From the NCBI RefSeq assembly GCF_021869535.1, contig NW_026262701.1, positions 84,258,001 through 84,322,000 of the forward strand: a stretch of 64,000 bases of DNA, written 5' to 3'. The notes beneath the pieces are model-generated. The model saw only the letters and a program-made list of their open reading frames with translations, was not told where the DNA came from and made no database searches. Positions 1-64,000 of this stretch are shown one piece after another; within the stretch, counting starts at the first letter, position 1, and every line of letters starts with the position of its first letter. The translations under genes and the position numbers were made by a program. Source of the stretch: Mytilus californianus (Eukaryota).

Positions 1-969
1 TAACTATCATCCATATGTAAAAGTAAATCAATTGACAAAAAAATTACTTATTTTATTACATAACAAAGAAATAAATGTGTTTTGATAGAAGGAAAATCAT
101 GCTATGATGAAAATTAATATAATTTTTCATAGTGAAATATTTTCCCACAGTAAGAATTTTATTTACTGTTTTATGCACTTTAAGAGTTACACCTTACACC
201 ATGTAAGGAAAGCCTAAGTGACCTCTTTTATTTGTTTTGTTTTGACTTACAGGTGGATCACCTTTCAGGTTAACGAGATCTAAGGTAAAGCTCAAAGTAG
301 TACTACCTCTTCAGGAGAGTACTTATGTTTGGTAGAAAATATCTTCAAAAAATGTTTGTCCAAATTTAAATATTCTGATGAAAAGATTTTGAAGTTTTCG
401 AAATAATCTGAATAAATTTTCTTTGGGTAGAAGAGATGAAAAGATAGTTTTGTTTTTTTTTCTAATCTTTTCAGATATTGTAGGTCTTAGATTTACTTGT
501 AATCATGCATAAACGGTGAATAATAATGGAGTATACAATATTTTAAAACAAAGCCCTTTTCTTGCAAAAATTCATAGTTAAACAAATGCTTCATATGCTG
601 GAGACTCATTAAAAAACTCATCATATTTTGTACAAACGCTATTTTGATTCATAACAATGACAAAATTTTAGTGCTGCATGCCAATTTTCACATTATATAA
701 TATTATTTTTCTAAACATCATATTCCATGCAGATGTAAAGCTGAATGGACCATGATAAACCTCCCTGCATTGAGGAATTTAACAACTTAATAAACTCATA
801 TCTGTATATGGAATCTAAAAACAAACAGATGGACGGGGATTGTCAGTCTTTATATAGACTAACTTATATAGCTATAAGAATCGTAATGTTTGATGATTGA
901 CCTAACTATCTTGATAAAATCTTTACTATGAAGGGTAGGTGTAATAATTGCAGGGTAGATTTACTGTTA

Positions 970-2576
970 TCATTACATTAATCTTATTCACATTGACGAA
1001 ATTTGGTTTGTGCACTTTACCTAAGCAAACATCACCTATAATTACCCAACCGAAAAAGAGCTCCTGGCCAAATGGCGTGCCCTTCGGTCCTGTCAACTGT
1101 TTATACACGTGGTGCGCTTCTAGGACATCTCTGCCAATTAAAAGTTGAATGTCTATATTCGGATTCAAATCTAACATTTGATGAGCTATCTCCTGTAAAT
1201 GGGGATAGGATTTTGCTATATCGGGAGTCGGAATTTCTGATTTTTCGTCTGAGATTGCACTGCATTCTATTACTGTGTTTCAAGTTTTCCATTACCAGAC
1301 AATGACTCAATTATCAGACTTTCTGCGCATCTACCGCTCATAATGGTGCGCCCAGCGCAAGATGACATAGTATACTGAGTGGCTGATGTATTTATACCTA
1401 ACTGATCGAACAGCTCTGTCTTAGCAAGAGTCCTGTTACTTTGGTCGTCCAATATAGCGTACAAATAAACGGCTTTATCTGGGAAGTTCTTCAGGTACAC
1501 ATGGACCTGAACGGTTTTTTCCACATGATTTACCACTAAATCCACATAATGACGTGCACTTGGATCACAACGTATGATCATCAGCATTTTGCGATGTTTC
1601 AGATGATTTCTCCCCGCCGTCAGGAGAATTAGATTTTGCAGAAAAATGCATAGCGGTAATATGACAACTACTTCCACAATGTTCACATTTAACTGTCACG
1701 GTACAATTTCTTGACATATGTGTTGTCGAATGACAGCATTTGAAACAAATCTTATTGTCCTTCAGGTATGATATTTTCTACGTTCTTCATAAGTCTTTGC
1801 TTTGAAAGCTCGACAAGTATTCAAATTTTGATTGGCTTTATGAATAGGACAACGAACAGCCTCTTTCTCTTCGTTCTGTTTCAGATTCACATCCGTTTTT
1901 CGGTTAAAAGCAGACGTTGCGCTATGGTTAACTTTTCGAGTATCATTTGTTTTTTTTTAGAATATGTCGTTTCAGTATTTTTATAAATAAAGGCAGGATC
2001 GTTTTTGACAGCACTAACCTCTCTGATAAATTTCACAAAATACGAAAAAGGTGGAAATGGTACATTGTTTCTCAGTTTGTATTGCATTGCGATGCGCGTG
2101 TTGTCCACTTCTCTTGTATACTGTACGGTAATTTTTCCACGATTAGTAAAACACCAGAGGAAGAGTCGAAATATGACAATGAATTCGAAAATATCTCATT
2201 CTCCTTCGAAGATTCGATTTGTGTGAGTATATCCAATAGTTCATAAAGTCGACTATGATCCTTGTTTGTTAATTTTGGAAACTTCTGTAGTTTTGTTTTA
2301 ATTGCCTCCTCTACCATCTCCGGTCTACCATAGCGTTCGTCGAGGCGCTCCCATATACGACAAAGACCAGTATTTGGATTGTTCACATTCGACGCACGAA
2401 TATTTTGCGAAAACTTAGAAGATTCACGGCCGAGCCATTTTACTATTAAGTCCATTTCTTCGAAAGCCGTAACTGAGAGTTCTTCTTAAATACTTTTAAA
2501 AGTAGCTTTCCATGAAGCGTAAGTTTCCTGACAGTCATCAAAGTTCTGAAACCTAGAAAGTAATAAATCTTTCTTT
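970..2576 (-). pseudogene. BEL/Pao gag C-terminal part, zinc knuckle and aspartic protease
   Basis: ORFs 2072-2455, 1887-2108, 1270-1686 and 926-1177 carry the gag, ILDDQS protease and GWVIIG motifs, split by stops and frameshifts. Confidence 0.88.
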
Positions 2577-2578
2577 AA

Positions 2579-3677
2579 CAAGAGTGCATACGCTGAAATG
2601 TCTCGCCTTCTTAACTAATCACTGATATTATGTTGATAGTCCTAAATAAAAAGCTTTATTACAACTGTCACATAAACTTAACATTAACCAAGAAAACTAA
2701 ACATTGACCAATGAACCATGAAAATGAGGTCAAGGTCAGATGAACCATGCCAGGCAGGCATGTACAACTAACAATTCTTCCATACAACAAATATAGTTGA
2801 CCTATTGCTTATCATGCTTATAGTTCAAGAAAAACAGACCAAAACACAAAAACTTAACACTGACCAATGAACTGTGAAAATGAGGTCAAGGTCAAATAAA
2901 ACCTGTGCGACTGACATATAGATCATAAAATATTTCCAAACACCAAATATAGTTGATCTATTGCATATAGTATTAGAAAAAAAGACCAAAACTCAAAATC
3001 TTAACTTTGACCACTGAACCATGAAATGAGGTCAAGGTCAAATGACACCTGCCAGCTAGACATGTACACCTTACAATCATTCCATAAACCAAATATAGTA
3101 GACTTATTGCATACAGTATAAGAAAAACAGACCAAAACACAAAAACTTAACTATAACCACTGAACCATTAAAATGAGGTCAAGGTCAGATGACACCTGCC
3201 AGTTGGAAATGTACACCTTACAGTCCTTCCATACACCGAATATACTTGACCTATTGCTTATAGTATCTGAGATATGGACTTGACCACCAAAACTTAACCT
3301 TGTTCACTGATCCATGAAATGAGGTCGAGGTCAAGTGAAAACTGTCTGACGGGCATGAGGACCTTGCAAGGTACGCACATACCAAATATAGTTATCCTAC
3401 TACTTATAATAAGAGAGAATTTAACATTACAAAAAATGTTAACTTTTTTTTCAAGTAGTCACTGAACCATGAAAATGAGGTCAAGGACATTGGACATGTA
3501 AGTGACGGAAACTTCGTAACATGAGGCATCCATATACAAAGTATGAAGCATCCAGGTCTTCCATCTTCTAAAATATAAAGCTTTCAAGAAGTTATAGCTA
3601 ACGCCGCCGCTGCCGTAGCCGCCGCCGGATCACTATCCCTATGTCGAGCTTTCTGCGACAAAAGTCGCAGGCTCGAC
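2579..3677 (-). mobile_element. Helentron-associated (HINE-like) non-autonomous element, family A, inserted in gag
   Basis: Terminal hairpin GTCGAGC-CTGCGAC-TTTT-GTCGCAG-AAA-GCTCGAC, a (GGC)-rich tract, about 6 internal 146-156 bp repeats (TGAGGTCAAGG at 2725, 2881, 3027, 3174, 3320, 3476) and an end ...GCACTCTTG. It sits in a TT (AA) site. Confidence 0.8.
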
Positions 3678-3682
3678 AATAA

Positions 3683-4751
3683 AAACTTAGTCAAGTCGAA
3701 CACTACAGACTGATCATGTTTTGGTGGCAGTTGTGGCTGAGTAAATTCAAAATCAGCTGCACACGGATTTATGGTTTGTTTTGTTTGAACTTCTGGTTTT
3801 ATATCTTCAGCTATCGATCTATCCAAATCATCAACTTCATATTTCGGCAAATTCATTAGCGTAGGATTCATGTTAAAATGGTTCCGAGATGCCGGGGTAT
3901 GCGAACTTAAATTATCAAGATTCTTCGGAATAACTTGTGGAACATTGTTATTCTTGTCTTGAGTTCTGAGTTGTTCTACTTCTTTAAATTGTTCATTCAC
4001 ACATTTCTCTTGTTAGTGTCATTTTCACTTTTTCTAATGGCTCTTTGTCTTCTTGTAACGACAACGATCTTTTATCGCTCTCGGCCTCTTCTAAAACTTT
4101 GACCTCGACCTCTGCGACTGCGGTATCTGTCTGTTGTTTAAGCAGTGCTAAATCTGCATCAACTTCAGCCTGTTCATGATCCCTTAAAGCCTTAAGCTGT
4201 ATTTCTAATTCACTTAATCTTGCTTTTTGCTTAATTAATTTTGTTTGTTGCTCAAAATATTGTAACTTTATTCGCATCAGCTGTTACACGTTTCTGAGCT
4301 ATAACCGAACTCGAAATAGATCCACTTTTACCACTATTGTTTGAACGGACAGACTGCATAGGAGCTACTGACATTGTTTCGGCTGCGGTTAATTTCAATG
4401 TCTTAATTGGTTGTATTGTATTGTCAATTATTTCAGTGCACTTTTTAAACTCCTTCTTAAAAGCGGATAATGTTTCATTACACTGTCTTCACTATTTTTG
4501 CGTGTTCAAAACTGAATATAATTATCTGAGTTTTCACAATATTTTTCACGGAACTTTTTCTCTAGTTTGCGTAGAGGTTTTAACTCCTTCGGGCAATCTG
4601 TAAATTCTTCTAGTAAATTTTCAACAGCTTCCCACGACCCGTCAATTCGCTTAAGGTACTTTACCTTGCGTGATTCATAAAGATCTTGATCTTTCTCTGT
4701 CATCTTATGTTCATGTGTCGTCTCAGACGGAAGGGGTTGTGATTGTGCCAT
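3683..4751 (-). pseudogene. BEL/Pao gag N-terminal part (coiled-coil, frameshifted)
   Basis: ORFs 4506-4751, 3993-4277 and 3584-4000 are successive frames. The FDLTKFLL codons rejoin KKDLLLSRF across the 2579-3677 insertion. Confidence 0.75.
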
Positions 4752-4829
4752 TTCGTAAAATTGTTTGTAGGAACTACAATGTCTGCATATTATTCTGTAT
4801 TAAACTACGCCGACTCACAATCTTTTTAC

Positions 4830-5288
4830 TGTTCTGCCTCAGTGCATAGTATAACGTTAACCATAAGCCACAAACAGGTATAATCATTTATTCCGAAATC
4901 CACGAAACAATGAATTCTACATATGTGTGCTGTGATATTGGTAAAAAGCTACAAAAAACAAAAACAAAAACCTTAGCTAACTCATCATACTCATGACTGC
5001 AAAAATCATAAAACTAACTGTTCAAATCTATGTCAAATCATTCAAAAATTATAGCACCAAATGGCTTTCCGTACATTTTGTAAAAACGCTGACATAATTA
5101 ATGATAATCATATTTCACGTTTGGTTGATATACAAATATACAAAGTTTATCTTAATGAGAAAACTTATTTAAAACTATCACCATAATATCATTAATAACT
5201 ATGAATTATAAACTTACATTGTGCGTCGCCGTAGTTTTGATACTTTTAAATGCGTGTGCCCACGATTATGCTTTCAATTTAGGGAACA
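4830..5288 (-). repeat. 5' LTR of the BEL/Pao element
   Basis: On the minus strand it starts TGTTCCC and ends GCAGAACA (TG...CA with short TGTTC/GAACA inverted ends). It is followed by GTAAAAAG and then gag. No second copy is seen in the window. Confidence 0.65.
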
Positions 5289-6569
5289 ATAAATGATGGG
5301 GGAAAGAAACGAACTTCAAAGCATAACAAATCTAACACTCAAAAAAGTTCGGGAAAACGTATGAAAACTGATATAAGTTCTTTTAAACAATAAAAAATTA
5401 ACACTGGTAACAGTACAATTGCATTCAATCAATTTCACCTCTGAGATCTAAACTTAAGTGAAGTGTCTGAAACTCTGGAAAATACATTGGAGAGAAACAA
5501 ATTTATTTCGTACTTTGATGTTATATATAGTAAAAATACTTTTACTAATCCCCCTTTTTAAATAAATTCAATGTAGGAAATGGTTTTATGTTCAAATTTA
5601 TATAAACACAATTACAAACTGTCTAAAACTTATTTAACAAACATAATAAAATTATGATTAAATCTAGCATCTACGTTTATTTAATTTAAAGAGAGTACAT
5701 CGGTTTAAAAAAAAATATCACTACTAACAAAGTGCGAATGAGACACATGATTGATTTGTTCAACAGTTTAATCTGCGGTAACGTGTTCCTTTATTCTGCT
5801 TCCCATATTCATCGTCGTTGATAAGCGAAGTTTTGCATTAAGTTCCTATACAGGCAACACTATCAGATTTATAAATAGAAAAACTTGTATATCAACGCCG
5901 AAACCTGAATATTATAAAAAATTTTGTAGTCCCCTAGGTCATGAAGCAAGTTCTCGATTTGCACTTTGTACACAGGGTGAGGTTTAGGTTGTTTATCAAA
6001 TTCTTGATTAGCTATTTTGTCCAAGGAACAATGTGTGACTTGCACATCAAAACTTGGTAAAACATTTAAGTCAGATGAAAGATTTTTCCCTGATTATGAT
6101 AATAAAAATTTTTAACTTGTGGTCTTTGTCTTGCGGCATGATCTATCAAGCGTAAGAAGCATTATTTTTTTTTCTCATTTTAATTGTACTTGAAAATGAT
6201 GTTAGGAAGAATGAGAGCAACACCAGAGTTCGATGTTTATATCCAAAGACGAACGAGGATAAATCTTTTGCAAAAAGAAATACCTAAAAGCAACAAAAAC
6301 AAACTTACAATACTTATGCATTATCAACCAAATTGGTGCTAAAGGAGACAACCCATAACATGAGAAAAATAGCTGTGAAATAAGTATTGGCAGTGTTAAA
6401 ATCAATTTGAAAGGTTTTTTTTCAAGAAACCGTCTTGATGAGTGACAAAATTATTGTATTGGAAGGTGACTTTAATAAAATGTTTTTGTATAATTGTCAA
6501 TTGTTCTTTCGTTGTATTTTTTCATATGAAAAAACAAATTGTGTGAATTGATTGATCTTTTTTCAGTTC

Positions 6570-6794
6570 GTGACGTCATTCTATTGTTGTACCCGTTCTT
6601 TATTTCAGTGATAGGACTATCATTTACCTTTAAGAATCAATTATGCTACCTTCAACTGTCCAATATTTGTTAAGAAAGAGATGGGTTATTCTTAAAAATA
6701 TTGGACAGTTAAAGGTAACATAATGGTTTCTTATAGCTAAATGATAGTCTTATCACTGAAATAAAGAACGGGTACAACAATAGAATGACGTCAC
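6570..6794. repeat. Near-perfect ~225-bp palindrome (MITE-like hairpin)
   Basis: GTGACGTCATTCTATTGTTGTACCCGTTCTTTATTTCAGTGATA... pairs with ...TATCACTGAAATAAAGAACGGGTACAACAATAGAATGACGTCAC. The loop is about 12 nt. Confidence 0.9.
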
Positions 6795-7240
6795 AACAAT
6801 GTTTTGAATCTAATGTCTTCTATATGTTTACTTGCTTGATTTTTATAAAAGTCTTATAACAATTCATTAAAATTCCTAATTACAGTCAGCTAATGTTCTC
6901 ATTCATGTATACACAACATCACTTTTTATTCATAAGAAGATAACATTTCTGACATCTAAAATCACTTTATTAGGTACTGAACATTTAAAATACAAAAATT
7001 CTATAATTCAAGCATTACTTGCATTCTGAGCAGATGTTTATACTTATGCCTTAATTTATCACTGTTCTCATCAGTTACTTACATCATTTTCTGTGACTAT
7101 CTTTTTTATCTTTTCCTGTTACTGAATTCTTCCTTTTTATTGAAAATAAAAGTAGAAATAATGTCATTACATTGTCCACATCAGATTGTCTAAAGACAAC
7201 ATGTCATTTATGAAATATGTGTGTGTGGTTCAATCTTTAG

Positions 7241-7387
7241 TTTTCTGTGTAGTGTTTTGATGACTGTTGTAGTTTCATGTGTAGTGTTTTGAGGACTGTT
7301 GTAGTTTTCGGTGTAGTGTTTTGAAGACTGTTGTAGTTTTCTGTGAAGTGTTTTGTGAACGGTTGTAGTTTTCTGTGTAGTGTTTTG
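7241..7387. repeat. 32-bp minisatellite, ~4.6 copies
   Basis: Unit TTTTCTGTGTAGTGTTTTGATGACTGTTGTAG starts at 7241, 7273, 7305, 7337 and 7369. Confidence 0.9.
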
Positions 7388-7519
7388 TTTATGATAGATA
7401 TTATTTTGTTCACTCACTGTAGCATACAAATCATACCAAAAAAAACTATGTATTTTTTGAAAATTGTAGGCAAATTTTATACAAATTATGTATATGAAAT
7501 TATAAATTAAGGCTGAATA

Positions 7520-7700
7520 GATGCCATGTCTTTCAGCTACATGATGACAATGTCAATATATAACCATGAGGCGTCATAGTTAGTCCAAACTCTCCATGGA
7601 TGGCTGCAAGACCAGATCGTAAAGTGTATCATCCATCTAGGGTACCATAGTTTTGGCCTGTTGGAAATCAAATGCCCAGTGAAACCATTATTTGTTATAG
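7520..7700 (+). pseudogene. YqaJ/lambda-exonuclease-like (PD-(D/E)XK) fragment
   Basis: Translates DNVNI*P*GVIVSPNSPWMAARPDRKVYHPSRVP*, then after a frameshift FGLLEIKCPV, matching the A-S-P-D-G...EIKCP motif pattern. Confidence 0.8.
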
Positions 7701-8012
7701 GTATCAACACTGTGCATAAGAATTTTGAATACTAGTTGAGGCAATCTAGACTTAAAAAATGTAATGGACCACAATATGATCAGTGAGGCATAAAAAATAT
7801 ACTGGGCTCTCCGCTAACATGCTGAAGAAATAAGGGTAAAACTCTAGGCAATTAATTATTTTTGACAGGTTTATACATGGGAAATAGTGATTCTTTAAAA
7901 TGTGCTTGTTTACAAATGACAAAAAAAAATGGTTGGAAGTTTTAGCATAATTATAGAAAAGTATTTTTTTAGCAGGCCAGATTTTAATTTTTAATTTTGA
8001 TTTTAATTTTTA

Positions 8013-8245
8013 TCAACGCCATTCTTTACCTAATGGACCTCTAAATAAAGTAAGCATATTAGCAACAGTCCACAGTTGATTGATTGTGCCCATCATACTA
8101 AGGGGAATTATTTTGTCGAAGAGGTAGTACTCCTTTACCCTACGGATATGTCTTTTAATATGTATTCTTAGCTTCGCTATGGTTTGTGTCTCTTCCACTT
8201 CTTGTTTAGTGAATTGACCATAGCTCATAAGAAAAGGAGGAGTTT
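8013..8245 (-). pseudogene. DDE_Tnp_4 (Harbinger/ISL2EU-type) transposase C-terminal fragment
   Basis: PPFLMSYGQFTKQEVEETQTIAKLRIHIKRHIRRVKEY...QLWTVANML matches the PPF...QFT..E....IA..RIHVERAI..IK motif. Confidence 0.85.
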
Positions 8246-8558
8246 TTTCTGTGATGAACTTAAATTGTAAAAGTTAGCCACAAATGAATGTAGGAATTTG
8301 ATTTTTCTGAACTTTTACCGAAATTAGATGTGTATACATTAGATTTTTGATTAAAAAAATCTAGGCCATCAAACTTGTTTACCAGATATATGGGATTAAA
8401 ATAGTTTAAAATAATATACTGTATATAAAGGGGGATTTTTTGTATGAACCAAGAACAAAATCTCTTCTATTGGAATTGTTAACTTGTTTACTATGTGATA
8501 TGTTGAAGCTATCAAGGACAGCATACTTCAGGAAATATGGGTTATATGTTGGTTTTTT

Positions 8559-8584
8559 TGCGTGAACCCCTGAGGGTTCACGCA
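8559..8584. repeat. Perfect 11-bp stem hairpin
   Basis: TGCGTGAACCC-ctga-GGGTTCACGCA; resembles a Helitron/HINE terminal hairpin. Confidence 0.7.
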
Positions 8585-8941
8585 TATATATTAGTTAGAA
8601 ATATAGTCTATGGAGGAATATTCGGAAGCTATATTATTGTTCATTCGGAACACCTATTCATCTTATCTGTATTAGCTTCCTGCAATTAAGAGTACCTCCA
8701 TACGGTGTATCTAAGATATTTAAAACATGACAATAAAGAATTTCACAGATCGCTAATTCACTTATCTGATATATGATAATAAACAATCTATAGATCCTTT
8801 TCAAACATGTATATTTATTGTAAAGCTACATTTTATGCATTGCAAGGGTTTAATTACTGACGTGTTTTTAATATATGTGACTTAACATCAAGAATTCCAT
8901 TATTATGGAATCGTTCACTTTTGTACACTTCGGTATCTAAA

Positions 8942-9482
8942 TAGAGAGTGGTAAAAGGGAGGGTCAGAACACGGAAACACGTGAAATAACAAATCGAAAA
9001 AACGTTGCACGAAAAAAAAACACTCTGGAAAAACGAAACCAATGAATAAAATCGTAAATATTAAAGAAAAAAGTACCAAAAGTTATTACTCAGCCGTTCT
9101 TGGAGATCATGCAGTCATTATAAATGGACATGGCGACCCTGCATTTGGTCACCTTTTAGCGTCCGTTAGTTGCATCCGATTTATCATAGTAATACAATAG
9201 GCTATTAATAAATATCTTGGGACCAGTTAATTAGTTAATAATTTAAAACAATATATTTGGGTTGACTTTGAATTAGTCCCGGATTACTTTTTAATCAAAT
9301 GCGGGACAAGCACGAGAAAATAAGAGTACCGACACGAAACACGGAAAATAATTTAGGGAAAACACAAAGCACGCACATCGAACCAAACACGAGAAAACGA
9401 GGAATAAAACGTCGAAACACGGAAACACTTGAAATAAAAAGGCCGAAAACGTTGCACGAAAATAATCCTTTACCACCCTCTA
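8942..9482. mobile_element. MITE-like element with short TIRs and AACACG-rich internal repeats
   Basis: Left end TAGAGAGTGGTAAAAGG; right end CCTTTACCACCCTCTA. An ACACGGAAACAC.TGAAATAA...AAACGTTGCACGAAAA block occurs near both ends. Confidence 0.55.
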
Positions 9483-10396
9483 AATAGGCCATACTAGATG
9501 TCGACACCTCACATTAGAACTTAAGTAGATAGTCAATTTCGTTTGCAGGGTTAAAGAAATCTTCAGCTTGCTCTAATTTGCCTGTGAAGACCATAAAACC
9601 GTCATCCCTATTGACGGTGTAATTTGATGTTTTCACTCCATTGGAACTTATCTAAGATTTTAATTAATAGGGCAGACAGATGCAGATCTGTGCATGTTTG
9701 TTACAATGGGCGCTCCTATAATGTGTTTGTATAACACGTTTTGTCTTTTTTTTTTTAAAAACAACTTGTTTATATAATAACCACTGTCAATGAAAACTAT
9801 ATTGTCATTTTTTTCATTGATGCATAAAGTGGAAATAACCATCCGTTCTCTTTAAAAGGGAGATAACAAAAAAAAGCTAAATTTTCATTATAAAAATAGT
9901 TTTGGATTTGGAAAATATACATATATATATATCATACCTCTATTTTGAGTTTAAGCAGCATCCTACTGACCAGCAAACTAGCAATGCATACCAATGTATG
10001 TAAAATCCAGCATCCCATTAACCAGCAGTAGTCAACCAGTGTACCAATTCAGCCTTCTTCTGACCAGCAGCAGTCAACTTGTGTATATTATCATACTTCA
10101 TTTTGTTGAGTGTAAAACTATTCAAAACAGCTGATTGCATTTTCAAAATGATTTTTGATAATAACAGTTTGAAAAATGAAATGCTATTTTGAGAATGATT
10201 CTAGTGGATATGTAGAATTTTAGCTTCATCTATGTAAATGTAGTAACTAAAAAAGAATTATGTTAATAAGAAAGAACATTATGTACTTTATCATGAAAAA
10301 TGAGACTGTGACTGTTTCAATAAAAACATAATGAACATGGCACAGATGATTCTAGAAAAGCCCTTCATCAACACCAAATTTATAAAATTTGATTAG

Positions 10397-10688
10397 AACA
10401 AGAATGTGTCCATAGTACACGGATGCCACACTCGCACTGTCATTTTTTATATGTTCAGTCTACCGTGGGGTCAAAACTCTAATTTGGCATTAAAATTAGA
10501 AATATCATATCATAGGGAACATGTGTACTAAGTTTCAAGTTGATTGGACTTCAACTTCATCAAAAACTACCTTGACCAAAAACTTTTATCCTGAAGCGAG
10601 ACAGACGGACGGACGGACGGACGGACGGACGGACGAACGGACGAACTGACGCACAGACCGAAAAACATAATGCCCCTAGGTGGGGCTT
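10397..10688 (-). mobile_element. HINE-like short element with (GGAC)n microsatellite
   Basis: AACAAGAATGTGTCCATAGTACACGGATG start, a (GGAC)n tract at ~10606-10645, and a GCCCCTAGGTGGGGC hairpin at the other end. Confidence 0.7.
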
Positions 10689-12116
10689 AAAAAAGGATTA
10701 CCTGGTTTGTTATGCGATCATAAACCATTATTAGGTGATATTAAACAATTATTGACTTTTGATCAGATTGATACAAATAGATTATGGAGAGTTTTTCAAA
10801 CGAGTAGCGTGATATGAAAACTTATCACTGAAAAAGATCAAAGCAAAATTTACGAAAAAATTTATCAACCTCAGATATACGATATTTGCTAAGGCCAACA
10901 CCATACCACTGGGGTTGATAAAATCTGAAATTGGAACACTTTTATGATAGGTATTGATTACTAGTATTTCAATATATAATCTATTGAGTTAATCTATTGA
11001 GTTATATATATATATATATATATAATATATGTGTAAATCTTCATAAATAACTAAATAACTTGTTAAAAAGCTGCGGTCATCCAAAAAATTATATTGTTTA
11101 CTTTGTCAGACAAAAAATATCTGACCATAACCATGATAACATAACAACATGTTGTACAATAAGCTGCTTCGCATCAAATTTTAAGTTTTAATTATTTTTG
11201 CAGACTTAAATAATTAACAAACCAAGAATGTCACCTGATTTTCTTTCTCATGCATGTGAGTTGCTTACATGTAGTTTAAGTCGAAATGATTTACCTCTCC
11301 ACAGATTCAGGTTTTCGCTCTGGGACCGTTGCCCCATTTGTTTTGGGGTATTTAGGTTTTTATATACCTCTGATATTTTATTCTCAAATAAATATATATC
11401 TCAAAGGTTCGTGAAAAAAAAACCAAGCAAAAAATGATAATCTGGTAGGAGCAATTCAACATAAATATCACATTTTGTAACCAGACTCAAGTTGGCTGCC
11501 ACTTTTAGCAGCCAATCCAGATAGCAGCCACTTTTTTCCAGCAGCCAATTTTGATGATATGTCTAAAAACCCAAAAATTATAACAGAGTCAAACGTTCCA
11601 AAAATCTCAAAATCTAAGTTAAATGTAATTTAACAGCGGAATTCGACAATTTCACGGCTTGTAGTGATTCTCAAAGGATTTCAGTCCATTTTTAATACCA
11701 ATAATGATAGTAGCCACCTTTTTTCGAAATTCTAGCTACCAATACGATATATATTGTTTTTTAACGTCTAAATGACCGGAGATGTTCAGCCTTTTTTGTT
11801 GGACAAACCAACTCCAATGACGTCAGTAACTGAAAGAACTTACTAACCTGATTTCTAAATCCCGGAAATCGTTTTATGACCCCTTTAAGCTGTCGTAAAT
11901 TCTCGTTGTCGAATATAAACCATTATGTCAGTTGCATAATTCTTTATGTAAAATATAGTTTTATCAATAAAACAACATTTAAGATGTATTTTGTATGCAA
12001 TATTTCTTAAATCAATAAAAAAAATATCCTAAGGGCTAGAAACATTTGAAAAATATAAATTGAAATATTTATGGAAAGCCCCCTTCTACCCCAAAAAATG
12101 TATAGTGGAAACCTAC

Positions 12117-13392
12117 CAACTTTGAACGCCAATAATTTTCTAATGGAATGGGCCTAACTCCCAAAAAATCATTCCAGTGTGGCCATCCCCAAGTTATTAC
12201 CTTTCATTTGAGCCATGTCCGGTGGCGAACTTTACCGTACGGATCTGGCGAGGCTTACCGAAAGAATGTAGGTTGTATACGTATTTTTTTCCTTAATAGC
12301 AACTTTGAACGCCAATAATTTTCGAATGGGCCTAACTCCTAAAAAATCATTCCAGTGTGGCCATTCCTAAGTTATTACCTTTCATTTGAGCCATGTCCGG
12401 TGGCAAACTTTACCGTACGGAGCTGGCGAGGCTTACCGAAAGAATGTAGGTTGTATACGTATTTTTTTCCTCAACAGCAACTTTGAACCCCAACAATTTT
12501 CGAATGGGCCTAACTCCCAAAAAATCATTCCAGTGTGGCCATCCTTAAGTTATTACCTTTCATTTGAGCTATGTCCGGTGGCAAACTTTACCGTACGGAG
12601 CTGGCGAGGCTTTCCGAAAGAATGTAGGTTGTATACGTATTTTTTTCCTTAATAGCAACTTTGAACGCCAACAATTTTCGAATGGGCCTAACTCCAAAAA
12701 AATCATTCCAGTGTGGCCATCCCCAAGTTATTACCTTTCATTTGAGCCATGTCCGGTGGCGAATTTTACCGTACGGAGCTGGCGAGGCTTACCGAAAGAA
12801 TGTAGGTTGTATACGTATTTTTTTCCTTAACAGCAACTTTGAACCCCAACAATTTTCGAATGGGCCTAACTCTCAAAACATCATTCCAGTGTGGCCATCC
12901 CTAAGTTATTACGTTTCATTTGAGCTATGTCCGGTGGCGAACTTCACCGTACGGAGCTGGCGAGGCTTACCGAAAGAATGTAAGTTGTATACGTATTTTT
13001 TTTCTTAATAGCAACTTTTAACCCCAACAATTTTCGAATTTGCCTAACTCCCAAAACATCATTCCAGTGTGGCCGTCCCCAAGTTATTACCTTTCATTTG
13101 AGCCATGTCCGATGGCGAACTTTACCGTACGGAGCTGGCGAGGCTTACCGAAAGAATGTAGGTTGTATACGTATTTTTTTCCTTCACAGCAACTTTGAAC
13201 CCCAACAATTTTCGAATGGGCCTAACTCCCAAAAAATCATTCCAGTGTGGCCATCCCCAAGTTATTACCTTTTATTTGAGCCATGTCCGGTGGCAAACTT
13301 TACCGTACGGAGCTGGCGAGGCTTACCGAAAGAATGTAGGGTGTATACGTATTTTTTCCCTTAACGGCAACTTTGAACCCCAACAATTTTCG
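12117..13392 (+). repeat. 178-bp tandem array, left arm (~7.2 units)
   Basis: CAACTTT at 12117, 12300, 12478, 12656, 12834, 13012, 13190 and 13368. Confidence 0.97.
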
Positions 13393-14578
13393 TATGGTAA
13401 AGTTCGCCACCGGACATGGCTCAAATGAAAGGTAATTACTTGGGAATGGCTACACTGGAATGTTTTTTTGGGAGTTAGGCCCATTTGAAAATTGATGGGG
13501 TTCAAAATTGCCGTTAAGGGAAAAAATACGTATACACCCTATATTCTTTCGGTAAGCCTCGTCAGCTCTGTACGGTAAAATTCGCAACGGGACATGGCTC
13601 AAATGAAAGGTAATAACTTGAGAAAGGCCAAACTGGATTGATTTTTTGGAAGTTAGGCCCATTCGAAAATTGTTGGGGTTCAAAGTTGCTGTTAATGAAA
13701 AAAATACGTCTACAACCTACATTCTTTCGGTAAGCCTCGCCAGCTCCGTACGGTAAAGTTCGCCACCGGACATAGCTCAAATGAAAGGTAATAACATGGG
13801 AATGGCCACACTGGAATGATTTTTTGGGAGTTAGGCCCATTCGAAAATTGTTGGGGTTCAAAGTTGCCGTTCAGGGAAAAAATACGTATACACCCTACAT
13901 TCTTTCGATAAGCCTCGCCAGCTCCGTACGGTAAAGTTCGCCACCGGACATGGCTCAAATAAAAGGTAATAACTTGGGGAAGGCCACACTGGAATGATTT
14001 TTTGGAAGTTAGGCCCATTCGAAAATTGTTGGGGTTCAAAGTTGCTGTTAATGAAAAAAGTACGTATACAACCTATATTATTTCGGTAAGCCTCGCCAGC
14101 TCCGTACGGTAAAGTTCGCCACCGGACATGGCTCAAATGAAAGGTAATAACTTGGGAATGGCCACACTGGAATGATTTTTTGGGAGTTAGGCCCATTCGA
14201 AAATTGATGGGGTTCAAAATTGCCGTTAAGGGAAAAAATACGTATACACCCTACATTCTTTCGGTAAGCCTCGTCAGCTCTGTACGGTAAAATTCGCAAC
14301 GGGACATGGCTCAAATGAAAGGTAATAACTTGGGGAAGGCCACACTGGATTGATTTTTTGGAAGTTAGGCCCATTCGAAAATTGTTGGGGTTCAAAGTTG
14401 CTGTTAATGAAAAAAATACGTATACAACCTACATTCTTTCGGTAAGCCTCGCCAGCTCCGTACGGTAAAGTTCGCCACCGGACATGGCTCAAATGAAAGG
14501 TAATAACTTGGGGATGGCCACACTGGAATGATTTTTTGGGAGTTAGGCCCATTCGAAAATTGTTGGGGTTCAAAGTTG
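13393..14578 (-). repeat. 178-bp tandem array, right arm, inverted (~6.7 units)
   Basis: TTCAAA(G/A)TTG ends at 13510, 13688, 13866, 14044, 14222, 14400 and 14578. Confidence 0.97.
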
Positions 14579-14899
14579 TTAGGTTTTCACTATACATTTT
14601 TGGGGGGAGGAGGGGGGTTTTCCATAAATATTTATATTTATATTTTTCAAATATTTCTAGCCCTAAGGATATTTGTTTTTATTGATTTAAGAAATAATGC
14701 ATACAAAATACATCTTAAATGTTGTTTTATTGATAAAACTATATTTTACATAAAGAATTATGCAACTGACATAAGGGTTTATATTCGACAACGAGAATTT
14801 ACGACAGCTTAAATGGGTCATAAAACGGTTTCCGGGATTTAGAAATCCGGTTATTAAGTTTTTTCAGTTACTGACGTTATTGTAGTTGGTTTGTCCAAC

Positions 14900-15206
14900 G
14901 TTCACTTCTAAGTTGTTATCAAAGGTACCAGGCTTATAATTTAATACGCCAGACGCGCGTTTCGTCTACATAAGACTCATCAGTGACGCTCAGATTAAAA
15001 TAGTTAGAAAGCCAAAACAAGTAAAAAGTTGAAGAGCATTGAGGACCCAAAATTCCAAAAAGTTGTGCCAAATACGGCTTAGGTAATCTATGCCTGGGAT
15101 AAGAAAATCCTTAGTATTTTGAATAATTCATATTTTTGCAAACAGTCAATTTATACAAATGACCATGAAGTTGATATTTATGTCAACACCGAAGTGCTGA
15201 CTACTG
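14900..15206 (+). mobile_element. Dispersed repeat fragment (family C) inserted in the right TIR
   Basis: Absent from the left arm. Contains TTATCAAAGGTACCAGGCTTATAATTTAATACGCCAGACGCGCGTTTCG. Related degenerate copies lie near 27960, 38630, 39010-39230 (inverted), 45980 (inverted) and 58260. Confidence 0.8.
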
Positions 15207-16077
15207 GGCTGAACAGCTCTGGTCATTTAGACGCTAAAAAACAATATTTATCGTATTGGTAGCTAGAATTTCTAAAAAAAAGTGGCTGCTATCATTATTG
15301 GTATTTAAAACGGACTGAAATCTTTGAGAATCACTACAAGCCGTGAAATTGTCGAATTCCGCTGTTAAATTACATTTAACTTAGATTTTGAGATTTTTGG
15401 AACGTTTGACTCTGATATAGTTTTTGGGTTTTTAGACATATCATCAAAATTGGCTGCTGGAAAAAAGTGGCTGCTATCTGGATTGGCTGCTAAAAGTGGC
15501 TGCTAGCTTGAGTCTAGTCATTTTGTACATGTGCCTAACATATTTATGTTTTTAAGCATCCCCCTTTTGAAATTCTCAACACATTTACTATAACATTAGA
15601 ATCAAGGCGGTTGAACCGACCTAGGACGAAAGTACCTAGATTACTACATGATTATATTTGTGTACATGTAAATGCCGTTACCTAAATTATCTTTATATTG
15701 GTGCTTCTATTGAGTCGTGCACTCACAGAAATATATCCTTTGCATGTCAGATTAAAATTTAATGAATGATTTCCTAAACTGTCAAATGAGTTTATTTGAT
15801 AAGAAGAAACTATTCCTAAACATGAAAATGACAACACAGTATTTGTACAGCACTCTTTTACCGTTACCGTTATATGTTATATGCATGAATTAGTGGATTG
15901 GTGGCACGTTCTTTTGTGTGTTGATATGAGTTTTCAGTGGGTGTGGGTGTATATTTGTATTTATCATATACTTGTAGAAAATAATAGTATAATTGTACCC
16001 CTTGATAAAACTAATTTATACATATTTTTATTCATTAAATTTGAAGAATTGTCTTAGCCGTGTGATATGATTTTTGT

Positions 16078-16137
16078 TATCAACTGCTTCCGGTATATAT
16101 CAACTGTTTCCGGTTTATATCAACTGCTTCCGGTTAT
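16078..16137. repeat. 20-bp tandem repeat x3
   Basis: TATCAACTG(C/T)TTCCGGT(A/T)TA repeated three times. Confidence 0.85.
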
Positions 16138-16387
16138 AATCGCATGCCTTTCTTTAACGTAATCGCAAAGCCTATTTCGACGTCATTCTGCCTATTCCGG
16201 AAAATAAACCTCAGTGGTACATTTAAGTGAAAAACATAGCTAAGTAGAATAACAGAAGGAATATTAGGAAACAGGAAAATATATTATTAAAAAACGCAAA
16301 ACAAATAATACAATAAATGAATTTTATAAATTTTTAAAAAGCTTTCATGTCTGTATGGCTTCTGCTGAAGTATATGATAAAAAGAAC

Positions 16388-16519
16388 ATAACATGTCATT
16401 TTTCATATCAGACCCCTTATCAGCCCATGGTCAAAATCATCCCTCGAGCCTGTCGCCTCTCGGGCTGATATCTTGACCTAGGGCTGATAAGGGGTCTGAT
16501 ATGAAAAATGCCATGTTAT
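16388..16519. mobile_element. Palindromic hairpin MITE (~130 bp)
   Basis: ATAACATGTCATTTTTCATATCAGACCCCTTATCAGCCC pairs with GGGCTGATAAGGGGTCTGATATGAAAAATGCCATGTTAT. Confidence 0.85.
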
Positions 16520-19500
16520 AATCTATATATAGCGCATTTGCCATCCTACTATGCAGGAGTGCGCTGATATTGAACGGCGATTCACGCCGTTTACGAATTC
16601 ACGTATTTAATTCACGAAAAGCGTAGCTTTGAGTAGATTAAATATGTTAATGAGTAAGGCGTGGTTATATATAATTTGTAACATTAATGGGTGATGACAC
16701 ATGTCAAAGGTTAAACTTAACTATACTTTTCTTGAATTAAATATGTCAAACAAATAATTGAGCTTAATTTCTATGACAAAACGTCTCTTATTTTCAGAAA
16801 ATGAATTCTTGGATCAGATTTTTCAGTAGGATTTGATTTTATGTTTCATTACATGTAAATGAATTGTTGCCGTGATACTTTCACCAAGGTTCAAAATCTT
16901 GTTCGATGTAATCCATGCTGCCTGCCTTCAAAACCAATAGGACGTGCAGTTTTTAGTTAAAGGTCGTGATAAGAAGGAAACGTTTTTAAAACTTATTGTG
17001 AAGGTTTCTGCCTTTCCCAACACGTACCTTAGCTTGAAAATGATCGATTAATAGATGGACTGTTGATTACGTATGGTCCAGAGATAAATATTTTAAGCAT
17101 GCTCAGTGCACGGGGATATGCATTTGAAAAGTGGCGGAAATGAAAAGACTGAAAATCCAGCGATTTTGACACAGTAAAACAAGTATCCACCGATTTATCA
17201 ATATCACCTCTTTGTTGATAGACCACGTTTTTCCTTTTTGTAGCTCTCCTCGGGCGTTCATTTGCTTCAAGTTTATCGAACCATTTTAAATTTAGGGTTA
17301 GGTTTCAAGTTTGGCTAGTGTTAGGATAACACCCCCACCCCCTTTCTTTCCCGAATTTAGTTTTTGATGAATTGTTGTGTATGCATTTTATTTAAATTTT
17401 TAAGGACATTTTATGGTCATTCATCTGATTGTTTACTAGTCCAAGGAGGCGGAGCTAGAAGTGAAATAACAACTTCTGAGATTGAAGTAAGAGCACTGGT
17501 CTAAGCTCCTCCCATTCTTTGCTTTTCTTATGACAAATGATCAATGGCGGGATTGGAGTGTGCAATAACTAAACAAGTGGCTTCTTTTAAAAAAGAAAAG
17601 CAACACGTGAACCCGAGCCCGCTGACTGGTCATCAAAAAATTATTGTTGATTTTTTTTTTGCTGCTTTTGATTTGAAATAATTGACTGTGAACAAAATAA
17701 CATAATGATGAGGTTAATCACTTTTATTGAAAATATGTAATTGTGTGTAGATTCTTGCACAAGTCAATTGAATGTTAGTTGTAAATAGCAAAATGTATAT
17801 ATATACAGCTACTATTTGAATTTACCTTTCGTGGCTTGGCTATTTTATTTATTACTTGGAAGTGTACATCATGTTTTGTTAATCTTATTGAAAATCCCAG
17901 TTTCTACAAACCGGATGTCTAATGCAAATTGCACAAATCAATCGCAATATAAATCTAAGCACTCAGTTTGCTTCATAATCTGGATGCATTTATTTTATCT
18001 ATCATGTCTTCATATTTTGTTTCCTGGATGCCCTCAATTATTCTTATACTCGTTATTGAAGCTGTCTGTACTCATGGTAGATGTTGTATAGATTAATGTA
18101 AAGTCCAATTTCTACGTGAAGTTAAACCCTGTGGCATGCAAATCATAAAAAGGTTTCGTATTTTTTTCTTGAAAGTAACACACCAGCTTCATTGGGACCT
18201 CTTATATACTGCCAATTATTTTGTTCTCATAAAACATCTCAAATTTTAAGGATTTCCTGAAGTTACTTAAATCAATTCAAATATTCTACAGGAATATTTG
18301 GTTTTGAAGAGTATCTTATTTTCAGAATAAACCCAAAAACAAAAAGAAAAGAGAAACAGCTAGAGGTCAGAATACCTTAAGTAATGATGACCATGCTTGA
18401 AAGTCACACGACAAGCTCTTACTGCCGTGTCCTGAATTTAAATAAGGAATGCGAAACTTGACATTCGCGAGTGAAATTAATATTTATGCATGCACATGGT
18501 TTTCTTGCGCAAGAAATAGTAAATAGAAAGCATACGCACTGATACTCTGGATAAGAATACGCATTTGCGTCAACACATATATTAATCTAGGCTAAAATCT
18601 TATGTTTAATAGTTGAATTCGGATGTCAAACTACCTACCTCAAGTGTTTTGACTCCAGATTCATTGCCCTTTAATCCGGAATTTGGATGAACGCAAACCG
18701 ATAGACTGTCGTGTGAACAGGGTGATATGTATCAAGACATGTGTAAGATAGCTTGTCAACGCAATTTTCATAATCGTACCATATTGCTAAGATTTATATG
18801 CTATAAGGTTGAACTATTTAAAACAAAAACAAAAAAAGAATTGAAATTTAATTAACATACATTCTTGTTAATGAATCTTTTCCAAAAATTAAGAATATAA
18901 TATCAATAAACACAAACTATTTACTGATGGACATTTTATTTATCAAATCAATCTCTTCTTATAAAGTCTTACTTTTCACTATATGAATATATTGCTGTAC
19001 AAAATATAAGCTGAAACTTATAAAACCATATTAAAACAGTATAAAATAATTAACGTAGAAATTAAATTTTTTTATGGTTATTGTAAAATATTAATTACGT
19101 ATTTTGTGAGATGCAAGGATTTATTTTTTTCATTCACTACCGTTCAAAATTTAGATACTAACTTATGTGTACGCATCCTAACCCGAATTATTCAGTCGTT
19201 ATATTCCGCTGATCTACGCAAGTAGGACAGATCGATTACGGGGAGGGACTGAATTATTCGGGTTTTACGCATTCCTGCTCATTGGTGCTCATATGTTGCA
19301 TATAATTTTCATAAATGTATTCACTGTTAAAACCTGTGGGCCATAATACACGTATAACATTTTAAACTATATTCTATTAAGGATAAATTTAGTCTCAGAT
19401 TAAACTTAACAATTTTAATGAATATTTTCTTGGTCTGGTAGTATCTATTAATGAAATTAATTATTTTTGACAGAAAAATCCTATTGTTTAATTATCTTTC

Positions 19501-20472
19501 TGCTTTCCGGGCGACCACTGTGTTTCCGACCTAAGATACATATTTATAACAGAAATATCGTTTTGTTAATTTCTTCCAATGCTTTCCGACATTTTCCAGG
19601 CTATGATTGAAATAGAAAATATCACGTAGTAAACGTTCAGCAATAATCGGTTTATTCCGGGACATTATATATTGATAAACTATTCCCAGGTTTATTGTCA
19701 CAATGCACAATAGCACGCTGTATTAAATACTACACACACAACACGTACAGGGACCGTCTCAAAACATGAATTATATAATTCCGTTATTATTATACTTGAT
19801 ATTTAATAAACATTCGCATTATTAGAAACACAAATGTTTGTCAAAAGGCAAATAGGTTCCAATATATAAATGATTTTTGACTGCAATCTAGTCTTTACTT
19901 TCTGATCTACAAATGAACTTTGATTATTGAAACATACAATGTCACGTTGTAGCTTATCCATAGAGGGACCGTATCAAAGAAATAGATAACTACCTGTATA
20001 AATGATCGAACATGTTTGAGAGGTTCCGAGAATCTTGTTTTGGAAGATTTCCGAATGGCCCAAAGAAGCTACCAAAAGGCAAATCATTCAGTTAACGCAC
20101 TCCTCTAAAAATAACAGAACTTAACTAACTCGAAGATCAAAGAAAAAATTACCATTCATGTTACAAGCACATATACTCAATGTTTTTTTGGAAAAAGAAC
20201 ATGTTATTTTTTATAAAGCGAAAAAAGAGCACCATATTAGAATGTAATATTGAATCAATGCATTTTAGATGTACTTGATTTGTTATTACTTTTTTAATTT
20301 TTTTACTTTACTAAGTTAAATATATGCATAAAAACATATATATGTATGCAACCTGTTGCTGCAAAGAGTATTTTCCATCGTTGACAAATTCACCACATGG
20401 ACCTATTATGATGCAGAAATTTAGTTTCCGAAACAATAGTTGGGAAAATTTAATGAAATCTTTAGTTAATAT

Positions 20473-20740
20473 CCCTTATGAAAAGAGAAAGTTTGCTGCA
20501 ACCTTGCGGTAAGGTTGCTGCAAACTTGCTGCAATCTTTTCAGTTTGCCAGAAGACCTGAAAGTTGTTCACCAGTGTTCGCCGCTAGCAGCGACCTTTCG
20601 GCAAACAAATGTAAAAGTTTGCCGCAAGTTTGCCGCAAGCTCTCAGCTTTCTTAAAATTGAATGAACTTTGTAAACAGACTTTACAGCAGGCCCCAAGTT
20701 TGCTGGAACTTCGCCCCAAACTTTTTAGCATGCCTTTACC
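20473..20740. repeat. Cluster of GCGGCAA/TTGCCGC-type short repeats (transposon subterminal-like)
   Basis: Many GTTTGCCGCAA and GCAAACTTGCTGCAA variants in both orientations, starting at CCCTTATGAAAAG. Confidence 0.55.
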
Positions 20741-23224
20741 ATTATATGTAGCTTATATCCAATACTGAGCATGCTCCATGCCCTAAAAACAAACTGCTTC
20801 TTTAAATTTGAAATAGGAGGGAAGTTATTGTTGGTGTTTTCATGTAAAAAGTAAACGGATGTTATATATAATAGATTTCTGAGTTATATATGATTCAATT
20901 AGTTCCTTGAACATGCCATGCATCATTGATCATCTCTTTGTAAGTCATTTTAGACATTTTTTGCATGTTAATTTGTTATTATTGGTACAAAATTTATGTC
21001 AAAGAACCCCCATTTTTGAAAATAATAATTGTGTTACTCCCTTACTGGCCTTAGAGAAATATCATTTTAGTTGTAAACTTAAACTTTGTGGATAATGATG
21101 TTTTGCAGGAATTGTCTTCTAATCTGCAATTTCATATATGCATTAACATAAAAAAAAAGTGTAATTACAATTTTATTTCTCCTTTTTACAATTTTGAACA
21201 TTTTCATGAATGTTTACAGAAAAATAATACCTAAATCTGAGATCATTTTAAAAAAATATGACTATATGTAAAAAAAATTGTAATATTTTATTGTTAAACC
21301 ACATTTGATTAATATTTTATATAATTTTATGTTTAAGGTATATATAGTATATATGTTGTCATGCCTAAATCCCAGTTTCTTTATAATTGACCATTATAAA
21401 AACAGATTTGTTCCTGATTTTTTCATACATTCTGAATTCTGCACTGAGTAAATTAATAGATAAATATGTACCTCTAAAATATATATTTAGTTTACTGTTG
21501 GGTTTTTTGTGCATACCCAACTATATCAGTCCTATTCAGGACCGATAACTCTGTCGATAAATATTGTCGGGTATACAATGTTGTTGAAATCAGAGCAATT
21601 GTATTATATGTCTTTGTTGAAATGTATACAATAACAAATTTTTTTACACAACTTTAACTTTATATCGATTTATTGAATGCCTGGATTTTGCTTAAAATAT
21701 TGAATTAAAAAAATAAATAATAAAATCATATTCAATGAAATCTCGTTTAATTCTTTACGAAATAATACAAAATCCATTTAAATTAAAATTTGAATCAAAA
21801 TATTTCTTTAAAATAATTATGGAAACATAAATATTAGTTTGATTATCTTTTAAAGCAAAAATTATTTTTTTAAAGATTTTTTTTTATAATATTCATATTT
21901 TCTTTAAGTTTATTATGATACATACTTCTTCTGGTTTGACACGGGGAAGAGAAGATATTTATTTGTACAGTTATGAAAACTTTTGTATATCACAAAATTT
22001 AAACTCTGGTAATACATGTATACACAGGATGTTTAATGTCACCTGGTTGCTTTTGGTTTGCACGTCTACCTGACAATATATTGTTATGTAACATTACATC
22101 CAAAGTCAGAGTTCACCTGTTCGTCAAGTGATGGTATTTTGAAGGTATGGAATATTTATCTATAATAATTGTTGGGATTTTTTTCTCTCTTGGGACGTAA
22201 ATATTTTTTTGTTCTAAAAGGAATGTATAAATATATTTCTAAAGAAAGATAAATTATACAGAAAACAGGAAAAAAACCTTTTAAAAAAAGAAGAGCAAAA
22301 ATTTTATTATAAATTTTATTGTTAACTATTTTCTGGTAACAGTATATCCTGGATATCTGTCAAAATAAAATTTTCCCGTGTCACACTTAAAATAATATTT
22401 TTTTAATCAATAAATTTTGAAATCAATCACATCGAAATATCACCAAAGAAAATAACAGAAACATCAGAGATTCTACATGAAAATTAAATTAAATCAAGGA
22501 AAGTCTTACTATACAAATCCTCGATTTGATGCAACATTTCCATATACATCATCCGCCATTTTGAAAAATCCCGAAATATTCACTTTTTTAAATCGATTTT
22601 TGACCGAAATTGCCCAGAAATTAAACTGTTTTAAATAGTATTTTTCGCCAGATATATGTTTGAATATACTTAATCGAGTTGCAAAGTTTTATTTTTATTA
22701 ACGGAATTTCTTTATTTGTTATACAAGTAGACATGGGTATCGGTAATTTAGCATTGAGTCAACGGAGAAATAACGAGAAAAAGTACATGTTTTTACGATT
22801 CTCCAGTGACAGAATTTAATCAAAAATTAAACTGTTAGGACCAACATTGTTTGATAGAAATATGTTTGAATATCAAGGATTGATTTGCAAAAGTTAGAAA
22901 ACGGGTCAGGTTCATGAGAAAACTCAACTTTATTGAAGCACCTATGCATTTTATATGGGGCAATATAATACAAAATGGCGGCTAGTATACGTCACAAAAG
23001 TCACGTGATGTCTGACTTAGTTGGATATGGGTCACAATTTATACTTCTCTCTTTCTTTAAAAATGAAATTTTCATCAGCAGGTAAATAAAGTTATTGGTC
23101 ATAATAATTAATACAATTTAAATTTTGATCCCTATGTGCATGAATGTGTTTTGAATGAGACGTACAGTTTTGAAAACGAATTAACAGAAAGGTTGCCACA
23201 AGGCATCATTAGCATATTTGATTT

Positions 23225-23430
23225 GCCGGAAGATCACCACAAACTATATAAGGCTATCAAAGTTTGCCGGAAGTTCACCACAAAAATTCGCCAGAAGTTC
23301 GCCACAAACTATATAAGGCTATCAAAGTTCGCCAGAGGTTCACCACAAATAGTCGCCAGAAGTTTGCCACAAACTAGATAAGGCTATCAAACTTTGCGGC
23401 AAGTCTGTCGCAATCTTCATTTGCATGATA
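23225..23430. repeat. 65-bp tandem repeat with TTTGCCG motifs, related to 20473-20740
   Basis: AAACTA(T/G)ATAAGGCTATCAAA at 23241, 23306 and 23371, ending AAACTTTGCGGCAAGTCTGTCGCAA. Confidence 0.75.
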
Positions 23431-23440
23431 AAAAGTCGCA

Positions 23441-24877
23441 GTGTACATGTCTGTCTAGCTAGTGTCATCTGGCCGTGACCTCATTTTAATGGTTCATTGG
23501 TCAATGTTAAGTTTTTGTGTTTTGGTCTGTTTTTCAAGTACTATAAGCAATAGGTCAACTATGTTTGGTTTATGGAATGATTTTAAGGTGTATATAGATA
23601 TAAGAAGATGTGGTATGAGTGCCAATGAGACAACTCTCCATCCAAGTCAAAATTTATAAAAGTAAACCATCATAGGTCACAGTACGGTCTTCAACACGGA
23701 GCCTTGGCCCACACCGAACAGTAAGCTATAGAGGGCCCCAAAAAACTACTAGTGTAAAACCATTCAAACGGGAAAACCAACGGTCTAATCTATATAAGAA
23801 ACGAGAAACGAGAAACACTTATGAACCACATCAACAAACGACAACTACTGAACATCAGATTCCTGACTTAGGACAGGTGCAAACAAATGCAGCGGGTTTA
23901 AATGTTTTAATGGTACCAAACCTTCACCCTTTTTCTGAAACAATAGTGTAACATCACAACATAGAAAGACACACTATAAAATATCAACTGAAATAGCTTA
24001 ACTCAATCAAAGGACATATTAACACCATTGAACATACACTGAACAAATAAATTTGACCTATGACACAATGTAAATACAAAATAAATAAACTAAGGGAACT
24101 TCAAGAATAATAAAAGTAACATGTTATATCGGTAAGAAATGTTAAACAATTAAAGAAAAACAATATACTCGAACAAAAATATCAGACATTTGCAATAACT
24201 TTAAACACAGGTAAATGAAAATAATTTTGTTGTTAGGTATACGTGTACAGTACCAATAGAGAAAGGAAATATTTTTACAAAATAAATAATTTTGATGTTC
24301 ATAGTACGAAGTGAAAATTTATAGTTATACCAAACACTTATCAAAGTTGGTATACAGACCAGATATAACCCTGAATAACATTAAATAACAAAAAAGCAAT
24401 ACAATTAGTATCAATGTCTGTCTAGCCAGTATAATCTGACCTTGACCTCATTTTCATGCCGGGTTCATTGGTCAATGTTAAGTTTTTGTGTTTTGGTCTG
24501 TTTTTCAAATACTAATAGCAATAGGTCAACTATAATTGGTATATGGAATGATTGTAAGGTGTACATGTCTGTCTAGCCAGTATAATCTGACCTTGACCTC
24601 TTTTCCATGGTTCATTGGTTAACATTAAGCTTTTGTGTTTTGGTCTGTTTTTCAATTACCATAAGCAATGGGTCAACTATATTTGGTGTATGGAATAAGT
24701 GTAAGGTGTACATGTCTGTGTGACAGTTTTTATCTGCCCTTGACCTCATTGTCATGGATCTTTAAAAATGTTAAGTTTATGTGATACTTGTAGTAAAACC
24801 TTTATCTTTAAGACTTTCAACATAAAATCAATGGTTAGAGAACAGGCGAGACATTTCAGCGTGTGCACACTCTTGTT
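23441..24877 (+). mobile_element. Second HINE-like family A copy (opposite orientation, truncated), interrupted by a family B insertion
   Basis: Ends ...AGGCGAGACATTTCAGCGTGTGCACACTCTTGTT at 24877, the reverse complement of the 2577 end. GACCTCATTTTCATGG core repeats lie at 23441-23592 and 24415-24780. Confidence 0.8.
23593..24414 (-). mobile_element. Family B dispersed repeat, inverted copy of 54212-55010
   Basis: Starts TAGATATAAGAAGATGTGGTATGAGTGCCAATGAGACAACTCTCC and aligns in reverse complement with 54212-55010 along its length. Confidence 0.88.
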
Positions 24878-25099
24878 ACAGTAATAATAGTGATTTTTTT
24901 TAAATAGATGCAGTTCCTATAAAACAATAGAAACTACACTGAGAAGATCATTTTACAACAAACATATCCAAGCTAACATTAGACAATACAGTAAGTGTAG
25001 GCACTGTTCATAGCAATAATAAAACCATGTAAAGTATCATGGAAAAAACAGTTTGAAAGACTTTTCTTTTACAACTCCGCAGCATCTTAGGGACGTGGA

Positions 25100-26395
25100 A
25101 ATACCGAATAGAGGAAGTTCTGATATCGTCAAGTATCGTCGACAGATACAGAAACTTTACCTCACAATTAGTATTTGTAAAATATCTTAAACCATACGGG
25201 ACCATCTTGTAAATTCGTTGCATCAACATATGACTTTAAAACGTTAACTATGGATTTCTGAAAATAGACCAAGGGATGAACACATCACATTTCAAGAGTA
25301 CAAATCTACCAAGAGAAATTTCCGTCGGGAATTACGAAATGCATTTCAAAAGCATATGCAAGAGACATATGATTCACTCGAAAGGGAATTTGATATAGAT
25401 CAAAAACGTCTCTGGTCATTTTTGAACAAAAATAAAAAGTAAAAGAGCTGCTTATCAAAGCTTATTGTGACTGAATGGTAGACAATGTTCAACGCAGAGT
25501 GATATCTTAGACGGATGGGCCGAACTCTTCGAGTCAATTTTCAAACAAAATACCGGATCAGAACCGATTAGTGACAAGGAACGAGAGATAAACAAGACAG
25601 TTGAGGACGCTCAGAAACATTTCAAAGGAACATTTTAATACAACATGTACAATGCTAAGCTAAATATTACAGTTAACAAAGTAGGGAAAGTGTTAAAGGG
25701 CCTGAAAAAATAACAAAGCGTCTGGATTGGATAACATTGAATATGAACAATGAAATACGGTGGTAACAGTTTGAGAAATCATATGACAAAGCTATTCAAC
25801 TTAGTTTGTTACAACTTTTATTCTCCCAAATCTTGGAAATCAAGTTTGATTGTTCCTTTATTTAAAGTAGGAAATAAATGCAAATGAGATCCAAACTCAT
25901 ATCGAAGAATAAGTCTATAGCACCGTGTATCGGAAAAGTGTTTGATAAAATTATCGATTCAAAACTAGATTTGAAAAAAGACAACAAATGCTTTCCAAAC
26001 CCGCAGCAAACAGCATATCAGCAGTGTTTATCGTGTTTACATACATCATTTAATATTCATGAATCCATTTATCACCATCTTGAAAGACTAAGAAGTATAA
26101 TAATTGTTTTGCTCGATTCAACAAAAGCATTTGATACGGTTTGGCACAATGGATTGTTGTACACACTGCTTGAATATGGTGTAAATGGTAAGTTAGGGTT
26201 GCTTATAGCTAATATGTACTGGGACGCTCAAAGTACAGTCTTTATAACGGAAAAATCTCACGTTTCTTTCCAGTTTATCGTGGTGTTCGTTAAGGGAGCA
26301 GCTTATCATCTAACTTGTATCTTTTATACATTAATGACTTGTTAGATGAGCTCTCCGACTGTAGACGTGGCATACTCATAACGAACATTCATAAA
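25100..26395 (+). pseudogene. Degenerate non-LTR (LINE, CR1/L2-like group) reverse transcriptase fragment
   Basis: SWKSSLIVPLFK...DPNSYRRISL, Q..AYQ, LLDSTKAFDTVWHNGLL, and GVRQG...LYINDLL after a frameshift. Many stops. Confidence 0.88.
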
Positions 26396-26949
26396 AAGAG
26401 TTGAATGTCGTTATAAAATTGTACATGTTAATAAATAAAAACGTCCATCTATATGTAGCATATCACAGGTAAAGGTTATCGAACGAACTGCGTTCGACAG
26501 AGGAATAGACAATTTAACCCCAAAGATGATAGGCAAAAGAAATAAATTAAATGCCATTTTACAGGCTTTTGGCTAAACAAGGGATTACGATTTCAAATAG
26601 ACAACTTTAAACAACTCTTTTGAAAATGTAAACTAACACTTAAACCAGGAGTGATATCACGTGTTTTGGAATGATGAGAACATATGGTTTCACCGATAAT
26701 ATAATAAGGAGCTCAAAATTACGGTAACTCATCTAATTTCAGTTGCTCGATAATTTATGTGTAAATAGATATCAACTTTGAAAAAGATCATGTATAATTT
26801 TTAATTAAAAGTATACAGATCCCGTGTGCTAAAATGGTGGGTTTTCATTATATAAAGAATTCCAATAAGAAAGAAAAAACGGCTATCCTTTATCCGGATA
26901 ATTGTCTGGTTGTTTAAATGTCAATTATAAGTAAAGGTAAAGTGTCTAA

Positions 26950-27540
26950 AAGAGTGGCAATTGATACCAAAGGGAAATTCAAACTCATAAGTCGAAACCA
27001 AACTGACAACGTGAGTAACACGAACCCTACCAAAACAGGGGTGATCTCAGTTGCTCCACATGTAGCACCATTCGGTAGATCACATTTGAGTAAAAGAGGA
27101 CAGGATTGTGGTATATTCATCGCCATCTGTGTAACATATATTCCATAACGGTCAACCAACTCGTGATCGCGTCCGTGAAATTTCCGTTCAACATATTCAC
27201 AAAACTTTGAGTTGTTTGGTGAGAGGGCACCATCTAGATAACGGAAAGTGAAGTGAAAGGATAACGCTAGCTTTTGTTTATTCTTCATAAGAAGCTCTGT
27301 ATGAAGTCAGTCTCATAAGAATACAGGAACAAGTCGGCAAGAAGGGGTGACAGTTGGTTCCCATTGGAATGCCGATTGTTTGTTGAAAAACACGTTCTCT
27401 AAACGTAACAAACATGTTTGAAATCAGGAAATTAAGCATCTTGATAATGACAGATTGAGAGAATGTTTTGTTTGAATCATATTGATTTTTTATAAAGTAC
27501 GATTTATCCCTTCCTAAGACAAAATACATGTTTCTGTTTG
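26950..27540 (-). pseudogene. Penelope-like element RT fragment with internal deletion and 3' end
   Basis: FQQTIGIPMGTNC..LADLFLYSY and FTFRYLDG, joined directly to the C-terminal RKFHGRDHELVDRYGI, followed by the GAGATCACCCC...GGGTTCGTGTT 3' repeat. Confidence 0.8.
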
Positions 27541-30500
27541 GCCATTCCTTTTTATGAACAAAGTAGGACCTTTTTATAATTCAATTTGTCGTTTAGTTTG
27601 GAATGGGGAATACTTGTGTAAAGAGTAGAAAATTCAAATGTTTTAAGATTGTAGTTTGTTTTTTATTCTATTTTATATAATTTAAAATGTAACTGTTTTA
27701 TTGTTAATATTTTGCTGTAATGAAATAAAATGTAACTTGTGTACTTAACATAGATTTTTTTTTGTATTAAATAGTCCATCGTTTTGCCCTGGATGATGGA
27801 ACACTGTAGACACACATCCCTGGGTCGAACAAAAAAAAGTTTTTTTTTTCAAAAAAGGCATTGCATGTCTTAAAAAAACTGTATTAGCCCTACGGATTCC
27901 TAATTATTTGTCCTCGTTTCTGTTTTCTCTAGTGGCTGTGGTTTTTTTATTGGTACTGTTGGTAAATACCAAGCTTGTAATTTAGTACACCATACGAGCG
28001 TTTTATCTGAAAAAGATTCGTCAGTGACGCTGGAATCAAAAAGGTAAAGATCGAGTCAAGTACACTATTAAGTTTGACTGCTACTAGTTTGGATTATTAT
28101 ATTTGAAAAGAATTTAAATATAAAATACGTGTTCCTATGTGTTTATAATTGTCTACACAAGAAGATTACCAGAACTAACATACAGATGAAAAACTTTTTA
28201 ACCGAAATAATATACTAATGATCATGAGTATATCAAATTACAGAAAATATTAAAGATAAGTTAAAATTAAGAATATTTAAAAATATTTATGGAATTCGAT
28301 GATGTCTCTTTACTTGTTTTAATTTCATGTTATTTACATATTAAAATCTATTGAAAAGTTGTTGTTGATGTCAGGTTTAAAGTGCATGCCCTAAATTGGA
28401 TCATGATCGGAAACAAAAACATATTCTTTTTTCTTCGTATGTAAAATTTTATCAAATCTATCAATTTAAGATTTTTTTTTGAAAATCTTGAAAAGAACAT
28501 ATTTTCATATCACGTTAATTTACCGGTAAGTGAAAATCACAACCTAATTACAACCCATCGATGTATCCGTTCATTTTACGGTTATCATCAGTTTCGCACA
28601 TTAAATCAAGAATGCTGTTGCTTTACTTTTTAGTATTGTTGTTTATGCTAATGATTTTTCAATGTCTGCGTTGTTTATACTGGTAACACTCATGCCTGTC
28701 CAATTCGTAAAAACCTTTCACATTCGGTCGAGTTTTATGGTTAGATTATTAACATGACCGATGGCTAAGGAATTTGGTGATGGCTTAGGGTTAGATAAGA
28801 GTCAATTACCATCCAGTAGTTTAAGCCGCCTAATCAATTGATATAACTTAGCGTAATCTATAGGAGTAACACGACGGCTCACAATCGGAATTTTGTTCTT
28901 TTTTTTCCCACCATGGTATTGTCAAGTCCTTTTTTTGGCTGATGAGTTTGAATATCACTTTGGTATCTTACGCCTGTCTTCTACAATTTCAATACAAGCA
29001 AATATTTAATGACAGTTATTTAACTAAATGGAAGAAAAATTTGAAACATTTGATATAATATATTAAACCGTACTTTATTTAGTTTTTAAGATATTGCGTT
29101 TTTTAATCCAAAGAAAATGACGATCAGTTTAACTGTAATAAGAATCATGAAACGTAATCAGAATGAATCCAATTTATTAGTTGTTAACCTACAATATTCC
29201 CTTACAACACTATGCTTAAATGCAGTTGATATTTAATGCAGGACTTGTGTGGGTTAATTTACACAAAACTAGATATTTAGAACGTGAATGTTAATAGGAA
29301 TAATCACAAAAATGTAATAGTAGCCTTATTAAATCCCATTTAGACAAAAGCAATAATCACACAAATCCTTCACTTGCCGAAGTCTTCCAGAAATGAGTGG
29401 ACGAACCCAAAAACAGTGGCATTTATTAATTCATAATAGCAGGATCTTGTGGAATTTAATGGTATGTGCAGGAAAAAACAATATGGGAAGACATACAAGC
29501 TAACAATACAGTAGTCATGTTTTGCTAAAGTAACCTGAACCTTTGAATCCTTAATTTACCTATTGTAAAGATGCCGTAACCTGTGTTTTTCTATTTCTTT
29601 AATACTTTAGAAGTAATCGAAATCAGAAGAACGGTATTCATCGAACACCAAGTATTTGTCCTTGGAAGGGGAGGGGGAGTGAAGGGGATAGTGCATGCAT
29701 TAATTTTTTTTGGACAACCATTTCATTTCCGACTTTATTATAAACAAACAATTTTGTTTCAATGAAATTCAAGAACAAGAATATGTTTTTAAAATCAATG
29801 TTGAATTTCGGTTTTCCTTTTTTAAATGGAGACATACTTGAATATTAAAAAAAGACCAGAAATTGTAATAACGATTAACTGTTTAACGTAAAGTTCTTGA
29901 AGGCATATTGAATTAGAATTTCTGCAAATTTTATGATTTTGAATTTATGTGTAATCATCGTTTAATGAAAAGATCTAAGCATATGGTCTTTTGACACCCC
30001 ATACGTATCCTTTCCATCTAAATATATGTTAAAACATATTGCATGATACATTGTATTTACATGGTTATAAAATATTCTTTATTTAATGCGATTTAAAAAA
30101 AAAAATTCCTTTGACAGCAACACAATGGAAATTACAATGAAGAATTATACGCAATCTCCTGGTACATGATTTAGGCGTCTACAACCGTCACATCTGAAAT
30201 AAATGAAAAGCCATATCATAGAAAGGCAACATAATTAATGACATCCTTTATTTCAAGTATTACTTTTATCCTTATTAGTCATGTTAATATTTTTTTTATT
30301 AAAATGAGAGGCATATCATTATATCCCCTGCAAACTATGCAAGTGACTGTTTTTATAACACTGTGAAGAATTCGTTTCCACATAATTGAAGTACTTACTT
30401 ATTCAATTTTCTTTAGTAAATTTGTGCTTTCTAATTAGAAATTTTATTACAATTGATAATGTATTTTCTTACGAAGGTGATATTCTAAAATTTAAGTTTG

Positions 30501-30957
30501 AATATTTCATGAAAACTATTACCAAACAAGACATTTTACCAAAAAAAAACTTATGTATGTTTTACTGTCTTTAAAAAAAAGTCTTAATGTTCCTTAAAAA
30601 CTTTGTGATTAAATGCCATTTATTCAGATATCAATAAATTTAATTTCGCCATCTTATACTGAATCTTTTCGTATCTTCCATTATCCATACCATAATTCAA
30701 TAATCAACTCTAACAACCAGACGCTGATATCCTCAATTTTGATTTTCACGGATGCCCTGTTTTTTCGTTGATGTATCTCACATTGTTATTCTCATTCCTA
30801 CAGCTCATATTTGACTTAGTTGAGAACTTGTTTAAGTTTATTACAAAAAGTACTAATGACGCAGCTATATGAGAGCAGGAGGTGTGTGTCACGTGTCAAT
30901 GGTTTCAACAAATAAGAATCGTACATACCAAAAACAAGCATCCTTATCACTCTTGTA

Positions 30958-31050
30958 TTATATTATACTGTCCTCGTCTATTTTGAAATCTATTTTTCTA
31001 TTTATTCTGTGTGTTGTTGTATTATCGTTGAGATGCCAGTACAAATTTCC
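30958..31050 (-). CDS. SLC4 terminal coding exon C (GNLYWHLND...IDEDSII*)
   Basis: CTGCAG acceptor, TAA at 30958-30960; start resembles exon B. An AATAAA lies downstream at ~30619-30624. Confidence 0.65.
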   Translation of the reverse strand, partial: GNLYWHLNDNTTTHRINRKIDFKIDEDSII

Positions 31051-34000
31051 CTGCAGGAGAATACATTTACAATTTGTAAATGAATGTAAACCTTTATATT
31101 TTGACAATAATTGAATTAATCATTTACTGTATAAACTGAACAGTTAATGCCATCAAATTTGGTACGGTCATTTGAATCTAATATACTTCTTTCCATTTTA
31201 TACAAAATATTACAGTGATATTTTGAACTATCGTCATTCATACATATAAGCAATCATATTGCACACATTTCGTGACTATCATTGATCCATTAATAAAACA
31301 AGTTACCATAGTTATTATTATATGTCTGTACATATAAAATAAACATTTCTCCAGTGGTGTTAGAAAAAAATGTTTAAAAGTATGGAAATTGAAATACCAA
31401 AAAGAGAAGAGTAATAATATACAAAAGTCTCAAATCAAATGAGGAATACCTGTGCATTTGATGGCTAGGCTCAGAATTTTTTGTATTTGGTGGATTTCGT
31501 GTTGCTCAGTCTGTGGTTTTCTATGATGTGTTTTGTTAATGTTGTTTGTCTTTTGATCGTTTTTCGTGTTTGCAAAGACCTTGTCGACTTTTTTTTCGAC
31601 TAATGAGCTTGAAAGTCCTTTTGGTACAAGTATCTTTCGCACCTCTTTCACAAATTCCAAAGTTGTATATCCTTACTATAGAATAAACAACGTCATAACT
31701 TACAGTTGATTGCCTTCTATAGTTCCTTAAAAATTCTACTGGACAATCTTTTAAAATATCCTCCTTAGATAGACCAGTTGATTTTGTGTCATGTTTAAGA
31801 TACCATGAAATATTACCCTGCAATGAAATTGTGTCTAGCTTAAAAAGTAAATATAAAAAGAGAGAGAGAGAGAGACGAACATAAATGTGAATCCCAATAA
31901 ACAAGTTCTATGTTCTTCTGAAGAATAATCTTTATCTTTCGTATATAAAATTAAGAAGATGTGGTACCGTATAGTTAAAACAATTCAAAAGACACTATTA
32001 ACTTAGGTGTTTTAGTAGATAATGATAATAGATCTTATGACATGATCATACTCCAAGAGAGTGTTACTGATATTAATATCAATAATAATATGGAAAAATT
32101 AGATACGATATCTATAATATAAATATGTATCCACCTTTTCTAGTGCAAAATGGCTCTTAATAATATTCAAATATTCCTGATGTTTATTTTAGTTCTACTT
32201 ACGGTTGAGTTAATTTTTCTGCATTTGCTCTGCTTTAAAAATTCTATTGGACCTTCATCAACAACATCCTGTATTATAGATGAATTCATTTATTTAGATT
32301 CAACATCATTGATAGTTACTAGATATTTGAATTTAATATCCACCAAATTTTCATTCTTATATTTAAAACAGATAGATAGATATAGCAAAGATATCTTCAA
32401 AAGAATATAGTATATTTTTTGTCACGTACCTGTTATATATTTCGTTTAAGTACGATTTAGAAAAGCATTATATAAACTATTAAAGAAACTTTGATCAACG
32501 GTGCTTTAAACTATCTATCCTTGTTTTATCGCTGGTGGATGTTTGACCTTTAATGGATCTGGATATGCATTTGGTAATATAGCTCCAAATGTATTGAAGT
32601 GGTTATACACCTTCTGTTTTCAAAGTTTTGTTTATGAGCGTTCCTTATGAAGTTCAATATTAGACAGAAAACATCAAAGGGATAATCAAAATTCATAGAA
32701 AAACCGACAATACAATTACAAAGGAAGAAAAATGATGAAAAGACAAACAATACTCTTCAAAACACAGCATAAAAAACTAAAGCCTGATCAACACGAACCA
32801 AACTTATTAACCAAGGTAAGCAGTCCATGCTCCACATGTAGGAACATTCATGTTGCTTATTGGAAGTACAAATTCAGTGAAAAGTCTCATTCGGCGATGC
32901 CACAATTTAGGAAAAGAGTACAGGACTGTTGCAACGACAGTTGGAACATATTCATTGTAATATGTGACTTAGATATTCCAAATCGGTCAAACGATCATGA
33001 TGAGGTGCATAAAACTTAAAATTCACTCCAGAAAACGATTCAGACGCATCTAATTTTTAACTGTTATGTTCATTTCAAGATAGATTATCAAAGTCATTCA
33101 AATATCATCAGTCAAAATACAAAAAGAAACACATGAGAGTGAAACCAGTCGGATAAGCCTGAACCCATAGCGCAGTGTGAGCAAGGGTGTTGACGGAATT
33201 ATTGTGCTGAAGCCGTACCATAAACAAATAGTGTTGTCTTTATTCCTAAATATTGTAGTAACTTAATGCTATTTTCATTTCAATTTTCTTCACAATCAGG
33301 GGCTAATTTAAGGAAGTAAATAATTTATAATTATGATTAACACGTATATGGAAATTATTGTAGCCCTTTAAAGCTGTATTTTAAAAACAATATATTAGAT
33401 CAATGTCTTATTATCGTTTTGTTTTGTATTTGAATAGAACTTGTTGACGGGCTCAGTAAACCGTACCATTCCCAAATTTCTAAACCTGATACAAGTTGAT
33501 ATTTCTGACATTAAACTTGTATATTATATATGCGATTTCAAGGTCATATAAATAAACAAAAGTTAGTGAGATATATTTTATTAAAAGGGAAAATATATAG
33601 CAAACAGATTTAAAAATTGTGAAGAATAAGTATTTTTTGTAAGAAAACTGAAAAAGAAAGCAAAATTTGAAAAATATGATTTTTTTTATTCGGATAAACC
33701 TAGAGAAAAACTAGTTTTCATAAATTAAGTTCGAAAAAGTTTAGACTATTTTACTATGTACGTTTATGTTTCCATTTAATGCAGTTAAGGATTACAGAAT
33801 TTGACAGACGAACAGATTGGCGATCACTACGATAACGATACAACTCTTTTGTTATAATAACACAAACAAAAATTTACTAAGGCAACACATTCCTTTCATA
33901 TTTGATATTTCTGTTTGGGGTTACCATTCCTTAAGTGTATCTTAGATCTGTCTGTCAATGAGTACCCAAGAGCTCTAAAATTTACTGAACATATCTTCGT

Positions 34001-37000
34001 ATTCAGTTATTGAATATTAGGGTAATACTGTTAAGTGGTTATTTTTGGCAAAGTTTAAATTTTGCGATTTCTAGTGCAAAACCTTTTCGCACATTTTATT
34101 ATCACGTTTTACTTGTACATGATTCTTATCTTTCTTTCTTAAAAACAATTTTTACGCGAGTAAATGTTTTCGCGATTTTATATCAATCCCGAAATAATCG
34201 AATATAAACCCCTCGCGAAAATTTCAGACTTACAGAATGACATATTTTTTTATAACTGTTAACACTGTTTTCTGGCATTTTTATACATTTAAAAAAGTAA
34301 AACAAATATACTGAACTCCAAGAAAAATTCAAAAAGGAGTCCATAAAAATGGAAAATATTAAACGCTATCAATCAATAGAACAAATGAAAAACAACTGCC
34401 ATTTTCCTGACTTGGTACAGGCATTTTCTGAAGAAAATGGTGGATTAAACCTGGTTTTCTAGCTAGCTAAACCTCCCTCTTGTACGACAGTTGTTTATAG
34501 TTCCGTTATCTTGACAAATTTGGGTAAGCAACCCAAACCTAAAATCGGAAAAAATATAATAAAAATGATTGTTGTGTCAATTTCATTGACTAATTATCTG
34601 AAAAGACTTATGCCAACAAAATCATAAGCCGATGCGACTAATAATTGCAAAATATCTTACGTCATCTTTATCATCATCTTCAACAATCAATTCACCAGCA
34701 TCTTCCTGTTTCATCATCTTGTCCTCTAAATTCTGGTCGTCGAGCCATTTTAATTCATTCATTGTAAAGATTCTTTCCATTCCCTTTCTTACAAAACATG
34801 TACCAAGTACCATAACAGGGAAAACGATAGAAATCGTTTTTATAGCTTTAATGGCCCATAGTATTCCCAAACATAAAATTTGGAAAAATGTGAACAGGTG
34901 AATTCGATTGATCCTCACATGGCGAAGATACATTCTGTCTGGTTGGTATTTGGCTGGCATAAACATTATCAAGAAACGGTCTTTAAACTGTTGAATAGAT
35001 TTTTTCATATATTTTAGTGCAACCCTGTAAGTTTTAGAGGGGTAAGTACCAACTACAAGACAACTATAAAAAACAATGGCGGAACATACAAAGCTCTTAA
35101 ATCGATATAAGATCTAAGGTGTTAAGAAGGGTAAGCAGATCCTGCTTAACATGCTCAAATAGTGGTAACCGTAGTAGTGATTAGTTTCATTCGGTGACCA
35201 TCGGGGATAAGAAGACGGGATTGTGATTAGGACAATAGGAACAGAATGTTGGTAATCTGTGACTCAGATACCGTATAGCGGGGTTTTTTTCGCGGGTTGT
35301 ATATTTTCGCTTATTTTCGCGGATAGAACAAAATCGCCAAAATAAATTCCGCCAATTTAAAATTGCACATGCAATGATATTGATAAAAGTTTTGAATCCG
35401 CCAAAATAATAACCGCCAAATTATTTGGTATACCTTATTTAATAAAATCGCGAAATTTTACACCCACGAAAATAATCCGCTATACGGTATGCCATAACGA
35501 TCAACCAAATCTAAATGGCGTTCGTAAAACTTTGAAGGTAAAACCTTAATCTTAGCACTTGGAACGTCGATTAAAGCACCGGACTGATGTAAAAAAAAAA
35601 AACTGAAACTGAACCACTTTTGTCATGATGTTTCACAAAAAAATATTTAAGGTACAATGTAAATTGAAGGAACCACGTAAGGTTTTACGAATAAAACAAC
35701 CAACTCAGACTGATATATTTTCCGATTGACCATCTCGTGACGGCAATATAAAATTGATGAAGTAATGAAAATATCTATGTTCCCTATAACCCCGAATTGA
35801 ATAATTTCTGTGAATGTGCTCTATGAGGTTGATGATTTGTTCGATTTTGTTTTCTCTCTCTGAAACTTATTCTACCATTTTCAGTTAAAGAATATAGCGT
35901 GTTATTACTGTGTGTATGTTGTGATATGTTGTAAAATAGATTATATGTTTTTTTCAATATGCAATATAGTTTTTATTAAAGTGCATACCTGCATTCCTCG
36001 GAAAGCTGATACTCCCATGTACAAAAATACACCATATAAAACAGGCATGGGCACAAGCTGAAACAGGAAGTGCATAAGACACTCAACACAATTCCTGCCT
36101 TTATCAAACAGTGATTACAAAGAAATTATGTCTTATGCTATCATTTGGTATTTACTTTTTCATTAATTTTTATACTCATTAAAAAAAGAGAGAAATGCAG
36201 GATTTCATTTTTTTGTGTGCAATTAATAATTTTTCCGTTTACAACAATTAAATAGGTTATGGTATTGACTTAAGGAATTTCAACCCTTAGTGTATATTTG
36301 TTTTGTTTTGTTTTGTTTTGTTATGTTTTTTTTTGTTTTTGCTTTTTTTTTCTTTTTTGTAGTTGTTGTTATCCTTTTCGAATACGAATGTATTAGTTTT
36401 ATTTTAAAATATAAACGAATTGAATTATTTTTACAGTTTAAAACATCTAAAAAATGAAGATGTAAGGGAAATCAGTAAAGCAAATTGAAGATGTGACAAC
36501 ATCACAAAACAAAATTATATCTAATTTAAAGTTCACATATTCATTCTTTGAAACTTTTTTTAATAATCAATGAATAAAATGCACTATATTGTACAAATCA
36601 GTATGGTCTAGATGACAAGCGATCAAGAGCCTAACGTAAAGAAAAGAAACATATCCCTTGTTGAAGACTGTACGTGGTCAATGTCATGTATAGTATCAAT
36701 GTATTATTGGGTTCCTGGCTAATTGACGTTTACGAAAATATCTTCTTTATAAATACAATGTGTACTAAATTTTTGCTTTAATTTTATGTAAACAAATTAA
36801 GTATAACTGTATCACATACCTGTAACATTTTAGTCATAAATACAGAGCATCCGTTCAAGATTGCAATAATCAGAGGAGTAAGACGCTGTTCCCTAAAAGA
36901 ATGTATATTTTTTTGACAAAATATTGGATACTGTTTTTGTTAACGCTGTATGCTTTACGCACTATCAAACATTGTTACAAGAAAGGTAACACATTACTTA

Positions 37001-40000
37001 TTCTAAATTAATGTATTAGTTAAATTGGGAATGGAAACGGGGGATTTGTCAAAGAGACAATAACCCGATCAAAGAGCAGAAAACAGCCCAATGCCACCAA
37101 TGGGTCTTCAACACAGCGAGAAAATCTAGCACCTTGAGGCCGGCTTTAGCTGGCCACCGAAAACTAATTTATACTAGTTCAGCGAAAATGGACGTCACAC
37201 TAAATTCCGAAACATATAAATGAACCAATGTACACTTTTTCGAGGTGTATGTATTTTCATGTAATTCGCGGTATGTATCTTTTTGCGGAAAACAAATACA
37301 CCCGAATACAACTGAAGTGTATACGTGCGTATAAAAGCCTTGAATTAATATTGCCCGTATTTTTAACTCTACAGTTACGTTTACCCTAGATATATTCAAT
37401 TGAAACCCGAAAACGTTTAAACACAAGTAGAAATTAGTACTACAAAGGATTACACGTCAAAAAAATAATCCAGGCCAATCGAATTAGATACGCATTTTTT
37501 GTGTAAAAACAACCTAATGGAACAATACCTTTATCTTACGGACCACTTTCTAAGGATTGAATAAATATTATCATTTTGCAATAGGAACCTTGTTTTATAT
37601 TATAAAGCACCTAAGACTTTGAGAAACTTTAAATGCTTAATGAAATATTTCTAACTGGCGTTGTAATATTTTGACTGTCAAATCCAAAATGAATAACAAA
37701 CGAAGTTGAAAACAAAAACAATAACAATAAGCCCTAAAGGTTACACCCGTTTTAAAATGAAGCTCATTTACACGATAAAGACCATTATGTTAATATTGTT
37801 ATCAGAAATAATGCGACAATAAATAAAAGTGAATTCATCGGTTATATCAAGTTAATGAAAATAATACGCGCGAAAAAAGAACACTTACAACATGTTTCTT
37901 GTGTTTTTAGGAATAGATATCTATTGATATTTTTTTCTGGATATGTCATGAATATTAAGAAGATGATATTTATTATGTTTGACCCTAATTCTTGATTCAT
38001 TTTATTTCATTTATTTGTACACACCTGCATCCAAGGAAGACTGGTTTCTCACCGGGGGCAGTACATTTAGATTCCATTTTGAGACTGTTAACATGTGACA
38101 TTGATCGAACTGTGGCAGCAACATACCAAGGAAGACCGAAAAAAGAACACACCACAATACAGATCGTTGCTACTGTCAAATCTAAATGGTAGCCACAACC
38201 TTTCTGTAAAAGAGAAGAAAGGTCCATTCTTACCGTTTATATTTTTTTAATTGATTTTTGGTAAATTAAAGAACCCAAGCCAGACGGAAAAATATATGTT
38301 AGTCTGTTAGACTGTAGTATAAGGGTTGTTCAGATTACCCTAAAGTTATTTGAAAAATGGGAAAACATAGAACTAAATTGATAGCAAACGCCATAAACCA
38401 TATGCGCATAACCATTCAGAAAGACATATATCTAAAAAAACATCTTGTTTGTTTGCTACTACGCTAAATTTTACCTCAAATATCCATTTATTTTTTACAT
38501 GTGAAACACAATATAGTTTGTATATGACGGTATCAATTTAATCAATTACTTTTAAGAGACCCATTTTTTTAAGACAAAGAAATAGTTCGATCCCTGCTAA
38601 GTCTGTTCGTTGGGTTTTTCTATAATAACATAAACGGTACCAATTTTACTGCACCAGATGCGCTTTTCGACAATGTATGTCTCTTGTCTCTTCAGTGATG
38701 TTCTAGGCCAAAATATTTGAAATTCAAAATTTGTATACAATTTATATAAACTAAATCATAGCTAATCATTTAAAGTAATTAAAAAAAACTCGAACAAAGC
38801 GTTTAAACCACAGTCGAACTTAACATAACAAATAAAAGACGGTCGAACGCCCTCTTTTAGTATTTCTGTTTTAAACCCGTTCGTTTTTCTACTTTCGAAT
38901 GTTTTGTATTTTTGGATCGATTGCCTCTGATGTTATTTCATAAACACGAGTTATGCGGACAGAAATCGATCGTTAACGTTTTTGTTTTAAGAAATCACTA
39001 TACAATTTCGTATCACCAGCTCAGTAGTCAGCACTTTTGTGTCATAAGTTATCATTGATATGGTCATAATCTTAAATTTACTGTTAATAAAACTTTTTTT
39101 TCAAAATACTAAGGATTTTCTACCACAGGAATATATAACTTTAGCTGTATTTTGCAAAACTTTTCGGAATGTTAGGTCCTCAATGATCTTCAAATTAGTA
39201 CTTTATTTGGCCTTTCTAACATTTTGGATTCAAGATTCACTGATGAGTCTTTTTTTAATCCTGTTATCCATCATGAGTTTCTTCACAAAACATTTTCACT
39301 AATAGTGTTAAAAGTGAATAAAAAATAACAAATTTACGATGAGTAAAATGCATTTAAAAAGTCCACATTTATATCCGTATAATTTTAATAAACTAAGAAA
39401 TTTAACCTTTAACTGATTTTCCTTTCTGTTTATGATAACAGCTGTAATTTGTTGATCCATAAAAATCAGAATTACAGCTACAACCGCTGGTAGAGATGCA
39501 AGTATCATTGTCCACCAGGGATTACCAGAGCTGAACGGACTGATAAACCATGGCCTTGTAGGGTCTGAAGGCTACAATACATTTAACAATCAAACTAACT
39601 ATATCAATCTGTGAAAATCTTGGAAAGAAGTGCAATTTACTGATAAAAAAGGAAATAAAAGAATTGGCATCAACCAAAAAGTAGAACATTTAACGTTGAT
39701 TTTTTAAATATAGATATAAGCATCAATAGTTTACCAATGTCCAAATACTTAATCGAGTATAAAGACAAATCAAGGTAACACACAGTAACGAAGGGAATCG
39801 CTTGAACTCCAATGTAGCAAGACCAGGTACTTAGACAGGGTATGCATCTTCTGCGATGCGTACATTATAGTCTTAATGTAATGGATAACGTCTTAACCAA
39901 ACCTGAATTTTATCTGGAACTATTAGCTTCGGAGTTGGTACTCCTAATCTTGCATCAAATAATACCATTAAACAAATGGCGATGAAGACTGCAAAGTCTC

Positions 40001-43000
40001 CTATGGTCTGTCGAACCTATAAACAAAATTGCAATGGCTATTAAGTGCATACACTGTGAACAGGATTTTGTATAGCGGAAAGAGAAGGTTAACAACACAC
40101 TCTGTTCTTAACATCGTCAGAAAATTTGAATAAAAAAAATAAACACAAAACAAATTACGTCGGACGACTGCAAGCTGTAACTGATGAAATAGCTCATATA
40201 AAATACTTGAATCAGTAAGGCTAAAAGGATTTGTAGTTTCAAATTGTTAACGAATGACCAAACCCTACTTATAGATTTTAACAAATTGGTTCATGCTGTA
40301 TAATAATATATTTTGTAGAATTTTCTATCTCAATATACCATGATTGAATTCATCGTACATCATTGTGATTTCTCAGAAATAAAGATAAGAATTGAGTTTT
40401 TAAGTTAAAAAAAACAATTATCTTACTTAACATTTTCTGAAGTTCCAATTTAATCTGTATATAGGTCATTTTTTAGGAATACACTTATGAAGAAAAGTGA
40501 TTCAGTTAGAAAAGCAATGACTTTAAACTTACTATTGTCGGGAAGAATCGACTTTTCTTCATCATAACCAACCACCACGCAATTGCAAAAGTTCCAATAC
40601 CAAGTATGATAGATAAGAAAAACACATTGTCATGATAAATTGGTGTTTCACAACCGGAACCTTCCAAGACGCCTCCTAGATCAACACAATCCTCCTTCTT
40701 TATACTATTCCAGTTGATAGTTGAATTCATCGTTGAATTTAAATTCAAATAAGAAGTTAGCATAGTAGTGATATTCTCAGTCTGATTATTAGGAACACAG
40801 GTGCATGAATAGTCTAATGGTATGTCTGGATGTGTATTATATATATGTGTGTCAGCTATTGATACTATCTTTTTAATTGATTCGACTATGAAAATAATAG
40901 CTATTAAGCAAGCAAAACTTTCTTCGGTAAATCTCGTTATATAACGAACTAATGCACTCAAGTCAAACGCAATAATGATCAGTAAAAAAATAGGGCTAAC
41001 CACAGACCTATCATACATCTAAATGACATAAAATCCCATGTGTTGTCCCTAAAAATAAAATAAGAATAAACATTATTTCTTATCATAAACGATTAGAATC
41101 GAAAGCTGAAGAAATGTTTGTTTTGTCAATTAGTCCAATTATGTACAATTTCCATAACAAGAAAGGTTTTATTTATAAATTGTTTTGCTTTTCAAAAATT
41201 GAAATCTTTTGTTCTTCAAAACACGTGGATTAGACTGCAATATGTGTTAAGTGGAGCTTGTGTAGGCTGGTTCCCTCCCTTGCAACATATCTGAGACACC
41301 CTTGTTGTCAAGTCAGATCCAAATAGATAAAGGACAGAGAACCAGTCTAGAGCTTGTGTTACTAAAAAATATAAATATTGTTTGAGTTAATATTTGTTTT
41401 TGATTCTTTATTTGGTGGTCGTCGTGTCTGTCTATTCTCTTACTGATTCAACGTTGATAACTACTCATTTAGATCTTGATTTTTTTGTAAAATATGTTTG
41501 CTAGTTTCGAGTACTTACTGGCTGTCGAACTGTTATTATACATACCTACACATGTTATAGATTATTATCTCAAGTACTAAAACAGGACCAGTACTACCCA
41601 TTATGATAAGTGGCTGTCCACCAAACAATGCAAACGCCAGATTAACAAATGCAACGGCTAAAAGACATTCCATTGTTCCCTGTAAATAAAACACAAAAGG
41701 GAATTTTTTGTGTATAAACTTTTTATTGTATCTGCTGCAGTGTACTTCAAAATTATAGACATGACTACTGATGACTATAGATATTACGCATGCCGGGCAG
41801 AACAAGTTAACCGTACTGGATTACATTTATTGTGTCATCCGTTATTTATTTCAAAGATCGTATTGAATATGATTTACCTTTAAGTGCTGTCAGTTCTTTA
41901 TTATTCACATTTATCTTCTTTTTTTCTTTCTTTCCTGTCTCAATGATGTATATCCCTAATTTCCTGTAAATGTCTGTGTAATACTTTGTTTGTTAGTATT
42001 CATCTTCGTCTTAAACTATCGCTTTTGTACTTTTACATACTTTATGAGATCGAATTCTATTGATTGCACGATATCTTAATACATCAAAATATAGACAATG
42101 AACGTTTGAAGTTGAAAATGAATTATTTGGAAATCAATGCTAAAGAATGATATATTTAGATATTTTGATATCATAAATGTTGAGCCAAAAATAACATAAC
42201 ATTAATTTTGTATATTATATCATTTTTAAATGTTAATTTTTAAACAATGACGGAAACTGAAGTTGCATTAAAATAAAAGAATAATTCGAATCCTTTTGTG
42301 AAAAAAAATTCTGCAATGCCTTTGTCAACGAAAATATCATTCAGAAAATTGTAAAAGGGAAATAAAAGAAATTAAAAAATGTTAAACATTTGATGCATAT
42401 TCCTTTTATCATACTGTCAATCCATTATAAAATTCAGGTTAATTTGACTGTTATCAAACCATTAGTGTAAAAAAATTGCAATGAATTTATATCTTTATTT
42501 ACTACAACAAATGCAACAACGAAGAAATTGAATTAATGATTATACATGTACCACCCAAGTTATTTCAAAATCGTATTTCGCATCTAGAATCTCACTCCTT
42601 CAACGAATGTCGCTGTAAAAAGTATTGTGATCCACAAGATTTTTTTGGGATGAATATTTTGCTTTACTGAAAACTTACCATGTGCTGGTCTGTTTCCTGA
42701 CCCAGAAAAGCTCCAAATGTAATGTTAGGTGCCAGTGTAGCTAGATACATGAAAAGTATAGAACCAATACACTGTATGTGTAAACCATCCTTAAAGTCGC
42801 TGATGTAAAAAGGAATTTTTCGTTTAACATCTTTTATAAGACCTCCAAACAATCTACAAAAAAGAAAATTTATTTTTTATGCTCGTCAAAAAAATAATAC
42901 GACTGTTAAAATTAGATTTTTAGGACACATTACCTTTATTCAACGGATTGTATGCCAAAAAAAACCGTATTACATATAAATTATGAATTGACAAATGTAT

Positions 43001-46000
43001 TAATGAAAAACAAGAAAGCAACGATCGATCACAACAAAAATCAGAGGACTTAACCGATATGATAGTACAAACAGAGGGCGATTAGAGTCGTCAACGGTAA
43101 TTGGTGAGGGTGATTAAAACTTTTTAGTTATTACATGATCGTTCCGAATTTCAATGAATGTGTTGTGAAAAATGATTTTGTTGGTAAATGCCAAGTTTAA
43201 CAGGATTGAAATCATGAAACATCAATTTGTAGGTATTGCTGCCAAATTCCGGATTTTCGATGATTGTTATTTATTTTTCTGTTAATTTTACATCTGTTGT
43301 TCTTTAAATTGTAAAGCGAACACACTGTTTACTCGATTGGTTTGCCAAATGAAAATTGAAAAGGGAATTACATGAAGACTGTTACAACCAAGTTTCGTCT
43401 GAAAGTGTCGGTGAATAAAGGCATAATACTAAATGCCTCATAAGCAAAACTTTCAGAACGAAGAGAGAATGTGGTAAATATTGCAATGAAATTTCTAAAG
43501 TAGCAACTGCAGTTGGAATCAGTTCTAGTCTAACTTTAGAACTGTCAGAATAAACATTTCAAAGAACTGTCATTATCAGTTTAAGAACGGTTTCACTTAA
43601 TAACACTAGAACTGTTCTAGGTACAATGTACGTTCCTAATAAACTATGTTTGAAATGATATAGATGAAATTCTCTGAAATCCTCTACTATTAAACGAACC
43701 ACTTGAAAATCTTTTTAATCACAATTTGTGAGCGGAATAGTCCAAATTTACAGAGCAGTTCAAATTCTCGTTGCGTTATCCGGGCATTGCCATTCTCCAG
43801 GACATACTAATTGATAATGTTTTCTTAGTTTGGTCAATAATTACGCTTGCTTTTACCATAACAAATAGATTATATTTACCACATAAATCAGCCACTGTAA
43901 GCTTAAAAACGATACATATGAATATATCTACATACCTTCCGGTCCGAACAAGTGTATCGTCATTTTGTTCATGATCCTTTTCTTCAGACTTGGATTTGGT
44001 CGAGAAAAAATTTCGTCTTTCCTGTAGAAATAAGGTTGATATATCAAGAACAATTTGAACCGTACAATACTATTGCAGATTTTTGGCATTTTCAATTTTT
44101 CATTTAACATGATTGCTTAATGCAACTTCGATCAAGTTTTATTCGATTAAAAAAAATCTTAAAGTATGAATGAAACGAGAAAACAATCATATGAATTGCC
44201 TCTTTGGCTCCAATAACTAGATGTATCAATAACTACAAACTGTAAACACTCCCTTTACTAATAAATCATATATATCTTCAGTGATCAATAAAAAGGCTAA
44301 CCATCTGTCTATGGATGTTGACGTCTGTTTTTGTGGTTTTTTCCTGTCTCAATGATGTGTATACTTCATTTCCTTTTAGAAATGTTTGTGTGCATTTTAT
44401 TATGTAAAGCAGTTGTCATCATTTATATCTCTGATGTTGAGTTCTTTAAAGAATTTGATGTTGAAGGCATATCATTGGTAGCCTCTGCTAAATTCATTCA
44501 CATCTTGTCTACAATTCCGGTGATTCGATGCTTGTTATGTGGTATACATACTTATTGTTGCAGAGTTTATATCGACTTTTAAATAGGTTTTTTATATGTG
44601 GGTTGTCATCATTGGTGACTGATTTGTTTACGTATAAAATCCTATATTTTTACTAACATGTAAATCAAGCATTAATGTTTGTCATACAAATTATCAAATG
44701 AATGAAATAAATGCTTTAATAAAAATTCCAAATCAAAACCTTTCTGTGGATACAATACAACAAAAATATAAAAAAAAATTGTATGAATAAATAATTTCCT
44801 TTGGTACGTAATTTTGTTTAATTTTGTTGACTCTATAGAAGTAAGAATAAGCTTCAACAACCTGAGAAGGTGCTGTGGTTGGTGGGTCTAAGCGTACATC
44901 AGGGTCCCATTGGCCTGGTGGAAGTACTGTTAGCTGGTCTAAAAATTCGTCGAATCCATGCATAATGTCATCCCGTGATTTTGCTTTGTATGCAACTTCA
45001 CTGAATATCTGTAAATGTTAAGATTCTCATTTAGGCAGTATATAATTAAAAGCTATCAAATTTGAAAAGACGTTAAGTACTGTTTGTTATATTTCGTCTT
45101 GAAACTTTAATTAAACAAAAAAATGTCTATAAATGAATTAATAATACATTTTTCACTAACTGCTTTTAGGAAAAAAGGCGGAGGATACCAAGGTAATATT
45201 CTAAGCCTATAAGTCGAAAGAAAACCGTGTCAAAAAAAAAACCAAACAAGCGAAAGAAAAAAAAAAACAATACATAGCAAGCTTTGAGAAAAAAAATTGT
45301 CCTGCATATCTCACCTCGTCGACCATCATATTGGAAATTGCTCTTCCTATTTCAAATGCATAGTTTGGTTCAGATTTCGGAGTAAGATGAAGGAAAATGA
45401 ACCTGGTAGGTAAAGCCACTTGTGATAAGTCACCAATAAATCTGGGTTCAATCAATCGAATGAATGCTGTGACTGGTTTTTTCAAATCATCCAATTCACC
45501 AACCCAGACATTAGCAACTTCTGCTCCTTCAGGAATCTTTTTCATAAACGGTGTATTAAACTGCAGAAAAAAATGGTGTTTTGATCAGTTATTACAAATG
45601 TAGGTAAAGATATATCATATAGTACGATGGTTACTGGTTTAACAAATTGGTACAAATGAATAGTTAAATTTTGAAGTCAGAAAAAACAATTTTATTACCG
45701 GTACTTCTGTCGATAATTTGTTATCTACACATGTTAATAATTATTTTTTTTTATATTTAAACAACCCCTATTTATTTTGTTTTGCTTTATTCTCCATTGG
45801 GAGTGGGCTGCTGTTCATTTTGACGGCAATATGTTGACTTCTAGATGATCCTTCATTATCCGTTATCTATAAGTTGGTCATATATATGAAAGAATCTTAC
45901 TATCAATTATAGAAAGTCATTTTTTATTTACGAATAAAACATGAAAATAACCCTTTCTGCGTACTTTATTTGACCTTTTCAACTTTTTTTTATTCGAGCG

Positions 46001-49000
46001 TCACTGATGAGTTTTTTTGTTAGTCGAAATGCGCGTCTCGCGTACAAAATTTAACCCTGGTAAATTTACTGTTAATGCTATGAAGATAACGAAACACAAA
46101 GATTTTACCAGAAGCAATAGCTAACCTTAGCAAGATTTGGATTAAACTGCTTGTTACTGCAGTCGCTATGATTTATTAGAAACAACAGAAATTTTCAATC
46201 TTACCTATTTTAAATCCCACAAACAATAAATATGATTTGAACCAATGTACTATTCTTATGCAGCCAGCAACTATGTTAATAATATAAGTAGAACATTTCA
46301 GAAGAAAGTGCGGACAGATCAACAGATGCTTGCCTGTAGCCATAATATCTAAAACATTTACCTGTTTACCAAAAACACTGGGAGTTTGTAGAGTTCTGTT
46401 TCAAGGAGGAACTCATTTTGGAAATGAAATGTTTTTTAATGGTCAACAGTAATCGTTCAAAATATGAAACCGAATGAGCAATACCCGCCTACGTAATCTG
46501 TTAATCATTTTGATATTAAATATATTATAGAATTTCATTTTAACGAATGATCGGCAGTTATTTATGTCAGATGTATACTTTAATAATTTGATGATTTTTT
46601 ATCGAAAGGTATGCAATTTTGATCGGAGAGGTGCCGCGAAAAACATAAATTTGACTTGAAATATATAAATATAAGTAATTTCATTAGAATTCTAAACTTA
46701 AATAAAATTTTAACAGAACACTATTCATCGGTCTGATACCAATAATTTTGGAAAGTTCTGAACTCTATTGACAAACATGCTGATTGGTAAACTAATCTGT
46801 AACTATGGTTATCAATGATTTCATGTCCATGAAAGCCATCGTGCTTTGAAATTATTTATAACATACATTAAATTTTTCGTTAATAAATTAAAAAAAATGT
46901 AAGAAACTAAGGTTCCAAGTCCCTTAAGCTAAGTTGACCTTTAGTGCATTTGCTTTTTTTAAGTATATTTTTGTAAGGAAGTTATCATTCCGGTCTTTCA
47001 AATTGCTGGATTTTAGCGTTTCAAATTAAAGTAAAAACTCACGAGAGATACCAGGCTCATATTGTAGTACAACAGGCCCGCGTATGTCCATAAAACGCTT
47101 CGGACGCATTACATTCATAAAATGATATTTTAGTTTTCTTTCACTTGGTCCATATCGATGCTTGTGAACCTTTAGTCCCAATGATATCATTAGCCAAGTA
47201 GTCAGTGCTTTGCAACTGACATACTTAATAACATTTTTTTCTAAAATTTCGCGCTGAAAAAATTAGAAATTATAAGAAACTAAGGCTCTAACTCCCTCAG
47301 GCAAAATTGAATTTATATAGTTTTTTGCTATTATTTTAATGTAAAATTGGTAACAGAGCCCGACAATTATTTATACATCCTTGGCTTTTGAAAGTTTAGA
47401 CTTGATCGTTCCTGGTGAAGATTAATACAGAAAAGCGCTTTGGACATAATTTACAAGTTTTATGATCATTAAATCATTCGGAAACGATCAAATTTGCAAC
47501 GTTTCCTACTATCCAATAGAGAAATTCTCGACCATAAGAATAAGTAAATCCTGATCTTTATTCCATTAATCCGTATGGATGATTCTGAAAATGACGTCGA
47601 CCAAAGCCAAAGTAAAACAACCAGTCGATCTACAATGAAAGGCAGATGCACATTGAAATGATTATAACATAAACGGTATCAATTGTAATGCAACAGATAC
47701 GTATTTTGACAATTTATGTAAATTCAGTGATGCTCGAGGCCAAAATATTTGAATACCCGCTATCTAAGACAAGAATAGCCAAAATCCAGACAAGGAATTA
47801 GAGTTTTGCCTGAGGGAGATATATTCCTTAATTTAAAATAAAATGATACATCCTTATTTCTTTTTTTTTTTCAAAAGAGAATAAAAAAAGCATGAAACCG
47901 TAATTGATAGTATAAATCATTTATAAACAAATACTCACTTTCACCAAGGGAGACGTCTCTTGCTTATCACTAAGTAAGTCATCTTCATGTTGAGCTCTTA
48001 TTCTAGCGAATTCTGTATCACTGATGGCTATCATTATGAAATTAAAAGTTAATCTTCCGAAAGTGTACAATAAGATAATTTAAGTATGGTGTGAATTAGA
48101 GAAGATTTTGGGTATACGTCAAAGATAGAAAAGTCAAAACTACGTTTTTGCTAAGTGTATTGACACCCTTAGTTTTCCTAAAAATAACTTAAATCATAAA
48201 TTTTCAATTAAAACTGAGTACAATGTCAGATGTAAAAATCACAATTCATCTCTGGTCCAAAAAAAATAACTAGATACTTGAATCTTAAAACAGGAAAAAC
48301 GTTTCCAAATAATTTATATAAAAAAACTTTTCATTTATAATTAACGAAATTGATCAATAATTGAATAAAATAATATAATCTTGTTTCAACTGAAATGCTT
48401 TAATTTTCCTTTTCTTTTACTGTATATTTGTGTCATTTGGTCTCTTGTGGAGAGTTGTCTCGTTGGCAATCATACCACATCTTTTATATTTTTATATTTG
48501 CTGCAAAACCTCCGGCAAGATCAAAGGGTTAAAATTACTAAAGTAAACAATAACAACTGTATTTTTAGCTCACCTGGCCAAAAGGGCCAAGTGAGCTTTT
48601 CTCATCACTTGGCGTCCGTCGTCCGTCGTCGTCCGTCGTTAACTTTTATAAAAATCTTCTCCTCTGAAACTACTGGGTCCAAGTTAACCAAATTTGGCAA
48701 CAATCATCATTGGAGTATCTAGTTTTAAAAAGTGCCCGACGTCCGGCATTGAGAGCAAATCTGACTAAGTAAAAATGTTCATCAGGTTTAGATCTATCTG
48801 CCCTGCAATTTTCAGACGAATCAGACAACCCGTTGTTGGGTTGCTGCCCCTGAATTAGTAATTTCAAGGAAATTTTACAGTTTTTAGTTATCATCTTGAA
48901 TATTTTATAGATAGATATAAACTGTAAACAGCTATCATATTCAGCAAAGTAAGATCTTCAAATAAGTCAACATGACCAAAATTGTCAATTGATTCCTTAA

Positions 49001-52000
49001 GGAGTTATTGCCCTTTAAAGTCAATTTTTAACAATTTTTCGTAAATTTTTGTGATCTTTTCCAAAAATCGTCTCCTCTGAAACTACTGGGCCAAATAGAA
49101 TCAAACTTGGCCACAAAAAAAATAGGTTATTTAGTTTAAAAAGTGTGTCCGATGACCCCGCCTGCTAACAAAGATGGCCGACGTGGCTAGAAATAGAACA
49201 TATGGGGTAAAATGCAAGTCTATTATTCTGATAACCGTTATAAATAGAGGAAATCTGAAAGAATAAAATTGTTTAGAATGTTGAGCTCTACCAATTGTCC
49301 ATATGCGTCAAAACTGTCAGACGATTTCCTGTAGGAGTTATTGCACTTAAATGACAAGTTTTACCACTTTTTTTTTATTTTTGTCGATTATCTTGAAAAC
49401 TATAATAGATAGAGAGAAACTTTAAATTGCAAAAATGATCAGAAAGACAAGTTCTACAAATAAGTTTTATGGTTGAAATCGTCAATTGACTCCTTATTAG
49501 AGTTATTGTCCTTTGATGACGATTTGTTCAAATTTGTTTTGCGTTTTTGTCTTATATCTTAAAAATTATAATAGATAGAAAGAAACTTAAATTAACAAAA
49601 ATGATCAGCAAGACAAGATCTACATTTAAGATAAATGGTAAAAATTGTCCGAAGAAACTTTATTGGAGTTATTGCCCTTAAATGACGATTTTTACTATTT
49701 TTTGGCGTTTTGCCTTATATGATAAAAATTATAATAGATAGATAGAAACTTAAATAATCAAAATGATAAGCAAGACAAGACCTACTTACAAGTCAAATTT
49801 TGCCGATATAATTAGTAGACTGTTACTCTTTATAGGAGTTATTGCCCTTAAATTAGGAATTTTTTTTACCCTCTTTTGTGTTTGGAGCAAAAGCTAAATA
49901 AGATAGAGAGAAACTTTTCAATGATCAGCAATATAAGATAAAAAAAAAACGAGAGATTTTTGTCATTAATTCTATTCTCGTCTACAATGGTGGAGAGTGT
50001 CCTTTGTTGAATATGCATATAGACTAAGGTGAGCGAAACGGGCTTTTTTTAGCCTCCAGCTAAAAAAAATTTTACACTTGAATAATATAAAGCGTTTGTA
50101 TAAACCTAATTCATCATGTACAACATAATTATGACGCATAATAATTTTTGACGTATACCAAAATTTAGTTTGTGGTACTTTTTATAAAATGTATTAGACA
50201 GGACCCTATATTGATTTCAAAAGTGGATAGGCGATTTGACTTACTTTTAGGCATCTTGCAATGTGTTATTATGCTTGATTTCATCTTCGTAGCTCTGTGT
50301 TTACGTTTCTGCTCATGCTCGTGGCGTGTTAACAATGTGGATCTTATTGAATTTTTAGTGTTTTTCGTCATGGTTCTTATTTTTGCTAGCTCTTCAGTGA
50401 TCAGTTCTGTAAACATAAAAAATGATATTTACATGTCAAATATGATGGTAAATTGTATGTAGGAAAGGTATGTGCTTTATTTTATTTAAAGTGTAGAATG
50501 CATTGCTCGTTAGTAAGGCATCTTGTTTTTACATTTTAGGTCGGATTAACTGCAGAACAATCATTGAACCAATTGTGTAACTCTGAAATCAGAAATATAC
50601 AATTGCATCACCACCTCTCGTGATAAACAGTATCTAAATTACAAGGGCGATGTGGAATTTAAACGTAGATATATTTTAAGACAATAATTGAAATAGTCGG
50701 TCTAAGACTGAGATGCACTTACCAGCTAATTCAGGCATACTTCTAACATGAGCCTCAAGTATTATTGCTCCTGTTGACATCTGTGTCTTTAACTCAAGAA
50801 GATAGTGTAATGTTACAGAGGAGACGTGTGGTTTTGACCAACGTTTCCCATTCTCTTCAACATCCTCTTCATACTTAACCCATCTTAAATGGTAATTTAT
50901 TTTCAGATTTTAACTAATTGCAATTCATTAAGAAATCAATATTTAGGTGGTAGTGTGTTACTTTCATGATGCGTACGTTTGTGTAATAGCAAATGCGTTT
51001 GAACACAGCAAATGATACATGTTTCAATGTAATGAACATTATCTTGCTTCTTGATGCGATGTAAGAGTTCATACACCAATGTTACGTATCGTTATTACAA
51101 AGGTGGTTCTTTAGTTGTTACAAATATTTCTTAAATTTTTTGTTGGTAAATTTAAGAATTAAAAGGCAACTAAGGTTCCAAATTACGCAGGTGAAGATGC
51201 GTTTTGATAATATATATATATGCTATTGTTTGGTCATATAGCTGTTCAAGTATTTAAATAACCCTGAGCTTAAAAATGTTTGTCTTTGAGCTTTTATGAT
51301 GAACTATAATTCAGATAACGCTTCGGTAACGCTTTGAATAACTTAAATTTGAATGTTTTTATCATTTACTAGCACAGAGTTAACAGCAATGCTGATCGTA
51401 GGTTCCGAATGGTATCATAGGCTAAGTGGTCAGTGTTTCTGCACTGCCATGATTTATAAATTCCATTTATTAAATGTTTAGTTCATTGATTTGAAAATTA
51501 TTTGGAAACTATAGTTCCAACTCCCTTGCTCCCTTGCTCCATCCTTTGGTTTTAAATTTTTGGTTATGAGTGTTTCACACAAATGTTTCAGGTGGAACAG
51601 ATGAATGTAAATCCAGAAAGCTGCTTTGGACACACCACATTTCTAAAGTGGTATTGTTATTTGATTTTATAAGTATTCATCCCTTATCCTATTCCCGCGA
51701 TACTCAGAATAATAAAAGATACATAGAAAATCAAACATAAGTCCAAAAAATATTGTCAAATCTAGCCTGAACTGTTTAATTTGTATAAGATTACATATAT
51801 TTTGAACATCACTCGTACCATTACATTATTGTCTATACATTATACCTTGCAGATTCCATCCACGTTACCTCCTCGTCCGTCTTTGTCAATACATCCAACT
51901 GACAAAAAACAACTGGTGTCTTTTCATCATTTTTAGTGATCAGATCTAGAACTAATCTAGATATGGATCGAATACCTGCAAACAAACAAAAAAATAATTA

Positions 52001-55000
52001 ATTTTGAATATTTGACCAAGGGGGTGTATGGATTTTAAAAAATGCTTTAGATGTTAGCAGGCAGAACATCCTTAAATATGGGAAGCGTGATTTTCGTATT
52101 TGGAAAATTTGATTAGAACATGCTCAATCTACTCTTATTTATCTTAGTATTCTTTTCCCTTTTCTCTTTTTTAGTTTTTTTTTAGCAAAACCACATTTTT
52201 CTTAGTTATTTCGTGTCGTGTGAATCAAAGTGTATCAATCAAATTGAAATAAAAATTTACGAATTTGATGCGTTTGATGCGTTTTTCTGGATTAACTTTT
52301 ATCATGAATGTCCGAACCTCTGTGAAAACCAAGAATATATAACTGTATTTATACGTAAGGAGCTAAACATTCAAAAAGTACATGTATGGAATATCCTAAA
52401 GGCCAGCTTTGTGACGTCTGAGAGAAAAATAAAGAGGTGGAATAAAACAAGGGTACAGTAAAGAATCAAAGAGAAACTGACAACGCCATTGCAAAATATA
52501 AAACCGACCAAAAACAAATACTACATAGGAACTAAAGTCTATGCAACACGAAGCCAATAAAAAACCGGATGTGATCTTAGTTTAATTTTTTTATAAAGAG
52601 AGAATGTATGATAAGAATATTTTTTGGCCCTTTGAATTCAAAAATTATATATTTACCAAATAAGATCCTTCATATATTCAGAAGACATTTGTCTGACATC
52701 ATTAATGATTATGAATATTGTCTTATATATTCTGCAATGAGGCTTCAAAATTCTTGATTTTAGTCGAAACTAGAAAATTGCAGAAATATTGTGTAGTGAG
52801 GTTAGATATGGGCCAAGCATTTGCCCAAAAGGTTTAATGCTATAAATTGCATATTACACAGATGTTAATATGACAGTGTAAAATATTATTTTGGATAATG
52901 CCTTGGCTCATATCAATTTTGTCAAAAACGATGTGTAAAATGGCATTTTTTTTTACAAATATAACAATAACAACACAACCCGTGTCCTTTTTGTTCTAAA
53001 TTTAAATCAAAATCTATTAAAACGGGATGAATTCAACTTTCTAATTGTCAACTTCCCATTTCTCAATAGTAACATATCCTCTGCTTTGTTGTACGGTTTT
53101 TACATATCTCAGTTTATACGGTATGCTCGTTGATGTTCGTTAACAGGGATGCTCCGTACACAAAAACAGTTTCAACATAGTTATGAGGAAGTCCGATTGA
53201 AATCGACACTACATAAGTTTTACATTCACCATCACGAATTGGTAAACCGATACGCTGTGTTGGTGTCTCATTTCACTAGCTACATGTTTTCGCTGTCTTA
53301 CATCTTAAGATACCAAAAAAAGTCGTAAATAAAGCCAACAGTAGTATACCCTTTTCAGTAGTCATAAATCGATTAAGCGAAAGCAAATTCGGGTAACAAA
53401 CCAAAACCGAGGGAAACACATCAACTATAAGATGAAAACAACGGATCTGTAATATGACCGATTGTGACCTATTCACAATTGTGAAGTTCTGACTGAATGT
53501 TGAAAAAGACAAGTTTATAGAATTTCATATTTTGAAAAGTGTCCTTATTGTTTAGGTTTCAGTTCCAAAAAAACAAAATAAAACAAACATTTCTTGAGTT
53601 GGAATTTACTTTGTAGCTTGCTTGGCTTTCGATTATTATGATTCGTTCACCACTGTTGTTACTTCTTATGTAGACGAAACTCGTGTCAGGTATACAAAAC
53701 TATAAGCTTAGAAATAGAAAAAGATGTGGTATGTATGCAAATGGGCTACTATCCACCAGAGTTCAAATGAAGTGCATGTAAGCAATTTTAGGCCACCGTT
53801 CGACCTTCAACAATGAGAAAAACCCTAACCGTATAATTGGCTATAAAAGGATCCGACATGCAAAATGTGAAACAATTCAAAGCAGAAAACTAACGGCCTA
53901 ATTCAAAACAAAACAATGTACGAAAAACATATACGACAGAATTCAACCAACAACAACAACTGAACTATAGGCTCCTTATTTGAGACAGGCTCCTAACTAT
54001 CCTACTGTCTGTCGATACATTTATTTTTGGCATTGCACTAGTCATGTCTTCTTTGACTGTCCATGAAGTTAAAATACTAAATCCCTGGGGTGTGTTTTAG
54101 TTGGTTTTAGTCTCTGATGCATGATTTTTTATTATTAATTGTTTTGGCTTTTAACTAGCTGTCAGTAACTGCGAGTACTCTCAAATCGTACTTTCTTGTT
54201 TATTTGACCTGTTGATACTAATTGTATTGCTTTTTTGTTATTTAATGTTATTCAGGGTTATATCTGGTCTATATACCAGCTTTGATAAGTGTTTGGTATA
54301 ACTATAAATTTTCACTTCGTACTATGAACATTAAAATTATTTATTTTGTAAAAATATTTCCTTTCTCTATTGGTACTGTACACGTATACCTAACAACAAA
54401 ATTATTTTCATTTACCTGTGTTTATAGTTATTACAAATGGCTGATATTTTTGTTCGAGCATATAGTTTTTCTTTAATTGTTTAACATTTCTTACCGATAT
54501 AACATGTTACTTTTATTATTCTACCCTTAGTTTATTTATTTTGTATTTACATTGTGTCATAGGTCAAATTTATTTGTTCAGTGTATGTTCAATGGTGTTA
54601 ATATGTCCTTTGATTGAGTTAAGATATTTCAGATGATATTTTATAGTGTGTCTTTCTATGTTGTGATGTTACACTATTGTTTCAGAAAAAGGGTGAAGGT
54701 TTGGTACCATTAAAACGTTTAAACCCGCTGCATTTGTTTGCACCTGTCCTAAGTCAGGAATCTGATGTTCAGTAGTTGTCGTTTGTTGATGTGGTTCATA
54801 ATAGTTTCTCGTTTCTCGTTTTTTATATAGATAAGACCGTTGGTTTTCCCGTTTGAATGGTTTTCCATTAGTAATTTTTTGGGGCCCTTTATAGATTACT
54901 GTCGGTGTGAGCCAAGGCTCCGTGCTGAAGACCGTACTGTGACCTATAATGGTTTACTTTTATAAATTTTGACTTGGATGGAGAGTCATACCACATCTTC

Positions 55001-55784
55001 TTATATCTACATACAGTATATTTGATAGTGTTTTAAGGTATATATAAATGAAACGTTTCACTGGCAATAAATATTAATAAGAGAGACATAGGCAGCTTGT
55101 ATCAGCAACTTCTGAATCATTATGTGAATTTCTATAACCTTTACAGAGAATCAAAAGTTTCTAATTAATTGATGAATTTCTTATTCCGTTATATGATCCA
55201 AATTAGTTTCTGGGTTTTGTAAGCAACGCTGTACTTTGCCATCTCTATAAAAATTGAAGGGATCGTTGTATATGAATATATAAACTCAAATTTTTCTAGT
55301 CAATATTTTTTTGTTTTCAAACTTTTGAGTCTTAGGGAAGCAGTAGAAAATTACAAAAACATGAATATTAATCAATAAGGTATATACATGTTTTCAAACT
55401 TAAGTAATACAGTGAAAACCGATGACGTAATGGTATTATTGTTAATTCTGGTGTGATCATAATTAAAGTATAACAAACTCCAAAATATGTGATCTGATGA
55501 TTGGTACAAGACAATAGAAATTTCATTCAACAAGTAAAGAATGTTCAATAGGTGTTCAATTTTATTCTTCAAATAAGATTTTTTTATATTTTATTATTCA
55601 AGTACTTAAACAAGTTGTAATGTGTTTAAAAAAAATCTTCATTGTTACGGAGTGAACTATCATGCTGCTACTATTTAAATAATACATACGCTCTCTGTGA
55701 CTTAAAGTGTCACCAGTTTGAGTTCCATCAGACATTGATGAATTTCTCATTTTTCCACTTGTTTCTAGTGTTGAGTTTTCAGTT
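30958..55784 (-). CDS. SLC4: SLC4-family bicarbonate transporter (Na+-coupled NBC/NDCBE-like lineage), 20 exons, ~1035 aa
   Basis: Manually spliced GT-AG exons with mutually consistent phases. Band-3 cytoplasmic and HCO3- transporter motifs: [67 protein letters not shown]. One frameshift in the 40533-41048 exon. The specific paralogue is not assignable. Confidence 0.95.
31704..31817 (-). CDS. SLC4 tail exon B ([10 protein letters not shown]...[14 protein letters not shown])
   Basis: TTGCAG acceptor, GTAAGT donor, 114 bp, phase 0-0. Confidence 0.7.
32203..32268 (-). CDS. SLC4 tail exon A ([22 protein letters not shown])
   Basis: TACAG acceptor, GTAAGT donor, phase 0-0, open; similar to exon B. 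No family homology recognised. Confidence 0.65.
34027..34234. mobile_element. Degenerate TA-site MITE
   Basis: TACTGT... left end and ...ACTTACAG right end, with TTTTCGCG-rich interior like 35271-35487. Confidence 0.45.
34661..34987 (-). CDS. SLC4 exon (TM13-14 and proximal acidic tail)
   Basis: [17 protein letters not shown]...FPVMVL...ELKWLDD; 327 bp; GTAAGA donor. Confidence 0.95.
35271..35487. mobile_element. Tc1/mariner-type MITE with TA TSD, inserted in a Penelope-like 3' fragment
   Basis: TA|CCGTATAGCGG...CCGCTATACGG|TA. Confidence 0.88.
35989..36057 (-). CDS. SLC4 exon ([23 protein letters not shown])
   Basis: 69 bp, phase 0-0. Confidence 0.96.
36820..36892 (-). CDS. SLC4 exon (EQRLTPLII...)
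   Basis: 73 bp, phase 2-0. Confidence 0.94.
38025..38203 (-). CDS. SLC4 exon (KGCGYHLDL...[14 protein letters not shown]...FLGCR)
   Basis: 179 bp, phase 0-2. Confidence 0.96.
39407..39571 (-). CDS. SLC4 exon (PSDPTRPW...[19 protein letters not shown])
   Basis: 165 bp, phase 0-0. Confidence 0.96.
39903..40016 (-). CDS. SLC4 exon ([10 protein letters not shown]...TPKLIVP)
   Basis: 114 bp, phase 0-0. Confidence 0.95.
40533..41048 (-). CDS. SLC4 exon (TM4-TM6 and Cys-containing extracellular loop 3), frameshifted at the T7 run 40984-40990
   Basis: [21 protein letters not shown] is in one frame and [21 protein letters not shown] in another. The exon is 516 bp where 3n+1 is required. Confidence 0.93.
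41546..41679 (-). CDS. SLC4 exon (TM2-TM3, [12 protein letters not shown])
   Basis: 134 bp, phase 0-2. Confidence 0.96.
42679..42853 (-). CDS. SLC4 exon ([12 protein letters not shown]...TM1)
   Basis: 175 bp, GTAAGT donor. Confidence 0.96.
43936..44021 (-). CDS. SLC4 exon (ERRNFF...DDTLVRTGR)
   Basis: 86 bp; ends in the conserved L.RTGR before TM1. Confidence 0.92.
44862..45008 (-). CDS. SLC4 exon ([10 protein letters not shown]...VLPPGQWDP...PSQ)
   Basis: 147 bp, phase 0-0. Confidence 0.95.
45315..45560 (-). CDS. SLC4 exon ([14 protein letters not shown]...[13 protein letters not shown])
   Basis: 246 bp, CTGCAG/GTGAG. Confidence 0.96.
47939..48027 (-). CDS. SLC4 exon ([12 protein letters not shown]...SPLVK)
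   Basis: 89 bp, GTGAGT donor. Supplies the phase 1-to-0 change needed between its neighbours. Confidence 0.75.
48561..50056 (+). mobile_element. HINE-like element, third family, with ~167-bp internal repeats
   Basis: TTTTTAGCTCACCTGGCC..GGGCCAAGTGAGC terminal hairpin and (CGTC)n tract. GGAGTTATTGCCCTTAAA recurs near 49000, 49330, 49500, 49665 and 49835. The 3' end is GGTGAGCG. Confidence 0.75.
50245..50406 (-). CDS. SLC4 exon (LITEELAK...LLTRHEHEQ...MPK)
   Basis: 162 bp, phase 1-1, GTAAGT donor, equivalent to the LL..H.HQ motif. Confidence 0.88.
50723..50883 (-). CDS. SLC4 exon ([20 protein letters not shown]...)
   Basis: 161 bp, AG/GTAAGT. Confidence 0.96.
51846..51975 (-). CDS. SLC4 exon (IRSISRL...WMESAR)
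   Basis: 130 bp, AG/GT, homologous to LFTELDEL...WKETAR. Confidence 0.92.
53030..53290 (+). pseudogene. Penelope-like RT C-terminal fragment
   Basis: [33 protein letters not shown] and [20 protein letters not shown]; same family as 26950-27540. Confidence 0.8.
53990..55010 (+). mobile_element. Family B dispersed repeat (longest copy)
   Basis: Ends GGAGAGTCATACCACATCTTCTTATATCTA. Related ends at 48430-48495, 53705-53985 (inverted), 58790-59070 and 60370-60730. Confidence 0.8.
55690..55784 (-). CDS. SLC4 exon 1 seen (candidate start ATG at 55750; [20 protein letters not shown])
   Basis: TTTTAG acceptor and GTATGT donor. The phase-1 end joins the next exon to give ERIRSI, like NBCe1 AERIRFI. 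AAAATG context. Confidence 0.65.
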
Positions 55785-55860
55785 CTAAAATTTAAAAAAA
55801 AAATCCGTTTATTTAAGTTTTTTAAGGATAAATACAATGTAATATGTTGCTTTACATATA

Positions 55861-56059
55861 CTGTGGATTCATTTATTCGTGGGTAACAATTTTCGTGGAT
55901 TAAGGAAAATTGCATTATCGTGGATATATGATTTCGTGGTTTTGCCAATCTCAAAACCTATAGAAAATTTGTAATTCGTTGAACATTTGAATTCGTGGTT
56001 CACATGTACCAATGAAACCCAAGAAAATTGGTATTCAAAAAATAATAATGAATCCACAG
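55861..56059. mobile_element. TA-TSD MITE
   Basis: TA|CTGTGGATTCATT...AATGAATCCACAG|TA. Confidence 0.88.
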
Positions 56060-56298
56060 TATAGATATATTTTATTTTAGGAGTCGACTCCAAAAAGGAT
56101 CGAGACTTGGTTCGTTGACAGGGTAAACGTCTCACCGAAAACAACTTTTCATTGTATTTTTTGTTTTGCTTTAATGATTTAAGACAACAATAGTTTATGA
56201 GATTGATGGGCGTTATAATAACAGCTTAAAATGCATACTCTTTCGAGGCATATGTATATAGGGCCATCCGAGTCACAATGAATTGTTGACACGTTTGA

Positions 56299-56452
56299 TA
56301 GAGAAACGTGTTACAGTTTATTAGCATACCATAGAGCAACACGTTGCGGTTGATTTGCGTACCCTAGAGCAACGCGTTGCTATTTGTTCGCGCACCCTAG
56401 AACAATACGCACCAGTTAGTTAGTTCACGTAGCCTAGAGTAACGCGTAACAG
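56299..56452. repeat. Degenerate ~33-bp tandem repeat x5 with palindromic GCAACGCGTTGC cores
   Basis: TAGA(G/A) at 56299, 56332, 56365, 56398 and 56435. Confidence 0.7.
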
Positions 56453-59400
56453 TCCCTTCCTTTTTTTATTTGCCGATTCGCTACCGTACCAATCGTAGTA
56501 AGAACTTGGAGCCGTCATTGATTTTTGATAATACTTGATGTATACGCTTCATGTCAACGTATGTCTTATGAAACATTATCAAAAGTATTTTGGAGGATTT
56601 TTAGCTGCAACTTAGTATTAATTTCACTTTGATATTTTTTGTAGGCTTTTAGAAAACATGAAAAAATGAGAGCCATCTTAATATACAACAATCACCTCAT
56701 TAGTGATGTTTTAATGATGAAATAATACTAAAACTATATTCTCCTCCGCGATACAGAAGCTTAATCGTGCAAGTTTCTCAAATATATCACATGGACATTC
56801 AATCAGGAAACATAATGTAAGACATTATCATTTAGGTGATCAAAAATGTCTATTGTTAAGTATCTTTATCATTCTTATATTTTTCGGCATTTTACAAAAA
56901 CCGTTTCTAACAGGTGTATGAAAGATTTACCAATGCTAAAAGTACTTTCAAGAAGAGAGTCGGTGCAATTTACTATAACTATATGACAGTTGTTCTTGTT
57001 GACATGTTAACCAACATCAGTCACACGTTTTGTAAGAAAGTCGTTCATAGATGGTATTGTTATACATTGCTTATACATAAGAAAATATTCCTCTATTATT
57101 ATTTTTCAGTATAAATAAATAAAACAAAAACCATACGCTAAACAAGCAGAAACGCAAATCTATATTTAGAAATTAAAAGGCCATTTCAACTCAAATCGTG
57201 TAAGGTATGTTTGATGCATGCACTTGTGCACTAACTATAATCTTGTGTAGAATCACAAACAAAGTGTTCTAGAAAAGATGAAATCGCTATCAAATAAAAG
57301 ATTAAACTAGATTTTGCTATGCAATTCGATTTCTTTAATTTTATCAAGATGAATGAAATAATATGCATTAAATGATACTTCCAAAAACAAATCTAACGGT
57401 TGGAGTTAGTACAAACCGTACCTGATACGTAGCAAATCGGGAAACATCTAATAAGAGCCATGCGTTGCAAATATTGTACGTTTGAAGTTCGATATCCCTT
57501 ATATTTGTAATGAACTCGTCTTTTCTAGGAGTTACAAAAATATGTTCTAACCAGTAAAAGTTGCCCCTACAAACTGCAACGCGCTTCACCAGCGAACGTT
57601 TAAACGTATGTCGTATGACCCTTCATATATGTATGCCTTTTTTGTATCGCTTAGATTTTATTAAATGTCTAAAAATGACTCCTAGTTTTTCTAGTCGATT
57701 TAGTTATATTTTTGTCTTCCTTTGTTTGATAAATGGTTAAGCTTGACTCTTTCGTATCTTCTTATTTTGTTGATACGATTTATAAAAAAAATGTTTTTGA
57801 TGATTTCACTATAAAGCACTGTTCTTTGATCTTTAAAGGTAACAAACAGCACAGTTACAACAAAAAAGAAAGAAAGAAGAACGATACCAATTATCTTCCT
57901 TTTATCAACGGAAAATTACTTCAATTCTTTTAAAATTATGTTAATTTTACTGATAAATGAATCTAATCTGCGAATTAAGTGCAGAACTATCCGAGGTAAT
58001 TTAATTATGAAGTCAGGAATATGTCGCATAACATGAATGTTACCAATGTTACTGCACCATATGCACATTTTTACTTTAAATGTCTCTCGAGTCCAAAATA
58101 TTTTGCAAATCGAAAACATTAAGCAAACTTTGAAGAGGACACGAAATCAAAGCATTACATTTTAGGGAGATAATACATTAATATTTTAATTTGATTTCCT
58201 ACATAATAACACATTATAACAAATCTCAATTAATCAACATTCATATTTAAATGCCAGTACCAAAGTACTGAGCTAGTACACTGGTGATACCCTCGGGGGC
58301 TAACAGTCAATCTGTTGTAGTATCGACCCGGTGGTAGTCGTAACATTAACCCTACGAAATAGACACACTTGACCTAAAATGTCCATTGAGCGCATAGTGT
58401 TTGGCAAAATGAGATATGAGCAACACACTTATCTAAAAATATAAGCATTTTGGACTCAATCATTACTTAAAGAGAAATTCATTATCCAAATGTGAATCTG
58501 GTGCAGTAAAAGTGGTAACGTAAACTTTATTTGTATAACTCGTTTTGTAGCAAAATATCTTTTTTGACAAAGCTGTGCCTCATGTCTAAGTATTATCGAC
58601 AAGATCTCAAAACTAAGATATTCTAGCAGTTCTTATTTAATAATGAAGTGTGAATCCCTTAAGCTTATATTTTCACCAAAATTCAAATTATCAATACTGA
58701 TATCTGACAGACTAATGTCTCTTGAACAATTTTTCAAATTTTGATTTCAAAACCCTGAAAATATGCTTACGGTTGTGGAAAAAGGGGGGGGGGCAATGTG
58801 TCTGTCACATGTAACGAGGTTGTCTTCAGCTGTTCGCGTTGGTTGATGTCATATTTGTCATTCTGTTTATTGGTTTGTAATGCATCAGACCGTTGTTGTT
58901 TTCGTTTGAATTGTTTCACATTTTGTCATATTGAGGTCTTTTTAAAGCTAACTATCCAGTCTGGGTTAAGCTCTCTGTTGAATGTTGTACGGTGACCTAT
59001 AGTTGCTTAAATTTTTGGCATTTGGACTTTAAAGGTGTCTCATTGGTAACAATGGCAGATCTCCTTATTCTAAATTAATCTTTTAAAAACCAGGTATCGC
59101 AGTTTTAACTTTTTGCTTATTTCTTCAACGAGAATAAGACTATAAAAGTTTTATTCAAAAGACAAGAGGAAGCAAAATGTAACGAATTGAAGCTAAAACA
59201 TTGAATTTTACAAGTACACACCTTTGTTATATCAGTTTCAAAAAGTTTTAGTATACCATTCAAACTTATACCAATACATATACCTACAATTTTTTTTACA
59301 ACAAATGAATAATAAAATCTGAGAAAACACATAATCTATTTCTTTTGCAATTTATAGCCCTAGATTTTGCAAGATTTCAAGACCTTGAATAGCACACAGA

Positions 59401-60171
59401 TACAATGTGTTACATGAGGTATTACATAATATACACATGTTAATGACAAAACAAAAAGACACAACTCAAGGTTAATAATCAGTACATACAATTAATCTAT
59501 TTACTGTCTGTCTAACTATTTCTGCAAAGTGGAGAAATTGTTTATTATAATGACAAACAAGAACAAAACATTATACTATATCATTAATTCTTGTCATGTC
59601 ATTGACGCAAAAAAGTGTCTACCACCATAATAATTACGCTATTTTTATTCTTTGCATTTTTTTTAGAAAAAAAGATGTTCACGTTAGCGTATAAATGTAA
59701 GCTATTTACAGATTTATTTTTTTTCAATTGATTTTTAAATCTGTGCATCTTTTAAATAATTCGAAAGTTTTCCAAAATGAATAGGTACTTATTTTTCGTA
59801 AGAAAACTCTTTATTGCCGTATACAGTATAAACTTTTTTTCTTTTGGTCAAAGTGTATGTCATATAATTAGATGAGAATGAAAATATAAAATGAAAATAT
59901 GGAATTGAATGAACTTTTTCTTGATGATATTTTTCGTTAAATAATCAAGAATTTTCTAAATATACTGCCAAAATTTAACCAAAGGTACTTACTTAAAATG
60001 AAACAAACATAACCGGTAATAACTGTCCTAAGATATTTCAGTTTTACACGAGAAACTCTACACTAAAATGTACGACAAAAGGGACGTTTTTTCTTTCTCT
60101 ATTGTTAATTTTCCTTTTTTGGACAGTGATGTTCCCTTGGCACCATCTAACGGTGTTTATATTTCCAATAC

Positions 60172-60445
60172 AGAATGTGGCGGGGTTAAATATGTTAGCG
60201 GGCGCCCAACCCTCCCCTAACCTGGGACAGTGGTGTTTCAATACAACATATGAACAAACTATAAAAATCAGTTGAAAAGGGCTTAACGCATCATATAGAT
60301 ACAAAGCACAAAAACAAGTAACAAAAACACAGAGTAGACGTGGCAGGGTACTATATAGTTTTTTCTTATGTCGTACTGTAACATCACTGTCCCAGGTAAG
60401 GGGGAGGGTTGTCGCCTTTAAACTAGTTTAACCCCGCCACATTCT
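60172..60445. repeat. Local inverted repeat (~80-bp arms, ~115-bp spacer)
   Basis: AGAATGTGGCGGGGTTAAA...CCCTCCCCTAACCTGGGACAGTG versus CACTGTCCCAGGTAAGGGGGAGGG...TTTAACCCCGCCACATTCT. Confidence 0.85.
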
Positions 60446-61039
60446 AGATGTGCCTGTCCCTAATCAGGAGCCTGTAATTCAGTGGTTGTCGTTTGTTGCT
60501 GTATATCATATTTGTTTTTCGTTCATTATTTTGTACATAAATCAGGCTGTTAGTTTTCTCGTTAGAATTGTCATTTGTCATTTCTGGGCCTTTTATAGCT
60601 GACTATGCGGTATGGGTTTTATTCATTGTTAAAGGCCGTACAATGATTTAAAGTTGTTAATGTCTGTGTCATTTGGTCTCTTGTGGAGAGTTGTCTCATT
60701 GGCAATCAAACCACATCTTCTTATTTTTATATTTAATTAATATTAAACAAAATCGGTCAACTGTGTAAGCATTTTCTGTGATGCATTCATCACCCGTCAC
60801 ACGATTCAAAAGTCCCATCAAGTAATTTCAAATCAATTAACCTACCGTAACCGGTAATAATATCATAAGACACATTGGTGGACATTTGTGATCAATGACA
60901 GTTAAAATATCACAGTGAGTTAGGAAATTGAGACACTCACTATCGTAAAATTAAGGATTGGGACCACACAAAGTTTGGAGTTTCATCTCCTTGCTTTCAG
61001 GAGTAGTTTTTATGTTAATAGTATACCTCTTTTAAGAAA

Positions 61040-61320
61040 ATCGCTATAATGAGTATAAAAGAGAGGCGAATGGAACATTTAAACTCATAATAGAAAAACA
61101 AAGGATATGGGATATCCATCCATGACACAAAATCAGTAAATGCACTATAACAAAACATACAAAAAGCAAAGAAACAGCGCTTTTACTGCTGTAAGTCGAA
61201 AATAAACTGAAAACGCCATGGCTAGAAAAAAAAAAAGACCAACAGACAAACAATAATAGTACACAAAACACAACACAGAAAACTAAAGACTGAGCAACAC
61301 GAACCCCACCAAAAGCTTTG
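61040..61320 (-). repeat. Penelope-like 3'-end repeat copy
   Basis: GACTGAGCAACACGAACCCCACCAAAA. Related copies at 31440-31660, 32720-33010, 37050-37230 and 52450-52580. Confidence 0.65.
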
Positions 61321-62269
61321 AAATATCTACAGAAATACATAAACGCAATACGCTGTGGAAAATGGTATGTTTTACAAACTAATTAGATTTGACAATAGGA
61401 AACTTAAATCATCGCATTTGTTATATATCAGAGTTTTCAATCGTCCAACAACATCAATTTCATAAAATGGCAGAACTTCTTGTCTCTGCTGTTTTGTTTC
61501 AATCTATTTCAAGTTCGGTGATGAGTAACTTCAACCCTATTAAAAACGCCTTACCATGATGACAAACCATTGTCTCTTTACTTAAGCTTAAGGTTTTAGC
61601 AATCGAACTTGCAAAGAACAGCTTGCTTGTAATTTATGTAGAAAGTTAGAATATTGATTCCACTTCAACTATCGAAAAAAAGTCCATATAGACAGGTAGG
61701 GAAATGGAAATTCAGAGCGACACAGGAAAACAAAAAGCATTAGGAATAAGGAAACATTATTCAAGGATGAAAACAATGGATACTTCGAAAAAAATTATTA
61801 TACCGAAAACTGAAACTCCAACAAAATAAAATCATATATAAATATACAGGTGGCCTATAATATAAATGAATATATCCGCCTGGCTACTTTAAAGGCAAGG
61901 AATTGTGTATATGCTTTCAATTATTGGTTCATATAGTATAGATCATTTGTTATAATGAAATATAAAGCTGTTTTATTCTCAATTTTGTTCTTTGAGTTCC
62001 GATAAATCGTCCTACAATGAAATCATATTTTTATAGCGAGAATAAAAAGAAGTTTTTATTGCAAATTGTTCTTAAAATGGAAACAAAAAGAACGTAAATG
62101 TATTTCCAACGAACAGAGATACTATAAGTCTTACTTACCTAAAATATGCAAAGTTGAAAATATATCCTTTGAAGAACAGACAAAAATCGATAAAAAATGA
62201 GAACGCATTTACCTTTTAGTTAAGCGAAACTCCGGACAAATACCTTAACGATAAAGAAAGTTGACGGTC

Positions 62270-62400
62270 ATTGTAAAAGTGTGCTTGTTAATTAATAAAC
62301 ATGTCCATATATATAGCATATCACAGGTAAAGGATAACGAACATACTGCGTTTAACACAGAAATAACCATTTGGAACCCAAGGTTAATATATACAAACAA
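62270..62400. repeat. Dispersed direct repeat of 26410-26530
   Basis: Shared GTCCAT.TATAT..AGCATATCACAGGTAAAGG.TA.CGAAC..ACTGCGTT. Confidence 0.7.
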
Positions 62401-63290
62401 ATAAAATAAAATCATCATTACATGCACATGATTAAACAAGGGCCTTCAAACAGAGAAAACCTTACACTACACATTGTTGGTGAAATAAACATACATCTAA
62501 ACCAGACGAGATATCATTTGAGTAAAAAAGAGCAACACAACGGGTGCCACATGCTTTAATCACGGACTTATAAATAGATGGGACAATTGAACTTTGTTTT
62601 TTTTTTTGCATATATGTCCATATTCCTGTCTATAAAAATTGGTCAGAAATTCACAACAAACATTCTATTATTGCATCTAAAAAAAAAGGCAAATGTTTTT
62701 AAGAAATTTTGTTGATACATTTATGTTTCCAATGACAAATTTGCAATTTGATGGTCATTTAGGATAGTTTCTGCTTCACACAAAGTGTATAAACTAAGAT
62801 GGTAAAATTGAAACGGTGGATTTTTATAATCTTATGTTTTCCAAGAAATATTGCAATTCCAATAAGTTTGTGCGAAATTCTTTGATTGATTTAATAAAGG
62901 ATATCCTGCTGATTTTAAAAGATGGTAAATTAGCCTTATTTTTAAATATTATTACTGTGAATAAACAATGCGAGTCAATCAAAAGGTATGATATGTTTAT
63001 CATATACAGCCAGAAAACTTTTGGAAATGGATTGTTGTTCCTTCTAAAGCTTGAATATGAATCTGGAAGTATTGCAGATAGTCTATTGTTCCTGCCTAGA
63101 GAAAAACATGCATCTCCTAATGAATGCACGAAAAAAAGATCCATTGCTATTTGAATTTAATTAAAGATATTTTTGTCGTCAAAATATTGATATTTACTAA
63201 AAGTTTACATTGATGCGCATGTGTGAAAAACGAGAACCGCTAAATTATAACAATAAAATCCATTTTATTGGGCCGATTTCCAGATCTTAA

Positions 63291-63920
63291 AGGGGCATTT
63301 GCTGTCAAATTCATGTTCACCGATTTGACTCAAATTCTAATTTTTGATTTATAAACTACTAAAATGTATATCTAACTTATAAAAAGATAAAAAGTCTAAA
63401 ACGAACAATTAACACAGCATGGAGTCGATAATATGTATCCGCATTTCGTGTTAATTTAAGTCTAGACGCCATCTTATCAACAATCGAGGGGACCTCCGAA
63501 GATTGCCGATGGTCATAAACCCTATATAAACATAAATGTAGATATAAATAGATAGCGAACACGTGCAATTGGATTTTTTATAGGTTAAACAAATATGCTA
63601 ATCACCGTTTTTACCTGTATAAGAATAAGTTTTTTGTGGATCGAATCAATCAACCAAATGGCTAATCCTTGTTTCACTTTCAATGTTGACATTCTTTTCC
63701 TTCTCATAGCTGAACACGCTTAGTTCATGCTTAAAACCATCTCTAGCTAAGGGGTTAAACAGAAAGTCACATGAATACGGATTAAATGAGGTCGAATTAT
63801 TCACTTGCAAGTGAATAGTTCGTCAGCGATGTTTCTTAGCTTATTTTGAGAAAATTGAACCAAACATGCTGCTAAAAGCGAATTATTATTTCGCTATTTC
63901 ATTTTCTTTTATAACTGCAC
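63291..63920. mobile_element. Kolobok-like MITE left portion (TTAA|AGGGGC end)
   Basis: TTAA at 63287-63290 followed by AGGGGCATTTGCTGTCAAATTCATG. The right end is not visible. Confidence 0.45.
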
Positions 63921-63923
63921 AAA

Positions 63924-64000
63924 AATAAGAGTGCACACGCAGAAATGTCTCGCCTGCTGTTCTACTATTGATTTTATGTTGATAGCCCTAAATATTAAGT
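63924..64000 (-). mobile_element. Terminus of a third HINE-like family A copy, running off the window
   Basis: AATAAGAGTGCACACGCAGAAATGTCTCGCC matches 2577-2610. Confidence 0.8.

What the first reader, a model, noticed from the sequence alone, without database searches (positions are those of the whole stretch)
11471..15527. 4-kb foldback transposon made entirely of two inverted arms, each carrying a 178-bp satellite-like array
Seen: exact 9-bp TSD CATTTTGTA, ~635-bp unique outer TIRs, then 7.2 and 6.7 tandem 178-bp units in opposite orientation, with no coding spacer. Known: 9-bp TSDs with long modular TIRs characterise Mutator-derived and Foldback-type elements. Inference: a vehicle that amplifies and disperses a nucleosome-length repeat (a satellite nursery), and a giant palindrome prone to cruciform formation, breakage and long dsRNA if transcribed. 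I do not recognise the family.
Basis: partly seen in the sequence, partly recalled or inferred. Interest (0 to 1): 0.8.

Follow-up and report, generated by a model that had tools for sequence, protein, structure and literature searches.

The report
Satellite-armed foldback transposon in a mussel
This 4-kb stretch is a real, gene-less hairpin-shaped jumping gene of a mussel whose two arms carry mirror-image arrays of a 178-bp repeat; it is an old, small member of a family that holds about 1 Mb of this repeat, a design already known from fruit flies.

Summary
Window 11480-15518 is a foldback element flanked by an exact 9-bp duplication. Each arm has a unique outer part, then 7.0 and 6.7 units of a 178-bp repeat in opposite orientation. 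An 81-nt loop lies between the arms and there is no gene.

It is not an assembly artefact. Contigs from four other individuals cross both junctions. Two sister copies on other chromosomes carry the same lopsided arms.

The family has at least 264 termini and about 51 candidate pairs of 1.5 to 158 kb. Of 17 pairs checked, 15 have 9-bp duplications, including all six giants of 69-158 kb. The genome holds at least 5,936 repeat units, about 1.06 Mb.

No MULE, FLYWCH or OTU domain lies inside any pair. The family looks wholly non-autonomous. Assignment to the Mutator/Foldback group rests on the 9-bp duplication and the architecture alone.

The closest known element is Tetris of Drosophila virilis. 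This is a new member of a known kind. The scan had already met this family on other DNA of the same genome (s1-337777).

The parts
11471..11479 (.). Left target-site duplication, CATTTTGTA
   Evidence: Read directly; identical to 15519-15527.
11480..12113 (+). Left unique outer arm ('arm A', 634 bp). It starts ACCAGACTCAAG and has subterminal GCWGCCA(C/A) motifs at 11490-11550.
   Evidence: Inverted repeats I12, I14, I16, I17 and I19 pair it with the right arm. All 8 motif matches in the 64-kb window lie in the two arms, seven of them within 75 bp of an end, against 0.72 expected. It is 92-94% identical to full-length arms on 9 other chromosome sites.
12114..13397 (+). 178-bp tandem array, forward orientation: a 32-bp partial unit (12114-12145), then 7.0 units
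   Evidence: (D1, D3). The end of the unique arm shares 33 bp with the end of each unit.
13310..13390 (.). 81-nt unpaired loop at the centre, itself part of the last forward unit. The switch of orientation is at about 13391-13397.
   Evidence: I1: 81 nt between the arms; fold. The same junction occurs in the sister copy on C2 and mirror-flipped in the sister on C132.
13391..14581 (-). 178-bp tandem array, reverse orientation, 6.7 units
   Evidence: (D2, I1-I13).
14582..15518 (-). Right outer arm ('arm B'), the same sequence as arm A inverted but interrupted by a nested repeat. It ends ACTAGACTCAAG on the minus strand.
   Evidence: (two pieces, 93-95% to arm A).
14913..15211 (.). Nested 295-297-bp high-copy dispersed repeat inside arm B
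   Evidence: It is absent from arm A and from 6 other copies, and present at the same spot in sister copies. The junction pattern is found exactly 3 times in the genome. Depth there is 20-fold or more above the satellite, and hundreds of contigs have loose ends at 14915 and 15211. The genome search gave 3,642 first-look candidates.
15519..15527 (.). Right target-site duplication, CATTTTGTA

Best explanation
This is a non-autonomous foldback (FB-type) DNA transposon. It inserted once as a single unit, duplicating 9 bp of target. It consists only of two inverted arms. Each arm has an outer module of about 634 bp, with repeated GCAGCCA(C/A)TT motifs in the first 75 bp or so, followed by a 178-bp tandem array. 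The two arrays meet head to head. I infer that a transposase made elsewhere in the genome binds the subterminal motifs and cuts the target with a 9-bp stagger. By the 9-bp duplication and the precedents, that enzyme is most likely of the Mutator/Phantom (MULE) group. After or between jumps, the arrays grow and shrink by unequal exchange or slippage. Recombination between the two arms can flip the centre. Together the family holds about 1 Mb of this satellite in the genome. Shown: the structure, the duplication, the multicopy family, the sister copies, and the array and orientation differences. Inferred: the identity of the transposase, the role of the motifs, and how the arrays change.
For: Structure and duplication.
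Family: 264 termini against 0 in the control. 167 exact termini give 51 candidate pairs of 1.5-158 kb.
Target duplications: 9 bp in 15 of 17 pairs, 13 of them perfect.
Sister copies: C2:31367570-31370668 and C132:101238345-101242004 share our nested repeat in one arm only. A arms are 96.0-96.7% alike across copies and B arms 95.5-96.6%. A against B within one copy is 93.8-96.3%. The whole lopsided unit was therefore copied to three chromosomes.
Array change: arrays in the three sisters range from 1.5 to 8.2 units per arm. The centre junction is the same in two sisters and mirror-flipped in the third.
Other individuals: junction-crossing contigs in 4 individuals from 3 studies.
Motifs: all 8 matches in the window lie at the two arms.
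Precedents: Tetris, Tm1 and FB share this design and an 8-10-bp duplication (PMC4079207, PMC3169594).
Against: No transposase is linked to the family. None of 122 MULE, 78 FLYWCH and 64 OTU hits lies inside any of the 51 pairs. The centres of long copies hold only BEL/Pao retroelement debris. The one Phantom-type copy I could read has unrelated ends. Only 150 of 465 MULE candidates were scored, and 97 termini with mismatches were never listed, so a partner may have been missed. Two of 17 pairs lack a duplication. The central inversion of this very copy was not seen in long reads, since only short-read contigs were on hand.
Confidence: 0.85

Rival explanations
1. It is an FB-like shell that belongs to a superfamily other than Mutator (for example P/Galileo-like, hAT or Merlin). 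Foldback architecture has arisen several times.
For: No MULE could be tied to the termini. [quoted passage not shown] By my own knowledge, Merlin elements make 8-9-bp duplications.
Against: The duplication is 9 bp in 15 of 17 pairs. Galileo/P gives 7-8 bp and hAT gives 8 bp (established knowledge). FB, Tetris and Tm1 all give 9 bp or 8-10 bp. Phantom-type FLYWCH+MULE reading frames of 475-482 aa exist in this genome.
Confidence: 0.1
2. It is two head-to-head copies of a Helentron-derived, tandem-repeat-carrying element (Pearl/MgE/HINE type), the kind already known to carry satellites of about 160-170 bp in bivalves.
For: Bivalve satellite-like arrays are typically carried by such elements (PMC7492417).
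Against: A 9-bp target duplication flanks the whole unit. The arms are inverted repeats more than 600 bp long. Sister copies keep the same centre junction. By my own knowledge, Helitron-type elements make no target duplication; in the oyster Helentron-derived elements each array keeps one fixed orientation.
Confidence: 0.03
3. It is an assembly artefact, or a local inverted duplication formed in place and not a unit that transposed.
For: Palindromes are a known product of chimeric foldback reads. The centre itself was not checked with long reads.
Against: Both flank junctions are present in contigs of 4 individuals from 3 studies. The arms differ by 3-8% and by a 297-bp insertion. The same lopsided unit sits on three chromosomes with different flanks and its own duplications.
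Confidence: 0.02

Closest known systems
Tetris, foldback transposon of Drosophila virilis (PMC4079207)
   Same: [quoted passage not shown] Duplications are 8-10 bp. There is no ORF and no autonomous partner was found. A short stretch is shared between the flanking domain and the repeat (37 bp there, 33 bp here). The repeats also form kb-size satellite-like arrays.
   Different: The host is a mollusc and the sequences are unrelated. Our copy has no middle or inner domain, only an 81-nt loop. Far more complete copies exist (15 pairs with duplications against 3). Members reach 69-158 kb and the satellite totals about 1 Mb.
Drosophila melanogaster FB elements (FB4, FB-NOF)
   Same: Foldback shape, internally repetitive arms, mostly non-coding copies. 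From my own knowledge, 9-bp target duplication and grouping with Mutator.
   Different: From my own knowledge, FB arms are built of 10/20/31-bp repeats right up to the ends. Ours has a long unique outer module and a repeat of nucleosome length.
Tm1 of root-knot nematodes (PMC3169594)
   Same: FB-like composite arms with tandem repeats, 9-bp duplications, and many MITE-like non-coding members.
   Different: Tm1 repeats are 13-15 bp long. One Tm1 member encodes a Phantom-type MULE transposase, which ties that family to Mutator; no such member was found here.
Pearl / MgE / Cg_HINE, Helentron-derived satellite carriers of bivalves (PMC7492417)
   Same: They are bivalve mobile elements that carry and disperse short arrays of repeats of about 160-170 bp.
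   Different: They have a single array in a fixed orientation and Helitron-type ends, and by my own knowledge make no target duplication. Ours has inverted arms and a 9-bp duplication.

Membership tests
Foldback-type transposons (structural class) | Inverted arms make up almost the whole element and can fold back on themselves | tested here: met
   Arms span 11480-13309 and 13391-15518 with an 81-nt loop. The fold is -406 kcal/mol, z = -62.
Foldback-type transposons (structural class) | Arms are modular and hold tandem repeats of variable number | tested here: met
   7.0 and 6.7 units here. Relatives have 1.5 to more than 135 units per arm.
Foldback-type transposons (structural class) | Target-site duplication of about 9 bp, showing insertion as a unit | tested here: met
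   Exact CATTTTGTA here. 15 of 17 family pairs have one.
Mutator / MULE superfamily (Phantom subclass) | 9-11-bp target duplication | tested here: met
   9 bp throughout.
Mutator / MULE superfamily (Phantom subclass) | An autonomous member with the same termini encodes a MULE (DDE) transposase, with FLYWCH in Phantom | tested here: inconclusive
   No PF10551, PF04500 or PF02338 hit lies inside any of 51 pairs. Only part of the candidates were scored, and 97 imperfect termini were not listed.
Helentron / HINE (Pearl, MgE) | No target duplication; a single array in a fixed orientation; Helitron-type ends | tested here: not met
   There is a 9-bp duplication, two inverted arrays and inverted arms of 634 bp or more.
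P superfamily foldback-like elements (Galileo) | 7-8-bp target duplication; THAP-type P transposase | tested here: not met
   The duplication is 9 bp in 15 of 17 pairs. The transposase was not testable.

The most novel reading that the evidence does not exclude
The family may be a working satellite factory. On this reading, one trans-mobilised foldback lineage creates, enlarges and scatters essentially all copies of a 178-bp satellite (about 1 Mb). Its members would stay able to transpose at 70-158 kb. That would make them among the largest clean-ended cut-and-paste elements in animals, and would give a mollusc system in which the birth of a satellite can be followed copy by copy.
Probability: 0.2. 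Interest if true: 0.7.

Novelty: new member of a known kind. Interest (0 to 1): 0.4.

Why it matters
Satellite DNA is thought often to start inside transposons, but well-resolved examples are few and come mostly from Drosophila. In bivalves the known carriers are Helitron-type.

This mussel family shows the whole range in one genome. Arrays run from 1.5 units in small old copies to tens of kb. Target duplications mark each insertion. Sister copies show that arrays change length and centres flip after copying. The family is therefore a usable natural series for studying how a repeat of nucleosome length expands.

Dozens of long palindromes are also candidate sites of breakage and rearrangement. 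Two of 17 pairs have mismatched flanks.

The particular 4-kb copy in this window is an ordinary, apparently fixed, old member of the family.

Tried and rejected
1. I looked for a transposase inside long copies. Three copies of 10-12 kb share a 7-kb centre, but it is BEL/Pao gag (DUF1759), protease and integrase debris. The same holds for the 47.5-kb and 29-kb copies. The midpoint of another 29.5-kb copy is pure array.

2. I cross-checked all MULE, OTU and FLYWCH hits in the genome against 51 terminus pairs. None lies inside.

3. I followed the earlier scan notes on a 49-kb OTU-MULE with satellite arms. No pair of exact termini has that size. A 10-kb stretch upstream of one OTU exon (L069) has no 178-bp repeat and none of our arm sequence. 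No link was found.

4. I checked a MULE hit 48 kb from an unpaired terminus on C57. The terminus belongs to a 1.1-kb mini-element. The MULE is a decayed Phantom-type copy with its own, different inverted motifs.

5. C88:98632171-98641022 looked like an 8.9-kb relative. It shares only about 250 bp of terminus, carries 540-bp and 439-bp arrays in one direction, and has no duplication, so it is not a clean element.

6. Rfam found nothing in 9000-18000.

7. I found no paper on this family or on a Mytilus satellitome.

8. I dropped the idea that the 7-kb centre of long copies flips. Their arms carry no shared asymmetric marker, so the orientation cannot be defined.

About 30 further pairs could not be checked for duplications.
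Full report
**What is there.**
- A 178-bp unit is repeated 7.0 times on the + strand (12146-13397, 94% matches).
- The same unit is repeated 6.7 times inverted (13391-14578, 90%).
- The two arrays pair over 1164 nt at 92% complementarity, with only 81 nt between them.
- Outside the arrays lie unique arm sequences that are also inverted repeats of each other (segments 87-97% complementary).
- The element starts ACCAGACTCAAG at 11480 and ends with ACTAGACTCAAG on the other strand at 15518.
- The 9-mer CATTTTGTA lies directly outside both ends.
- The last 33 bp of the unique arm resemble the end of every unit (family D3). The array therefore seems to have grown from the inner edge of the arm.
- No reading frame exists apart from read-through of the units, whose 178-bp length is not a multiple of three.
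- As single-stranded DNA the central 901 nt fold into one hairpin of -406 kcal/mol, against -104 +/- 5 for shuffles.

The right arm is about 300 bp longer than the left, because a 295-297-bp repeat is nested in it at about 14913-15211.

**It is real and was copied as a unit.**
- Logan contigs of four individuals from three studies run from unique flank into the arm at both ends (left 11039 to 11505-11510; right 15470/15489 to 15853). They stop about 30 bases inside, as expected where a 31-mer becomes repetitive.
- No joint that skips 11480-15527 was among those listed, so I saw no empty allele. This is weak evidence, because contigs drop rare variants and 225 joints were not shown.
- Stronger evidence comes from a junction pattern. 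The junction between arm sequence and the nested repeat occurs exactly three times in the 1.65-Gb genome: here, at C2:31.37 Mb and at C132:101.24 Mb.
- A partial segmental duplicate at C2:23.07 Mb also carries the nested repeat.
- Those two loci are complete foldback elements of 3.1 and 3.7 kb, with different flanks and their own 9-bp duplications.
- The insert-free arms ('A') of the three copies are 96.0-96.7% alike. The insert-bearing arms ('B') are 95.5-96.6% alike. A against B within one copy is 93.8-96.3%.

The difference between the arms is therefore older than the copies, and the whole lopsided unit moved to three chromosomes. Arm divergence cannot date this insertion. The 3-4% divergence between sisters says the copy is not young.

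**What changes after copying.**
- The three sisters have 7.2 and 6.5, 3.7 and 8.2, and 7.1 and 1.5 units on their A and B sides.
- The point where orientation switches has the same sequence in our copy and the C2 copy. In the C132 copy it is the exact mirror image relative to the A and B arms.
- I read this as unequal exchange or slippage inside the arrays, plus at least one recombination between the two arms that flipped the centre. This is inference from three copies.

**The family.**
- The left arm finds full-length matches of 92-94% on nine other sites. It also finds a second subfamily (about 90% identity, with an extra 175 bp or so in the arm) that forms long elements.
- A 34-base terminus pattern occurs 135 times forward and 129 times reverse, and 0 times in the reversed control.
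- The 167 exact termini, with three pairs known, give 51 neighbouring plus-then-minus pairs of 1.55 to 158 kb. The median is 17 kb and the sum is 1.44 Mb.
- I could read the flanks of 17 pairs. Thirteen have a perfect 9-bp duplication (one only after allowing a 3-bp ACC repeat at the tip), two match at 8 of 9, and two have none.
- All six giant pairs checked are perfect: 158 kb (ACATATTTT), 87.5 kb (TAGGTGGTA), 76 kb (TGAAACACG), 74 kb (CATTTTGTA), 73 kb (GGTGTAATA) and 69 kb (TGGATACAG).
- A duplication shows that both ends come from one insertion. It does not show that the element was that large when it inserted.
- A conserved 32-mer of the unit occurs 5,936 times with up to 3 mismatches, against 0 in the control. 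That is at least 1.06 Mb of satellite.
- Arrays I could see inside elements reach 8 kb per arm (C154:30.71 Mb, C24:20.85 Mb). One runs at least 6 kb, and by position about 24 kb (C13). Another runs at least 18.5 kb next to a terminus on C144.
- In some arrays the exact-match units recur every 890 bp, which hints at higher-order repeats (C2:14.2 Mb).
- A 25-kb array at C1:84.2 Mb has no exact terminus nearby. Whether the satellite also lives outside elements is unresolved.

**Who moves it.**
- Nothing inside the copies I read encodes a transposase.
- Three long copies share a 7-kb centre at 97-99% identity. It consists of BEL/Pao gag (DUF1759, E = 7e-38), protease-like and integrase-like debris in both orientations.
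- Related debris sits in the 47.5-kb and 29-kb copies.
- None of 122 MULE, 78 FLYWCH or 64 OTU domain hits falls within any of the 51 pairs. The nearest is a FLYWCH+MULE copy 16-17 kb outside one element.
- The genome does hold Phantom-type reading frames of 475-482 aa with FLYWCH and MULE together, so plausible helpers exist.
- The one such copy I could read has different inverted motifs.
- All eight matches to GCWGCCAMYW in the 64-kb window lie in the two arms, seven of them within 75 bp of an end, against 0.72 expected. This fits transposase-binding sites, but that is inference.
- The Mutator/Foldback assignment thus rests on the 9-bp duplication and on precedents: Tm1 combines FB-like arms, 9-bp duplications and a Phantom MULE (PMC3169594). 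I put it at about 0.6 within an overall 0.85 for 'non-autonomous foldback transposon'.

**Comparison with what is known.**
- Tetris of Drosophila virilis has the same plan: a unique flanking domain, then about 220-bp tandem repeats, 8-10-bp duplications, no ORF, no autonomous partner found, a short stretch shared between flank and repeat, and kb-size satellite-like arrays (PMC4079207).
- The bivalve elements known to carry repeats of about 160-170 bp (Pearl, MgE, Cg_HINE) are Helentron-derived, with one array in a fixed orientation (PMC7492417). Our element fails that test.
- I found no paper describing this family or a Mytilus satellitome.
- The scan itself had already met the family on other DNA of this genome (s1-337777: 13.1-kb copy, about 200 copies, up to 158 kb). 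My counts agree with that note.
- That the host is a mussel comes from earlier notes of the scan (s1-287974 and others name Mytilus, the California mussel). I did not verify the species.

**Surroundings.** The element lies in repeat-rich, non-coding DNA. The nearest long reading frames are retroelement debris at 1270-4000 and 25878-26345. The transporter exon noted earlier is 22 kb away. Rfam finds nothing in 9000-18000.

**Verdict.** The object is a small, old, apparently fixed member of a Tetris-like foldback family, so it is a new member of a known kind. The family as a whole, with about 1 Mb of satellite and duplication-flanked members up to 158 kb, is more interesting than this copy.

Noticed in passing
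window 11471-11479 / 15519-15527 and G000:C99:54657956-54732083 (L029, L074): A 74-kb member of the other subfamily on another chromosome has exactly the same 9-bp target duplication, CATTTTGTA, while the flanks beyond it differ. Among 15 duplications I estimate the chance of an identical pair at about 1 in 1000. TGTA/TACA also occurs in 5 of the 15. This may be a weak target preference, but that pattern was picked after the fact.
   Followed up: partly
window 14913-15211: The repeat nested in the right arm is a very abundant dispersed element of about 297 bp. It gave 3,642 first-look candidates, and its contig depth is about 20 times that of the satellite. Elsewhere it also forms short tandem arrays with a period of about 356 bp (for example C99:43269147-43270155 and C165:98694283-98695655).
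   Followed up: partly
G000:C1:105355354-105365512, C132:3298138-3309822, C154:2387799-2400166 (L061-L066): Three long family members on different chromosomes share a 7-kb centre at 97-99% identity. It is made of BEL/Pao retrotransposon gag (DUF1759), protease and integrase fragments in both orientations. The foldback element seems to have picked up this cargo and then spread it.
   Followed up: partly
G000:C132:3298138-3309822 and C143:46991780-46997858 (L063/L064, L071): These two pairs of termini have no matching target duplication. That would fit exchange between different copies, meaning rearrangement at foldback elements, but it was not tested.
   Followed up: no
G000:C88:98632001-98641200 (L070): The same 250 bp or so of terminus (81% identity) is joined here to quite different tandem repeats (540 bp x 5.8 and 439 bp x 7.9), all in one orientation. 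So the terminal module is shared by lineages that carry different satellites.
   Followed up: partly
G000:C2:23066230-23069585 (L045) versus C2:31367470-31372167: One flank, the insert-bearing arm and 3.6 units of the C2:31.37 Mb sister copy recur 8.3 Mb away at 98% identity. This is a partial segmental duplicate, not a new insertion.
   Followed up: partly
window 10600-10796: A (GACG)n stretch (10600-10651) and the sequence after it have very high contig depth in all four runs, so another high-copy repeat lies just left of the element.
   Followed up: no
G000:C57:10520001-10523000 (L076): This is a decayed Phantom-type transposase copy with the best FLYWCH hit in the genome and a MULE domain. 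It is bounded by its own repeated inverted motif TGTTGGCATTC(A/G)AGGAA, so it belongs to a different foldback-like MULE family.
   Followed up: partly

Follow-up and report, generated by a model that had tools for sequence, protein, structure and literature searches.

What does a bicarbonate transporter do when its ion-coordination site combines features of two branches of the SLC4 family? An arginine in TM10 and a glutamate in TM8 set AE1-3 apart from the Na+-dependent members, which have an aspartate and no arginine, and in the literature Na+ is held to be needed because no positive residue occupies this TM10 position. The window studied here (the whole 64,000-nucleotide stretch of the Mytilus californianus contig NW_026262701.1 that was analysed) raises this question. 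Its first-pass annotation, made from the sequence itself, described an SLC4 gene with both the aspartate and the arginine, and proposed that a protein of the Na+-coupled lineage may have shifted toward Na+-independent exchange or an unusual stoichiometry.

The gene was modelled against the M. edulis ortholog as 20 coding exons on the minus strand (55750-30958), and all 19 introns have canonical GT..AG splice sites. The bicarbonate transporter membrane domain (PF00955, 757 bits) and the Band 3 cytoplasmic domain (PF07565, 254 bits) were recognized in the product far above their curated cut-offs and over nearly the full length of each profile, which places it in the SLC4 family. RefSeq already lists the gene as XP_052063699.1 (P0284), an NDCBE-like entry marked "LOW QUALITY PROTEIN", and our modelled product is identical to this entry throughout, save for two residues masked at a frameshift. 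The interval 38025-39571 (minus strand), to which the annotation had drawn attention, contains exons 13 and 14. The gene and its exons 9 to 14 lie as follows.

30958-55750, minus strand: whole SLC4 gene, with a 1034-aa product that has a Band 3 cytoplasmic domain and a HCO3- transporter membrane domain
42679-42853, minus strand: exon 9, TM1 with the beginning of the membrane domain
41546-41679, minus strand: exon 10, TM2, then the strand and N-terminus of TM3 (IIMGSTGP, Na+-coupled type)
40533-41048, minus strand: exon 11, TM4, TM5, extracellular loop 3 and TM6
39903-40016, minus strand: exon 12, TM7, with an RNA depth of 25 in its bin
39407-39571, minus strand: exon 13, TM8 (FMDQQIT)
38025-38203, minus strand: exon 14, TM9 and TM10, beginning KGCGYHLDL

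The motifs reported for this gene, GSTGP in TM3, IFMDQQIT in TM8 and four cysteines with glycosylation sequons in loop 3, were all found again in exons 10, 13 and 11, respectively. There are four N-x-S/T sequons in loop 3 (NQT, NIT, NST and NST), and the residues equivalent to the NBCn1 site residues I731, F735, E738 and K742 are all kept in exon 11. Exon 12 is missing from the model of M. trossulus isoform X2.

The full protein scored 907 bits against NBCn1, 894 against NBCe1 and 891 against NDCBE, and about 330 bits lower against AE2 (576), AE3 (562) and AE1 (527). These scores indicate that the mussel protein belongs to the Na+-coupled branch of SLC4, as had been proposed, and our trees agree. 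The trees were rooted on Leu-type NBC/NDCBE proteins only and contain no AE-type sequences. The fold of the protein is beyond doubt, since it scores about 900 bits against the solved chains of NBCn1, NBCe1 and NDCBE.

The two codons of the ion site in question lie as follows.

39455-39457, minus strand: Asp codon GAT (exon 13), equivalent of NBCe1 D754 and NBCn1 D930
38105-38107, minus strand: Arg codon CGA (exon 14), equivalent of AE1 R730, AE2 R1060 and NBCe1 I803

Both were placed by phmmer alignments to PDB chains, which run without gaps around either site. The arginine, residue 33 of the exon 14 query, aligns to residue 803 of 6caa (NBCe1), residue 1060 of 8jnj (AE2) and residue 730 of 4yzf (AE1), the AE1 position being derived from the listed alignment ranges. 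NDCBE and NBCn1 have leucine opposite this arginine in the same alignments. The annotation had placed the CGA codon correctly, and its reference motifs are in agreement with the NBCe1 and AE2 alignments. In TM8, FMDQQIT aligns to D754 and T758 of NBCe1 and to D930 and T934 of NBCn1, with the threonine four residues after the aspartate. The strands are also of the Na+-coupled type, with MGSTGP at TM3 and YVAATV before TM10. The mussel protein thus departs from the Na+-coupled branch in having a positive residue at the position of AE1 R730. It agrees with AE1-3 in the TM10 arginine at the S1 site, and differs from them in having Asp where they have Glu at the central TM8 position, GSTGP where they have GFSGP in TM3, and VAATV where they have S-x-T-T-V before TM10. 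Among the seven residues whose exchange converts NBCe1 toward AE1 (listed in PMC5834491), six are in the NDCBE/NBCn1 state (Gly-Ser-Thr before TM3, the TM8 Asp, and the TM10 Val and Ala), and the arginine is the only AE-specific one. Judged from the alignments, the known Na+ and carbonate ligands are all kept, namely the TM8 Asp and Thr, GSTGP, VAATV and the TM13 Lys, the last of which is conserved and is taken as the ligand lysine by motif alone, unmapped to a structure.

The arginine is not a chance oddity: all 12 members of a single clade carry it, as against none of 116 other aligned NBC-like proteins. This clade was monophyletic with support of 100/100 in a tree computed with the column of the TM10 site left out, where the mussel Ser-type genes were its sister group with support of 99/93, so the combination of Asp and Arg does define a clade, a point that the annotation had raised as a check. 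The clade is nested within the molluscan NBC-like "Ser-type" lineage, where it adjoins the mussels' own Ser-type gene, and a quick tree of 111 rows agrees with this placement. All of its named members are Mytilus proteins, and the same TM10 motif occurs in orthologs and paralogs of five named Mytilus species. The closest relative of the gene studied here is P0152, whose membrane domain is about 95% identical and whose 90% cluster includes P0283, the ortholog from M. coruscus. P0160, the deepest member of the clade, is a metatranscriptome contig, and P0134 is an independent Arg-bearing fragment. When exon 14 was searched against 1.84 billion cluster representatives, only two of the best 150 carried the arginine, one being the representative of the clade itself and the other an anonymous fragment, and a word search restricted to the region found no further Arg-bearing protein outside the clade. 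The genes form a subfamily of several paralogs that is specific to mussels, to Mytilus and probably the wider Mytilidae. In the library of papers searched, none was found that describes an arginine in TM10 of any NBC-like protein from an invertebrate, or that mentions the arginine of this gene.

The stem branch of the Arg clade (0.47) is about twice as long as that of its sister (0.22). Several changes accompany the arginine throughout the clade: Gly to Ala in TM1 (TFG[A]FLG), Leu to Met at the equivalent of NBCn1 L665 in TM3, and, directly after the site, Ala to Ser (+1) and Leu to Met (+2), so that TV-S-A-L of the Ser-type proteins stands against TV-R-S-M. TM1 had also been called divergent; this divergence is specific to the clade only in part, in the Gly-to-Ala and Leu-to-Met changes, and the Ser-type relatives have the pattern YLATL..PN.TFG as well. 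Further clade-specific substitutions, besides the arginine, that converge on residues of AE1-3 were looked for and none was found; for example, the position of a Phe-to-Gly change in TM6 is Met in AE2.

The dN/dS ratios among clade members were 0.11-0.17, with dS above 1 (saturated) between paralogs, and the arginine is encoded by CGA, CGA, CGA and AGA in four clade members, that is, it was kept through synonymous change. These values indicate that the Arg clade is under purifying selection. Because the immediate ancestor was Ser-type, the step was probably from Ser to Arg rather than from Ile or Leu. The vertebrate Na+-coupled proteins have Ile or Leu here, but the position is labile and not uniformly non-polar in invertebrate NBC-like proteins, some of which have Ser, Thr, Asn, Glu or Val. 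The change from TV-S-A-L to TV-R-S-M would need either three substitutions or a 3-nt insertion and a 3-nt deletion, and the shared Ser codon TCA hints at the latter. That a Leu-type paralog had converted exon 14 was considered and rejected: this exon is equally identical to the mussel Ser-type and Leu-type genes (0.68 vs 0.68), and the clade retains the Ser-type PWY, not PWF. Two features lure toward that idea, the single step from Leu CTA to Arg CGA and the Leu-type-like S-x-x-H-V-N-S-L after the site.

Our best explanation, held as a whole with moderate confidence, is that this expressed gene belongs to a mussel subfamily that arose by duplication of the molluscan NBC-like Ser-type gene, that the arginine was fixed on the stem branch of the subfamily, and that cation coupling would have been altered as a result. 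By homology, the guanidinium group of the arginine would point into the central S1 site, beside the aspartate, and form a built-in cation. It could assume part or all of the role of anchor that bound Na+ has in NBCe1 and NDCBE, and cation coupling would be altered because of this takeover. The likeliest outcome would be Na+-independent anion exchange (Cl-/HCO3- or carbonate), and the second likeliest would be transport with one Na+ fewer. Altered sodium coupling is plausible on these grounds. Against this explanation stands the TM8 acid, which is still Asp where real anion exchangers have Glu. More tentatively, a bicarbonate or carbonate transporter that is Na+-independent, or else Na+-sparing, may have evolved in mussels from an NBCe-like ancestor, separately from AE1-3, with the arginine as a tethered replacement for Na+ and the aspartate kept. 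On this proposal, and with the same reserve, the subfamily would then have expanded into several paralogs and may have a role in acid-base or shell carbonate transport.

It is somewhat less probable, and on balance we consider it unlikely, that the arginine is simply tolerated at a variable position of an ordinary Na+-coupled bicarbonate or carbonate transporter. Every Na+ ligand is retained, and Leu, Ile, Ser, Thr, Asn, Glu and Val are all found at this position in NBC-like lineages. Moreover, L849C is tolerated in NDCBE with transport unaffected (PMC8478935), so not every change at the TM10 site alters coupling. However, arginine is the sole charged, long side chain that is fixed in a whole clade, and I803R alone abolishes the transport of NBCe1 (PMC5834491). 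The long stem branch and the fixed changes next to site residues, among them the TM1 Gly to Ala and the Met at the L665 equivalent, also look like remodelling rather than drift.

A further reading, with which the loss of function of NBCe1 by I803R would agree, is that the clade, or this copy of it, consists of decaying or non-transporting duplicates in which a disabling arginine was accepted because the genes are dispensable. One feature in favour of this idea lies in exon 11.

40984-40990, minus strand: T7 run in TM4, with 2 extra bases relative to the in-frame allele

The reference allele carries a 2-bp frameshift at this run, and the upstream frame meets TGA at 40981-40979, which truncates the protein in TM4; the frame correction of the cDNA that the annotation mentioned corresponds to this real frameshift. 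A homopolymer error of long reads is unsupported as an explanation, because the T7 allele was also seen in DNA run X1 (Logan assembled contigs), possibly from the assembled individual. The RefSeq label of low quality also fits the idea of decay. In the M. galloprovincialis relative P0310, the protein is truncated and the site is degraded, with Pro for Arg and DQHIT in TM8. The Arg clade shows gene turnover, in the frameshifted reference allele and in the degraded site of P0310. On the other hand, the transcribed allele is in frame: T5, with two letters absent at 40984, was found in 24 of 26 RNA reads of run X21, and also in a DNA contig of a second sample, run X3. Stranded RNA reads, of which 6% of the run was sampled, covered each exon in the stretch onto which they were mapped at a depth of 5-31, repeat-free introns had a depth of about 0 and high intron bins fell only on multi-copy repeats, and a spliced RNA contig joined exons 15 and 16 exactly as in the model. 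The gene is thus transcribed, and its RNA carries the in-frame allele. The low dN/dS ratios between paralogs of saturated dS, the arginine kept through a synonymous codon change, the membrane domain nearly identical to that of P0152 and the uniformly canonical introns likewise speak against decay, and we regard it as distinctly improbable.

An artefact of assembly or annotation in the Arg codon or in the join of exons 13 and 14 can be considered already refuted: the T-run frameshift is the one real oddity in the gene, but the Asp and Arg codons are unchanged in RNA run X21 and DNA runs X1 and X3 of the same organism, CGA and its flanks are identical in the RNA reads and in both independent DNA runs, and the motif recurs in orthologs and paralogs of the five named Mytilus species.

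The rule that TM10 Arg with TM8 Glu, as opposed to Asp without Arg, is the main Na+ switch was drawn from mammalian proteins and engineered mutants. A natural clade under purifying selection, with Asp and Arg on an otherwise Na+-type site, is a ready-made test of this rule; it supplies a few substitutions as candidates for compensation, and the Ser-type sister gene, which the same animals carry, is its matched control. The TM10 position is also much more variable in lophotrochozoan SLC4 proteins than the vertebrate-based literature implies. If the Na+-sparing proposal is true, the mussel transporter would be a second natural route to an AE-type mechanism. For mussel biology, attention is drawn to a subfamily of bicarbonate transporters that has several paralogs and is specific to this lineage, which matters because SLC4 genes have been repeatedly implicated in shell formation.

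Among known systems, NDCBE (SLC4A8), NBCn1 (SLC4A7) and NBCe1 (SLC4A4) resemble the mussel protein in fold, in the domain pair and in scores of about 900 bits, and have in common with it the TM8 Asp and Thr, GSTGP, VAATV, a glycosylated loop 3 with four cysteines and, judged by motif, a conserved TM13 Lys, but they have Leu or Ile in place of its arginine. AE1-3 (SLC4A1-3) are like it in the TM10 arginine (AE1 R730, AE2 R1060) and the serine that follows, and unlike it in the TM8 Glu, in GFSGP and in the TM10 strand, where they have Ser/Thr and it has Val/Ala; they also match it far less well, at 527-576 bits. The closest relatives are the Ser-type proteins, about 50% identical, which share PWYVAATV and the TM1 pattern YLATL..PN.TFG with the Arg clade. 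The mussels' own Ser-type gene is one of them and the NBCe2-like protein of Tridacna squamosa is another (PMC8519421), and Ser-type molluscan proteins, apart perhaps from a functionally characterised squid NBCe, have been studied for expression and localisation only. The squid NDCBE (Doryteuthis pealeii, Q8I8G6, P0217) is also a mollusc SLC4, about 46% identical to the ortholog P0003; its database record names a Na-dependent Cl/HCO3 exchanger and cites the cloning by Virkki et al. 2003. Unlike the mussel clade, it is of the Leu type and groups with vertebrate and insect proteins in the outgroup clade. AE4 (SLC4A9) is a member of the Na+-coupled branch whose exchange mode departs from what phylogeny would lead one to expect, and it retains the Asp without a TM10 Arg, so that the mussel clade is a hybrid by a different route. 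In effect, the mussel clade is the natural counterpart, on an NBC scaffold, of the engineered NBCe1 I803R. The engineered single mutant is inactive, and conversion of NBCe1 into a Cl--driven exchanger took all seven residues (SST-GFS/D754E/V798S/A800T/I803R, PMC5834491). The natural clade differs from the seven-residue mutant in that it has the arginine alone together with its own changes elsewhere, and it is subject to purifying selection.

The region 38025-39571 corresponds to exons 13 and 14, with the intervening intron, of a minus-strand SLC4 gene. The features on which the analysis relies are as follows.

55750 to 30958, minus strand: SLC4 gene, 20 exons from ATG to stop, modelled with the M. 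edulis ortholog as guide, all introns GT..AG
40990-40984, minus strand: run of seven T (T7) in exon 11 (TM4), which shifts the reading frame into a TGA at 40981-40979
39571-39407, minus strand: exon 13, TM8 with FMDQQIT, from sequence and gene model
39457-39455, minus strand: Asp codon GAT in exon 13 (TM8)
38203-38025, minus strand: exon 14, TM9-TM10, from sequence and gene model
38107-38105, minus strand: Arg codon CGA in exon 14 (TM10)

The predicted product contains the Band 3 cytoplasmic and HCO3- transporter membrane domains, and equals the database protein of this gene (P0284, XP_052063699.1) except for two residues masked at the frameshift. The existence of the gene is already known, since RefSeq annotates it by similarity as a Mytilus 'LOW QUALITY PROTEIN: electroneutral sodium bicarbonate exchanger 1-like'; the flag arises because T7 truncates the gene in the assembly.

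Each of exons 13 and 14 was used as its own query against all PDB chains, which gave alignments ungapped around both sites. The TM10 Arg is aligned with NBCe1 position 803 (Ile), the Leu of NDCBE and NBCn1, Arg 1060 of AE2 and residue 730 of AE1, as the first-pass annotation had proposed from AE1 R730 and NBCe1 I803. The TM8 Asp, likened there to NBCe1 D754, aligns to that residue and also to NBCn1 D930. TM3 reads MGSTGP, and loop 3 holds four Cys and four sequons, so that the annotation's sequence observation was correct in all details. The TM5 site residues of NBCn1 (I731, F735, E738 and K742) are all kept. A TM13 Lys is kept across all clades and, judged by motif, is probably the ligand Lys.

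Assignment to the Na+-coupled lineage was confirmed by whole-protein scores of 907, 894 and 891 bits against NBCn1, NBCe1 and NDCBE, compared with 576, 562 and 527 bits against AE2, AE3 and AE1. Huynh et al. turned NBCe1 into an anion exchanger with seven changes (SST-GFS, D754E, V798S, A800T and I803R) (PMC5834491). At six of these seven positions the mussel protein has the NDCBE/NBCn1 residues, and the Arg alone is AE-specific; the first conversion residue, Gly, does not discriminate because it is common to AE1, NDCBE and NBCn1.

Published structures and simulations show two arrangements of the central S1 site. In NBCe1, NDCBE and NBCn1, carbonate is anchored by Na+ bound to the TM8 Asp and Thr, since a positive side chain is absent; in AE1-3 the anion is bound directly, by the TM10 Arg (PMC13263692, PMC8478935). 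Given these arrangements, and because Asp and Arg coexist in a conserved, expressed protein, the guanidinium most likely lies in S1 beside the Asp and would act as a built-in cation. Na+-independent anion exchange is the leading prediction, followed by transport that uses one Na+ fewer. We consider the chances of altered cation coupling, of either kind, to be about even.

It is also possible, though with clearly lower probability, that the site is labile and simply tolerates the Arg. In favour of this, NDCBE is unaffected by L849C (PMC8478935); against it, I803R alone blocks NBCe1 (PMC5834491). The NBCe1 structure paper describes a non-polar residue at this position in all Na+-coupled SLC4 transporters (PMC5834491); the position is less invariant among invertebrates than the vertebrate literature implies. 

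When 1.84 billion cluster representatives were searched with exon 14, Arg was present in only two of the best 150, namely the M. trossulus ortholog (P0003) and a genomic fragment, P0134. A word search with P0003 found 11 cluster representatives with Asp and Arg at 60-100% identity, and the named ones were all Mytilus (trossulus, edulis, galloprovincialis, coruscus and californianus). The next relatives, from many molluscs, were about 50% identical and had Asp and Ser, and others had Leu, Thr, Asn or Glu at the TM10 position. A second search with exon 14 only gave no further Arg-bearing protein outside the Asp+Arg group.

P0134 is a 162-aa genomic fragment (locus L002:205-693) on a 1-kb contig (Logan, SRR14366769). 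The TM9-10 exon that it carries is NBC-like, has the sequence PWFVAATVRSITH and shares about 54% identity with the mussel exon. The TM10 Arg may have arisen there independently, again on an NBC scaffold. Another site variant is seen in the NBC-like Lingula anatina protein P0088 (XP_013390286.1) and the fragment P0047, which carry the TM8 Asp and, at the same TM10 position, Glu (TVES), a charge opposite to that of the mussel Arg.

Two maximum-likelihood membrane-domain trees were built with the TM10 site column removed, a quick one of 111 rows and a careful one of 49 rows under a site-heterogeneous model. Both group all Arg proteins in one clade (support 100/100), so the Asp+Arg combination does define a clade, a point that the annotation had proposed to examine. 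Its sister is the mussels' own Ser-type genes (99/93), within the bivalve Ser-type proteins; squid NDCBE and the insect and vertebrate proteins, all Leu-type, sit across the root. The stem of the Arg clade is about twice as long as that of its sister (0.47 vs 0.22). That the Arg-clade genes are decaying or non-transporting duplicates is unlikely. Pairwise dN/dS in the coding sequences of four members (the SLC4 gene modelled here plus three transcript contigs) is 0.11-0.17, with dS > 1 where paralogs are compared. Three of the four encode the Arg as CGA and the deepest as AGA, and Arg has therefore been retained through synonymous change; the Ser-type sister has TCA. At fifteen membrane-domain positions the clade is fixed for a residue other than the one kept in >=85% of other proteins. 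They include TM1 Gly to Ala (TFG[A]FLG) and, immediately ahead of GSTGP, a Leu-to-Met change at the position of NBCn1 L665; TM10 changes from TV-S-A-L to TV-R-S-M.

At least four sub-lineages make up the clade. A single 3.8-Mb contig of M. coruscus carries three members; the two whose accessions are listed differ by only seven accession numbers, a spacing suggestive of a tandem cluster. A truncated M. galloprovincialis relative of the Arg clade, P0310 (607 aa), has degraded site motifs: PWHAAVTVPS, in which Pro replaces the Arg, and, in TM8, DQHIT. Judged by its sequence it is probably a paralog in decay, suggesting that genes are born and lost in this subfamily.

Reads from four runs of the same organism were placed on 35900-41800, and an artefact is refuted by the lack of variants at the Arg or Asp codons in the RNA run X21 and the DNA runs X1 and X3. 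In X21, which is stranded and was sampled at about 6% for depth, all exons in this interval were covered at depth 5-31. Depth was near zero in repeat-free introns, and high intron bins occurred only on multi-copy repeats. First mates over exons lay on the plus strand only, as expected for a transcript from the minus strand if the libraries are of the usual stranded type. In a further run (X25), a spliced contig connects 36820 to 36057 in exact agreement with the gene model.

Two of the seven T were absent in 24/26 RNA reads and in the X3 DNA contig, restoring the frame and the ortholog length (T5), while X1 retains T7. T7 is therefore a genuine allele present in the assembly, and the gene has another state as well. 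The transcribed allele is the in-frame one, and T7 looks like a segregating null allele. Exon 12 (39903-40016; TM7, 114 nt, in-frame) is skipped in the M. trossulus 'isoform X2' model (P0003), which would delete one transmembrane helix; its RNA depth of 25 is no lower than that of neighbouring exons, and it is therefore mostly included in this species.

The introns flanking exon 14 hold very high-copy interspersed repeats: in introns 14 (36885-37278) and 13 (38461-39248), DNA contig depth rises from about 56 to 10^4-10^6, with many loose ends and RNA on both strands. Downstream of the gene, a minus-strand cluster of long open reading frames at ~900-4800 looks from its motifs like a degraded retrotransposon. 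Frame 2485-2075 matches DUF1759 (E = 1.7e-6), presumably a family typical of BEL/Pao gag regions, and the neighbouring frame 1777-1568 has a Cys/His-rich motif resembling a zinc knuckle.

Our literature search found no paper on an NBC-type SLC4 with a TM10 Arg or on the mussel Arg subfamily. As a natural experiment on the coupling switch, the clade is clean and brings its own controls. Compared with known systems, the mussel protein differs from the Na+-coupled SLC4 members, which do not have the Arg, and from AE1-3, whose TM8 Glu and TM3/TM10 motifs it does not share. It thus misses one defining feature of each neighbouring class and is placed as a variant within the Na+-coupled branch.
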